Position numbers and translations under genes: made by a program. Below the pieces are notes generated by a model that made no database searches, was not told where the DNA came from, and worked only from the letters and a program-made list of their open reading frames with translations. This document shows, piece after piece, positions 1 through 32,000 of a stretch of DNA of 32,000 nt (positions within the stretch are counted from its first letter, which is position 1; each line of letters begins with the position of its first letter). Source of the stretch: Synechocystis sp. PCC 6803 substr. PCC-P (GTDB lineage Bacteria > Cyanobacteriota > Cyanobacteriia > Cyanobacteriales > Microcystaceae); contig NC_017039.1 of assembly GCF_000284455.1 (NCBI RefSeq), forward strand, positions 3,330,001 through 3,362,000, written 5' to 3'.

Positions 1-648
1 AATTTTCAAGATTTTGACGATTATTTGCAAATTTTTAATGCCAATCAACGGCGTAATATTAAACGAGAACGAAAAGCGGTGCAAAAGGCTGGCTTACGCA
101 TTCAAGTTTTACAAGGAAATCAAATTCCCCATCATTTTTTTCCTGCAATTTATCGTTTTTATAGTAATACCTGTGACAAATTCTATTGGGGTAGTAAATA
201 CCTCACTAAAAAGTTCTTTCAGTCTTTGTACGAAGATTACCGGGCTAGGGTAGTTTTGGTGCTAGCCTTTCCAGAGCATGATGATCAACATCCCGTTGGT
301 TTATCTTTCTGTTTACGCAAAGGCGATCGCCTCTATGGTCGCTACTGGGGAAGCCTAGCAGATTATGATTGTCTGCACTTTGAAGCTTGTTATTACCAAC
401 CCATTCAATGGGCCATTGGGGAAAACATTCAACTATTTGATCCAGGGGCAGGGGGACGCCACAAACGCCGTCGAGGTTTTCCCGCCACAGCTAACTACAG
501 TTTGCATCGTTTCTATCACCCCAAAATGCAACAAATTTTGCAAATCTACATCGATGAAATTAATGCCATGGAGCAGGCAGAAATTGATGCCATTAACCAG
601 GATTTGCCCTTTAGTAGAAAGGAGGTTAGTTTGGCATTAGAACAATAA
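1..648 (+). CDS. C-terminal part of a DUF482/FemAB-like GNAT-fold acyltransferase family protein (5' end outside window)
   Basis: Frame 1 is open from base 1 (NFQDFDDYLQIFNANQRRNIKRERK...) to TAA at 646-648. The motifs YGRYWG, LHFEACYYQPIQWAI and FDPGAGGRHKRRRGF are the ones I associate with the DUF482 family. The assignment is from memory. Confidence 0.7.
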   Translation, partial: NFQDFDDYLQIFNANQRRNIKRERKAVQKAGLRIQVLQGNQIPHHFFPAIYRFYSNTCDKFYWGSKYLTKKFFQSLYEDYRARVVLVLAFPEHDDQHPVGLSFCLRKGDRLYGRYWGSLADYDCLHFEACYYQPIQWAIGENIQLFDPGAGGRHKRRRGFPATANYSLHRFYHPKMQQILQIYIDEINAMEQAEIDAINQDLPFSRKEVSLALEQ

Positions 649-840
649 AAGCTGACTCAATTATCCTGCTCACAAGACTGACAAAATAGCTCTCTTCTAT
701 TGGGAGAGTATCATTTCTACCAAATCTTCTGGAGCTTTAGCAACTTGATAAAAAAGACAACAGCAGTGGAAGGCAAATTACTCCTAGGAGAAATTTGCCG
801 AGTTGATAGTAAACCTTGATCAACTCAAATAGAGTTAGAA

Positions 841-924
841 TGCGGAACCCGGGACTTGAACCCGGAAGTCCTTACGAACACTAGAACCTGAATCTAGCGC
901 GTCTACCAATTCCGCCAGTTCCGC
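841..924 (-). tRNA. trnL: tRNA-Leu (anticodon CAG), class II with long variable arm, no encoded CCA
   Basis: The reverse complement reads GCGGAAC-TG-GCGGAATTGGTAGACGCG-CTAGA-TTCAGGT-TCTAG-TGTTCGTAAGGACTTC-CCGGG-TTCAAGT-CCCGG-GTTCCGC-A. It has a 7-bp acceptor stem, a 5-bp anticodon stem with loop TTCAGGT (CAG), a long extra arm, and a T-arm with a TTCAAGT loop. Confidence 0.93.
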
Positions 925-1070
925 TTGCGGTGGTTTTGCTTACCGAAAGACCATCATCCCCCAGGATTGACTGGAAGTCAACAGGCTTTTGTCAAGAAAT
1001 AATAGCGGCTTAATTTTTTTGATACCATGGGGAACTGCCGACTTTTCCCCGGCCCTATCCCGAAATCACC

Positions 1071-2873
1071 ATGGCATTAATCGTTCAAAAATTTGGCGGC
1101 ACTTCCGTTGGCACTGTGGAGCGTATTCAAGCGGTGGCCCAACGCATTAAACGAACTGTGCAGGGAGGCAACTCCCTGGTGGTGGTGGTGTCGGCCATGG
1201 GAAAAAGCACCGATGTGTTAGTGGATTTAGCCCAACAGATTTCCCCCAATCCCTGTCGCCGGGAGATGGATATGTTACTTTCCACCGGGGAACAGGTATC
1301 CATTGCTTTGCTGAGTTTAGCCTTGCAGGAAATAGACCAGCCCGCCATTTCCCTCACCGGAGCCCAGGTGGGCATCGTCACCGAGGCCGAACATAGCCGG
1401 GCCCGCATTCTAGAAATTCGTCCCGATCGCCTGGAGCACCATTTAAGGGAAGGGAAAGTGGTGGTAGTGGCTGGTTTCCAGGGCATCAGTAGCGTAGAAC
1501 ATCTAGAAATTACTACCCTGGGACGGGGCGGCTCAGACACCTCTGCCGTGGCCCTGGCGGCGGCATTGAAAGCGGATTTTTGCGAAATTTACACCGACGT
1601 ACCGGGTATTCTCACCACTGATCCCCGTTTAGTGCCGGAAGCCCAACTGATGGCGGAAATCACCTGTGACGAGATGTTGGAATTAGCCAGTCTGGGGGCG
1701 AAAGTACTCCATCCCCGGGCGGTGGAAATTGCCCGCAATTATGGCATTCCCTTGGTGGTGCGTTCCAGTTGGAGTGATGAACCGGGCACAAAAGTAGTGG
1801 CTCCCCCGGTGCAAAACCGTTCCCTGGTAGGGCTTGAAATTGCCAAGGCAGTGGATGGGGTGGAATACGACGCCGATCAAGCCAAAGTCGCTCTGTTGCG
1901 AGTGCCCGATCGCCCTGGGGTGGCATCAAAATTATTTCGGGATATTGCCCAACAACAGGTGGACATTGATTTAATTATTCAATCCATCCATGACGGCAAC
2001 AGTAATGACATTGCTTTCACTGTTGTCAAAGATTTACTCAATACAGCGGAAGCCGTTACCAGCGCCATTGCCCCGGCCCTACGCAGTTACCCCGAAGCGG
2101 ATCAGGAAGCGGAAATTATTGTCGAAAAAGGCATCGCTAAAATTGCCATTGCCGGAGCCGGTATGATCGGTCGTCCTGGCATCGCCGCCAAAATGTTCAA
2201 AACTTTGGCCGATGTGGGGGTCAACATTGAAATGATTTCCACTTCGGAAGTGAAAGTTAGTTGTGTTATTGATCAACGGGACGCAGACCGGGCGATCGCC
2301 GCTTTATCCAATGCTTTTGGGGTAACTTTATCTCCGCCGAAAAACCAAACGGACACTTCCCATTTACCAGCGGTGCGGGGGGTAGCCCTGGACCAAGACC
2401 AGGCCCAAATTGCCATTCGCCACGTACCCGATCGCCCTGGCATGGCAGCCCAACTGTTCACCGCCCTAGCAGAAGCCAACATCAGTGTGGACATGATTAT
2501 CCAATCCCAACGCTGTCGCATTAATCAAGGCACCCCCTGCCGGGACATTGCTTTTATGGTGGCGGAAGGGGATAGCAGTCAGGCTGAGGCGATTTTGCAA
2601 CCCCTGATCAAAGATTGGCTCGATGCGGCCATAGTTGTGAACAAAGCCATTGCCAAAGTCAGCATTGTCGGTTCCGGCATGATTGGCCATCCGGGGGTGG
2701 CGGCCCACTTCTTTGCTGCCCTGGCCCAGGAAAATATCAACATTGAAATGATTGCCACGTCGGAAATCAAAATCAGTTGTGTGGTGCCCCAGGATCGGGG
2801 AGTGGATGCTTTGAAAGCTGCCCACAGCGCCTTTAACTTAGCTGGCACGAAAACCGTCACTGTTCCAGCTTAG
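1071..2873 (+). CDS. lysC: Aspartate kinase, long cyanobacterial form with duplicated C-terminal ACT regulatory regions
   Basis: 600-aa ORF. The N-terminus is IVQKFGGTSVG, followed by VVVSAMG..TD and GRGGSDT kinase motifs. Two successive ACT-pair regions follow (LLRVPDRPGVASKLF... and IAIRHVPDRPGMAAQLF...). Confidence 0.95.
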   Translation: MALIVQKFGGTSVGTVERIQAVAQRIKRTVQGGNSLVVVVSAMGKSTDVLVDLAQQISPNPCRREMDMLLSTGEQVSIALLSLALQEIDQPAISLTGAQVGIVTEAEHSRARILEIRPDRLEHHLREGKVVVVAGFQGISSVEHLEITTLGRGGSDTSAVALAAALKADFCEIYTDVPGILTTDPRLVPEAQLMAEITCDEMLELASLGAKVLHPRAVEIARNYGIPLVVRSSWSDEPGTKVVAPPVQNRSLVGLEIAKAVDGVEYDADQAKVALLRVPDRPGVASKLFRDIAQQQVDIDLIIQSIHDGNSNDIAFTVVKDLLNTAEAVTSAIAPALRSYPEADQEAEIIVEKGIAKIAIAGAGMIGRPGIAAKMFKTLADVGVNIEMISTSEVKVSCVIDQRDADRAIAALSNAFGVTLSPPKNQTDTSHLPAVRGVALDQDQAQIAIRHVPDRPGMAAQLFTALAEANISVDMIIQSQRCRINQGTPCRDIAFMVAEGDSSQAEAILQPLIKDWLDAAIVVNKAIAKVSIVGSGMIGHPGVAAHFFAALAQENINIEMIATSEIKISCVVPQDRGVDALKAAHSAFNLAGTKTVTVPA

Positions 2874-3073
2874 ATCCTACTTTTCAAACACTCTTTAAAG
2901 GATTAAAAGAATATCTTTACTTTACGATTCACTTACCCTATCTATGAATGCTTTGAACTACTGGCTGAGCTGATCAGTCAAGTCGGAGTTCTGCTTACTT
3001 CTCGCCCCGTTAGCCAAAATACAAAATAACATTAACGTATAGTCTTAACCATTATTAGACGATTCAAATACAA

Positions 3074-4069
3074 ATGACCAGAAATGTCCAGTTTGAAATC
3101 GCACTCTCCTTCGCAGGCGAAGATAGAGAATACGTTGATCGCGTCGCCAATCTTTTGCGTGAGGCTGGTGTAACTGTTTTCTATGACATTTTTGAAGAAG
3201 CCAATCTCTGGGGCAAAAACCTCTACGACTATCTTTCTGAGATTTATCAGGATAAGGCATTATTTACAATAATGTTCATTTCGGAACACTATTCAAGAAA
3301 GATGTGGACAAACCACGAACGGCAGGCAATGCAAGCTCGGGCCTTCCAAGAGCACCAGGAGTACATTCTTCCTGCACGCTTTGATGAAACCCCTATTCCG
3401 AGCGTCCTCCCAACAGTTGGCTATATTTCACTTCGAAGCAAGACACCCGAGGAATTCGTCGAAACAATCAAGCAAAAACTTATCGCTACTGGAAGAACAG
3501 TGCCATCCGCTTCGCTCAGGCGGGACTTCTTCACATTTGAAACCATTCTACGGCGTGAGCCAATCCATGCCACAGTCACCGTTATTGACTCCTCAGAGAA
3601 GCCGGTCGCATCCGCAATCGTTGTAGCAATCGCAGACAACAACACAACTAAGCAAGCTCAAACAGATCACTCAGGCATTGCCAAACTTGACATACCAACA
3701 CGTCGGAAATACCAGTTGTTAGTCGCACATCCACAGTATCCCGGATCCATAGTTTCAACTTGGGATCCAGGATATGATATTCGAATAGTTGTGACTACAG
3801 TAGAGAATACAGGCTCAGTAATCTGCCATAGTACCTGCCACATTCCGGGTTTAGAGGGCCGCCTTAATCCAATACTCGATACCGGCTTTCGTAAGTATCT
3901 GTACGCCGACAACATCGCTATCGACGGCGGCAAACAACAACCGGCACACTTCGAGATAGACTCCCCAATTGAATTAGAAGACTCGAACGGCCTAGTTATG
4001 CTAGTGCGGGTACTTCACATACAGGGCAGAACATCGCTCATCCAATATGTACGACCCTGCAACGCCTAA
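3074..4069 (+). CDS. TIR-domain protein (N-terminal TIR_2-like domain, C-terminal beta-sandwich-like plus unknown domain)
   Basis: 331-aa ORF with an ATG start. It shows FEIALSFAGEDREYV...GVTVFYD...LWGKNL...FISEHYSRKMWTNHE, with Glu82 (nt 3317-3319) where bacterial TIR NADases carry the catalytic Glu. Residues ~165-240 (TVTVIDSSEKPVASAIVVAI...TDHSGIAKLDIP..KYQLLVAHPQYPG) resemble a carboxypeptidase-regulatory-like beta-sandwich. I do not recognise the last ~90 aa. Confidence 0.8.
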   Translation: MTRNVQFEIALSFAGEDREYVDRVANLLREAGVTVFYDIFEEANLWGKNLYDYLSEIYQDKALFTIMFISEHYSRKMWTNHERQAMQARAFQEHQEYILPARFDETPIPSVLPTVGYISLRSKTPEEFVETIKQKLIATGRTVPSASLRRDFFTFETILRREPIHATVTVIDSSEKPVASAIVVAIADNNTTKQAQTDHSGIAKLDIPTRRKYQLLVAHPQYPGSIVSTWDPGYDIRIVVTTVENTGSVICHSTCHIPGLEGRLNPILDTGFRKYLYADNIAIDGGKQQPAHFEIDSPIELEDSNGLVMLVRVLHIQGRTSLIQYVRPCNA

Positions 4070-4200
4070 CGCGCCTTGCACGATTTTTTGGAAATTTGCC
4101 CGAGTTTTGGTTAAATGCACAACATTCAGTCGATTTATGGGATGTGGCCCAGGCAAGTGAGGAAGATATTTCCAAAATTCGGCCACTCAACGTTGTCTGA
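4051..4200 (+). pseudogene. Relic 3' end of a HigA-family (XRE-HTH) antitoxin gene
   Basis: Frame 1 reads ...TTLQRLTRLARFFGNLPEFWLNAQHSVDLWDVAQASEEDISKIRPLNVV* with TGA at 4198-4200. ARFFG..PEFWLN.Q...DLW is the characteristic C-terminal signature of HigA antitoxins (compare E. coli HigA ...[20 protein letters not shown]). There is no HTH N-terminal half and no start codon. The frame has a stop at 3970-3972 and overlaps the end of the TIR ORF. Confidence 0.5.
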
Positions 4201-4233
4201 TTTTTTCATTGCCTTCATGCCAAAATTTAGGGA

Positions 4234-6375
4234 GTGGTTTATCCACAAACCTTTTTCCTGCGACTTAAACCTTTCCGTTTTTCCATCACCATGACCCACA
4301 CCGCCGTTGCCAATCCGCTCCTTCAAGGCCGGGACTTGCCTGCCTTTGACAAAATTCAACCCACCGATGTGGAGCCCGCAGTGACTACCCTGGTGCAGGA
4401 ATTAGAAGCCCAATTAACTGAGTTAGAAAAATCTGTGCAGCCCACCTGGGAAGGATTGGTGGAACCTCTGACGGCCCTGGAAGAAAAACTGAGTTGGACC
4501 TGGGGCACCGTTTCCCATTTGATGGGGGTGAAAAATAGCCCCGAATTGCGCCATGGCTTTGAACAAGTGCAACCGTTAGTGGTAGGTTTCATTAGTCGGT
4601 TGGGGCAGAGTCGTCCCCTTTATGAAGCCTTTGTGGCCCTGCGGGATAGCGCTGAATGGGGAAATCTAGAACCAGCCCAGCAACGGATTGTGGAAAGTAA
4701 TATCCGGGAAGCGGAACTAGGGGGCGTAGGTTTAACGGGGGAAAAACGGGACAGGTTTAACGCCATTCAATTGGAATTAGCGGAACTGGCCACCAAATTT
4801 TCCAATAACGTGTTGGATGCCAGCCAAGCGTTTGAGTTGAAACTGACCACCAAGGAAGAAATTGCCGGCTTGCCACCGAGTTTATTGGCTTTAGCCGCCC
4901 AAACTGCCCAACAGAAAGGGGAAGACAATGCTACTCCCGAGGAGGGCCCCTGGCTAATTACCTTGGACTATCCTAGCTATCTTCCTTTTATGAAATATAG
5001 CCAACGGGAGGATCTGCGGGAAAAGGTTTACCGGGCGTTTATTCGTCGGGCAGCGGATGGGCAGTGGGATAACCATCCCTTAATTGAGAGAATTTTGGCG
5101 CTACGGTTGGAAAAAGCCCAGTTGCTAGGTTTTGAAACCTATGCAGAGTTAAGTTTGTCCCGCAAAATGGCCCCCAATGTGGCCGCAGTGGAAAAACTGT
5201 TGGAGGAGTTACGGGTTCCCAGTTATAAGGCGGCGGAGCAGGAATTTGCCGATCTACAGAAATTTGCTGGGGTGGAAGAGCTACACCATTGGGATACGGC
5301 CTATTGGTCAGAACGGCAACGGGAACAGGAATTTGATTTTGATGCGGAGGCTCTGCGGCCCTATTTCCCCCTACCCCAGGTACTGGAAGGATTATTTGCC
5401 TTGGCTAAGCGACTATTTGGGGTCACCATTCAAGCCAGTGAAGAAGAGGTTCCTGTTTGGCACCCGGATGTGCAATTTTTCCGAGTGTTGGATGAATCGG
5501 GCACGGCGATCGCCAGTTTTTATTTAGATGCCTACAGTCGGCCGGCGGAAAAACGGGGCGGTGCCTGGATGGCGGATTGCTTAAACCGGGGTCAGGAATT
5601 AATCAATGGGCAAAAATCCCTACGTTTGCCAGTAGCTTATCTAATTTGTAACCAAACGCCGCCGGTGGGGGATCAGCCCAGCCTGATGACTTTTTACGAA
5701 GTGACTACCCTGTTCCATGAATTTGGCCATGGGTTGCAGCATTTACTAACCACCGTTAATTACAGCGGTGCGGCGGGCATCAATAATGTGGAATGGGATG
5801 CGGTGGAACTGCCCAGTCAGTTTATGGAAAATTGGTGCTATGACCCCACCACCCTGTTTAGTTTGGCCAAGCATTACCAAACCGGGGAGACTTTGCCCCA
5901 GGCGGAATACGAAAAAATCCTCGCCACCCGCAACTTTATGACCGGCTCTGCCATGCTCCGGCAGATTAACTTCAGCCTGCTGGATTTAGAACTACACCAC
6001 CGTTACCGTCCCGACGGCCCGGAAACCATTGAGCAAATTGGCGATCGCCTGGCGAAAATCACCACCATTTTGCCTCCCCTGCCGGAAAATGCTTTCCTCT
6101 GCTCCTTTGGCCACATCTTTGCCGGGGGCTATGCCGCCGGTTACTACAGCTATAAATGGGCGGAAGTACTCAGTGCCGATGCCTTTGCCGCCTTTGAGGA
6201 GGTGGGCTTAGACAATGAAGCTGCGGTGCAAACTACGGGTAAACGTTTTCGAGAAACGGTGTTGGCCTTGGGGGGAAGCTTAGCGCCCGCAGTGGTCTTT
6301 GAAAAATTCCGGGGGCGACAACCGCAAACTGCTCCGCTGTTGCGTCATAACGGTTTGTTACCCAGTGCAACCTGA
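4234..6375 (+). CDS. prlC: Oligopeptidase A, M3-family zinc metallopeptidase
   Basis: The ORF carries the HEFGH zinc motif (TTLFHEFGHGLQH) and M3 family blocks (GGAWM, YAAGYYSYKWAEVLSADAF). The longest ORF starts at GTG 4234. ATG 4291 (MTHTAVANPLLQ) is a plausible alternative start. Confidence 0.92.
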   Translation: MVYPQTFFLRLKPFRFSITMTHTAVANPLLQGRDLPAFDKIQPTDVEPAVTTLVQELEAQLTELEKSVQPTWEGLVEPLTALEEKLSWTWGTVSHLMGVKNSPELRHGFEQVQPLVVGFISRLGQSRPLYEAFVALRDSAEWGNLEPAQQRIVESNIREAELGGVGLTGEKRDRFNAIQLELAELATKFSNNVLDASQAFELKLTTKEEIAGLPPSLLALAAQTAQQKGEDNATPEEGPWLITLDYPSYLPFMKYSQREDLREKVYRAFIRRAADGQWDNHPLIERILALRLEKAQLLGFETYAELSLSRKMAPNVAAVEKLLEELRVPSYKAAEQEFADLQKFAGVEELHHWDTAYWSERQREQEFDFDAEALRPYFPLPQVLEGLFALAKRLFGVTIQASEEEVPVWHPDVQFFRVLDESGTAIASFYLDAYSRPAEKRGGAWMADCLNRGQELINGQKSLRLPVAYLICNQTPPVGDQPSLMTFYEVTTLFHEFGHGLQHLLTTVNYSGAAGINNVEWDAVELPSQFMENWCYDPTTLFSLAKHYQTGETLPQAEYEKILATRNFMTGSAMLRQINFSLLDLELHHRYRPDGPETIEQIGDRLAKITTILPPLPENAFLCSFGHIFAGGYAAGYYSYKWAEVLSADAFAAFEEVGLDNEAAVQTTGKRFRETVLALGGSLAPAVVFEKFRGRQPQTAPLLRHNGLLPSAT

Positions 6376-6508
6376 TCAATTGCCCGATTGATGAATTGAG
6401 CAATGAACCCTAGCAACTCCCCTATCTCCCCGACTTAGCCATAGGATTCGGTGGAGTTGGGGGTTCAAGGTATAATTCTGAATACTATTGGGAATAGCCT
6501 AAATTACA

Positions 6509-7312
6509 GTGTCCATTCAACTCGGTATCATCGGCGGTGGAGTAATGGCTGAAGCCATCCTGGCCCGCTTAATCGCAGAAAAGACCTATGCCCCAGAAGA
6601 AATAATTGTGGGGGAGCCCCACGGTGCCCGGCGGGATTATCTCCAAAAAACCTATCAAGTTCGGGTTTCCCCCGATAACCAAGAGGCGGCTAATGTTTCT
6701 GAAGTGCTGCTGTTGGCCGTCAAACCCCAGGTGCTAGACCGGGTGCTAGCCAGTTTAGCAGGAGGAGCCAATCGTCCCCTGGTAATTTCCATTTTGGCCG
6801 GGGTTTCTCTGCAAAGAATTCAAAAGGGTTTTCCCGACCATGCCATCATCCGGGCCATGCCCAATACCCCCGCCACCGTTGGGGCCGGTATGACGGCGAT
6901 CGCCGCGAATAAAATGGTGGAGCCGGATCAGTTGGCTAAGGCTAAGGCCATCTTTTCGGCGGTGGGCAATGTGGTGGAGGTGCCGGAAAATTTAATGGAT
7001 GCGGTGACGGGGGTTTCCGGTTCGGGACCGGCCTACGTAGCTTTGATGATCGAAGCCCTGGCCGATGGTGGTGTTTTGGCCGGATTACCCAGGGCGATCG
7101 CCCAAAAATTGGCTTTGCAAACAGTGTTGGGCACAGCGGAGTTAATCAAGGAAACGGAGGAGCACCCTGCCCAGATTAAAGATAAAGTTACCAGTCCGGG
7201 GGGCACCACCATTGCTGGGGTAGCGGTATTGGAGAAGATGGGTTTTCGTTCCGCCATCATCGAAGCAGTGCGGGCGGCCTATCGCCGTTCCCAGGAATTG
7301 GGCAAAAAATAA
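6509..7312 (+). CDS. proC: Pyrroline-5-carboxylate reductase
   Basis: 267-aa ORF with a GTG start. It has the Rossmann N-terminus LGIIGGGVMAEAI, LLAVKPQ, RAMPNTPA and the C-terminal TSPGGTTIAG signature. Confidence 0.93.
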   Translation: MSIQLGIIGGGVMAEAILARLIAEKTYAPEEIIVGEPHGARRDYLQKTYQVRVSPDNQEAANVSEVLLLAVKPQVLDRVLASLAGGANRPLVISILAGVSLQRIQKGFPDHAIIRAMPNTPATVGAGMTAIAANKMVEPDQLAKAKAIFSAVGNVVEVPENLMDAVTGVSGSGPAYVALMIEALADGGVLAGLPRAIAQKLALQTVLGTAELIKETEEHPAQIKDKVTSPGGTTIAGVAVLEKMGFRSAIIEAVRAAYRRSQELGKK

Positions 7313-7326
7313 ATGGACAACGGAAT

Positions 7327-8796
7327 TTAATGCAGCGCTTGATGCAAACTTTTCAAACTAGGCAAATCGAACATCAAAGCATCGTCGGGGTTAACTTCTG
7401 TGAAATGGTGTACTAGCAATAGGCCCACAATGGTCCAGGTTTGGTAGGAACGGGATTGTTGCCCGACCCAAAAGCCCGTGGGGCCATCAAAATATTCAGC
7501 CCATTTATGCTTGGGCAAACGGCGCAAAAGCACCTCATAGTTATTGCGAATTAGGTTCCCCATTTCCGCATACTCCACCGTGCCGTAGTTGGAATGGCAG
7601 CTATGGCGGAGCACCGCCACCACCAGAAACCAAAATAAACAGGGCCAATGGCCGGCGTTGTGGTAGCACCAGGGTAAATTTTTGCGGTCAAAGCCGGTTT
7701 TACTGCGCCAATCGTCATCTTTGAGGGGGGGATGGCAAATCCTCAGGGGCATTTGGGCACATAACTCCCGCTGATTATTTAATACCAAACGGAAAAAGGA
7801 ACGTTGCTGGGCCAAGCTAGTGACATCGAAAATTGCCCCCAAGCAATTACCCAGGGAGAAAAAGCGAAAATCGGGGCGACCCGTGCGGATATTGCCGATT
7901 AAATAGCCTCCCCGATCGCCGAGCCAATCCTGGAGCCAGTTGGGAATGGTTTCTGTGTGGACATTATGTTCGTTGCTGGCTTCTTCACCGTACTGTTCCG
8001 TGGGACGGCGGCGGAGAGCTTGGACAATATTGCAATTAATCCAATAATGCTTGAGCAGATAGGTGCGGAGTTTTTTGAGCCAATCCACACTCAGGTTAAA
8101 TTGATGACTCTGCTCCATCGTGAAGCTGTCAAAAGGATGGTCTTTATTGCTGCAATAACCCTTCGCCTTGAGGTCGATTAACAGTAACCCCGCCGCACTT
8201 TTCAGGGCTCCGTAGAGCAGGGTTTGGATTTCCAACGGCGCTCCCCACACATCCATGGGGCGGTCAATCATAAAGGCCCCGTCGGGCACAAACAAAGTGG
8301 GTGCATCCCGAAAGACTGGATGGAGAATGAGGTTTAAAAACTTTTGTAGCCCCAATTGCACATGGGTTTGTCTAGCCCAGGCTTCATTGCCGGTTCTTTG
8401 CACGTAGTAATAGGCCAAAATAGGCCACCAGAGGGACGCATCCACCGAGCAAACTCGACCGATCGCCCGTTGGCCATAGTCTGCCTTGAGTTCATGGTTT
8501 TCCGTTTCCACAAAACTAGTGGGAAAAATGCCGTAGGTGGGAAAGCCCTTACTTTGGAGGGTGAGGCAAATTTCCAAAAAGTTTTGGACAATTTCCGTTT
8601 CATTTTGCAGTAACAAGAAGATCATCACCGGCACATTGTCCCGAATGAAAACTTCCGTATAGTTCAAATCATGGTGATCCGATTGGGGAATGGCCGCCAC
8701 CGTCCCCACGTATTGCCCATTGATTTTGACCATGGCTTTTTCGTAGAGCAAACGGCGGGCCTGGTCTAGGATTTGTTGAGCCTGGGGGGATTTCAT
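7327..8796 (-). CDS. Alkaline/neutral invertase (glycoside hydrolase family 100)
   Basis: 489-aa ORF with blocks typical of cyanobacterial and plant neutral invertases (YTEVFIRDNVP, DASLWWPIL, GGYLIGNIRTGRPDFRFFSLGN, CYHNAGHWP, LWF). Confidence 0.9.
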   Translation of the reverse strand: MKSPQAQQILDQARRLLYEKAMVKINGQYVGTVAAIPQSDHHDLNYTEVFIRDNVPVMIFLLLQNETEIVQNFLEICLTLQSKGFPTYGIFPTSFVETENHELKADYGQRAIGRVCSVDASLWWPILAYYYVQRTGNEAWARQTHVQLGLQKFLNLILHPVFRDAPTLFVPDGAFMIDRPMDVWGAPLEIQTLLYGALKSAAGLLLIDLKAKGYCSNKDHPFDSFTMEQSHQFNLSVDWLKKLRTYLLKHYWINCNIVQALRRRPTEQYGEEASNEHNVHTETIPNWLQDWLGDRGGYLIGNIRTGRPDFRFFSLGNCLGAIFDVTSLAQQRSFFRLVLNNQRELCAQMPLRICHPPLKDDDWRSKTGFDRKNLPWCYHNAGHWPCLFWFLVVAVLRHSCHSNYGTVEYAEMGNLIRNNYEVLLRRLPKHKWAEYFDGPTGFWVGQQSRSYQTWTIVGLLLVHHFTEVNPDDALMFDLPSLKSLHQALH

Positions 8797-8992
8797 AGCA
8801 AAAGATTAGGATTAATCTATGGGTCAAACTTAATTTTCCTGAACTAGTCTGACGATGTAAAGCATTTGGTTTGCTAGGCTGACAGATAGTAGGGTTCTAG
8901 CTCGTTCCCTCAATATCCAATATCCCAACACTGGCAGATTTTTACCCGGCTTTCCCTGAAACTGGTGGATCAGGGGATTTTTAAAATTTACC

Positions 8993-9670
8993 CTAGGCCG
9001 ACAGATGGGCGATCGCCACATTGCCAATGGAGCTATCAAAACTAACATTGAGCAATGTTTGCCAACGGGCTAAAATTTCCTGTTCTCCCCTACGGTTAAT
9101 GTCATCCAAAATGATGGTGCTGTGGGGTGCCAATTGCGGTTGGAAAAAAGGCACTGCAGGAAACCGGGAATATTGAATGTCTTCTCGGTAGGCGGGCGGT
9201 CCATCTACTAACAGGCAATCAATGGTTTTGCTAGCGGGCAACTGGTGACGGATCTTCTGGCGATCGTACCACTGTCCATTGTCCAAGGCCAGTTCGCAGG
9301 GTTCCAAGGGGGCATGGATGAGCTGGACATAGGTGGTCAACTCTTCCCTCGCCAATGCATCATGCAAAAAATTTAACCAATCCAAATTATTTTCGATACA
9401 GTGGAGTCGGCCCTGCAAACCATTGCGACGAAATAAACGGGCAATGTACAACGTAGATACTCCACCACCACATTCCACAATGGATAGATGTTTACGAATT
9501 AAAATCGTGTTGAGAATTTGTACCAATCCACTGGGGCGGAGGGCATAGCCACTCCAAGGCAAATAGTTGCCTGTCAACGGAGCCAAGTACTGCATGGCCA
9601 AGCTATCTTCCCAAATTTCTTGCAATCTTTGGTGGTCTGTTTCTGGAGGCAGGAAAGAAGGATTGGGCAT
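8993..9670 (-). CDS. Putative class I SAM-dependent methyltransferase (function unknown)
   Basis: 225-aa ORF. The glycine-rich motif I-like segment is IVECGGGVSTLY, followed by an acidic beta-2 end (HCIENN) and a later LLVDGP. No specific subfamily was recognised. Confidence 0.55.
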   Translation of the reverse strand: MPNPSFLPPETDHQRLQEIWEDSLAMQYLAPLTGNYLPWSGYALRPSGLVQILNTILIRKHLSIVECGGGVSTLYIARLFRRNGLQGRLHCIENNLDWLNFLHDALAREELTTYVQLIHAPLEPCELALDNGQWYDRQKIRHQLPASKTIDCLLVDGPPAYREDIQYSRFPAVPFFQPQLAPHSTIILDDINRRGEQEILARWQTLLNVSFDSSIGNVAIAHLSA

Positions 9671-9706
9671 ACAGATTAATTACAAAAATCAGATTAAAGC
9701 TTGAGG

Positions 9707-9955
9707 TTAACATTCGTTTGGTATTCTGTCATATGGTTCCGGCTCAACATCGGGAACCTTAGACAAAATCGCTTCATACTTTAACCGACTACCTCTTGTA
9801 GCTCTTTCTTTAAGATAATTTTCAGTCATTAAAGCAGAGACTTTTTCGGCGATCGCACTAGATATAAATTGGTCTATGGAAATTCCATCACGAGTGGCAA
9901 GGTCAGACAAGCTTTTGTGTAATGAGTCAGGAATTTGAACTTGAACAATACTCAT
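9707..9955 (-). CDS. Ribbon-helix-helix type antitoxin (HicB/CopG-like)
   Basis: 82-aa ORF. The pattern IQVQIPDSLHKSLSDLATRDGISIDQFISSAIAEKVSALMTENYLKERA is the recurrent cyanobacterial RHH antitoxin pattern. It overlaps the upstream PIN ORF by 4 nt (9952-9955). Confidence 0.7.
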   Translation of the reverse strand: MSIVQVQIPDSLHKSLSDLATRDGISIDQFISSAIAEKVSALMTENYLKERATRGSRLKYEAILSKVPDVEPEPYDRIPNEC

Positions 9956-10386
9956 GGCAACTTTCCTATTACGCGTAAAAACTCTGAAGGCTCCAGGACA
10001 TTTAACCCAAACTGCTCTACGCCGACAAAATCACGAGCGTTATAGGTGATTATAGTCTGACAGCCCGCTTTGACGGCAAGCTCTAACACCATTTCATCTT
10101 TGGGATCACGTAGGAAAGGTCGCCAAAGAAAGAAAATTTCATGTCGTATTCCTACTGCACAGTAGAAATCAATTAATTCACCAACTTCTTCAGAACTCAA
10201 GTAAAGGTTCGGCAATTCCCGTAGTAAAACTTCTTCGTATTCGAGCAGTAAAGGGACTGACAAGTGCATGTCAAATTGCTCTGTACCAACCAGGGTAAGT
10301 AACCTAAACGAACTACCACGCCTAGACCTTAATCCAGCAATAATAGCTTGTTTGCAAAGTTGTATTTTGCCCCCTAAATCCCCCAA
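9952..10386 (-). CDS. PIN-domain (PIN_3-like) toxin, 5' end remodelled by a repeat element; possibly inactive
   Basis: The body is PIN_3-like (LSVPLLLEYEEVLLR, RDPKDEMVLELAVKAGCQTIITYNARDF). The longest ORF begins at a TTG that lies inside the MITE-like repeat (10349-10459). The segment where the first PIN acidic motif (LDTN) is expected reads QLCKQ. The first in-frame ATG is at codon 40. Confidence 0.6.
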   Translation of the reverse strand: MGDLGGKIQLCKQAIIAGLRSRRGSSFRLLTLVGTEQFDMHLSVPLLLEYEEVLLRELPNLYLSSEEVGELIDFYCAVGIRHEIFFLWRPFLRDPKDEMVLELAVKAGCQTIITYNARDFVGVEQFGLNVLEPSEFLRVIGKLP

Positions 10387-10459
10387 TACTGGGGGACTTT
10401 TAATACTTTCCCCCCAAACTTGGGGGGCTAGGGGGGCATTTAAAACAGACTCTAACGAC
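10349..10459. repeat. MITE-like palindromic dispersed repeat, copy A
   Basis: This ~111 bp element has G/C-run inverted halves (gccccctaaatcccccaa ... ttggggggctaggggggc). Its reverse complement aligns along its whole length, with one ~9 nt indel, to 27267-27379. The matching ends include ...agagyctgttt... and ...aactttScaaaca. Confidence 0.7.
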
Positions 10460-10683
10460 TTGGGGTAATGACATTAAAAACTGGAAAACAATTCATATCA
10501 ATAAGTCTCAACTCTATCACGGCAAGAGTGGAGTACGGTTTGAAGCCCATTCCAGCACTTTATCATCAAATTTAATCAGGGGTTAAACAGCGATCGCCCC
10601 CTCAGAGTCACTGGGCAAGTTGGGATAGTTCACTGTAGTTGGGCTTAAAATCAAAGGCAGTTTACTTACCGCTGGAGCAAGCC

Positions 10684-12771
10684 ATGGAAGGGCAGTCAAT
10701 CGAACTAGAACTAAGTGTCATGGCAATGCCGGAGTTAATCGACAGTACTGAAGCAGGCCATACCGCCGGGGTGAAAACTGATTCCAATCCCCAGGCGATC
10801 GCCCAAGACCGTCGTTGGACCATTGACGACAGCGAAAACCTCTACCGCATCACTGGTTGGGGGGAACCTTACTTTTCCATTAATGCGGCCGGCCATGTGA
10901 CCGTTTCTCCCCAGGCTGACCATGGGGGAGCGTTGGATTTGTACGAACTGGTTAAGGGTTTGAGGCAAAGAAATATTGGCTTGCCTTTACTGTTGCGCTT
11001 TTCTGATATTCTGGCTGACCGCATCAATCGCCTCAATGCGGCCTTTGCCCGGGGCATTGCCCGTTACCGCTATCCCAACACCTACCGGGGGGTTTATCCC
11101 ATTAAGTGCAACCAGCATCGCCACATTGTGGAATCCCTGGTGCGCTACGGCACTCCCTATAATTTTGGCTTGGAAGCCGGTTCTAAACCGGAGTTGATGA
11201 TTGCCCTGGCTATGCTCCAACCCCAGGAGAACCCAGAGCCGGATCAACAAAATCAGCCTTTACTAATTTGTAATGGTTATAAAGACCGGGAATATATTGA
11301 AACCGCCTTGCTAGCCCGTCGTCTGGGGCATCGGCCGATTATTGTGGTGGAGCAGGTAGCGGAGGTGGCCTTGGCCATCGAAATTTCCAGCAATCTGGGC
11401 ATTAAGCCAATTTTGGGGGTACGGGCCAAACTGAGTACCCAGGGCATGGGCCGTTGGGGCATTTCCACTGGCGATCGGGCTAAATTTGGTTTAACCATCC
11501 CGGAAATGTTGACGGCGATCGAGCAACTGCGCCGAGCTGATATGTTGGACAGTCTGCAATTGCTCCATTTTCACATCGGTTCCCAGATCTCTTCCATCTC
11601 TGTGATCAAAGAAGCGATGACGGAAGCCAGCCAAATTTTTGTCCAGTTGGCCAAGCTGGGGGCCAATATGCGCTACCTGGATGTGGGGGGCGGACTAGGG
11701 GTGGACTACGACGGTTCCAAAACCAATTTTTACGCTTCCAAAAATTACAACATCCAGAATTACGTTAATGATGTGATTTCGGCAGTGCAGGATGCCTGTG
11801 TGGCCGCTGAAGTGCCCTGTCCTGTGCTGATTAGTGAAAGCGGCCGGGCGATCGCCAGCCATCAGTCAGTACTCATTTTTGATGTTGTGGCCACCAATGA
11901 CATTAATCCCCCCTTGCCTAAGGTGAAGGGCAAAGACCATGCCATTTTGCGTAATTTGATGGAAACCTGGGAAACCATTACGGTGGATAATTACCAAGAG
12001 GCGTACCATGATGTGGAACAGTTTAAAACTGAAGCCATTAGTTTATTTAACTTTGGTTATTTAGGTCTGAAAGAAAGGGCTAAAGCAGAGGAGCTTTATT
12101 GGGCTTGTTGCCGCAAGATTTTACAAATTTGCCGTCAGCAAGAATACGTCCCCGATGATTTGGAAAATTTGGAAGTTAACTTGGCTTCTATTTACTACGC
12201 CAATATGTCGGTGTTTCAGTCGGCCCCGGATTCCTGGGCGATCGATCAACTTTTCCCGATTATGCCCATCCACCGTTTGGATGAAGAACCCACCCAGCGG
12301 GGCATTCTGGCGGATATTACCTGCGACAGTGATGGCAAAATTGACCAATTTATTGACCTGCGGGATGTCAAATCAGTATTGGAATTGCATCCTTTAATAG
12401 AAGTGCATCAGCCAGGGACTCCCCCCAGGGTGGAACCCTATTATTTGGGCATGTTTTTGGTGGGGGCTTACCAAGAAATTATGGGTAATTTACATAATTT
12501 ATTTGGGGACATCAATGTGGTGCATATTCAGATGAATCCGAAAGGTTACCAAATTGAACATTTAGTGAGGGGGGATACCATCGCCGAAGTGTTGGGCTAT
12601 GTGCAGTACGATCCCGAAGATTTGCTGGAAAATATGCGCCGCTACTGTGAACAGGCCATGGAAGATAAACGTATGAGCTTGGAGGAAGCCCAATTATTGC
12701 TGGAAAATTACGAGCGCAGTTTGTTGCAATACACCTACCTCAAGCCCACTTCAGGCATCCACACCAGCTAA
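10684..12771 (+). CDS. speA: Biosynthetic arginine decarboxylase (PLP-dependent)
   Basis: SpeA family blocks are present: YPIKCNQ (PLP lysine), FGLEAGSKPEL, HFHIGSQI, LDVGGGLGVDY, ESGRA, CDSDG. I chose ATG 10684 (695 aa). The longest ORF starts at TTG 10639. Confidence 0.93.
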   Translation: MEGQSIELELSVMAMPELIDSTEAGHTAGVKTDSNPQAIAQDRRWTIDDSENLYRITGWGEPYFSINAAGHVTVSPQADHGGALDLYELVKGLRQRNIGLPLLLRFSDILADRINRLNAAFARGIARYRYPNTYRGVYPIKCNQHRHIVESLVRYGTPYNFGLEAGSKPELMIALAMLQPQENPEPDQQNQPLLICNGYKDREYIETALLARRLGHRPIIVVEQVAEVALAIEISSNLGIKPILGVRAKLSTQGMGRWGISTGDRAKFGLTIPEMLTAIEQLRRADMLDSLQLLHFHIGSQISSISVIKEAMTEASQIFVQLAKLGANMRYLDVGGGLGVDYDGSKTNFYASKNYNIQNYVNDVISAVQDACVAAEVPCPVLISESGRAIASHQSVLIFDVVATNDINPPLPKVKGKDHAILRNLMETWETITVDNYQEAYHDVEQFKTEAISLFNFGYLGLKERAKAEELYWACCRKILQICRQQEYVPDDLENLEVNLASIYYANMSVFQSAPDSWAIDQLFPIMPIHRLDEEPTQRGILADITCDSDGKIDQFIDLRDVKSVLELHPLIEVHQPGTPPRVEPYYLGMFLVGAYQEIMGNLHNLFGDINVVHIQMNPKGYQIEHLVRGDTIAEVLGYVQYDPEDLLENMRRYCEQAMEDKRMSLEEAQLLLENYERSLLQYTYLKPTSGIHTS

Positions 12772-12853
12772 ATTGACGATGGTGGGGAATGGTAGAGCAT
12801 TACAAAATATTCAAATCTCCTGTTCTCAATTCAGAACAAATTCGCCTCTTTGC

Positions 12854-13642
12854 CTATTTGCTTAAGCGCTTATGGGGCAGGAACTGGTTATCAAAATTGG
12901 GTCTGGCCTGACTAGGGGGTTGGGCAGTGGCCGAGTCAGCGATGGGTCGCGGGGCTTCGGGATTGGCCACTGGAATGGTGGTGGTGGTATTGCCACTAGA
13001 ATTAGCCGGAGGCATGAGGTTAGCGGCCGTATCAGAAGAGGCTGGAGTTTCCGTGGTAGCTACTTCTTCCGTTACCTGAGTTGTTTCCGTTGTCCCACCC
13101 GGTTCCGTTTGTGCTGTGGTGGTTTCTTCAATAACGGCAATGTTCGTAGTGCTTTCTGTTGGGGCGATCGCCGTGGGGGTTTCTTCGGTGGGGACTTTGG
13201 TATCAGGGCCGCCATTGTTAGCAGTAGCCTGGGGGTTGGGGGCAGTGGTTTCCACCAGGTAGGATTCCCCTAATTTTTCCGGGCCAATGAAAATGGGTTC
13301 AAAGGCAACTTCTCCCCGGATGCTCAGCACGGTGCCTTTACGGGGTAATTGGCGATCGGTTTTGACCCAGACCCGTCCGGTTTTATCTTGAATTTGGTAA
13401 GCACCCCCTTCCAAAAATGGGGCCACATTAACCACAATGCCCTGGATATTCACCGTCCGTTGATTGGAAATTTCCTCCAGTTTGGCAATGTCCAAATATT
13501 CCTGGGCCATGCCAAAGGGATTGATGGGGCTACAACTTACCATCCAGCCACTCAGGAACAGGGGAAAGAATAGTTTTCGACTTACCCAGGATAGCTTGGC
13601 AGTCATTGTCGCCCTCACAATCAATAGCTTCTCGACCACCAT
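12854..13642 (-). CDS. Putative lipoprotein with OB-fold-like domain and Thr/Pro/Ala-rich low-complexity tail
   Basis: 262-aa ORF. The signal and lipobox-like segment is FFPLFLSGWMVSC. An OB-like core follows (VNIQGIVVNVAPFLEGGAYQIQDKTGRVWVK...VLSIRGEV), then ~130 aa rich in T, P, A and E. Confidence 0.55.
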   Translation of the reverse strand: MVVEKLLIVRATMTAKLSWVSRKLFFPLFLSGWMVSCSPINPFGMAQEYLDIAKLEEISNQRTVNIQGIVVNVAPFLEGGAYQIQDKTGRVWVKTDRQLPRKGTVLSIRGEVAFEPIFIGPEKLGESYLVETTAPNPQATANNGGPDTKVPTEETPTAIAPTESTTNIAVIEETTTAQTEPGGTTETTQVTEEVATTETPASSDTAANLMPPANSSGNTTTTIPVANPEAPRPIADSATAQPPSQARPNFDNQFLPHKRLSK

Positions 13643-13687
13643 ACTAGCCTATCCCGTTAATAATCCCGGAGCCTGATTATGCCACCC

Positions 13688-14644
13688 CTAGGACATGGCC
13701 AGCATTCTCTGGATCGGTTTCAGAGCCGCCGCCATGGTGGCCTCCGGTAAGGTAATCTCCGGCGATCGCCGTTGCATAGCCCAGTAGAGTTTTTCCAAAG
13801 TATTCAAACGCATATAGGGACACTCATTGCAGTCGCAATTGCTGTTATTGGGCAGGGGAATGAATTGCTTAGAGGGGGAAAGCTTTTCCATTTGGTGAAT
13901 AATGCCCGGCTCCGTACCAACGATAAATTCTTTGCCCTGGGATTTACCCGAATAATTCAGTAACGCTGTGGTGGAGCCGATAAAATCTGCATGGCGCAGA
14001 ATGGCTTTTTCACATTCAGGATGGGCAATGATTTCCGCCTGGGGATATTGAGTTTTCAGCTCCAGCAAACGCCGTTCCGAAAAGGTTTCATGGACAATGC
14101 AACTACCCTGCCACAACACCATTTCTCGCCCCGTTTGCTCCATAACGTAACGACCTAAATTGCGATCGGGGGCAAAAATTATCTTCTGATCCGGCGGCAA
14201 TTGTTGAACAATTTTCACCGCATTAGAACTGGTGCAAATAATATCGCTCAGGGCTTTAATTTCCGCTGTGCAATTAATGTAGCTAATCACCAAATGGTCA
14301 GGGTGGCGTTGCTTAAACTCGGCAAATTCCCGGGGGGGGCAACTGTCGGCCAAGGAACAGCCGGCCTCTAAATCCGGCAAAAGTACCAACTTATGGGGAT
14401 TAAGAATTTTGGCCGTTTCCGCCATGAAATGCACCCCGGCAAAAACGATTACATCGGCATCGGTGCTGGCCGCCTGTTGGGATAACCCCAGGGAGTCCCC
14501 TAAATAATCAGCAATGTCTTGGATGGCCGCTTCTTGGTAATAGTGGGCCAAAATCACCGCATTCAATTCCTTTTTCAGACTCTGAATGGCTCCCACTAAA
14601 TCACGGGGCAGGGTTTCTTGGGGCGGGGCAACGGCGGTGAACAC
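13688..14644 (-). CDS. nadA: Quinolinate synthase A
   Basis: 318-aa ORF with a GTG start. NadA blocks are present: [36 protein letters not shown] and GTE. Confidence 0.93.
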
Positions 14645-14736
14645 TATGTTTCGGCTCCTGGAATATTTATAGTTAAAACTACCATAAATATTTTATCATA
14701 AAAATCAGTGGGGCATGGGCCAGCGCTTCATCTAGG

Positions 14737-15483
14737 CTAGGATAACCACTGACCCAGGGGCAGTCGGGAGAGCAAGGTAATCACCCCAAAGCCCAGCAAA
14801 ATTGTGCCGCTGAGGGGATTGAGCCAACCGGACCATTGCCGCAGTTGCAATAACCGCTTTAAACTGCCAGCAAACAGGCCAACTAAAATAAGCGGGGCAA
14901 CGTAACCAACGGTATAGGCCAACAAGAGACCACTACCCAGTAACAAATCTTGGCGACTGGCGACCCAAGCTAGCAAGCTGGCCAACACAGGGGTGCTACA
15001 GGGAGAGGCGATTAGCCCAAAAGTTAGTCCGGCCAATAGGGCCCGCAAAGCCGGGGGAAAATCGTCTTTGATCCAATCCGTTGCCCCTAAACTGGGAAAC
15101 TGCAGGGGTAATAATTCCAACAGGTTTAATCCCATTAAAATAGCCACCAAACTCACCAAAATCGGTAAACCTAGCCCAATTTGTCCATAAATTTTTCCCA
15201 AAGCCGCTGCCCCCAGCCCCAAGCTAGCCAAAGTAATGGCCAACCCCAGGGCAAACCAGAGGGATTGTCTCAAAGATTGCAGGCGATCGCCTTCCGTGGT
15301 CCCGCCAATGTAGGCAATGGTGAGGGGGAGCAGGGACAGTAAACAGGGGGTCAAACTAGTGACTAGCCCCGCTAGTAGGATGATCAGTAAACTAAGGGGA
15401 GTTAGTTGTCCCAGTTGTTCCACCACTAGGCGATCAGCCCATTGCTGGAGAAAAAAAAGCTGATTTTGCAGAGATTGCCACAT
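14737..15483 (-). CDS. ccdA: Cytochrome c biogenesis thiol-disulfide transporter CcdA (DsbD transmembrane-domain family)
   Basis: The protein is multi-pass hydrophobic with two conserved Cys-containing segments (SLTPCLLSLLP and ASPCSTPVL). I chose ATG 15483 (MWQSLQ). The longest ORF starts at TTG 15498. Confidence 0.87.
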   Translation of the reverse strand: MWQSLQNQLFFLQQWADRLVVEQLGQLTPLSLLIILLAGLVTSLTPCLLSLLPLTIAYIGGTTEGDRLQSLRQSLWFALGLAITLASLGLGAAALGKIYGQIGLGLPILVSLVAILMGLNLLELLPLQFPSLGATDWIKDDFPPALRALLAGLTFGLIASPCSTPVLASLLAWVASRQDLLLGSGLLLAYTVGYVAPLILVGLFAGSLKRLLQLRQWSGWLNPLSGTILLGFGVITLLSRLPLGQWLS

Positions 15484-15610
15484 TACACAGTTGCCCAAAA
15501 AGCCAAAAATAAGTCTGAAATTTGCCGGCTGCCATTTCGCCCCTGGTTTATTGGCGGGGTCAAACCAGAGGAAAGATTAACACTTCTCCGACAATGCTAA
15601 GCAATTCCCA

Positions 15611-15719
15611 GCCATCTTGCCAAAGCTCATCGTCCTAAAGTTAGACATTCCCCCCCTGCCCCTCAATGGAGAGCAGATAATAGAATTCTGTGAAAGTGGG
15701 TTTCCGGACGGCGATCGCC
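15611..15719 (+). pseudogene. Decayed duplicate of the acnB 5' end (start region plus codons ~14-34 and ~63-72)
   Basis: aagttagAcattccccccctgcccctcaa...agcaga.a.t.gaa.t.tgtgaa (15638-15696) aligns with acnB 16555-16612 at roughly 80% identity. aaagTgggtttccGGacggcgatcgcc (15693-15719) aligns with 16706-16732. ccatCttgc (15612-15620) matches ccatGttgc at the acnB start, so ATG has become ATC. Homology stops just past the HIP1 site at 15711-15718. Confidence 0.6.
15711..15718. repeat. HIP1 highly iterated palindrome (GCGATCGC), representative copy
   Basis: Perfect copies checked by eye are at 323-330, 2292-2299, 5506-5513, 6041-6048, 6896-6903, 7094-7101, 9009-9016, 9849-9856, 10590-10597, 10795-10802, 15711-15718, 16724-16731, 22716-22723 and 23920-23927. 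Further copies exist. HIP1 is a cyanobacterial hallmark. Confidence 0.9.
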
Positions 15720-15767
15720 TAGATGGAGTTTGTTATGGTGGTATTGGTTTTGTTGTAAAGAGGAATA

Positions 15768-16028
15768 ATGATGAGAGCTTTTGAGGTAATGGCCACAGTT
15801 AAAGATTCCAAACAATTGCTCTTGGATAGTGATTTGCATTGGAATACCAGCCGAGTCAAGGTGATTATTTTGGAATCAGATGAATTGGCATCAAAAGGAA
15901 GTGAGTTTGATCCTGATGACACGCCTGTCGAAGAAATTAAGGTGAGTTTGAGGAAGGCATTAGAGGAATATAAACAAGGAAAAAGAATTCCAGTAGAAAA
16001 TATGTGGGAGGGAATTGATGTCGAATAA
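15768..16028 (+). CDS. Antitoxin of a RelE/ParE-type TA pair
   Basis: 86-aa ORF with a GAGGA-like RBS upstream. The C-terminal EEIKVSLRKALEEYKQGKRIPVENMWEGIDVE is a recurrent cyanobacterial antitoxin tail. It overlaps the toxin ORF by 14 nt. Confidence 0.65.
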   Translation: MMRAFEVMATVKDSKQLLLDSDLHWNTSRVKVIILESDELASKGSEFDPDDTPVEEIKVSLRKALEEYKQGKRIPVENMWEGIDVE

Positions 16029-16380
16029 TCTCCATTTAGTCAATATCGACTTCACCCCCGAATATAGGAGAAGTTTAAAATATTTAGCCAAGAAATATCG
16101 AAATATTCGTTCTGATGTTCAGCCCATTATTGAGGCTTTGCAAAAAGGCGTCATTAGTGGTGATCGCCTGGCAGGGTTTGGCTCTGATATTTACGTCTAT
16201 AAGCTTAGAATTAAGAATAGTAATATTCAGAAAGGGAAAAGTTCTGGCTACCGATTAATTTATTTACTCGAATCAGAAAACAGTATTTTGTTGTTAACCA
16301 TTTACAGTAAAGCTGAACAAGAAGATATTGCCGCTAGTGACATTAATTCAATTTTAGGGGAGTACTCCATAGAAGACTAA
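16015..16380 (+). CDS. RelE/ParE-superfamily toxin
   Basis: 121-aa ORF. The patterns YKLRIKNSNIQKGKSSGYRLIYLLESENSILLLTIYSKAEQEDI and F.K..KKL.. are typical of RelE/ParE (HigB-like) toxins. Confidence 0.8.
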   Translation: MMSNNLHLVNIDFTPEYRRSLKYLAKKYRNIRSDVQPIIEALQKGVISGDRLAGFGSDIYVYKLRIKNSNIQKGKSSGYRLIYLLESENSILLLTIYSKAEQEDIAASDINSILGEYSIED

Positions 16381-16516
16381 AAGGGAGATCACTGCTATTA
16401 AATTTTTCTGACGCCACGCCCCAAACCGTTTGTCGGTAACTTATCCTGTTCCCCTGCATAAAATAGAATATTCACCGTTGACCATGAACTAATATTGCCG
16501 GAGAGAGAACCATCCC

Positions 16517-19123
16517 ATGTTGCAAGCCTACCGTCGCCACGTTGCCGATCGCCAAAAGTTAGGCATTCCCCCCCTGCCCCTCAACGCCCAGCAGACTACT
16601 GAACTATGTGAACTGCTAAAAAATCCCCCCGAAGCGGAAAAAGAGGAATTGATGATGTTATTGCGGGATCGGGTTCCCCCTGGGGTGGACGAGGCGGCCT
16701 ATGTCAAAGCGGGTTTCCTCACGGCGATCGCCAAAGGCGAAGTAACCTGTCCATTAATCAGCGGCCAAGGGGCGGTGGACTTATTAGGAACCATGATCGG
16801 CGGATATAATGTTCAATCCTTGATCGAACTGCTCAAGTCAAAAGATACCAACATTGCCAGTGCGGCAGCCACAGCCCTGAGCAAAACCCTGTTAGTCTTT
16901 GATGCCTTTAATGACGTACTCCATTTGAGTGATACCAACGGCTACGCCAAACAAGTAATTGATGCTTGGGCCGAAGGGGCTTGGTTTATCAACAAACCAG
17001 AAGTGCCGGAAAGAATTACGGTAACGGTATTTAAAGTGCCTGGGGAGACAAATACTGATGATCTGTCTCCTGCTCCCCATGCCACCACCCGACCGGACAT
17101 TCCCCTCCATGCCCTGGCCATGCTGGAAGCAAAAATGCCAGAAGGGTTAGGGACTATTGCCGAACTCAAACAAAAGGGCCATCCAGTAGCCTATGTGGGC
17201 GACGTAGTGGGAACGGGATCTTCCCGTAAATCTGCCATCAACTCCGTGCTCTGGCACATTGGCACAGACATTCCCTTTGTGCCCAATAAACGGGCCGGGG
17301 GTTACATTCTGGGCGGAAAAATCGCCCCCATCTTTTTCAACACTGCTGAAGATTCCGGTGCCTTACCCATTGAGTGCGATGTTAACCAACTCAACACCGG
17401 CGATGTAATCACCATTTACCCCAGGGAAGGCAAAATCACCAACAAAGCGGGGGAAACCATCACCACTTTCCAACTGAAACCGGAAACCATTTTGGATGAA
17501 GTGCGGGCCGGAGGTCGTATTCCCCTGCTCATCGGCCGGGCTTTAACTGATAAAACCAGGGAAGCCCTAGGATTATCACCTTCTCCTCTGTTTGTGCGCC
17601 CCACGGCCCCAGCAGATACCGGCAAAGGGTTCACCCTCGCCCAAAAAATGGTGGGCAAAGCCTGCGGCGTACAAGGTATTCGTCCCGGCACTTCCTGTGA
17701 ACCAATTATGACCACAGTGGGTTCCCAAGACACTACTGGCCCCATGACCAGGGATGAGTTGAAGGAACTAGCTTGCCTTGGCTTTAACGCCGATCTGACT
17801 TTGCAAACCTTCTGTCACACCGCTGCCTACCCCAAACCAGTTGATATTAAAACCCATAAAGATTTACCGGACTTTTTCTCCACCCGGGGCGGTGTTGCTC
17901 TGCGGCCTGGGGATGGCATCATTCACTCCTGGCTCAATCGGATGCTATTACCGGACACCGTTGGTACCGGGGGCGACTCCCACACCCGTTTTCCCCTAGG
18001 AATTTCCTTTCCGGCCGGCTCTGGTCTGGTGGCCTTTGCCGCAGCCTTGGGGGTAATGCCGTTGGATATGCCGGAATCGGTGTTGGTCAAATTCACAGGG
18101 GAATTGCAACCGGGGGTCACCCTGCGGGACATTGTCAATGCCATTCCCTGGGTGGCAATGCAACAGGGCAAACTCACCGTGGGCAAAGGGGACAAGGTTA
18201 ATGTGTTTAACGGTCGGATCATGGAAATGGAAGGATTACCGGATCTGAAAGTCGAGCAGGCGTTTGAGTTGACCGATGCCACCGCTGAACGCTCCTGTTC
18301 CGGTTCCACCATTAAGCTGAGCGAAGAAACTGTGGCGGAATATCTACGCTCCAATGTGGTGCTGATGAAAAATATGATTGCCCGGGGTTATCAGGATGCC
18401 CGTACTCTGTTGCGTCGCATTGCCAAAATGGAGGAATGGTTAGCTAATCCCAGTTTGATGAGTGGGGATGCTGATGCGGAATATGCCGATGTTATTGAAG
18501 TCAATCTGGATGAAATCAAGGAACCCATTGTGGCGGCCCCCAACGATCCCGATAACGTTAAATTAATGTCGGAATGTGCCGGGGATGTGATCCACGAAGT
18601 GTTTATTGGTTCCTGCATGACCAATATCGGCCATTACCGGGCCGCCGCCAAAATCCTCGAAGGAGCTGGTACGGTCAAAGGTCGCCTCTGGATTTGTCCC
18701 CCCACTCGCATGGATGAACAACAGTTACGGGAAGAAGGGATATATGGCATTTTTGCCGCCGCCGGGGCCCGTACGGAAATGCCCGGTTGTTCCCTCTGCA
18801 TGGGCAACCAAGCCCGGGTGGAAGATGGGGTAACAGTCTTTTCGACCTCTACCCGTAATTTCAACAACCGCATGGGTAAAGGAGCCCAGGTTTATCTCGG
18901 TTCCGCTGAGTTAGCCGCAGTTTGTGCCCTCCTCGGCAAAATTCCCACAGTGGAAGAATATCTGGCGATCGTCTCCGAAAAAGTTGCTCCGTTTGAAGGC
19001 GAACTTTACCGCTACCTCAATTTCAATGAGATTGATAATTTCGAGGACTTCGGCCGAGTCATTCCCCTAGACCAAATGCCCAAGATTGAGGATATTTTGG
19101 GAATGCCAGTGGGAGCTAAGTAA
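16517..19123 (+). CDS. acnB: Aconitate hydratase B (bifunctional aconitase / 2-methylisocitrate dehydratase type)
   Basis: 868-aa ORF. The AcnB-specific N-terminal HEAT-like region is [24 protein letters not shown] swivel domain precedes the catalytic domains. Fe-S ligand regions are GSCMTN and [11 protein letters not shown]. Confidence 0.95.
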
Positions 19124-19136
19124 GCCGTAAAATTAT

Positions 19137-19166
19137 GGTGGGCCTTTTATGGCTCACCTTAATTTT
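19137..19166 (+). terminator. Possible intrinsic terminator downstream of acnB
   Basis: The sequence is GGTGGGCC-TTTTAT-GGCTCACC (7 of 8 stem pairs) followed by TTAATTTT, beginning 13 nt after the acnB stop codon. Confidence 0.4.
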
Positions 19167-19352
19167 GACTATTCATTTAATTCACCCCTTATCATCACCG
19201 AAGCAGAATATTTTATTACCAGGAAAGGATTTTATTTCGTCTTGAAACAAAGCTTCTCCAAAGCATAGACACAATCACTGTATTGGGGAGACTGAAGATT
19301 TTCTGTGTAGTCCTTAAGTCTGGCTCAAATTTTCTAACTATCCCAATTTTAA

Positions 19353-20180
19353 ATGGACAACGCGACAATCACTGCAATTGCTACAGGACTACTAGTCGTG
19401 GTCGGGATTGCCCAAATCGGCATCTTGACCTCACAAAACCGCCAAACTCGCCTGGCATTAGTGTCAGAGTACTGGAAACGCTGGCACAATTCTAAGGATT
19501 ACTGGGGACGGATAATATTTGTTGGACGAGAACTTGATGAATACTACCAAGTGCTTAATCAGAAGGAGCTAAGGGAGCTTTGCGATCTATTGAAGGAAGT
19601 GAGATCTGACGCACCGACTATTTGGGCTTTGGAAAGTATTCGTGTCGTGTCTGGAATACTGGGAGACGTTTCGATGAGAATTCTTCAAGGACAATTGGAT
19701 GTATCTGACGCATATCCAATATTTGGAACTAGTTTACTCCGTCATAGTCTCCCTCTACGAAAGCTTCTCGATTCAAGTTATCAAGATAGGCATTTTGATC
19801 CCGGAATATCTGAAAGTCATAAGGAGGTGCGGAGAGAGTTGCAGCACTGGTTAATCTACCATAATGGTTTGCGGCGCCGATGCTTGATTCTTCTCGATCT
19901 ATTGTGGGCCGAGGCAGTCAGGCTTGAAGATTTGCCGCCACAAGATATTGAGAGTGCCGCAGAAGCTAAGAAGCAGACAGGTTCAAGAAATAGATCTAGA
20001 CTTTTCCGAGAAGCGCTTCGTTTAAACGGACTGTTTCGGTTCTTCTTTGCGTGGCAACTGTCTAGGTTTCTACTCCACGCAGAATACAAATCCATTTGGA
20101 ACTGGAATGGAATCAGCAAGAAGCGTTTGAAGAATCTGGACTCGACTTGGACGAAGCATCTACTTCAAAAATATGACTAG
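19353..20180 (+). CDS. Hypothetical protein with one N-terminal transmembrane helix and a helical cytoplasmic body
   Basis: 275-aa ORF with an ATG start. The N-terminus ITAIATGLLVVVGIAQIGILT is hydrophobic. The rest is charged and helical with no motif I can assign. Codon choice (cga, aga, tca, cta) differs from neighbouring core genes. Confidence 0.55.
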   Translation: MDNATITAIATGLLVVVGIAQIGILTSQNRQTRLALVSEYWKRWHNSKDYWGRIIFVGRELDEYYQVLNQKELRELCDLLKEVRSDAPTIWALESIRVVSGILGDVSMRILQGQLDVSDAYPIFGTSLLRHSLPLRKLLDSSYQDRHFDPGISESHKEVRRELQHWLIYHNGLRRRCLILLDLLWAEAVRLEDLPPQDIESAAEAKKQTGSRNRSRLFREALRLNGLFRFFFAWQLSRFLLHAEYKSIWNWNGISKKRLKNLDSTWTKHLLQKYD

Positions 20181-20218
20181 CTCAAGCGCAAACCAAACTT
20201 AAATGCTGAAAGGTTGGA

Positions 20219-20362
20219 ATGAATTATTCAACGATTAAAATTTTAGATACCTTACTCATTCAAAAAATCATTATTACTGACGAAGCGCTCAGTGTTAATT
20301 TGTTTGATAGGCGATCTATTTCTGTCCCTTTAGTCCGATATCTACGAGCATTGGTTAGGTGA
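20219..20362 (+). pseudogene. Decayed DUF2442-like small ORF (47 codons, premature TGA)
   Basis: The ORF reads MNYSTIKILDTLLIQKIIITDEALSVNLFDRRSISVPLVRYLRALVR*. The segment L.V.L.DGR.I.VPL.WYPRL is the core of cyanobacterial DUF2442 proteins. After the TGA the same frame continues SPTWSIMLAINVWW..., weakly like the C-terminal half (NW.L.G.G.GIHW). Confidence 0.3.
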
Positions 20363-20508
20363 TCGCCAACGTGGTCTATAATGTTAGCAATAAATGTTTG
20401 GTGGTTTACAGTGAATAAACCTATCCTAAGGAGTGATTTTTCTACCAAAGATAGAAGATTTAACTCACAAATCATCTTCTTAAGATTTTTAATTGGGGAT
20501 ATAAGTCA

Positions 20509-21030
20509 ATGTCTAAAAAACAATATCTAAAGCGGTTTGAAGATTTTCTATCAGAACAAGAATCTGAAAATAATGAATCCTTAGCCATTGACTATGAGGA
20601 AGATAAACAAAAATGGCTTGCTAAAATTGATGAATTTTATGAGCTTGTTCAAGAATATATTCATGGCTATCTAGAACAAGGCAAAATAGGTGAAGAATGG
20701 AAAACACTTCAGCTACAAGAAGATCACTTTGGAGAATATGAAGTTAAACAATTAATATTAAAAATAGGAAAAAAAAGACTAATTTTTAAGCCAGTTGGTC
20801 GATTTATTGTTGGTTGTCAAGGCCGTATTGATTTAATTTCTGATCTGGGTAGTGTTCGGTTTTTATTGGTTCCGAAAGATTTTGATGAACCAAGCACTTT
20901 CTTTCTGGGACACTTTACGCCCCAAACTCAATGGCTATGGAAAATTGCCTCTCGCCCTCCTAAAGTAAGTTATTTAGAAATTACGGAGGAAACTTTTTTT
21001 CAAGCTTTAATGGAAGTCGTCAATGCTTAA
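20509..21030 (+). CDS. Hypothetical protein, first gene of an AT-rich overlapping gene pair
   Basis: 173-aa ORF with an ATG start. The N-terminal ~60 aa are acidic and helical, and the C-terminal half looks beta-rich (KRLIFKPVGRFIVGCQGRIDLISDLGSVRFLLVP). No family was recognised. Its stop overlaps the next start (ATGCTTAA, 21023-21030). Confidence 0.6.
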   Translation: MSKKQYLKRFEDFLSEQESENNESLAIDYEEDKQKWLAKIDEFYELVQEYIHGYLEQGKIGEEWKTLQLQEDHFGEYEVKQLILKIGKKRLIFKPVGRFIVGCQGRIDLISDLGSVRFLLVPKDFDEPSTFFLGHFTPQTQWLWKIASRPPKVSYLEITEETFFQALMEVVNA

Positions 21031-21559
21031 AAAAGTATCGTTTTCTAGTGAGAACTTGTCTCTGTTAAATATTGCTGATTATTATGGTGATAGTGAAAAA
21101 GCATTAAGACTTTTCTTTAGCCCCAAAAATCCTGCATATACTTTGAGGTTTAATGGTTATACCAGAAATGAAGTTGAAGGAGAATTAAAATTAAGATTAC
21201 AGGAATTAGATAAAGCAGTTTCGCTTTCGATTTTATCTGCCTTAGAAGCATTACTTCGTGTTGATTATTTGACACGATGTTACAAGAAAAAAAAGGATCC
21301 TTTGTCTAGAAAAATGCGAAATATTTACAAAAGCAAAGGTGTTCGTGCTTCTTTAGAAAGAGATATTCTAAGATTATGGAAAGAAATTTGTCCAGAATAT
21401 AAAAGTTTTATTTCAGAAGTAATAACTGCTTTTGATTATCGAAATTGGTTGGCCCATGGCCGTTACTGGGAACCTAAATTAGGTAGAAATTTTGATTATA
21501 GTTCTTTGTACGATTTAGCAGAATCTATTGAGCAACTATTGATATCTTCTCGCACCTAA
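21023..21559 (+). CDS. Hypothetical small helical protein with HEPN-type R-N-x3-H motif (putative RNase toxin)
   Basis: 178-aa ORF. FDYRNWLAHGRYW contains R140-N-W-L-A-H145 (nt 21440-21457), which matches the R[NQ]xxxH form of the HEPN Rx4-6H motif. It is preceded by helical segments (SILSALEALLRVDYLTR). The gene is translationally coupled to the upstream gene. Confidence 0.55.
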   Translation: MLKKVSFSSENLSLLNIADYYGDSEKALRLFFSPKNPAYTLRFNGYTRNEVEGELKLRLQELDKAVSLSILSALEALLRVDYLTRCYKKKKDPLSRKMRNIYKSKGVRASLERDILRLWKEICPEYKSFISEVITAFDYRNWLAHGRYWEPKLGRNFDYSSLYDLAESIEQLLISSRT

Positions 21560-21700
21560 AGGCAAGTAGTAATTAGATTTTATTTGTCCGTTATTGAGTA
21601 AATAATTCCGGAACAACAGTTACCGATCGCCAGTTGCATTAGCCAAAGCAAGCGGGAACTTTCATAATGAGACAAAGGCAATCTTCACCGCAGGGACATT

Positions 21701-22018
21701 ATGGGCTTACTCGTCAACGGCATTTGGCAAGATCAGTGGTACGACACCAAAAGTACCGGAGGGCAGTTTGTGCGGCAAGATTCCCAATTTTGCCATTGGA
21801 TTACCCCTGATGGATCAACGGGACCTATCGGTAAAGTTGGATTCAAAGCGGAAGCATGACGATATCAACTACACGTTTCTTTGCCCTCTCCGCGAGCATA
21901 CCGCACCCTGATTTTTCGTAAACTTAAAGACTTAGAAAGAGAAGGGATGATTGTCAGAATCGATGCCCTCAATGGGGGAAGAAAAGATTTCCTCCCCTTA
22001 TTTGAGCGGAACGATTAA
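21701..22018 (+). pseudogene. Truncated, inactivated YqjG/ECM4-type glutathionyl-hydroquinone reductase (Xi-class GST) gene fragment
   Basis: MGLLVNGIWQDQWYDTKSTGGQFVRQDSQFCHWITPDGSTGPIGKVGFKAEA*RYQLHVSLPSPRAYRTLIFRKLKDLE parallels E. coli YqjG MGQLIDGVWHDTWYDTKSTGGKFQRSASAFRNWLTADG...[32 protein letters not shown]. There is an in-frame TGA at 21857-21859. The catalytic CPWA is replaced by SPRA. Similarity ends after ~85 codons, and the frame stops at 22016-22018, directly against the glsF stop. Confidence 0.75.
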
Positions 22019-25000
22019 CTAGACAGAGGTCAGTGTCTTCTCCCCGGTTAAGCTGACATCCCCATTGGCTTCAGGAGAGTCTTTTTCGGAAGGAGGAACG
22101 GCCTGCCAGAATTTGCCGAGATAATCGGACCAGTTAGCCAGAATTGCCTTGCCTTTTGGGCTACCTGTGTGTTCAACGTGGGCAGTAATCAAGGATTTCA
22201 ATTGTTCCTCCCCTTTAGAAGCTGTGATCCTTTGCAAGGTGATGATTTCCGGGTTGATTTTTTCTGGTAAATCCCCTACTTCATCGAGGAAGTAAGCCAA
22301 ACCACCAGTCATGCCAGCACCAACGTTCCGACCCACAGGGCCAAGGACGACAATCACGCCACCGGTCATATATTCACAACAGTGATCGCCAGCTCCTTCA
22401 ATCACGGCTTTACCCACGGAGTTACGCACTGCAAAGCGTTCCCCCGCCCGGCCGTTGGCATAAAGGTTGCCCCCCGTCGCTCCATAGAGACAGGTGTTAC
22501 CAATAATTACATTGTCTTCCGGTGCAAAGCTCGCCTGGGGATGGGGCACGATGACAATTTCACCCCCATTCATGCCTTTGCCCACATAGTCGTTGGCTTC
22601 CCCTTGCAGATGTAGGGTCATGCCATCCAGGTTAAAGGCACCAAAACTCTGACCAGCGGCGCCTTGGAAGTTGAGGGTAATGTTACCTTCAAAACCATTG
22701 TTGCCATACTTTTTGGCGATCGCCCCGGAGAGACGGGTGCCCACAGTGCGGTCGGTATTGACCAGCCGATAGGTTTTGGTCGCAGTGGTTTGATGGTTAA
22801 TGGCTTCTTGGATGTCAGGGTCGGCCAAAATGTCGTCGTCCAACACTGGGCCGTTGCTGTGGACTGGTTCGTGATTTAACCATTGCCGGTTTTGCTTCGT
22901 GTCGGGCAAATTTAACAGACAATCTAAGGTCAGATTCTGGGTTTTGCTCAACTGGACATCGGAGCGAACTTTGAGTAGATCAGTGCGGCCAATGATGTCG
23001 TCCAAACTGCGATAACCTAAATGGGCCAACAGGGAGCGCACTTCCTCGGCAATGAAATAGAAGAAATTAACCACCTGCCCCGGCACTCCTTTAAAGCGTT
23101 GCCGTAACCGTTCTTGCTGGGTGGCAACCCCGACGGGACAATTATTAGTGTGGCAAACCCGGGCCATAATGCAACCTTCGGCAATCATGGCAATGGAGCC
23201 AAAGCCATACTCCTCCGCTCCCATAAGGGCGGCCATCACTACGTCCCAACCGGTTTTCAGACCACCATCAGCCCGCAGCAAAACCCGATCGCGCAGTTGG
23301 TTTTCCATTAACACCCGATGCACTTCCGTAACACCAAGCTCCCAGGGAGAACCAGCGTGTTTAATGGAGCTTAAAGGTGATGCCCCTGTACCACCGTCAT
23401 GGCCAGAAATTTGGATAATATCCGCATTGGCCTTAGCAACCCCAGCGGCGATCGTACCAATACCAATTTCCGCCACCAATTTCACCGATACCTGGGCTTC
23501 GGGATTGATTTGATGGAGATCGTAAATTAATTGGGCTAAATCTTCGATGGAGTAAATGTCATGGTGGGGCGGCGGAGAAATGAGGGTTACACCGGGTTTA
23601 GAACGGCGCAACATGGCAATATATTCACTGACTTTTTTGCCTGGTAACTGCCCCCCTTCCCCAGGTTTAGCACCCTGGGCCATTTTAATTTCCAACTGTT
23701 TGCCACTCATCAAATATTCCGGGGTAACCCCAAAACGACCGGAGGCAATTTGCTTAATGGCGGAGTTGGCCGTGTCTCCATTTTGCAGGCCGTGGAGATG
23801 GGGCAAGGTGGGGGAATTTCCTTCGCTATCCACATCATCTAGAGTGAGGTAACGTACTACATCTTCTCCCCCTTCCCCGGAATTGGATTTAGCTCCTAAA
23901 CGATTCATGGCGATCGCCAAGGTTTCATGGGCTTCCCGGGACAACGCACCGAGGGACATACCGCCAGTACAGAAGCGCTTGACAATACTTTCCACCGATT
24001 CCACTTCTTCTAAGGAAATGGCCGGTTGGTCTGCATTGAAATCGAGCAAATCCCGCAGGGCAGTGACAGGACGGTCTTTGAGATATTGACGGTACAACTC
24101 GTAATGGTCATAGGCTTCCCCATTGTTACCATTACCGCCCACTTTGTAGGCTGCCACTGCCTTATGGAGAGACTTGGACATCTCCGGCGAGTTCATGTGA
24201 TATTCTCCGCCGGGACGGTAGTTGACAAAGCCAAAGTTCTCTAACTTCTTAGCCATTTCCGGGAAGGCCATGCCATGGAAAACCATTACTTCCCCGGCCA
24301 CATCAGCGATGGTCAAACCGCCCACCCGACTGGTAGTTCCAGCAAAGGCATATTCCACCAATTCCGCCCCTAAACCGATCGCCTCGAAGATTTGGGCACC
24401 GTGGTAGGAAGCCAGCAGGGAAATGCCCATTTTGGAGAGAATTTTAAATAATCCTGCTTCCACGGATTGGCGATAATTCTTCAGCGCCGTGGGTAAGTCA
24501 ATCCGATCCAAGCGCCCATTTTCCATCAGCTTTTGGGTCTTTTCATCTAACCACCATTGCCGCACGGATTCCAACGCTAGGTAGGGACAAATGGCCGAAG
24601 CACCATAGCCTACCAAGCAGGCAAAATGATGGGTACTCCAACACTGGGCGGTGTCCACAATTAGGGACGCTTTTAGCCTTAGCCCGGCCCGAATTAGATG
24701 GTGATGTACTGCTCCCACTGCCAACAAGGGGGGAATAAAACTTTGATTCTCAGTCAATATTGCGCCGTTAGGACGATCAGTTAAAACCAAGATTTCTGCC
24801 CCGGCTTGCACAGTGGCGATCGCCGTTTTAACTAAATTATCTAAGGCGGTTTCCAGACTATTCACCCCATCTAGATCGTAAAGGGTAGAAACTTCTGCCA
24901 CCTGCAACTGTCCAGTTTTAATGGCCTGTAACTCTACTTCATTGACCAATGGCGATCGGAGTTTAATCGTCCGCGCGGATTCCGCTTTAGGCTCTAACAA

Positions 25001-26689
25001 ATTGCCCCGTTTGCCTAAAAACATAGCTAGGGACATGACCAAATTTTCCCGCAGAGGATCAATGGGGGGATTGGTCACCTGGGCAAAGCGCTGTTTGAAA
25101 TAGTCGTACAGTAAGCGGGGTTTATGGGATAGTACAGCTAAGGGCGTATCGTCCCCCATGCAAAAAGTTGGTTCCTTACCTTGGCTGGCCATGGGTACCA
25201 CTACCATTTCCACATCTTCAGCGGTGTAGCCAAAAGCTGCCTGTTGTTGCAGTACAGTTTGAGCGTCATTGAATAAAGTTTTTTCAGCAAAGCTATCAGA
25301 AGCTACCGTTTGACGCTGGATTTTTATCCATTCCCCATAGGGATATTTTTGGGCCGCCTGCTGTTTAATTTGATAGTTTTTGAGAATTTTTTGCTCAGCC
25401 AAATCCACCGCAATCATTTGCCCCGGTGCTAGGCGACCTTTTTCAACAATATCTACTTCCGGTAAATCCACGACTCCCGCTTCGGAACCCAAGACAATAT
25501 AGTCATCTTTGGTAATGCAATAACGGGCGGGCCGTAAACCATTCCGGTCTAGCCCAGCGCCAACAATTTTGCCGTCACTAAATACTAATAAAGCGGGGCC
25601 ATCCCAGGGTTCCTGTAAACCGCTGTAGTAGTCATGGAAATCACTAATTTCCGGGTAATCTTTTAAAGCTGGCTGATTTTTATAAGCTTCCGGCACTAAA
25701 ATCATCGCCGCTTCTAGGGGACTGCGGCCAGTACGCACCAACAATTCCAGGGCACTATCAAGGTTATAGGAATCACTGTTGGCTTGGTTAACAATAGGAG
25801 TTAATGCTTCTAACTCCGCCTTTGTCCAGCCCGACACTTCCAATTCTTTTTCCCTGGCCGCCATCCAATTAATATTGCCTAAAAGGGTATTAATTTCCCC
25901 GTTATGACCCAATAGCCGCATGGGTTGAGCCAGGGGCCATTTGGGCATGGTATTGGTGCTGAAACGACGGTGGTAAACGGCGAAATTACTGGTATATCCA
26001 GGATTTTTTAAATCTAAATAAAATTCCCCCAGAATAATGCTCCGGACCATGCCTTTATAGACAATGGTGCGACAGGAAAAGGAACAAACGTAGAAATCTT
26101 CCGCTAATTTTTTACCAATGATGGAGCGGGCAATGTACAATCGCCGATCTAATTCATCTCCGGCACAACCTTCGGGACAAGTAACTAAAATTTGTTCAAT
26201 GTGGGGCTGATTATTTTTGGCTTGAATGCCCAGCACATCAGAATTAACGGGCACTTCCCGCCACCCTAACACTGTTAATTTTTCCAGCCGTACCACTTCT
26301 TCTACGTAGGCCCGGGCCACTTCCCTAGCGGAGGGTTCCTGGGGTAAAAATACCATTCCCACCCCCAGGCGATCGCCATCGGGCATGGGCAAATTGCGGG
26401 TGTTAAACCACTGGGCCAGTAGTTCCCGAGGAATGGCGGTCATCACCCCGGCCCCGTCCCCTGAATCGTTATCGGCACTGCATCCCCCCCGATGTTCCAT
26501 ACACCCCAGAGCCTTTAGGGCCTGCTCCACCAGGGTATGGTCCGGCTTACCCCGGAGATTGGCAATAAAACCCACACCACAGGCATCTCGTTCTTCCACT
26601 AACCAAGGTTGACCAAGGAATGGTTGGTTAGAATTGGTGGCAACAGAGGAGTTTGTCATAGGAGCTAGCAACGGATATTGGAAGGACAT
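22019..26689 (-). CDS. glsF: Glutamate synthase, large single-chain (ferredoxin-dependent type)
   Basis: The Ntn amidotransferase N-terminus is [11 protein letters not shown] (processed Cys). A central domain, an FMN/3Fe-4S domain ([13 protein letters not shown]) and a C-terminal GXGXG beta-helix domain follow. No small-subunit gene is adjacent. I chose the start MSFQYPLL at 26689 (1556 aa). The longest ORF extends to 26713. Confidence 0.93.
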
Positions 26690-27266
26690 CTGGACAGCAA
26701 TGGGAGACCCCAAAGGGCCCCTCAGCCTGGGGGCGGTGGTTAATTTTACCAGTTAGCCTAGGCAGTGGTTCGTTCGCCTTTAACCGCTTCATGGGGGCGA
26801 TCGCCAAATTTGGGGAGGGAGACGAAATTAACCTGAGCGATTTTGCTTGTAACTATTCTTCACATTATCGCTCACCGAAAACCCAGATTAACCATTTTTC
26901 TGCACCATGGCCAACAAAATTGCCCAGCCTGATGGTACTACTGAGAACGAAGGAAGATGGGGCGAACTACCCAACGCTGACCGGTGGCAGAGTGTGGTCT
27001 TCTGACCCCATCGGTCATTCTTGAGATGGATATTGTGTGGTGCAGTATCCCAAGGTTTAGGAAAGAAAGGGCTAGCTAAAGGGAAGCTGAAAATGCATCA
27101 CAGCCAAACACAGGAGTTGGAGGCCAAACCCTACAGTTGCCCCAGTGTGAGTCAATATCTACCGCTACGGCAATCGCCAGAGCTAGGGGAGTATTAAATA
27201 ATACAAATGCAGGAAGAATCAGAAAATTTCTTTTAAGATTGGAAAAAATACCCTTGACTAAATAGT

Positions 27267-27379
27267 GCTCTAAGAGCCTGTTTAACAAGCCCCCCTGGCC
27301 CCCAAATTTGGGGTGAAGCTGGGTGAAAGTACCCCATTATTGGGGGATTTAGGGGGCGGAATAAAACTTTCCAAACACG
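27267..27379. repeat. MITE-like palindromic dispersed repeat, copy B
   Basis: gctctaagagcctgtttaacaagcccccctggcccccaaatttgggg...ccccattattgggggatttagggggcggaataaaactttccaaacacg matches the reverse complement of copy A (10349-10459). It lies 25 nt upstream of the ddh start. Confidence 0.7.
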
Positions 27380-27404
27380 TTCTAAACTACTTCCCATAAT
27401 CGTC

Positions 27405-28406
27405 ATGAAAATCGCTTTTTTTAGCAGTAAAGCCTATGATCGTCAATTTTTCCAACAAGCAAACCACCCCCATCAACGGGAAATGGTCTTTTTTGATGCC
27501 CAACTCAACCTTGATACCGCTATTTTAGCGGAGGATTGCCCCGTTATTTGCCTCTTCGTTAATGACCAAGCTCCTGCCCCGGTGCTAGAAAAGTTAGCTG
27601 CCCAGGGCACAAAATTAATCGCTCTGCGCAGTGCGGGCTATAATAATGTTGACCTCAAAACAGCCGCAGATCTGGGGCTAAAAGTAGTCCATGTACCATC
27701 CTATTCTCCCCATGCAGTCGCAGAACATACTGTGGGGTTAATTCTGGCTCTAAATAGAAAGTTATATCGAGCCTATAACCGCGTTAGGGACGATAATTTT
27801 TCCCTAGAAGGGTTACTTGGTTTTGATCTCCATGGCACCACCGTCGGAGTGATTGGTACTGGCAAAATTGGTCTAGCTTTTGCTCAAATTATGAATGGTT
27901 TTGGCTGCCATTTATTGGGCTACGATGCCTTTCCTAACGATAAATTTACTGCCATTGGCCAAGCCCTCTATGTATCTTTAAATGAACTTTTAGCTCATTC
28001 TGATATTATTTCTCTCCACTGTCCCCTACTGCCGGAAACCCATTATCTAATTAACACTAATACCATTGCCCAAATGAAGCCAGGGGTTATGTTAATCAAC
28101 ACAAGTCGAGGTCATTTAATTGATACCCAAGCGGTTATTCAGGGGATTAAATCCCATAAAATTGGCTTTTTAGGCATTGATGTTTACGAAGAAGAGGAAG
28201 AGCTATTTTTTACTGACCATTCTGATACTATCATTCAAGATGATACCTTTCAATTGCTACAATCTTTTCCCAATGTAATGATCACAGCTCATCAGGGATT
28301 CTTTACCCACAACGCTCTGCAAACCATTGCCGCAACGACACTGGCAAATATTGCTGAATTTGAGCAGAATAAACCTTTAACTTACCAAGTAATCTGTCCC
28401 CATTAA
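27405..28406 (+). CDS. ddh: D-isomer-specific 2-hydroxyacid dehydrogenase (D-lactate dehydrogenase-like)
   Basis: 333-aa ORF. The NAD motif is GVIGTGKIG. The catalytic R/E/H pattern is NTSRG...D..E...H at TAHQGF. The overall layout is LdhA-like. Confidence 0.88.
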   Translation: MKIAFFSSKAYDRQFFQQANHPHQREMVFFDAQLNLDTAILAEDCPVICLFVNDQAPAPVLEKLAAQGTKLIALRSAGYNNVDLKTAADLGLKVVHVPSYSPHAVAEHTVGLILALNRKLYRAYNRVRDDNFSLEGLLGFDLHGTTVGVIGTGKIGLAFAQIMNGFGCHLLGYDAFPNDKFTAIGQALYVSLNELLAHSDIISLHCPLLPETHYLINTNTIAQMKPGVMLINTSRGHLIDTQAVIQGIKSHKIGFLGIDVYEEEEELFFTDHSDTIIQDDTFQLLQSFPNVMITAHQGFFTHNALQTIAATTLANIAEFEQNKPLTYQVICPH

Positions 28407-28558
28407 GGTTAGAAAATATCAATGTTAACTAAAGATAACGTTAAATTTTTTAGCCTTTTATTACCAGATATTTTTCCTAAAAATGAAGCAACGATAGTAT
28501 TAACGGCACTACCTTGGTGATCGATAGTACGATAAATCGTAGCTGTTACTAGGTTTTA

Positions 28559-29713
28559 CTAACCGGCGACTTCTGCCTTTTGTTGTCGCATCAACTTGAC
28601 GAACTTCTCGAACAGATAATCGGCATCATGGGGTCCAGGGCTGGCCTCCGGGTGGTACTGCACCGAGAAAAAGGGCAATTCTTTATGGCGTAGCCCCGCC
28701 ACCGTTTTATCGTTGAGGTTGAAATGGGTAATTTCCACTTCTTCGGCCAGGGAACCTTCCGTCACCGCAAAACCATGGTTCTGGCTGGTAATTTCCACCT
28801 GTTGCTCCAGGCCACAGGGTTGATTGAGCCCTCGATGACCAAATTTGAGCTTAAAGGTCTCCGCTCCCAGGGATAACCCCAACACTTGATGCCCCATGCA
28901 AATGCCAAACATGGGCTTTTTAGCCGCCAATAACTCTTTGGTGGTGACAATACCTTCTTCAACAGCGGAGGGATCACCAGGGCCATTGGAAAGGAAAATG
29001 CCATCGGGGTTGTACTGGAGAATTTCAGCAGCGGAGGTGCTAGCAGGTACCACAATCACACGACAACCGTAACTAGCTAAGCGACGCAGGATATTACGCT
29101 TAACGCCAAAGTCCAGCGCCACCACGGTGAGGGGCGGTTGTCCCTGTTGTTCTGCCACTGGCCCAAACTGCCAATGGTCATTGGTGGAATCAGTCCATTC
29201 GTAAACTTCATGGGTGGTCACTTCCTTAACCAAATTTAACCCGGCCATGGAAGGAGCTGCTTGGATGTGGTGCAACAGGGCTTCCGGTTCCAAGATTTCC
29301 GTAGAGATGCCGCCGTTCATGGCACCGATGGAACGCAACTTGCGAGTCAGGGCCCTAGTGTCGATGCCGTAAATGCCGATGATTTTATGTTCTACCAAAT
29401 AGTCCGGTAGGGATTGGGTCGATCGCCAATTGCTGGGGCGGCGGGTGATGTTGCGGGCCACTACCCCCTTTACATGGGGATGGATAGATTCCTCGTCCTC
29501 TGCATTGACTCCGGTGTTGCCCAACTCAGGATAGGTAAACGTGACAATTTGGCCGCAATAACTGGGGTCGGTCATCACTTCCTGGTAGCCGGTCATACCC
29601 GTGTTGAATACCACCTCTCCCACTGTGGTACCATCGGCCCCGAAGGACCAACCGGGATAAGGGGTGCCATCCGCAAGGACAAGAAGGGCCGGTTTCGCCG
29701 CAGCAATTGGCAT
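28559..29713 (-). CDS. carA: Carbamoyl-phosphate synthase small (glutamine amidotransferase) subunit
   Basis: CarA blocks are present: [27 protein letters not shown]. The GATase triad region is FGICMGHQ ... [13 protein letters not shown] chose the start [12 protein letters not shown] at 29713 (384 aa). The longest ORF adds 40 non-conserved-looking codons, to 29833. Confidence 0.93.
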
Positions 29714-29883
29714 AATGATATATTGCAAGGTAGCTGGAATAGGACCATTCGGCCGTAGTGGGAAAAAGTTAAGTCCTTGGAGTCTTATCCAAGGCTGTGC
29801 TCCTTTGCCCGGCCGCCGCCGAATCAACCACATATTAGCAGATTCGCCCCTGTCGTCTGTTCCACTAATGTCAAATTGTCCTG

Positions 29884-30993
29884 ATGGTTACTGCCATGAG
29901 TCCTGCTAAGCTGACCGACACCGATAAACAAGAGTTGGTGGACCTCTACCGGCAAACCCCCGCCACCACCACCACCCTGGCGGAACGTTTTGGGGTGAGC
30001 ATTTCCACCGTCAGTCGTCTCTTAAAAACGGCGATCGCCAGTGGGGAATATGAAACCTTAGTGCAGGAAAAAAGGGGCAGTAAGGGAATTAAAAATGATG
30101 CCCAGTTGACGTTGCCGTTGCCCAAGCCATCTAGGAAAAAGTTGGAAGTGGCAGAAACCAATCTCCCTGGGGATGCCGTGGCGGAGGTGGCCCCTGTTGC
30201 TGGGCCGAATCATCAAGACAGAGAGACTAATGAAACTAATGCTAGTGGCCAGGGCAGAAGGGTGCGTTCCCGTCGTCGAGTCACCGCCAGCCCCGTTGCC
30301 CCAGAGCCTGGGGAGTTTACCGATGCGGAAAAAACCATTGATCCGCCGGCGATCGCCATCCCCTCCCTAGCCCAGCCCGATCCAACAGGATTTGGTGATA
30401 TCCCAACCACCATGTCAGTGGCAAAAACTGAAGTACCGCCCGATGCCCCCATGGGGCGACGCCCCCAGATTGTTTCAATTAAATCTTCCGCCCTAGATGA
30501 AATTGTCAAGGACATAGACGAGGACTTGGGTTTACTGGATGGCGAAGATATCGATGACCTTGACGACGAAGACGATGATGATGAGTTTGAAGATGAATTA
30601 GACGATTTCGACGAAGACCAAGGGGAAGAGGATTATATTCCCACCCCAGTGGCCACCAAACAAACCCTAGCAAACACCGCAGAGCTAGTTTCAATTTTGC
30701 CCCTAATAGAAGCTTCTATGCCCAAAAACTGCTACCTAGTGGTGGACAGAAGGGGGGAATTGATTGTCCGTCCCCTGAAGGAATTTAGTCTTGATGGGGC
30801 CTTACCCCCCGAAGAAGTCCAGGCAAAAACCCTACCTGTTTTTGATAACCATCGGGTGGCCCGGCGCTTTTCCCTCAAAACCCAAAAGGTAATTCGTCTG
30901 CCCGACGCTAGCATTGTCCAAAAAACCGCCCAGGCACTCAAATCCAAGGGGATTACCAGGGTGTTCCTCGGCGGCCAGGTTTATTCCCTTTAA
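29884..30993 (+). CDS. Hypothetical protein: N-terminal helix-turn-helix, Pro/Ala-rich linker, poly-acidic tract, conserved-looking C-terminal domain
   Basis: 369-aa ORF. The HTH-like segment is [22 protein letters not shown] run ([33 protein letters not shown]) lies at about nt 30540-30640. It is divergent from carA. Confidence 0.55.
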
Positions 30994-31092
30994 CTAAGCC
31001 GTTGAAGTTAAAACTTTCGACCTACTGCTAACAGCGTTGACAGCTTGATTGCTACAGGCGTTTGGCCCAAAGGACTAGGCAACCCCCAAACA

Positions 31093-32000
31093 TCAGGAAA
31101 AATGTTGGTAGGACTCCTCCTGGGCGTCACTAATAAAATTCAAGACCTGGGCTTGGTAGTAACGTAATTTCTCATCTACCCAATGGCGGTCTTCACTGTT
31201 GGCATAGATGTGGACCAGGGGCTCCCCCGCATCGGGCAAAATCAATACCCAGTTGTCTCCATGGGGAAAAGTCATTTTAACCCCGTCTACCAGTTCAATA
31301 TGTTGATCCCGATGAATTTCCACCAAATGGCGCATCAGGGCCCCTTTAATTTTCCAAGAACAACGGACACTACAACTGTTATGGTAAACCGTCGGCAATT
31401 CTGAGCGAATTTCCCCCAGGGTGCGTTTTTGGACAGTCAGCATTTCCATTACTTTGGCAATGCAAAACATGGCATCAAAGCCTGGGTGGAGGCGAGGAAA
31501 AATAAAGCCAGTTTCTCCACTACCGCCCAAAACCACGTTATGGCTCGATTGGGCGGCGGCCATCAATGCAGTGGGGTTAGCCTTGGTTCTCAAAACTTTA
31601 CCCCCATGGCGACGGGCCAAATGCTCCACCGCACTGGAAGCCTGTACTGGCACCACAATGGTTCCCCTGGGAGAAGCAGTTAACACCATATGCACCATCA
31701 AAGCTGTTAGCAGTTCCCCCCGGATGGGTAGGCCCCCTTCGTCCACCAGGGTGAGTTGTTCGCCATTAGCGGAAACCTGCACCCCCAAATTGGCCTGTAG
31801 GGCCGATACCACTTGTCCCAATTGACTAAGTAAGACTTCTTTTTCTTCATTGGAAACGGCGGTTTGTCGTAGACTGGCATTGAGCACCACTGCGTCGCAG
31901 CCGAATTTGGTCAACAGTAGGGGCAGAATGGCCCCAGACACTCCATAGGCGTAGTCAATAACAATTTTGGCCCCATCGTTGTTGATGATGTCCATGTCTA
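31093..32000 (-). CDS. C-terminal phosphohexomutase-like (PMM/PGM) domains of a larger protein; 5' part outside window
   Basis: The ORF is open to the window edge. It shows alpha-D-phosphohexomutase domain II-IV-like blocks (VIDYAYGVSG, GGSGETGFIFP, LVDGVKM...W.LILPD). I recall this as the C-terminal half of the Synechocystis 'mannose-1-phosphate guanylyltransferase' fusion protein. Confidence 0.75.
   Translation of the reverse strand, partial: DMDIINNDGAKIVIDYAYGVSGAILPLLLTKFGCDAVVLNASLRQTAVSNEEKEVLLSQLGQVVSALQANLGVQVSANGEQLTLVDEGGLPIRGELLTALMVHMVLTASPRGTIVVPVQASSAVEHLARRHGGKVLRTKANPTALMAAAQSSHNVVLGGSGETGFIFPRLHPGFDAMFCIAKVMEMLTVQKRTLGEIRSELPTVYHNSCSVRCSWKIKGALMRHLVEIHRDQHIELVDGVKMTFPHGDNWVLILPDAGEPLVHIYANSEDRHWVDEKLRYYQAQVLNFISDAQEESYQHFS

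Follow-up and report, generated by a model that had tools for sequence, protein, structure and literature searches.

A horizontally acquired TIR protein with a recurrent two-part C-terminal module in the lysC–prlC slot of Synechocystis sp. PCC 6803, a candidate single-polypeptide defence protein

Defence by a single TIR polypeptide has several precedents. SpbK, from ICEBs1 of Bacillus subtilis, and the Escherichia coli systems TIR-II, V, VI and IX are reported to be single chains made of a TIR NADase and a non-TIR region, which require the catalytic glutamate and give an abortive-infection-like response triggered by phage components (PMC11984713, PMC11350192). The E. coli proteins carry TPR, TM, AAA or DUF4238 regions or no extra domain. 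A fused sensor is also found in the TIR-like one-protein defence NIR-HEAT ‘Vulcan’ (10.64898/2026.09.04.749371), where it consists of HEAT repeats, while Evangelion, likewise of the NIR/DUF4062 type, carries a short AUX tail. In pSlfn5 (RorSlfn5), a C-terminal Ig-like sensor binds a phage structural-assembly protein and sets specificity, and the sensors are swappable between effectors (PMC13056530).

The protein considered here probably belongs to this landscape of effector–sensor chains. Its gene lies in the window, i.e. the whole 32-kb stretch of Synechocystis DNA that was analysed, and was found exactly where the earlier note had placed it (3074..4069, + strand, 331 aa), with every motif quoted there present in the translation. 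By the gene order of PCC 6803, it should be slr0658. The same 331-aa gene is also called in CP129343.1 and AP012495.1, with lysC on one side and prlC on the other. The features of the locus are the following.

3074..4069, + strand: complete ORF of the TIR-module protein, 331 aa plus stop, ATG start, from the ORF list.
3074..3493, + strand: TIR domain (aa 1–140), predicted NAD+ glycohydrolase/cyclase effector, from Pfam, PDB sequence and Foldseek matches.
3317..3319, + strand: Glu82 codon GAA, predicted catalytic glutamate of the W78-x-x-x-E82 motif, from the AbTIR alignment.
3494..3553, + strand: linker (aa 141–160), weakly conserved and of low model confidence.
3554..3802, + strand: transthyretin/CarboxypepD_reg-like β-sandwich (aa 161–243), the most variable domain, from Pfam and Foldseek.
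3803..4066, + strand: β-rich C-terminal domain (aa 244–331) without Pfam or PDB match.
2877..4300, no strand: strain-specific variable segment of ~1.4 kb filling the lysC–prlC slot, from blastn against loci L095 and L096.
2874..3073, + strand: AT-rich upstream intergenic region of 200 bp (GC 0.41), where the promoter is presumed to lie.

A consensus promoter scan gave no + strand site upstream of the gene, with counts at the level of shuffled sequence.

The nature of the N-terminal part is clear. Pfam TIR_2 (PF13676) matches aa 9–126 with E = 1e-17 and 65.2 bits (gathering score, 28), and in Foldseek the full-length AlphaFold model matches the bacterial TIRs PdTIR (3h16, TM to target 0.70), BtTIR (7uxr) and TcpB (4lqc), with TM values to target of 0.63–0.70 and the expected flavodoxin-like fold. 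A PDB sequence search of the domain retrieves AbTIR and BtTIR. Glu82, within W78-x-x-x-E82, is aligned to the glutamate of the WTNYE motif in the AbTIR chains 7uwg and 8g83, the catalytic residue of that NADase. Neither W78 nor E82 varies among the 87 family members compared (87/87), and the mean pairwise identity of the domain is 73% among 42 non-redundant relatives. The earlier note was thus right in claiming an N-terminal TIR domain that retains the glutamate, and the domain is predicted to be an NAD+ cleaving enzyme.

Like SpbK and the E. coli TIR systems, the protein joins a TIR and a non-TIR region in one chain and is encoded by a horizontally mobile gene. The one-protein design, which had been called an unusual minimal architecture, is not unusual in view of SpbK and TIR-II/V/VI/IX (PMC11984713, PMC11350192). 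However, the TIR domain of SpbK is C-terminal whereas it is N-terminal here, the PADLOC spbK model matches the TIR part only (E = 0.001), the module described below differs from the extra regions of the E. coli proteins, and no homology was detected between it and the sensor parts of either group. The best PADLOC match of the TIR domain is PDC-S66 (5.2e-14), restricted to profile positions 146–239 of 282 against aa 4–100, while the genuine member at locus L096 of a sister Synechocystis, which also occupies the lysC–prlC slot, covers positions 144–280 with 8.5e-71 and carries DUF1883. In PDC-S66, the domain order is reversed, DUF1883 being N-terminal and TIR C-terminal, and no sensor is shared with the present protein. 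Proteins of the bSEFIR type, a single-gene defence that depletes NAD+, and of the NIR/DUF4062 type (Vulcan, Evangelion) likewise begin with a TIR-like NADase and end in an auxiliary or sensor part. Yet the bSEFIR profile is matched over positions 43–184 of 412 in the TIR region only (E = 9e-6), the Pfam SEFIR match is below threshold (E = 0.01), and neither HEAT repeats nor a short AUX tail resemble the module. With pSlfn5, the likeness is one of architecture (N-terminal effector and C-terminal β-sandwich); its sensor is the variable part, whereas half of the module here is highly conserved. A link with the ligand-binding domains of Metis/Vesta was rejected, the MisA sensor being an N-terminal PUA-like domain. 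PADLOC v2 has no model for the TIR-module protein, and literature searches on slr0658, its family and TIR/CarboxypepD_reg fusions turned up no mention in the library used.

The C-terminal half starts with a linker (aa 141–160) of low column conservation (0.68), where the pLDDT of the C-terminal model lies below 50–61. The C-terminal model as a whole is confident (pLDDT 88.9, and 87–95 in aa 244–331). The β-sandwich fold rests on structural matches: Foldseek relates it to transthyretin-like/CarboxypepD domains (9hfj, 3e8v and 5aq0, TM to target 0.67–0.77; also 2nsm and 3mn8) with the seven-stranded prealbumin-like fold, at TM values to target of up to 0.77 over ~83 residues. The Pfam CarboxypepD_reg match to aa 168–227 (27 bits, E = 5.7e-6) falls below the gathering score of 32.3, and the same family is matched by 55 of 113 relatives of the module at E ≤ 1e-3, at best with 1.8e-14. 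For the last ~85 residues, Pfam gave no match and a PDB sequence-profile search nothing significant. Foldseek searches of PDB and BFVD with the whole C-terminal model returned generic β-sandwich matches only, and the best-superposing PDB structures, all transthyretin-like/CarboxypepD domains, cover only ~83 aligned columns of this query, at residues that the search does not specify.

Conservation is unevenly distributed between the two parts. Mean pairwise identity among the 42 relatives is 43% in the β-sandwich, against 66% in the C-terminal domain and 73% in the TIR domain. The β-sandwich, being the most variable domain, is a candidate specificity determinant, and its fast evolution is as might be expected for a specificity surface. 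The C-terminal domain carries a highly conserved motif, GS..(x)..IPGLxGRLNPILD...YLYADNIAI.GG..QP..F....LED..G, and no family member (87/87) departs from S248, G262, A278, N280, Q289, P290, E302, D303 or G306. This domain is always accompanied by the β-sandwich, the two forming one HMM unit (positions ~20–182) in 150 diverse proteins. Thus, the earlier description of this half as a β-sandwich followed by an unassignable stretch stands as far as fold and missing assignment are concerned, but not in presenting them as independent pieces.

This unit, hereafter the module, is far more widespread than the TIR protein. It recurs in 575 protein clusters (50% identity clustering) with at least 45 distinct partner clusters. 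Among 113 proteins scanned, TIR_2 is the partner in 28 and TIR in 5; the bSEFIR profile is matched by five of the 113, at best with 3e-61. The other partners comprise SEFIR, CAP12/PycTIR, DUF4062, caspase, trypsin, M48, PIN_8/12, a Ser/Thr kinase (PD-T4-6-like), HipA, Schlafen (in P0376, the module stands behind a Schlafen AlbA_2 N-terminus), KAP/AAA_16 NTPase and AbiEi. The SEFIR and DUF4062 fusions are a further point of likeness with the bSEFIR and DUF4062 systems named above. No Pfam or PADLOC model covers the module, and in 20 module proteins inspected singly, the PADLOC and Pfam matches fell on the effector parts only. Effector swapping of this kind is typical of defence sensors, which argues that the module is one. 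Most likely, it is a previously undescribed two-part sensor, and the novelty of the protein lies here and not in its one-protein TIR design.

The gene is horizontally acquired. Its codon usage differs sharply from that of its neighbours, with ACA at 56% of threonine codons against 6%, GCA at 46% against 9%, CCA at 47% against 7%, TCA at 30% against 3% and AGA at 23% against 4%. Its synonymous codon choice scores a mean log-likelihood of −1.46, whereas equal-size chunks of neighbouring genes score −1.05 ± 0.03, i.e. >13 SD apart. GC is 0.41–0.48 in the insert and 0.50–0.55 in the flanks. These data strongly bear out the foreign codon usage noted earlier. The absence of HIP1 sites from the segment, adduced with it, was confirmed but carries no significance: with 23 sites per 32 kb, a gap of 1.36 kb is expected ~38% of the time, and the site-free stretch (2293–5505) extends far past the insert, so HIP1 depletion was dropped as a sign of foreignness. 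The closest copies (84% nt) are alike in DNA from 9 nt upstream of the ATG to a point short of the stop codon; beyond these 9 nt, the upstream region has no homology with that of the closest relatives, and no mobile-element boundaries are recognizable. Integron-cassette or transposon cargo was rejected, there being no terminal or flanking repeats and no attC-like ends shared between copies. An antitoxin relic proposed at 4070–4233 was also discarded, since the ORFs in 4004–4359 have no Pfam or PADLOC match.

The insertion site is a variable defence hotspot with three alternative cargos. In blastn comparisons with L095 and L096, shared DNA is confined to 2500–2876/2917 and 4301/4305–4700; homology with other Synechocystis genomes ends at the lysC stop codon and restarts at the start of prlC, the flanks being 86–90% identical across the strains compared. 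In Synechocystis PCC 7339, the slot holds an NsnA/GmrSD-like gene (PADLOC 6.5e-66), and in GCA_025128275 the DUF1883–TIR gene identified as PDC-S66. More distant relatives have no gene of the 331-aa family next to lysC. Since strains with 98%-identical LysC (PCC 7339 and a PCC 6714-like strain, both with other defence-type genes in the slot) differ in cargo, the gene counts here as accessory and not as core. The remainder of the window contains housekeeping genes and two small toxin–antitoxin-like pairs. As the earlier note stated, the usual TIR partners are missing: there are no SIR2/SLOG, CBASS, STING, Argonaute or Pycsar genes in the 32 kb.

At least 544 species from many phyla carry the 331-aa family, whose length is fixed at 331–333 aa and whose identity between phyla is 64–70%. 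Clustering of all ORFs up to 5 kb on either side of 87 family loci (~40 distinct loci) brought out nothing beyond synteny in Aquimarina and repeats at strain level. The 148 nearest neighbours, scanned with Pfam, fell into 170 families, none in more than three loci; EcoRI, integrases and IS elements are among the recurring ones. A conserved partner gene was therefore rejected within this range, and the lack of a conserved neighbour in ~40 distinct loci indicates that the family is a standalone unit. This, together with the presence of the module on more than 10 effector domains, lends strong support to the proposal of the earlier note that one chain carries its own C-terminal sensor. The closest relatives of the gene lie next to the candidate defence system PDC-M50, which also favours a defence role. 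Outside Aquimarina, the distribution is patchy and, in high-GC hosts, gene GC is below that of the flanks by up to 0.19. No family member was found in IMG/VR; a phage collection gave one TIR-only match and plasmids gave half-length matches only, without a full-length copy.

Collectively, these observations are best explained by a standalone, single-polypeptide, abortive-infection-type TIR defence protein, acquired horizontally into the lysC–prlC hotspot, a reading to which we assign a probability of roughly 55%. The N-terminal TIR domain would be the effector, acting through Glu82 as an NAD+ glycohydrolase/cyclase, and the C-terminal unit, with its variable β-sandwich and conserved ~85-aa β domain, would be both sensor and regulator. 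In uninfected cells, this unit may hold the TIR domains apart or inactive. An infection-associated trigger, either a phage protein, probably multimeric, or a conserved by-product of infection, would bind the module and induce oligomerization, so that composite TIR active sites are assembled. Consumption of NAD+ would then stop the infected cell from supporting phage replication.

Several features count against this reading. The family is unusually conserved, in sequence between phyla and in length, for a sensor of phage proteins. The motif of the C-terminal domain is near-invariant even between differing effector fusions, which is better accounted for by a conserved ligand or partner than by a surface shaped in an arms race. 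The lack of phage carriage, of full-length plasmid copies, of mobile-element boundaries and of a PADLOC v2 model weighs on the same side, as does the pattern in Aquimarina described below, and a partner may be encoded elsewhere in the genome. It can be suggested, tentatively and with more doubt than confidence, that the module is a widely shuffled infection sensor whose near-invariant motif (GRLNPILD...YLYADNIAI...QP...LED) reads one conserved danger signal and not a hypervariable phage protein. Such a signal might be a small molecule, or some component of phage or host that is universally conserved.

The TIR domain could also act upstream of another killer. In Thoeris, ThsB is, like the protein here, a TIR-family protein thought to join infection sensing with NAD-derived chemistry, and by analogy the module would sense, the TIR domain would make a cyclic-ADPR-type messenger and an effector encoded at a distance would respond. 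The PDB entries nearest to the protein in sequence, AbTIR and BtTIR, belong to ADPR-cyclizing TIRs, the PADLOC ThsB1 profiles give weak matches in the TIR core only (2e-4, 5.9e-3 and 2.1e-2), and a ThsB-like TIR gene lies directly upstream in L001, L003 and L024. However, these neighbours are part of the separate candidate system PDC-M50 and occur in three loci only, and the Pfam family is TIR_2, not ThsB_TIR. An effector of ThsA type (SIR2/SLOG, Macro-TM or caspase-like) is absent from the 32-kb window and not recurrent in the ~40 loci. Moreover, the module is joined elsewhere to domains that kill by themselves (PIN, caspase, trypsin, HipA, kinase and Schlafen), which argues that the N-terminal domain is itself the terminal effector. 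A distant responder is thus unlikely.

Near-invariance of the C-terminal motif across effector fusions would also suit a homotypic adaptor, in which the module docks diverse effectors onto a common complex, by module–module or partner binding, and another component does the sensing. Some proteins carry two or three tandem modules, module proteins of 170–190 aa apparently stand alone, and the KAP/AAA_16 NTPase fusion (P0332) resembles NTPase-centred conflict systems. However, no conserved neighbour offers itself as the partner, many of the short proteins may owe their length to truncation on short metagenomic contigs, and the module is absent from PADLOC/Pfam multi-gene system models wherever the extent of the match was inspected. 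Such an adaptor role appears improbable.

Aquimarina shows a different pattern: in ~38 species, the gene occupies one syntenic position among housekeeping genes, between a radical-SAM-like gene on one side and an asparaginase-like or 1841-aa gene on the other, with host-like GC, as would be expected of a core gene more than of defence cargo. A role outside defence, as a regulated NAD-consuming or signalling enzyme for stress or dormancy, acquired horizontally and kept for host physiology, would suit this genus-wide retention with ameliorated GC, the very high conservation between phyla and the lone family gene amid housekeeping genes in several genomes, but it is made improbable by the alternative defence-type genes in the Synechocystis slot, by patchiness and non-host GC and codon usage elsewhere, and by module partners that are overwhelmingly conflict-system effectors.

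If the module does read one conserved danger signal, the single-chain immune proteins that combine this one sensor with more than a dozen effector types form a new superfamily, of which Synechocystis PCC 6803, which is genetically tractable, holds a natural representative. To our knowledge, few cyanobacterial defence systems have been studied experimentally. The TIR version, as a one-gene system in a model cyanobacterium, makes the mechanism directly testable, and the lysC–prlC slot illustrates a Synechocystis defence hotspot in clean and minimal form. With the module, one could ask whether a sensor that is itself highly conserved responds to a conserved danger signal. Knowledge of its trigger would allow many proteins to be annotated in one step, across the 575 clusters and their at least 45 partner types.

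The open reading frame described in the earlier note translates as it had been read, and its product holds all the motifs quoted there:

3074-4069, + strand: TIR-module gene, 331 aa

Residues 9-126 match TIR_2 in the Pfam scan (E=1e-17, well above threshold), and a fold search with the full-length AlphaFold model (pLDDT 76) retrieves the TIR domains of PdTIR, BtTIR, TcpB and SPARTA; profile and structures both bear out the bacterial TIR fold. Among PDB sequences, AbTIR and BtTIR, both enzymatic TIRs of bacteria, match best, and W78-T-N-H-E82 pairs with W-T-N-Y-E of AbTIR, whose Glu is the catalytic residue. This alignment upholds the placing of Glu82 at the TIR NADase catalytic position; activity itself is predicted. 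Judged from sequence, the domain is a bona fide TIR_2 member with a putative catalytic Glu. NCBIfam holds no specific family for the protein. Its top PADLOC match, the candidate defence system PDC-S66 (5e-14), is confined to the TIR core, the region to which bSEFIR, ThsB and SpbK match more weakly.

The C-terminal module comprises two packed beta domains in a confident model of residues 146-331 alone (pLDDT 88.9, pTM 0.83). The first matches the transthyretin-like/CarboxypepD domains 9hfj, 3e8v and 5aq0 (TM to target 0.67-0.77), in agreement with the carboxypeptidase-regulatory-like beta-sandwich claimed before; the Pfam match to CarboxypepD_reg (residues 168-227) is sub-threshold. The last ~100 residues have no Pfam match and, since no well-superposed fold match of residues 146-331 exceeds ~83-95 aligned columns, the second beta domain is left without a fold assignment. 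A BFVD search with this model returns just generic phage tail-fibre beta-sandwiches, and a PDB profile search yields nothing significant.

The main new result is the company that the module keeps. Among 1.84 billion cluster representatives, a profile of residues 146-331 detects it in 575 proteins at E<=1e-3 and in 129 at E<=1e-30. Beta-sandwich and C-terminal domain co-occur almost always as one ~160-aa unit, mostly C-terminal and at times N-terminal, with variants in two or three tandem copies or with an extra C-terminal domain placed before the unit. Pfam domain counts, which cover 113 of the 575, give as TIR-type partners TIR_2 (28), TIR (5), SEFIR (3), CAP12/PycTIR-type TIR (2) and DUF4062 (2); further partners include caspase (3), PIN_8 (3), PIN_12 (2), Pkinase (3), HipA (1), Trypsin_2 (2), Peptidase_M48 (2) and HATPase_c_4 (2). 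BLAST clustering separates at least 45 distinct partner regions. Individual scans give the following architectures:

Trypsin-(C-terminal domain)-module x2
Pkinase-module x2, kinase PD-T4-6/mad6-like
ParA-like ATPase-TIR-module
KAP/AAA_16 NTPase-module
HipA-module
PIN_8-module
Schlafen AlbA_2-HATPase_c_4-module
caspase-module
PycTIR-type TIR-module
AbiEi-module
HEPN-module, weak

Wherever match extent was inspected, PADLOC and Pfam models cover the effector part alone and never the module. Such a spread of one accessory unit over many toxic effectors is the recognised mark of sensor or regulatory domains among defence proteins made of a single chain. This logic, in which a shared accessory unit on diverse effectors marks a sensor, is set out in the NIR/DUF4062 preprint, and swappable Schlafen Ig-like sensors demonstrate it experimentally (PMC13056530).

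Conservation is uneven along the protein. Mean pairwise identity in the family is 73% for the TIR domain, 66% for the C-terminal domain and 43% for the beta-sandwich. In the C-terminal domain S248, G262, A278, N280, Q289, P290, E302, D303 and G306 are invariant in 87 of 87 members, and its motif is near-invariant in all effector fusions. In the preferred model, the variable beta-sandwich would confer specificity, and the conserved C-terminal domain would be a ligand- or partner-binding core, or a relay from binding to oligomerisation. In other TIR NADases, active sites are assembled by oligomerisation; here, too, oligomerisation would assemble active TIR sites and deplete NAD+. That the module is instead an adaptor for homotypic docking is an unlikely rival reading.

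The absence of the usual TIR partners holds across the window: its remainder contains no SIR2/SLOG, CBASS, STING, Argonaute or Pycsar genes, only housekeeping genes and two small toxin-antitoxin-like pairs, listed in this order:

~9707-10386: PIN_3 (VapC-like) gene and 82-aa partner
~15789-16380: weak RelE-like gene and 79-aa partner

Open reading frames were called at 87 family loci and all those within +/-5 kb were clustered. Outside Aquimarina, no neighbour cluster occurs in more than three loci, and those loci are close relatives. The 148 nearest neighbours (~40 non-redundant loci) match 170 Pfam families, the commonest (EcoRI, BMC, phage integrase and AAA_22) three times each and the others as diverse as IS elements, SHMT and glutamate synthase. 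The EcoRI matches would be one 288-aa cluster common to three Microcystis loci, where an EcoRI-family restriction endonuclease gene (best Pfam E=1e-149) lies just upstream of the TIR-module gene:

L017 235-1098, L019 8542-9405, L021 4703-5566: EcoRI-family gene, Microcystis

The candidate system PDC-M50, a 130-138-aa protein (A) paired with a ThsB-like TIR protein (B), occupies the two genes directly upstream of three of the closest homologues; it was rejected as a conserved partner and is a neighbouring system at these loci:

L001 6822-7762, L003 70-1013, L024 8867-9868: PDC-M50 region

With no recurrent neighbour, the TIR-module gene behaves as a standalone unit, often between housekeeping genes or in small defence or mobile clusters. 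A Thoeris-like signal generator acting on a distant receptor is an unlikely rival. No ThsA-type gene lies in the window or recurs at the ~40 loci, which places the protein outside Thoeris. The proposed single-polypeptide TIR effector with a C-terminal sensor is largely supported, by the module shared among many effectors and by the lack of a recurrent partner; its NADase activity, trigger and phenotype are inferred.

The family is broad. The protein search returns 3400 matches; the best 120 are nearly all 329-335 aa long with the same architecture (64-87% identity), and their named hosts are Massilia, Desulfomicrobium, Halomicronema, Vibrio, Pseudomonas, Pseudoalteromonas, Pseudidiomarina and Microbulbifer. 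Mean column identity in an alignment of 22 family sequences is 76%. Relatives are encoded in at least 544 species-representative genomes, from phyla including Cyanobacteria, Alpha-/Beta-/Gammaproteobacteria, Campylobacterota, Bacteroidota, Verrucomicrobiota, Acidobacteriota, Lentisphaerota and Poribacteria. The family is absent from IMG/VR and, except for one TIR-only match, from the phage collection. Plasmids give half-length matches alone. On NZ_CP040287.1, from Nostoc sp. C057, the same TIR subtype (52% identity) falls within a gene whose annotation reads GUN4-domain protein; on NZ_CP133151.1, from Sinorhizobium, the module (48%) is part of another TIR protein. TIR half and module half therefore recombine independently. 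In Aquimarina (L052-L089, match ~10001-10990), ~38 species or MAGs carry an orthologue (45-48% identical) of host-like GC at a single syntenic position in a housekeeping context; a 357-aa radical-SAM-like gene lies on one side and asparaginase-like or 1841-aa genes on the other. It is unusual for a defence gene to be fixed in a whole genus, and this prompts the idea of a domesticated physiological role, which is improbable for a family otherwise so scattered.

In Synechocystis, the 3.57-Mb chromosome CP129343.1 and AP012495.1 encode the window LysC exactly and have its gene order (FemAB-like, lysC, 331-aa TIR gene, prlC, proC, GH100 invertase), which marks the window as Synechocystis sp. PCC 6803. 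By PCC 6803 gene order the gene is presumably slr0658, a tag without mention in the searchable literature. Relatives with 98% LysC identity carry other cargos in the lysC-prlC slot, and more distant ones have lost the synteny:

L095 6812-8461, - strand, opposite: 549-aa GmrSD_N/DUF262 gene of Synechocystis PCC 7339, PADLOC NsnA/GmrSD-like (6.5e-66)
L096 6996-7766, + strand: 256-aa DUF1883-TIR gene of a second lineage, GCA_025128275, PADLOC PDC-S66 (8.5e-71)
relatives with LysC 80-92%: synteny gone, no TIR gene next to lysC

The gene is thus accessory at this locus rather than core. Because other strains place a GmrSD/NsnA-like or PDC-S66-type gene there, lysC-prlC is, on comparative grounds, a compact defence hotspot of the genus. 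Inter-strain homology (blastn) ends with the stop codon of lysC (2876/2917) and restarts at 4301-4305, which delimits 2877-4300 (~1.4 kb) as a strain-specific cassette. Between the TIR gene and prlC, 4070-4300 is unique to PCC 6803, and 133 bp upstream of prlC common to two sister strains are missing from it. The antitoxin relic suspected at the 3' end of the gene finds no support at this level, the ORFs in 4070-4300 having no Pfam or PADLOC match. The mechanical prlC ORF (4234-6375) starts at GTG 4234 (713 aa); public calls mostly take ATG 4291 (694 aa), and these calls, with sister-strain homology from ~4301, make the shorter start more likely.

Outside the cyanobacteria lie the two copies closest to the Synechocystis gene (86-87% aa, 84% nt): one belongs to a Rhodoferax MAG (L010), the other to a metagenome contig (L001) whose neighbour genes, TctC and OEP, look proteobacterial. 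Other cyanobacterial copies reach 63-68% identity at most, which implies a recent inter-phylum transfer, putatively from a donor of intermediate GC. DNA similarity to these two copies is limited to the coding sequence, beginning 9 nt before the ATG (window 3065-4056), and in high-GC hosts the GC of the family gene lies 0.05-0.19 below its flanks. Collectively, this indicates repeated recent horizontal transfer. The GC of the Synechocystis gene is below its surroundings and its synonymous log-likelihood is -1.46, versus -1.05 +/- 0.03 for neighbours; codons uncommon in the neighbours had been reported, and usage is indeed strikingly foreign, with A-ending codons such as ACA, GCA, CCA, TCA, AGA and ATA over-used 4- to 10-fold. 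Absence of HIP1, also read as a sign of foreignness, fails as such, for chance alone would allow a gap of 1.36 kb and the HIP1-free stretch is 2293-5505.

PDC-S66 differs from the protein in architecture, and with bSEFIR and SpbK the TIR core alone aligns; it belongs to none of the three. Its closest predicted functional likeness is to single-protein TIR systems, namely SpbK and E. coli TIR-II/V/VI/IX; 12 of 32 tested E. coli TIR loci defended (PMC11350192). A further likeness is to Schlafen pSlfn5, whose beta-sandwich sensor is swappable (PMC13056530). The searchable literature, outside which most subscription journals lie, describes neither family nor module, so that either may already have been described elsewhere. 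One-protein TIR defence is a known class; the probable sensor module, with its breadth, appears to be new.

Follow-up and report, generated by a model that had tools for sequence, protein, structure and literature searches.

A mobile, overlapping gene pair of Synechocystis sp. PCC 6803 joins a HEPN-like protein to a partner without recognisable family and may form a toxin–antitoxin-like module

The slr0667–slr0668 Locus

The window analysed here, a stretch of 32,000 nucleotides from Synechocystis sp. PCC 6803 (contig NC_017039.1), contains two short overlapping genes whose features are collected in Table 1. The exact sequences of the two encoded proteins are recorded as slr0667 and slr0668 of this strain, both labelled "unknown protein." A first-pass annotation made from the letters had described two ORFs of 173 and 178 aa overlapping by 8 nt, an AT-rich composition foreign to the surroundings and a HEPN-type R-N-x3-H motif in the second protein, and all three points were confirmed. 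The stop codon of slr0667 (TAA, 21028-21030) lies inside the overlap ATGCTTAA, and slr0668 contains FDYRNWLAHGRYW, with the R140 codon at 21440-21442 and the H145 codon at 21455-21457. The pair (20509-21559) has a G+C fraction of 0.324, whereas acnB has 0.523, glsF 0.500 and the window as a whole 0.481; the two genes form its lowest-GC stretch of 1,051 nt, about 3.4 SD under the mean.

Table 1. Features of the slr0667–slr0668 locus (positions within the window).
Feature	Position	Strand	Description
AT-rich 5' region	20188-20508	+	Presumed promoter and 5' UTR of slr0667/slr0668; GC 0.34
slr0667 (ORF1)	20509-21030	+	173 aa, ATG start, acidic (pI 5.0, net charge -8); putative neutraliser (antitoxin)
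slr0668 (ORF2)	21023-21559	+	178 aa, ATG start, basic (pI 9.4, net charge +8); HEPN-like, putative RNase toxin/effector
Start/stop overlap slr0667/slr0668	21023-21030	+	ATGCTTAA, 8 nt; translational-coupling junction
E75 codon of slr0668	21245-21247	+	Candidate helix-2 active-site residue; E in 227/229
R140-N-W-L-A-H145 codons of slr0668	21440-21457	+	Rx4H candidate catalytic motif

Both slr0667 and slr0668 are genuine genes and not chance ORFs. Each has hundreds of homologues spread over bacterial phyla, and both are transcribed, the mRNA of slr0667 being about 10-fold more abundant than that of slr0668 (logCPM 7.67 vs. 4.32). Published transcriptome annotation places slr0668 in a transcription unit of its own (TU3532) and slr0666 in a dicistron with acnB, and our scan for promoters and terminators gave no signal exceeding shuffled expectation. 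The AT-rich 5' region is conserved only in the closest relative (L007, 96%); in the other genera homology begins at 20508-20509, and this region lies outside the shared unit. The TA census of this organism does not include the pair, and a literature search by accession number found no paper.

Distribution, Pairing and Mobility

The slr0668 family comprised 1,248 clusters at 50% identity in a profile search (the best 150 matches listed all had E<1e-43). It was present in at least 348 species, with a patchy distribution (348 of 185,579 species genomes) that included matches in archaeal MAGs. The pairing of the two genes is obligate, the partner being present at every testable locus: a full partner was located upstream of the HEPN-like gene in 78 of the 80 loci, the remaining two corresponding to a partner fragment at a contig edge and to one cut within the gene. 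The synteny in other genomes, on which the first-pass annotation had made its reading depend, was thus upheld wherever it could be examined. The junction is also conserved, since 73 of 77 loci from different phyla exhibited the same 8-nt overlap, an in-frame ATG or GTG opening the last 8 nt of the partner gene, and an identical geometry was found on a Klebsiella plasmid. A conserved third gene was not found; the best candidate occurred in 7 of the 80 loci, all in one clade.

The two families have evolved together. The distance matrices of the slr0667-type and slr0668-type proteins were well correlated (r=0.81, Mantel p=0.001), the partner evolving faster than the HEPN-like protein (mean identity 0.39 vs. 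0.46), and the combination of an acidic partner with a more basic HEPN-like protein was recovered in 67 of 75 pairs. Their decay is asymmetric: the HEPN-like gene was frameshifted, truncated or missing next to an intact partner in 13 of 56 dereplicated lineages, and the converse, a disrupted partner next to an intact HEPN-like gene, was seen in 1 of 75 (Fisher p=6e-5). These counts were drawn from different sets of sequences, one of species genomes and one of metagenome contigs, both chosen by an intact anchor gene. The partner-first scan relied on an alignment of 12 partner sequences. The same lesions were seen again in independent samples. An apparently "split" partner (locus L087) was ruled out as a lesion, being a double HMM match in the same frame.

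The cassette is horizontally mobile and moves alone. Between cyanobacterial genera, nucleotide homology is limited to the two ORFs, and the cassette was AT-richer than its flanks in 69 of 72 loci. It is the main cargo of clinical ColE1-type Klebsiella plasmids of 3.7-4.7 kb, including plasmids of 4.6 kb; this Klebsiella cassette, whose protein pair is WP_064279389 and WP_040173808, had no DNA match in complete E. coli genomes. In Neorhizobium the cassette is located among integrases and other TA genes, and the surroundings of another copy (L006) are rich in mobile elements.

The first-pass annotation had also called the pair a candidate abortive-infection system, and this half of its label found no support beyond single examples. 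The copies of Planktothrix do reside in a defence island, adjacent to an MmeI-type RM system, GmrSD, a reverse transcriptase and TA genes, but the immediate neighbours in the 80 loci were mostly housekeeping genes, with occasional defence genes, and defence-island enrichment was not seen at the +/-1 positions. The general context therefore gives a defence role no support. The slr0668 family was absent from GenBank phages and rare in viral contigs (10 contigs in IMG/VR). Neither slr0667 nor slr0668 matched PADLOC-DB v2, which includes PD-T4-2 with its RiboL-PSP-HEPN protein. The family consensus sequences gave no PADLOC match either, except for one to the model Csa3 (E=0.02) that was regarded as noise.

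The HEPN-Like Protein slr0668

The arginine and the histidine of the motif are almost universal in the family: R140 was found in all 229 full-length members and H145 in 228 of them, the sole exception being a truncated protein. The residue following R140 was H in 177 members, N in 42 and D in 10, and position 75 was occupied by E in 227 and by D in two. The Rx4H motif was also invariant in an alignment of 32 sequences. The conservation of R and H, on which the first reading of this protein as a HEPN RNase depended, has thus been upheld.

The AF2 model of slr0668 (pLDDT 92) is all-alpha, with helices at residues 14-31 and 48-87 (the latter bearing E75), a hairpin formed by 93-108 and 111-122, and helices at 124-144 and 159-177. 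R140 and H145 end the penultimate helix (124-144), after which come a loop and the last helix, and the hairpin (93-122) forms an insert between the long E75-bearing helix and helix 3. In published accounts of HEPN anatomy the motif closes the penultimate helix, helix 2 bears a conserved acidic residue, and an insert often separates helices 2 and 3. The predicted helix layout of slr0668 matches this anatomy, in line with the four-helix bundle that the first-pass annotation expected, the packing being read here only from the secondary structure of the model.

Solved HEPN toxins ranked first, second, fourth and fifth in the Foldseek search against the PDB, and 12 of the 50 best matches came from seven entries that contain HEPN proteins, alone or in HEPN-MNT complexes, but none was significant: the best match had E=0.63 and probability 0.51, and all HEPN matches had E>=0.6 and TM 0.35-0.46. 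A search of the same model against the viral structures of BFVD returned nothing, and when the profiles of both protein families were run against PDB sequences, nothing above noise emerged.

At E<=0.1, and noise aside, neither slr0667 nor slr0668 matched Pfam, NCBIfam, PADLOC or PHROGs, and the first-pass annotation too had been unable to place them in a named family. The search of the Pfam HEPN clan suggested at that time was negative for slr0668 and for the consensus of its family; sub-threshold HEPN matches were nevertheless obtained for 15 of 146 family representatives, 12 with RiboL-PSP-HEPN (PF18735, best E 4e-4) and 3 with MAE_28990 HEPN (PF18737, best E 1e-4). These two HEPN-clan families were the most recurrent weak Pfam matches among the 146 representatives. 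In an earlier scan of 32 members, one had a sub-threshold match to either of them. The family is absent from the HEPN survey of 2013. Taken from sequence motifs and the structural model, slr0668 is probably a divergent member of the HEPN superfamily, and we refer to it as HEPN-like; its assignment to a named HEPN family is not established because the matches are only sub-threshold.

The Partner Protein slr0667

In the AF2 model of slr0667 (pLDDT 90), a 7-stranded beta domain is flanked by an N-terminal helical hairpin and a C-terminal helix. In a fold search against the PDB it recovered only weak matches to PH domains, nsp9 and barrels (E>=0.5), and we found no literature joining HEPN with pleckstrin homology. 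Homologous slr0667-type partners are present in Neorhizobium, Geobacillus and Klebsiella. Within the family, E71 and R106 are invariant, D108 and K145 nearly so, and a GxKGRVD loop is conserved; these invariant polar residues make an enzymatic or ligand-binding role possible, as opposed to passive inhibition. A nucleotidyltransferase domain was not found in slr0667 or in 43 relatives, which agrees with the early view of the upstream protein as a non-canonical, non-MNT partner, and the family could not be linked to any known enzyme family or recognisable nucleotide-binding motif. No DNA-binding domain (HTH, RHH, or AbrB) was detected in the family or in the model.

The protein is unlike classical antitoxins in that it equals the putative toxin in size, is well folded according to the confidence of its model, and is devoid of a detectable DNA-binding domain.

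Possible Function of the Pair

We consider it rather probable that slr0667–slr0668 is a mobile, translationally coupled TA-like module composed of a HEPN RNase toxin and a novel protein neutraliser. Its organisation is that of type II TA modules in general, with two small co-directional overlapping genes, co-inherited and carried on mobile DNA. The invariance of R, H and E over about 230 divergent members is typical of catalytic families, and slr0668 would most likely be a metal-independent endoribonuclease with R140, H145 and E75 as its predicted active site. By analogy with other HEPN RNases, it would probably act as a dimer in which two Rx4H motifs are brought together. Its cognate partner slr0667, presumably translated just upstream in a fixed register through the 8-nt overlap, would most likely bind the RNase and keep it silent, much as type II antitoxins do. 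Were slr0667 lost, degraded or displaced, for example upon plasmid loss, stress or perhaps phage infection, we infer that the RNase would be toxic, cutting cellular RNA and stopping growth. The asymmetric decay, the complementary charges and the mRNA ratio of about 10:1 indirectly support the predicted neutralisation by direct binding.

A bolder proposal, which we put forward only tentatively, is that slr0667-type proteins are a new class of HEPN regulators that gate the RNase upon sensing a small molecule or some component of a phage, the cassette then being an unrecognised and widespread anti-phage abortive-infection system. Such a regulator would combine the helical hairpin with a PH-like beta domain bearing its own invariant polar site, and its mechanism would differ both from AMPylation by an MNT protein and from simple control by a labile antitoxin.

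A related alternative, unlikely in our opinion, is a two-component abortive-infection or phage-sensing system in which slr0667 is a stable sensor or regulator that releases or activates the HEPN RNase. The effector would be the same as in the TA-like module and the role of the partner would differ: both proteins would be required and slr0667 would be no labile antidote, its PH-like beta domain or its helical hairpin recognising a phage product or a small ligand. The large size of slr0667, its good fold, its invariant polar residues and a conservation nearly at the level of the effector would suit a sensor, as would the defence island of Planktothrix, and carriage on small plasmids is also compatible with defence cargo. 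Numerous HEPN proteins are Abi effectors according to the HEPN survey, and the two-gene system DS-28, which includes a small HEPN protein, has been validated against phages in E. coli. Against it stand the housekeeping neighbours of most of the 80 loci, the lack of a PADLOC model match and the rarity of the family in viral contigs together with its absence from GenBank phages. Moreover, a pure sensor would be needless once the effector has decayed, yet the partner was kept in the 13 lineages mentioned above.

Alternatively, slr0667 could be an enzyme inactivating the HEPN protein by chemical modification, as in type VII systems, with a fold and chemistry other than those of MntA; we judge this very improbable. 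E71, R106, D108, K145 and the GxKGRVD loop would provide a site, slr0667 is placed upstream and overlapping like the MNT gene of HEPN-MNT pairs, and HepT/MntA offers a precedent, but neither a nucleotidyltransferase nor another enzyme family was detected, the fold search gave only weak PH-domain and beta-barrel matches, and a nucleotide-binding motif was not recognisable.

It is likewise very doubtful that the pair is not toxic at all and corresponds to a small mobile complex with a non-catalytic or housekeeping role, such as a regulator that binds RNA or nucleotides and uses the Rx4H-like motif for this binding. Several HEPN families are indeed non-catalytic (Table 1 of the HEPN survey), a significant family-level match was not obtained here, and many chromosomal copies lie amid housekeeping genes. 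The invariance of R, H and E among such divergent proteins argues for catalysis instead, and the patchy distribution, the AT skew relative to the flanks, the carriage on small plasmids and the asymmetric decay indicate a selfish or conflict module. Finally, reversed roles, with slr0667 as the toxin and slr0668 as the antidote or immunity protein, are most improbable, for although the toxin gene comes first in some TA families and slr0667 has invariant polar residues, it is the HEPN-like gene that decays beside an intact partner and rarely the opposite, the partner is acidic and faster-evolving, as antitoxins are, and the upstream gene has the more abundant mRNA.

Comparison With Known Systems

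HEPN RNases are among the commonest effectors of prokaryotic conflict, including Cas13, Csm6, HepT, RnlA and Abi proteins, and the way in which each of them is restrained is the interesting part of its biology. The slr0667–slr0668 pair joins a divergent HEPN-like protein to a partner without recognisable family or fold match, in a large family, with over 1,200 clusters at 50% identity, that is nonetheless absent from Pfam, NCBIfam, PADLOC and PHROGs. If the proposed module is confirmed, it would represent a new HEPN TA or defence family together with a new antitoxin or regulator fold, and would provide an annotation for thousands of pairs of "hypothetical proteins." Experiments should be straightforward in either of two settings, Synechocystis 6803 and the 4.6-kb Klebsiella plasmids, of which the cassette is nearly the sole cargo; other TA pairs of Synechocystis have been assayed in E. 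coli with two inducible plasmids (PMC4963859).

HepT-MntA (Shewanella SO_3166/SO_3165; PDB 5yep, 7ae8, 6m6u) resembles the pair in several respects: its HEPN-type protein is small, stands alone and bears an Rx4-6H motif, the partner gene is directly upstream and overlapping, the two form a mobile two-gene unit, and its entries were the best-ranked structural neighbours of slr0668 in Foldseek, at non-significant scores. In this type VII HEPN-MNT system MntA, which has the MNT motif GSx10DxD, is reported to AMPylate HepT. The HepT-MntA partner is a nucleotidyltransferase, whereas slr0667 lacks this domain and has a different fold. In addition, slr0668 did not match HepT-like/DUF86 (PF01934) in Pfam, either as the window protein or through 32 and 146 family members, and exceeds the matched HepT chains (128-152 residues) by about 45 residues, with its hairpin before helix 3. 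An hhalign comparison of the family with the bona fide HepT of another locus (L013) gave a probability of 0.2, a weak test with a single-sequence template.

In the RiboL-PSP-HEPN (PF18735) and MAE_28990/MAE_18760 (PF18737) families the motif reads R[N/H/D]xxxH, as it does in the slr0668 family. According to the HEPN survey, RiboL-PSP-HEPN and MAE_28990 are named from, or common in, cyanobacteria, and occur as fusions to endoRNase L-PSP or in operons with ParB, a methylase or ParA/Soj. Neither this fusion nor such operons were seen at the slr0668 loci.

DS-28, identified by DefensePredictor in E. coli and validated as anti-phage, combines a HEPN nuclease of 163 aa with an RNxxxH motif (WP_000528930.1) and a hypothetical protein (WP_000494510.1). 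Like slr0667–slr0668, it therefore associates a small standalone HEPN-type protein with an uncharacterised partner. The gene order is reversed, with the HEPN gene first, and the partner, of 252 aa, is unrelated to slr0667. Only the 8 residues of the motif aligned when the slr0668 family was compared with the DS-28 HEPN protein by hhalign, and the comparison with the DS-28 partner showed no relationship, both being weak tests with single-sequence templates. The DS-28 protein is already named HEPN nuclease by NCBI, whereas slr0668 matches no NCBIfam model.

RnlA (RNase LS) has several domains and about 350 aa, and its antitoxin gene, rnlB, is located downstream. By comparison, slr0667 and slr0668 are each of about 175 aa, the partner is upstream, and a sequence relationship was not detected. 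In RnlA-RnlB and LsoA-LsoB, as is proposed for slr0668 and slr0667, the HEPN RNase toxin has a protein antitoxin of its own that is not an enzyme, differs from it in fold and neutralises it by binding it directly; these systems have an anti-phage as well as a plasmid role.

Organization and Conservation of the slr0667/slr0668 Pair

The first-pass annotation had described an AT-rich, overlapping candidate HEPN toxin/abortive-infection pair with a non-canonical partner, an interpretation that sequence analysis supports as far as it can. In the proposed mechanism, slr0668 would be a putative HEPN RNase toxin and slr0667 the cognate protein neutralising it, both being produced from one mRNA by coupled translation. 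The two ORFs were recovered with their overlap exactly as described (see the table), and exact-sequence matches placed the window in Synechocystis sp. PCC 6803 and identified them as slr0667 (ORF1) and slr0668 (ORF2), acnB as slr0665 and the 275-aa ORF as slr0666. The low G+C content was confirmed as well: GC is 0.324 in the pair versus 0.523 in acnB, 0.500 in glsF and 0.481 in the whole window, of which the pair forms the lowest-GC 1-kb stretch. The motif FDYRNWLAHGRYW (R140, H145) was indeed found in the slr0668 protein.

Table. Coordinates of the features discussed, in window positions.
Feature	Position	Strand	Description
ORF1, slr0667	20509-21030	+	173 aa, ATG start
ORF2, slr0668	21023-21559	+	178 aa, ATG start
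ORF1/ORF2 overlap	21023-21030	+	sequence ATGCTTAA
YqjG/omega-type glutathione S-transferase (GST) gene remnants	21701-22018	+	split over three frames
slr0666	19353-20180	+	275-aa ORF, hydrophobic N-terminus
RelE-family toxin	16015-16380	+	PF06296, E=5e-6; low-GC patch just upstream of acnB
PIN_3 domain protein	9952-10386	-	E=2e-14; low-GC patch, GC about 0.42
TIR_2 + CarboxypepD_reg-like protein	3074-4069	+	331 aa; TIR_2 N-terminal, E=1e-17
Short repeat, copy 1	10347-10425	+	core GCCCCCTAAATCCCCCAATACTGGGGGACTTTT; G/C hairpin then T run
Short repeat, copy 2	27327-27388	-	core GCCCCCTAAATCCCCCAATACTGGGGGACTTTT; G/C hairpin then T run

The two genes are also syntenic elsewhere: among 80 loci retrieved via the HEPN-like gene (slr0668 and its relatives), 78 had a full partner (slr0667 or a relative) directly upstream on the same strand, the other two being a C-terminal partner fragment at a contig edge and a contig beginning within the HEPN-like gene. 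In 73 of 77 loci, an in-frame ATG or GTG opened the 8-nt stretch that ends with the partner stop codon (RTGNNTRR), and the Klebsiella plasmid pair overlaps in this way too. We found no conserved third gene in the 80 loci, the most widely shared neighbour family being present in 7, all from one clade. Between cyanobacterial genera, nucleotide homology (74-86%) extended from the slr0667 start codon to the slr0668 stop codon or just past it, and the cassette was AT-richer than its flanks in 69/72 loci (mean -8.8 points, p=2e-13). The distance matrices of the two proteins were correlated (r=0.81, Mantel p=0.001), the partner being the less conserved protein in 94% of divergent pair comparisons. 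With a median pI of 5.5, the partner is acidic; the HEPN-like protein has a median of 7.9 and was the more basic of the two in 67/75 pairs. Net charges are -8 for slr0667 and +8 for slr0668.

The HEPN-Like Protein

Relatives of slr0668 are spread over many phyla. An exhaustive profile search against 1.84 billion representatives recovered 1,248 clusters at E<=1e-3, of which 363 reached E<=1e-30; nearly all of the best 150 of the 1,248 are standalone proteins of about 175-185 aa. A motif-seeded scan detected the family in at least 348 species-representative genomes. The conservation of the putative catalytic residues was borne out in the full-length members, R140 being present in 229/229 and H145 in 228/229 (the sole exception is a truncated protein), together with E75 (227/229), D81 and R85 (225/229 each); the position after R140 was H, N or D in all 229.

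The AlphaFold2 model of slr0668 (pLDDT 92.3) is all-helical, with helices at 14-31, 48-87, 93-108, 111-122, 124-144 and 159-177 in the secondary-structure string, R140-H145 lying at the end of helix 124-144, ahead of a loop. On the basis of this string, the model agrees with all three points of the published HEPN description, which includes an acidic residue conserved in helix 2 and, often, a helical hairpin inserted between H2 and H3. In a Foldseek search of the PDB, the HEPN toxin 7ae8 ranked first and 12 of the top 50 matches belonged to seven HEPN or HEPN-MNT entries (7ae8, 5yep, 4nqf, 1wwp, 3jrt, 7bxo, 6m6u), all matches being non-significant (best E=0.63, TM 0.35-0.46). Sub-threshold HEPN-family matches were obtained for 1/32 family members in a first scan and 15/146 in a second, in which the two most recurrent families were HEPN_RiboL-PSP (12/146, best E 4e-4) and HEPN_MAE_28990 (3/146, best E 1e-4); the family consensus matched neither of them. 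We regard slr0668 as very probably a divergent domain of the HEPN superfamily and assign it to no named HEPN family.

The Partner Protein

Initial word-index searches retrieved only cyanobacterial relatives of slr0667. Upstream of distant slr0668 relatives lie true slr0667 homologues, with 31-32% identity for the Neorhizobium and Geobacillus partners (E about 1e-35) and 24% for the Klebsiella plasmid partner (E=5e-22), and a later profile search yielded 108 relatives. E71, G75, G97, R106 and W144 are invariant in the family, D108 and K145 nearly so. The AlphaFold2 model (pLDDT 90.1) begins with two long helices, followed by seven strands and a helix at the C-terminus. Seven strands with a capping C-terminal helix form a PH-like arrangement, and PH domains headed the Foldseek list, all weakly (E>=0.5, TM<=0.33). 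An MNT nucleotidyltransferase was ruled out, and slr0667 matched no Pfam family and no PDB sequence, so that the partner is non-canonical, as had been claimed.

The size of slr0667, its stable predicted fold and its invariant polar residues would also suit a sensor or regulator in an abortive infection system, which is possible, as is an enzyme acting in a type VII-like manner, for which the same features speak. The evidence best supports a reading in which slr0668 is a HEPN RNase toxin and slr0667 its cognate neutraliser.

Expression and Asymmetric Decay

The literature describes slr0668 as an "Unknown protein" of unit TU3532, with transient induction at the onset of dark microoxic conditions (PMC11368403). 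In the supplementary table of that study, which looks like edgeR output (logFC, logCPM, F, P, FDR), logCPM is 7.67 for slr0667 and 4.32 for slr0668, the upstream mRNA thus being about 10-fold in excess despite the ORF overlap. This imbalance suggests attenuation, processing or differential stability inside the operon; we found no terminator-like site between or inside the two genes. Since acnB-slr0666 has been described as a dicistron, slr0667/slr0668 form a separate unit.

We then compared decay in mirror image, anchoring on an intact HEPN-like gene in species genomes or on an intact partner in metagenome contigs. With the HEPN-like anchor, the partner was intact in 74/75 dereplicated testable lineages, whereas with the partner anchor, the HEPN-like gene was missing, truncated or frameshifted in 13/56 dereplicated lineages with enough downstream sequence (Fisher's exact p=6e-5; the two arms come from different collections, both selected on intactness of the anchor gene). 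Some lesions recurred identically in independent samples (L102/L103, L140/L159, L162/L170) and are therefore alleles rather than sequencing errors. L032 carries an in-frame stop in its HEPN-like gene next to an intact partner. This asymmetry, seen across arms from different collections, is what one would expect of a HEPN-like protein that is harmful without its partner. The sole real partner lesion is a frameshift in a Bryobacterales MAG (L089, 7465-8005), the only locus where the partner is broken and the HEPN-like gene intact; an assembly error, tolerance of the lesion or a real exception to strict toxicity could each explain it.

The decay asymmetry, the rates at which the two proteins evolve relative to each other, their charges and the slr0667:slr0668 mRNA ratio make reversed toxin/antidote roles, or a non-toxic pair, unlikely.

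Genomic Context

The pair was present on 18 Klebsiella or Raoultella plasmids, some of them of ColE1 type and only 3.7-4.7 kb long, with Rop, an HTH protein and two small hypotheticals as other annotated genes. The Neorhizobium pair is surrounded by integrases, PIN-type TA pairs and a resolvase. A location in a defence island was seen in Planktothrix, where the pair adjoins an MmeI-type RM enzyme, with GmrSD, HigBA, Phd, SocA and a reverse transcriptase nearby, but not as a rule, the immediate neighbours in the 80 loci being mostly housekeeping genes. The family was not found in GenBank phages and is rare in IMG/VR. The cassette thus behaves as a solitary mobile TA-type module, occasionally landing in defence islands, and its surroundings do not support a defence role as a rule.

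In two Planktothrix agardhii loci (L009 and L010, 5082-6804), actin (PF00022) and profilin (PF00235) genes are located about 1-3 kb upstream of the cassette, eukaryote-type cytoskeletal genes within a defence/TA island of a cyanobacterial variable region.

Other Features of the Window

The GST remnants end where the glsF 3' end starts (22019). The closest relative (L007, 96% nucleotide identity over 20188-21940) has an intact 319-aa GST after the cassette, which points to rearrangement or gene decay beside the cassette in PCC 6803. slr0666 had no family match and is the sole member of its 90%-identity cluster; because homology to L007 begins only at 20188, past this gene, it may have inserted between acnB and the cassette as a separate, strain-specific event. 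The RelE-family ORF is slr0664 of the published relNEs (ssr1114/slr0664) TA system, so that acnB has TA-type modules on both sides. The PIN_3 protein is probably a VapC-type toxin, and the TIR_2 protein may act in TIR-based defence or signalling. The GCCCCCTAAATCCCCCAATACTGGGGGACTTTT repeat, whose two window copies are in opposite orientations, has a third copy in an unrelated cyanobacterial contig (L013, 14136-14222, about 84% identity); it had no Rfam match and could be terminator-like or MITE-like.

Comparison With Known Systems

New HEPN families are not surprising as such. What is notable here is a large family with an obligate partner of unrecognised type that occurs on clinical plasmids and in a model organism without having been annotated. 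The readings proposed for it are directly testable. Neither protein had a match in Pfam, NCBIfam (June 2026), PADLOC-DB or PHROGs, the pair is absent from a dedicated TA census of Synechocystis sp. PCC 6803 (69 pairs and more), and the 2013 survey of the HEPN superfamily includes no family with a slr0667-type partner.

The pair is proposed to work like the HEPN-based TA systems HepT-MntA and RnlA-RnlB, but it lacks what defines HepT/MntA, having neither an MNT partner nor a PF01934 match. PADLOC assigned it to no system. DS-28, a recently validated two-gene HEPN system of E. coli, is not related to the pair: the HEPN proteins align at the catalytic motif alone, DS-28 has its genes in the opposite order and its HEPN protein has a different partner. 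We therefore regard the slr0667/slr0668 pair as a new HEPN-like family whose partner is without precedent.
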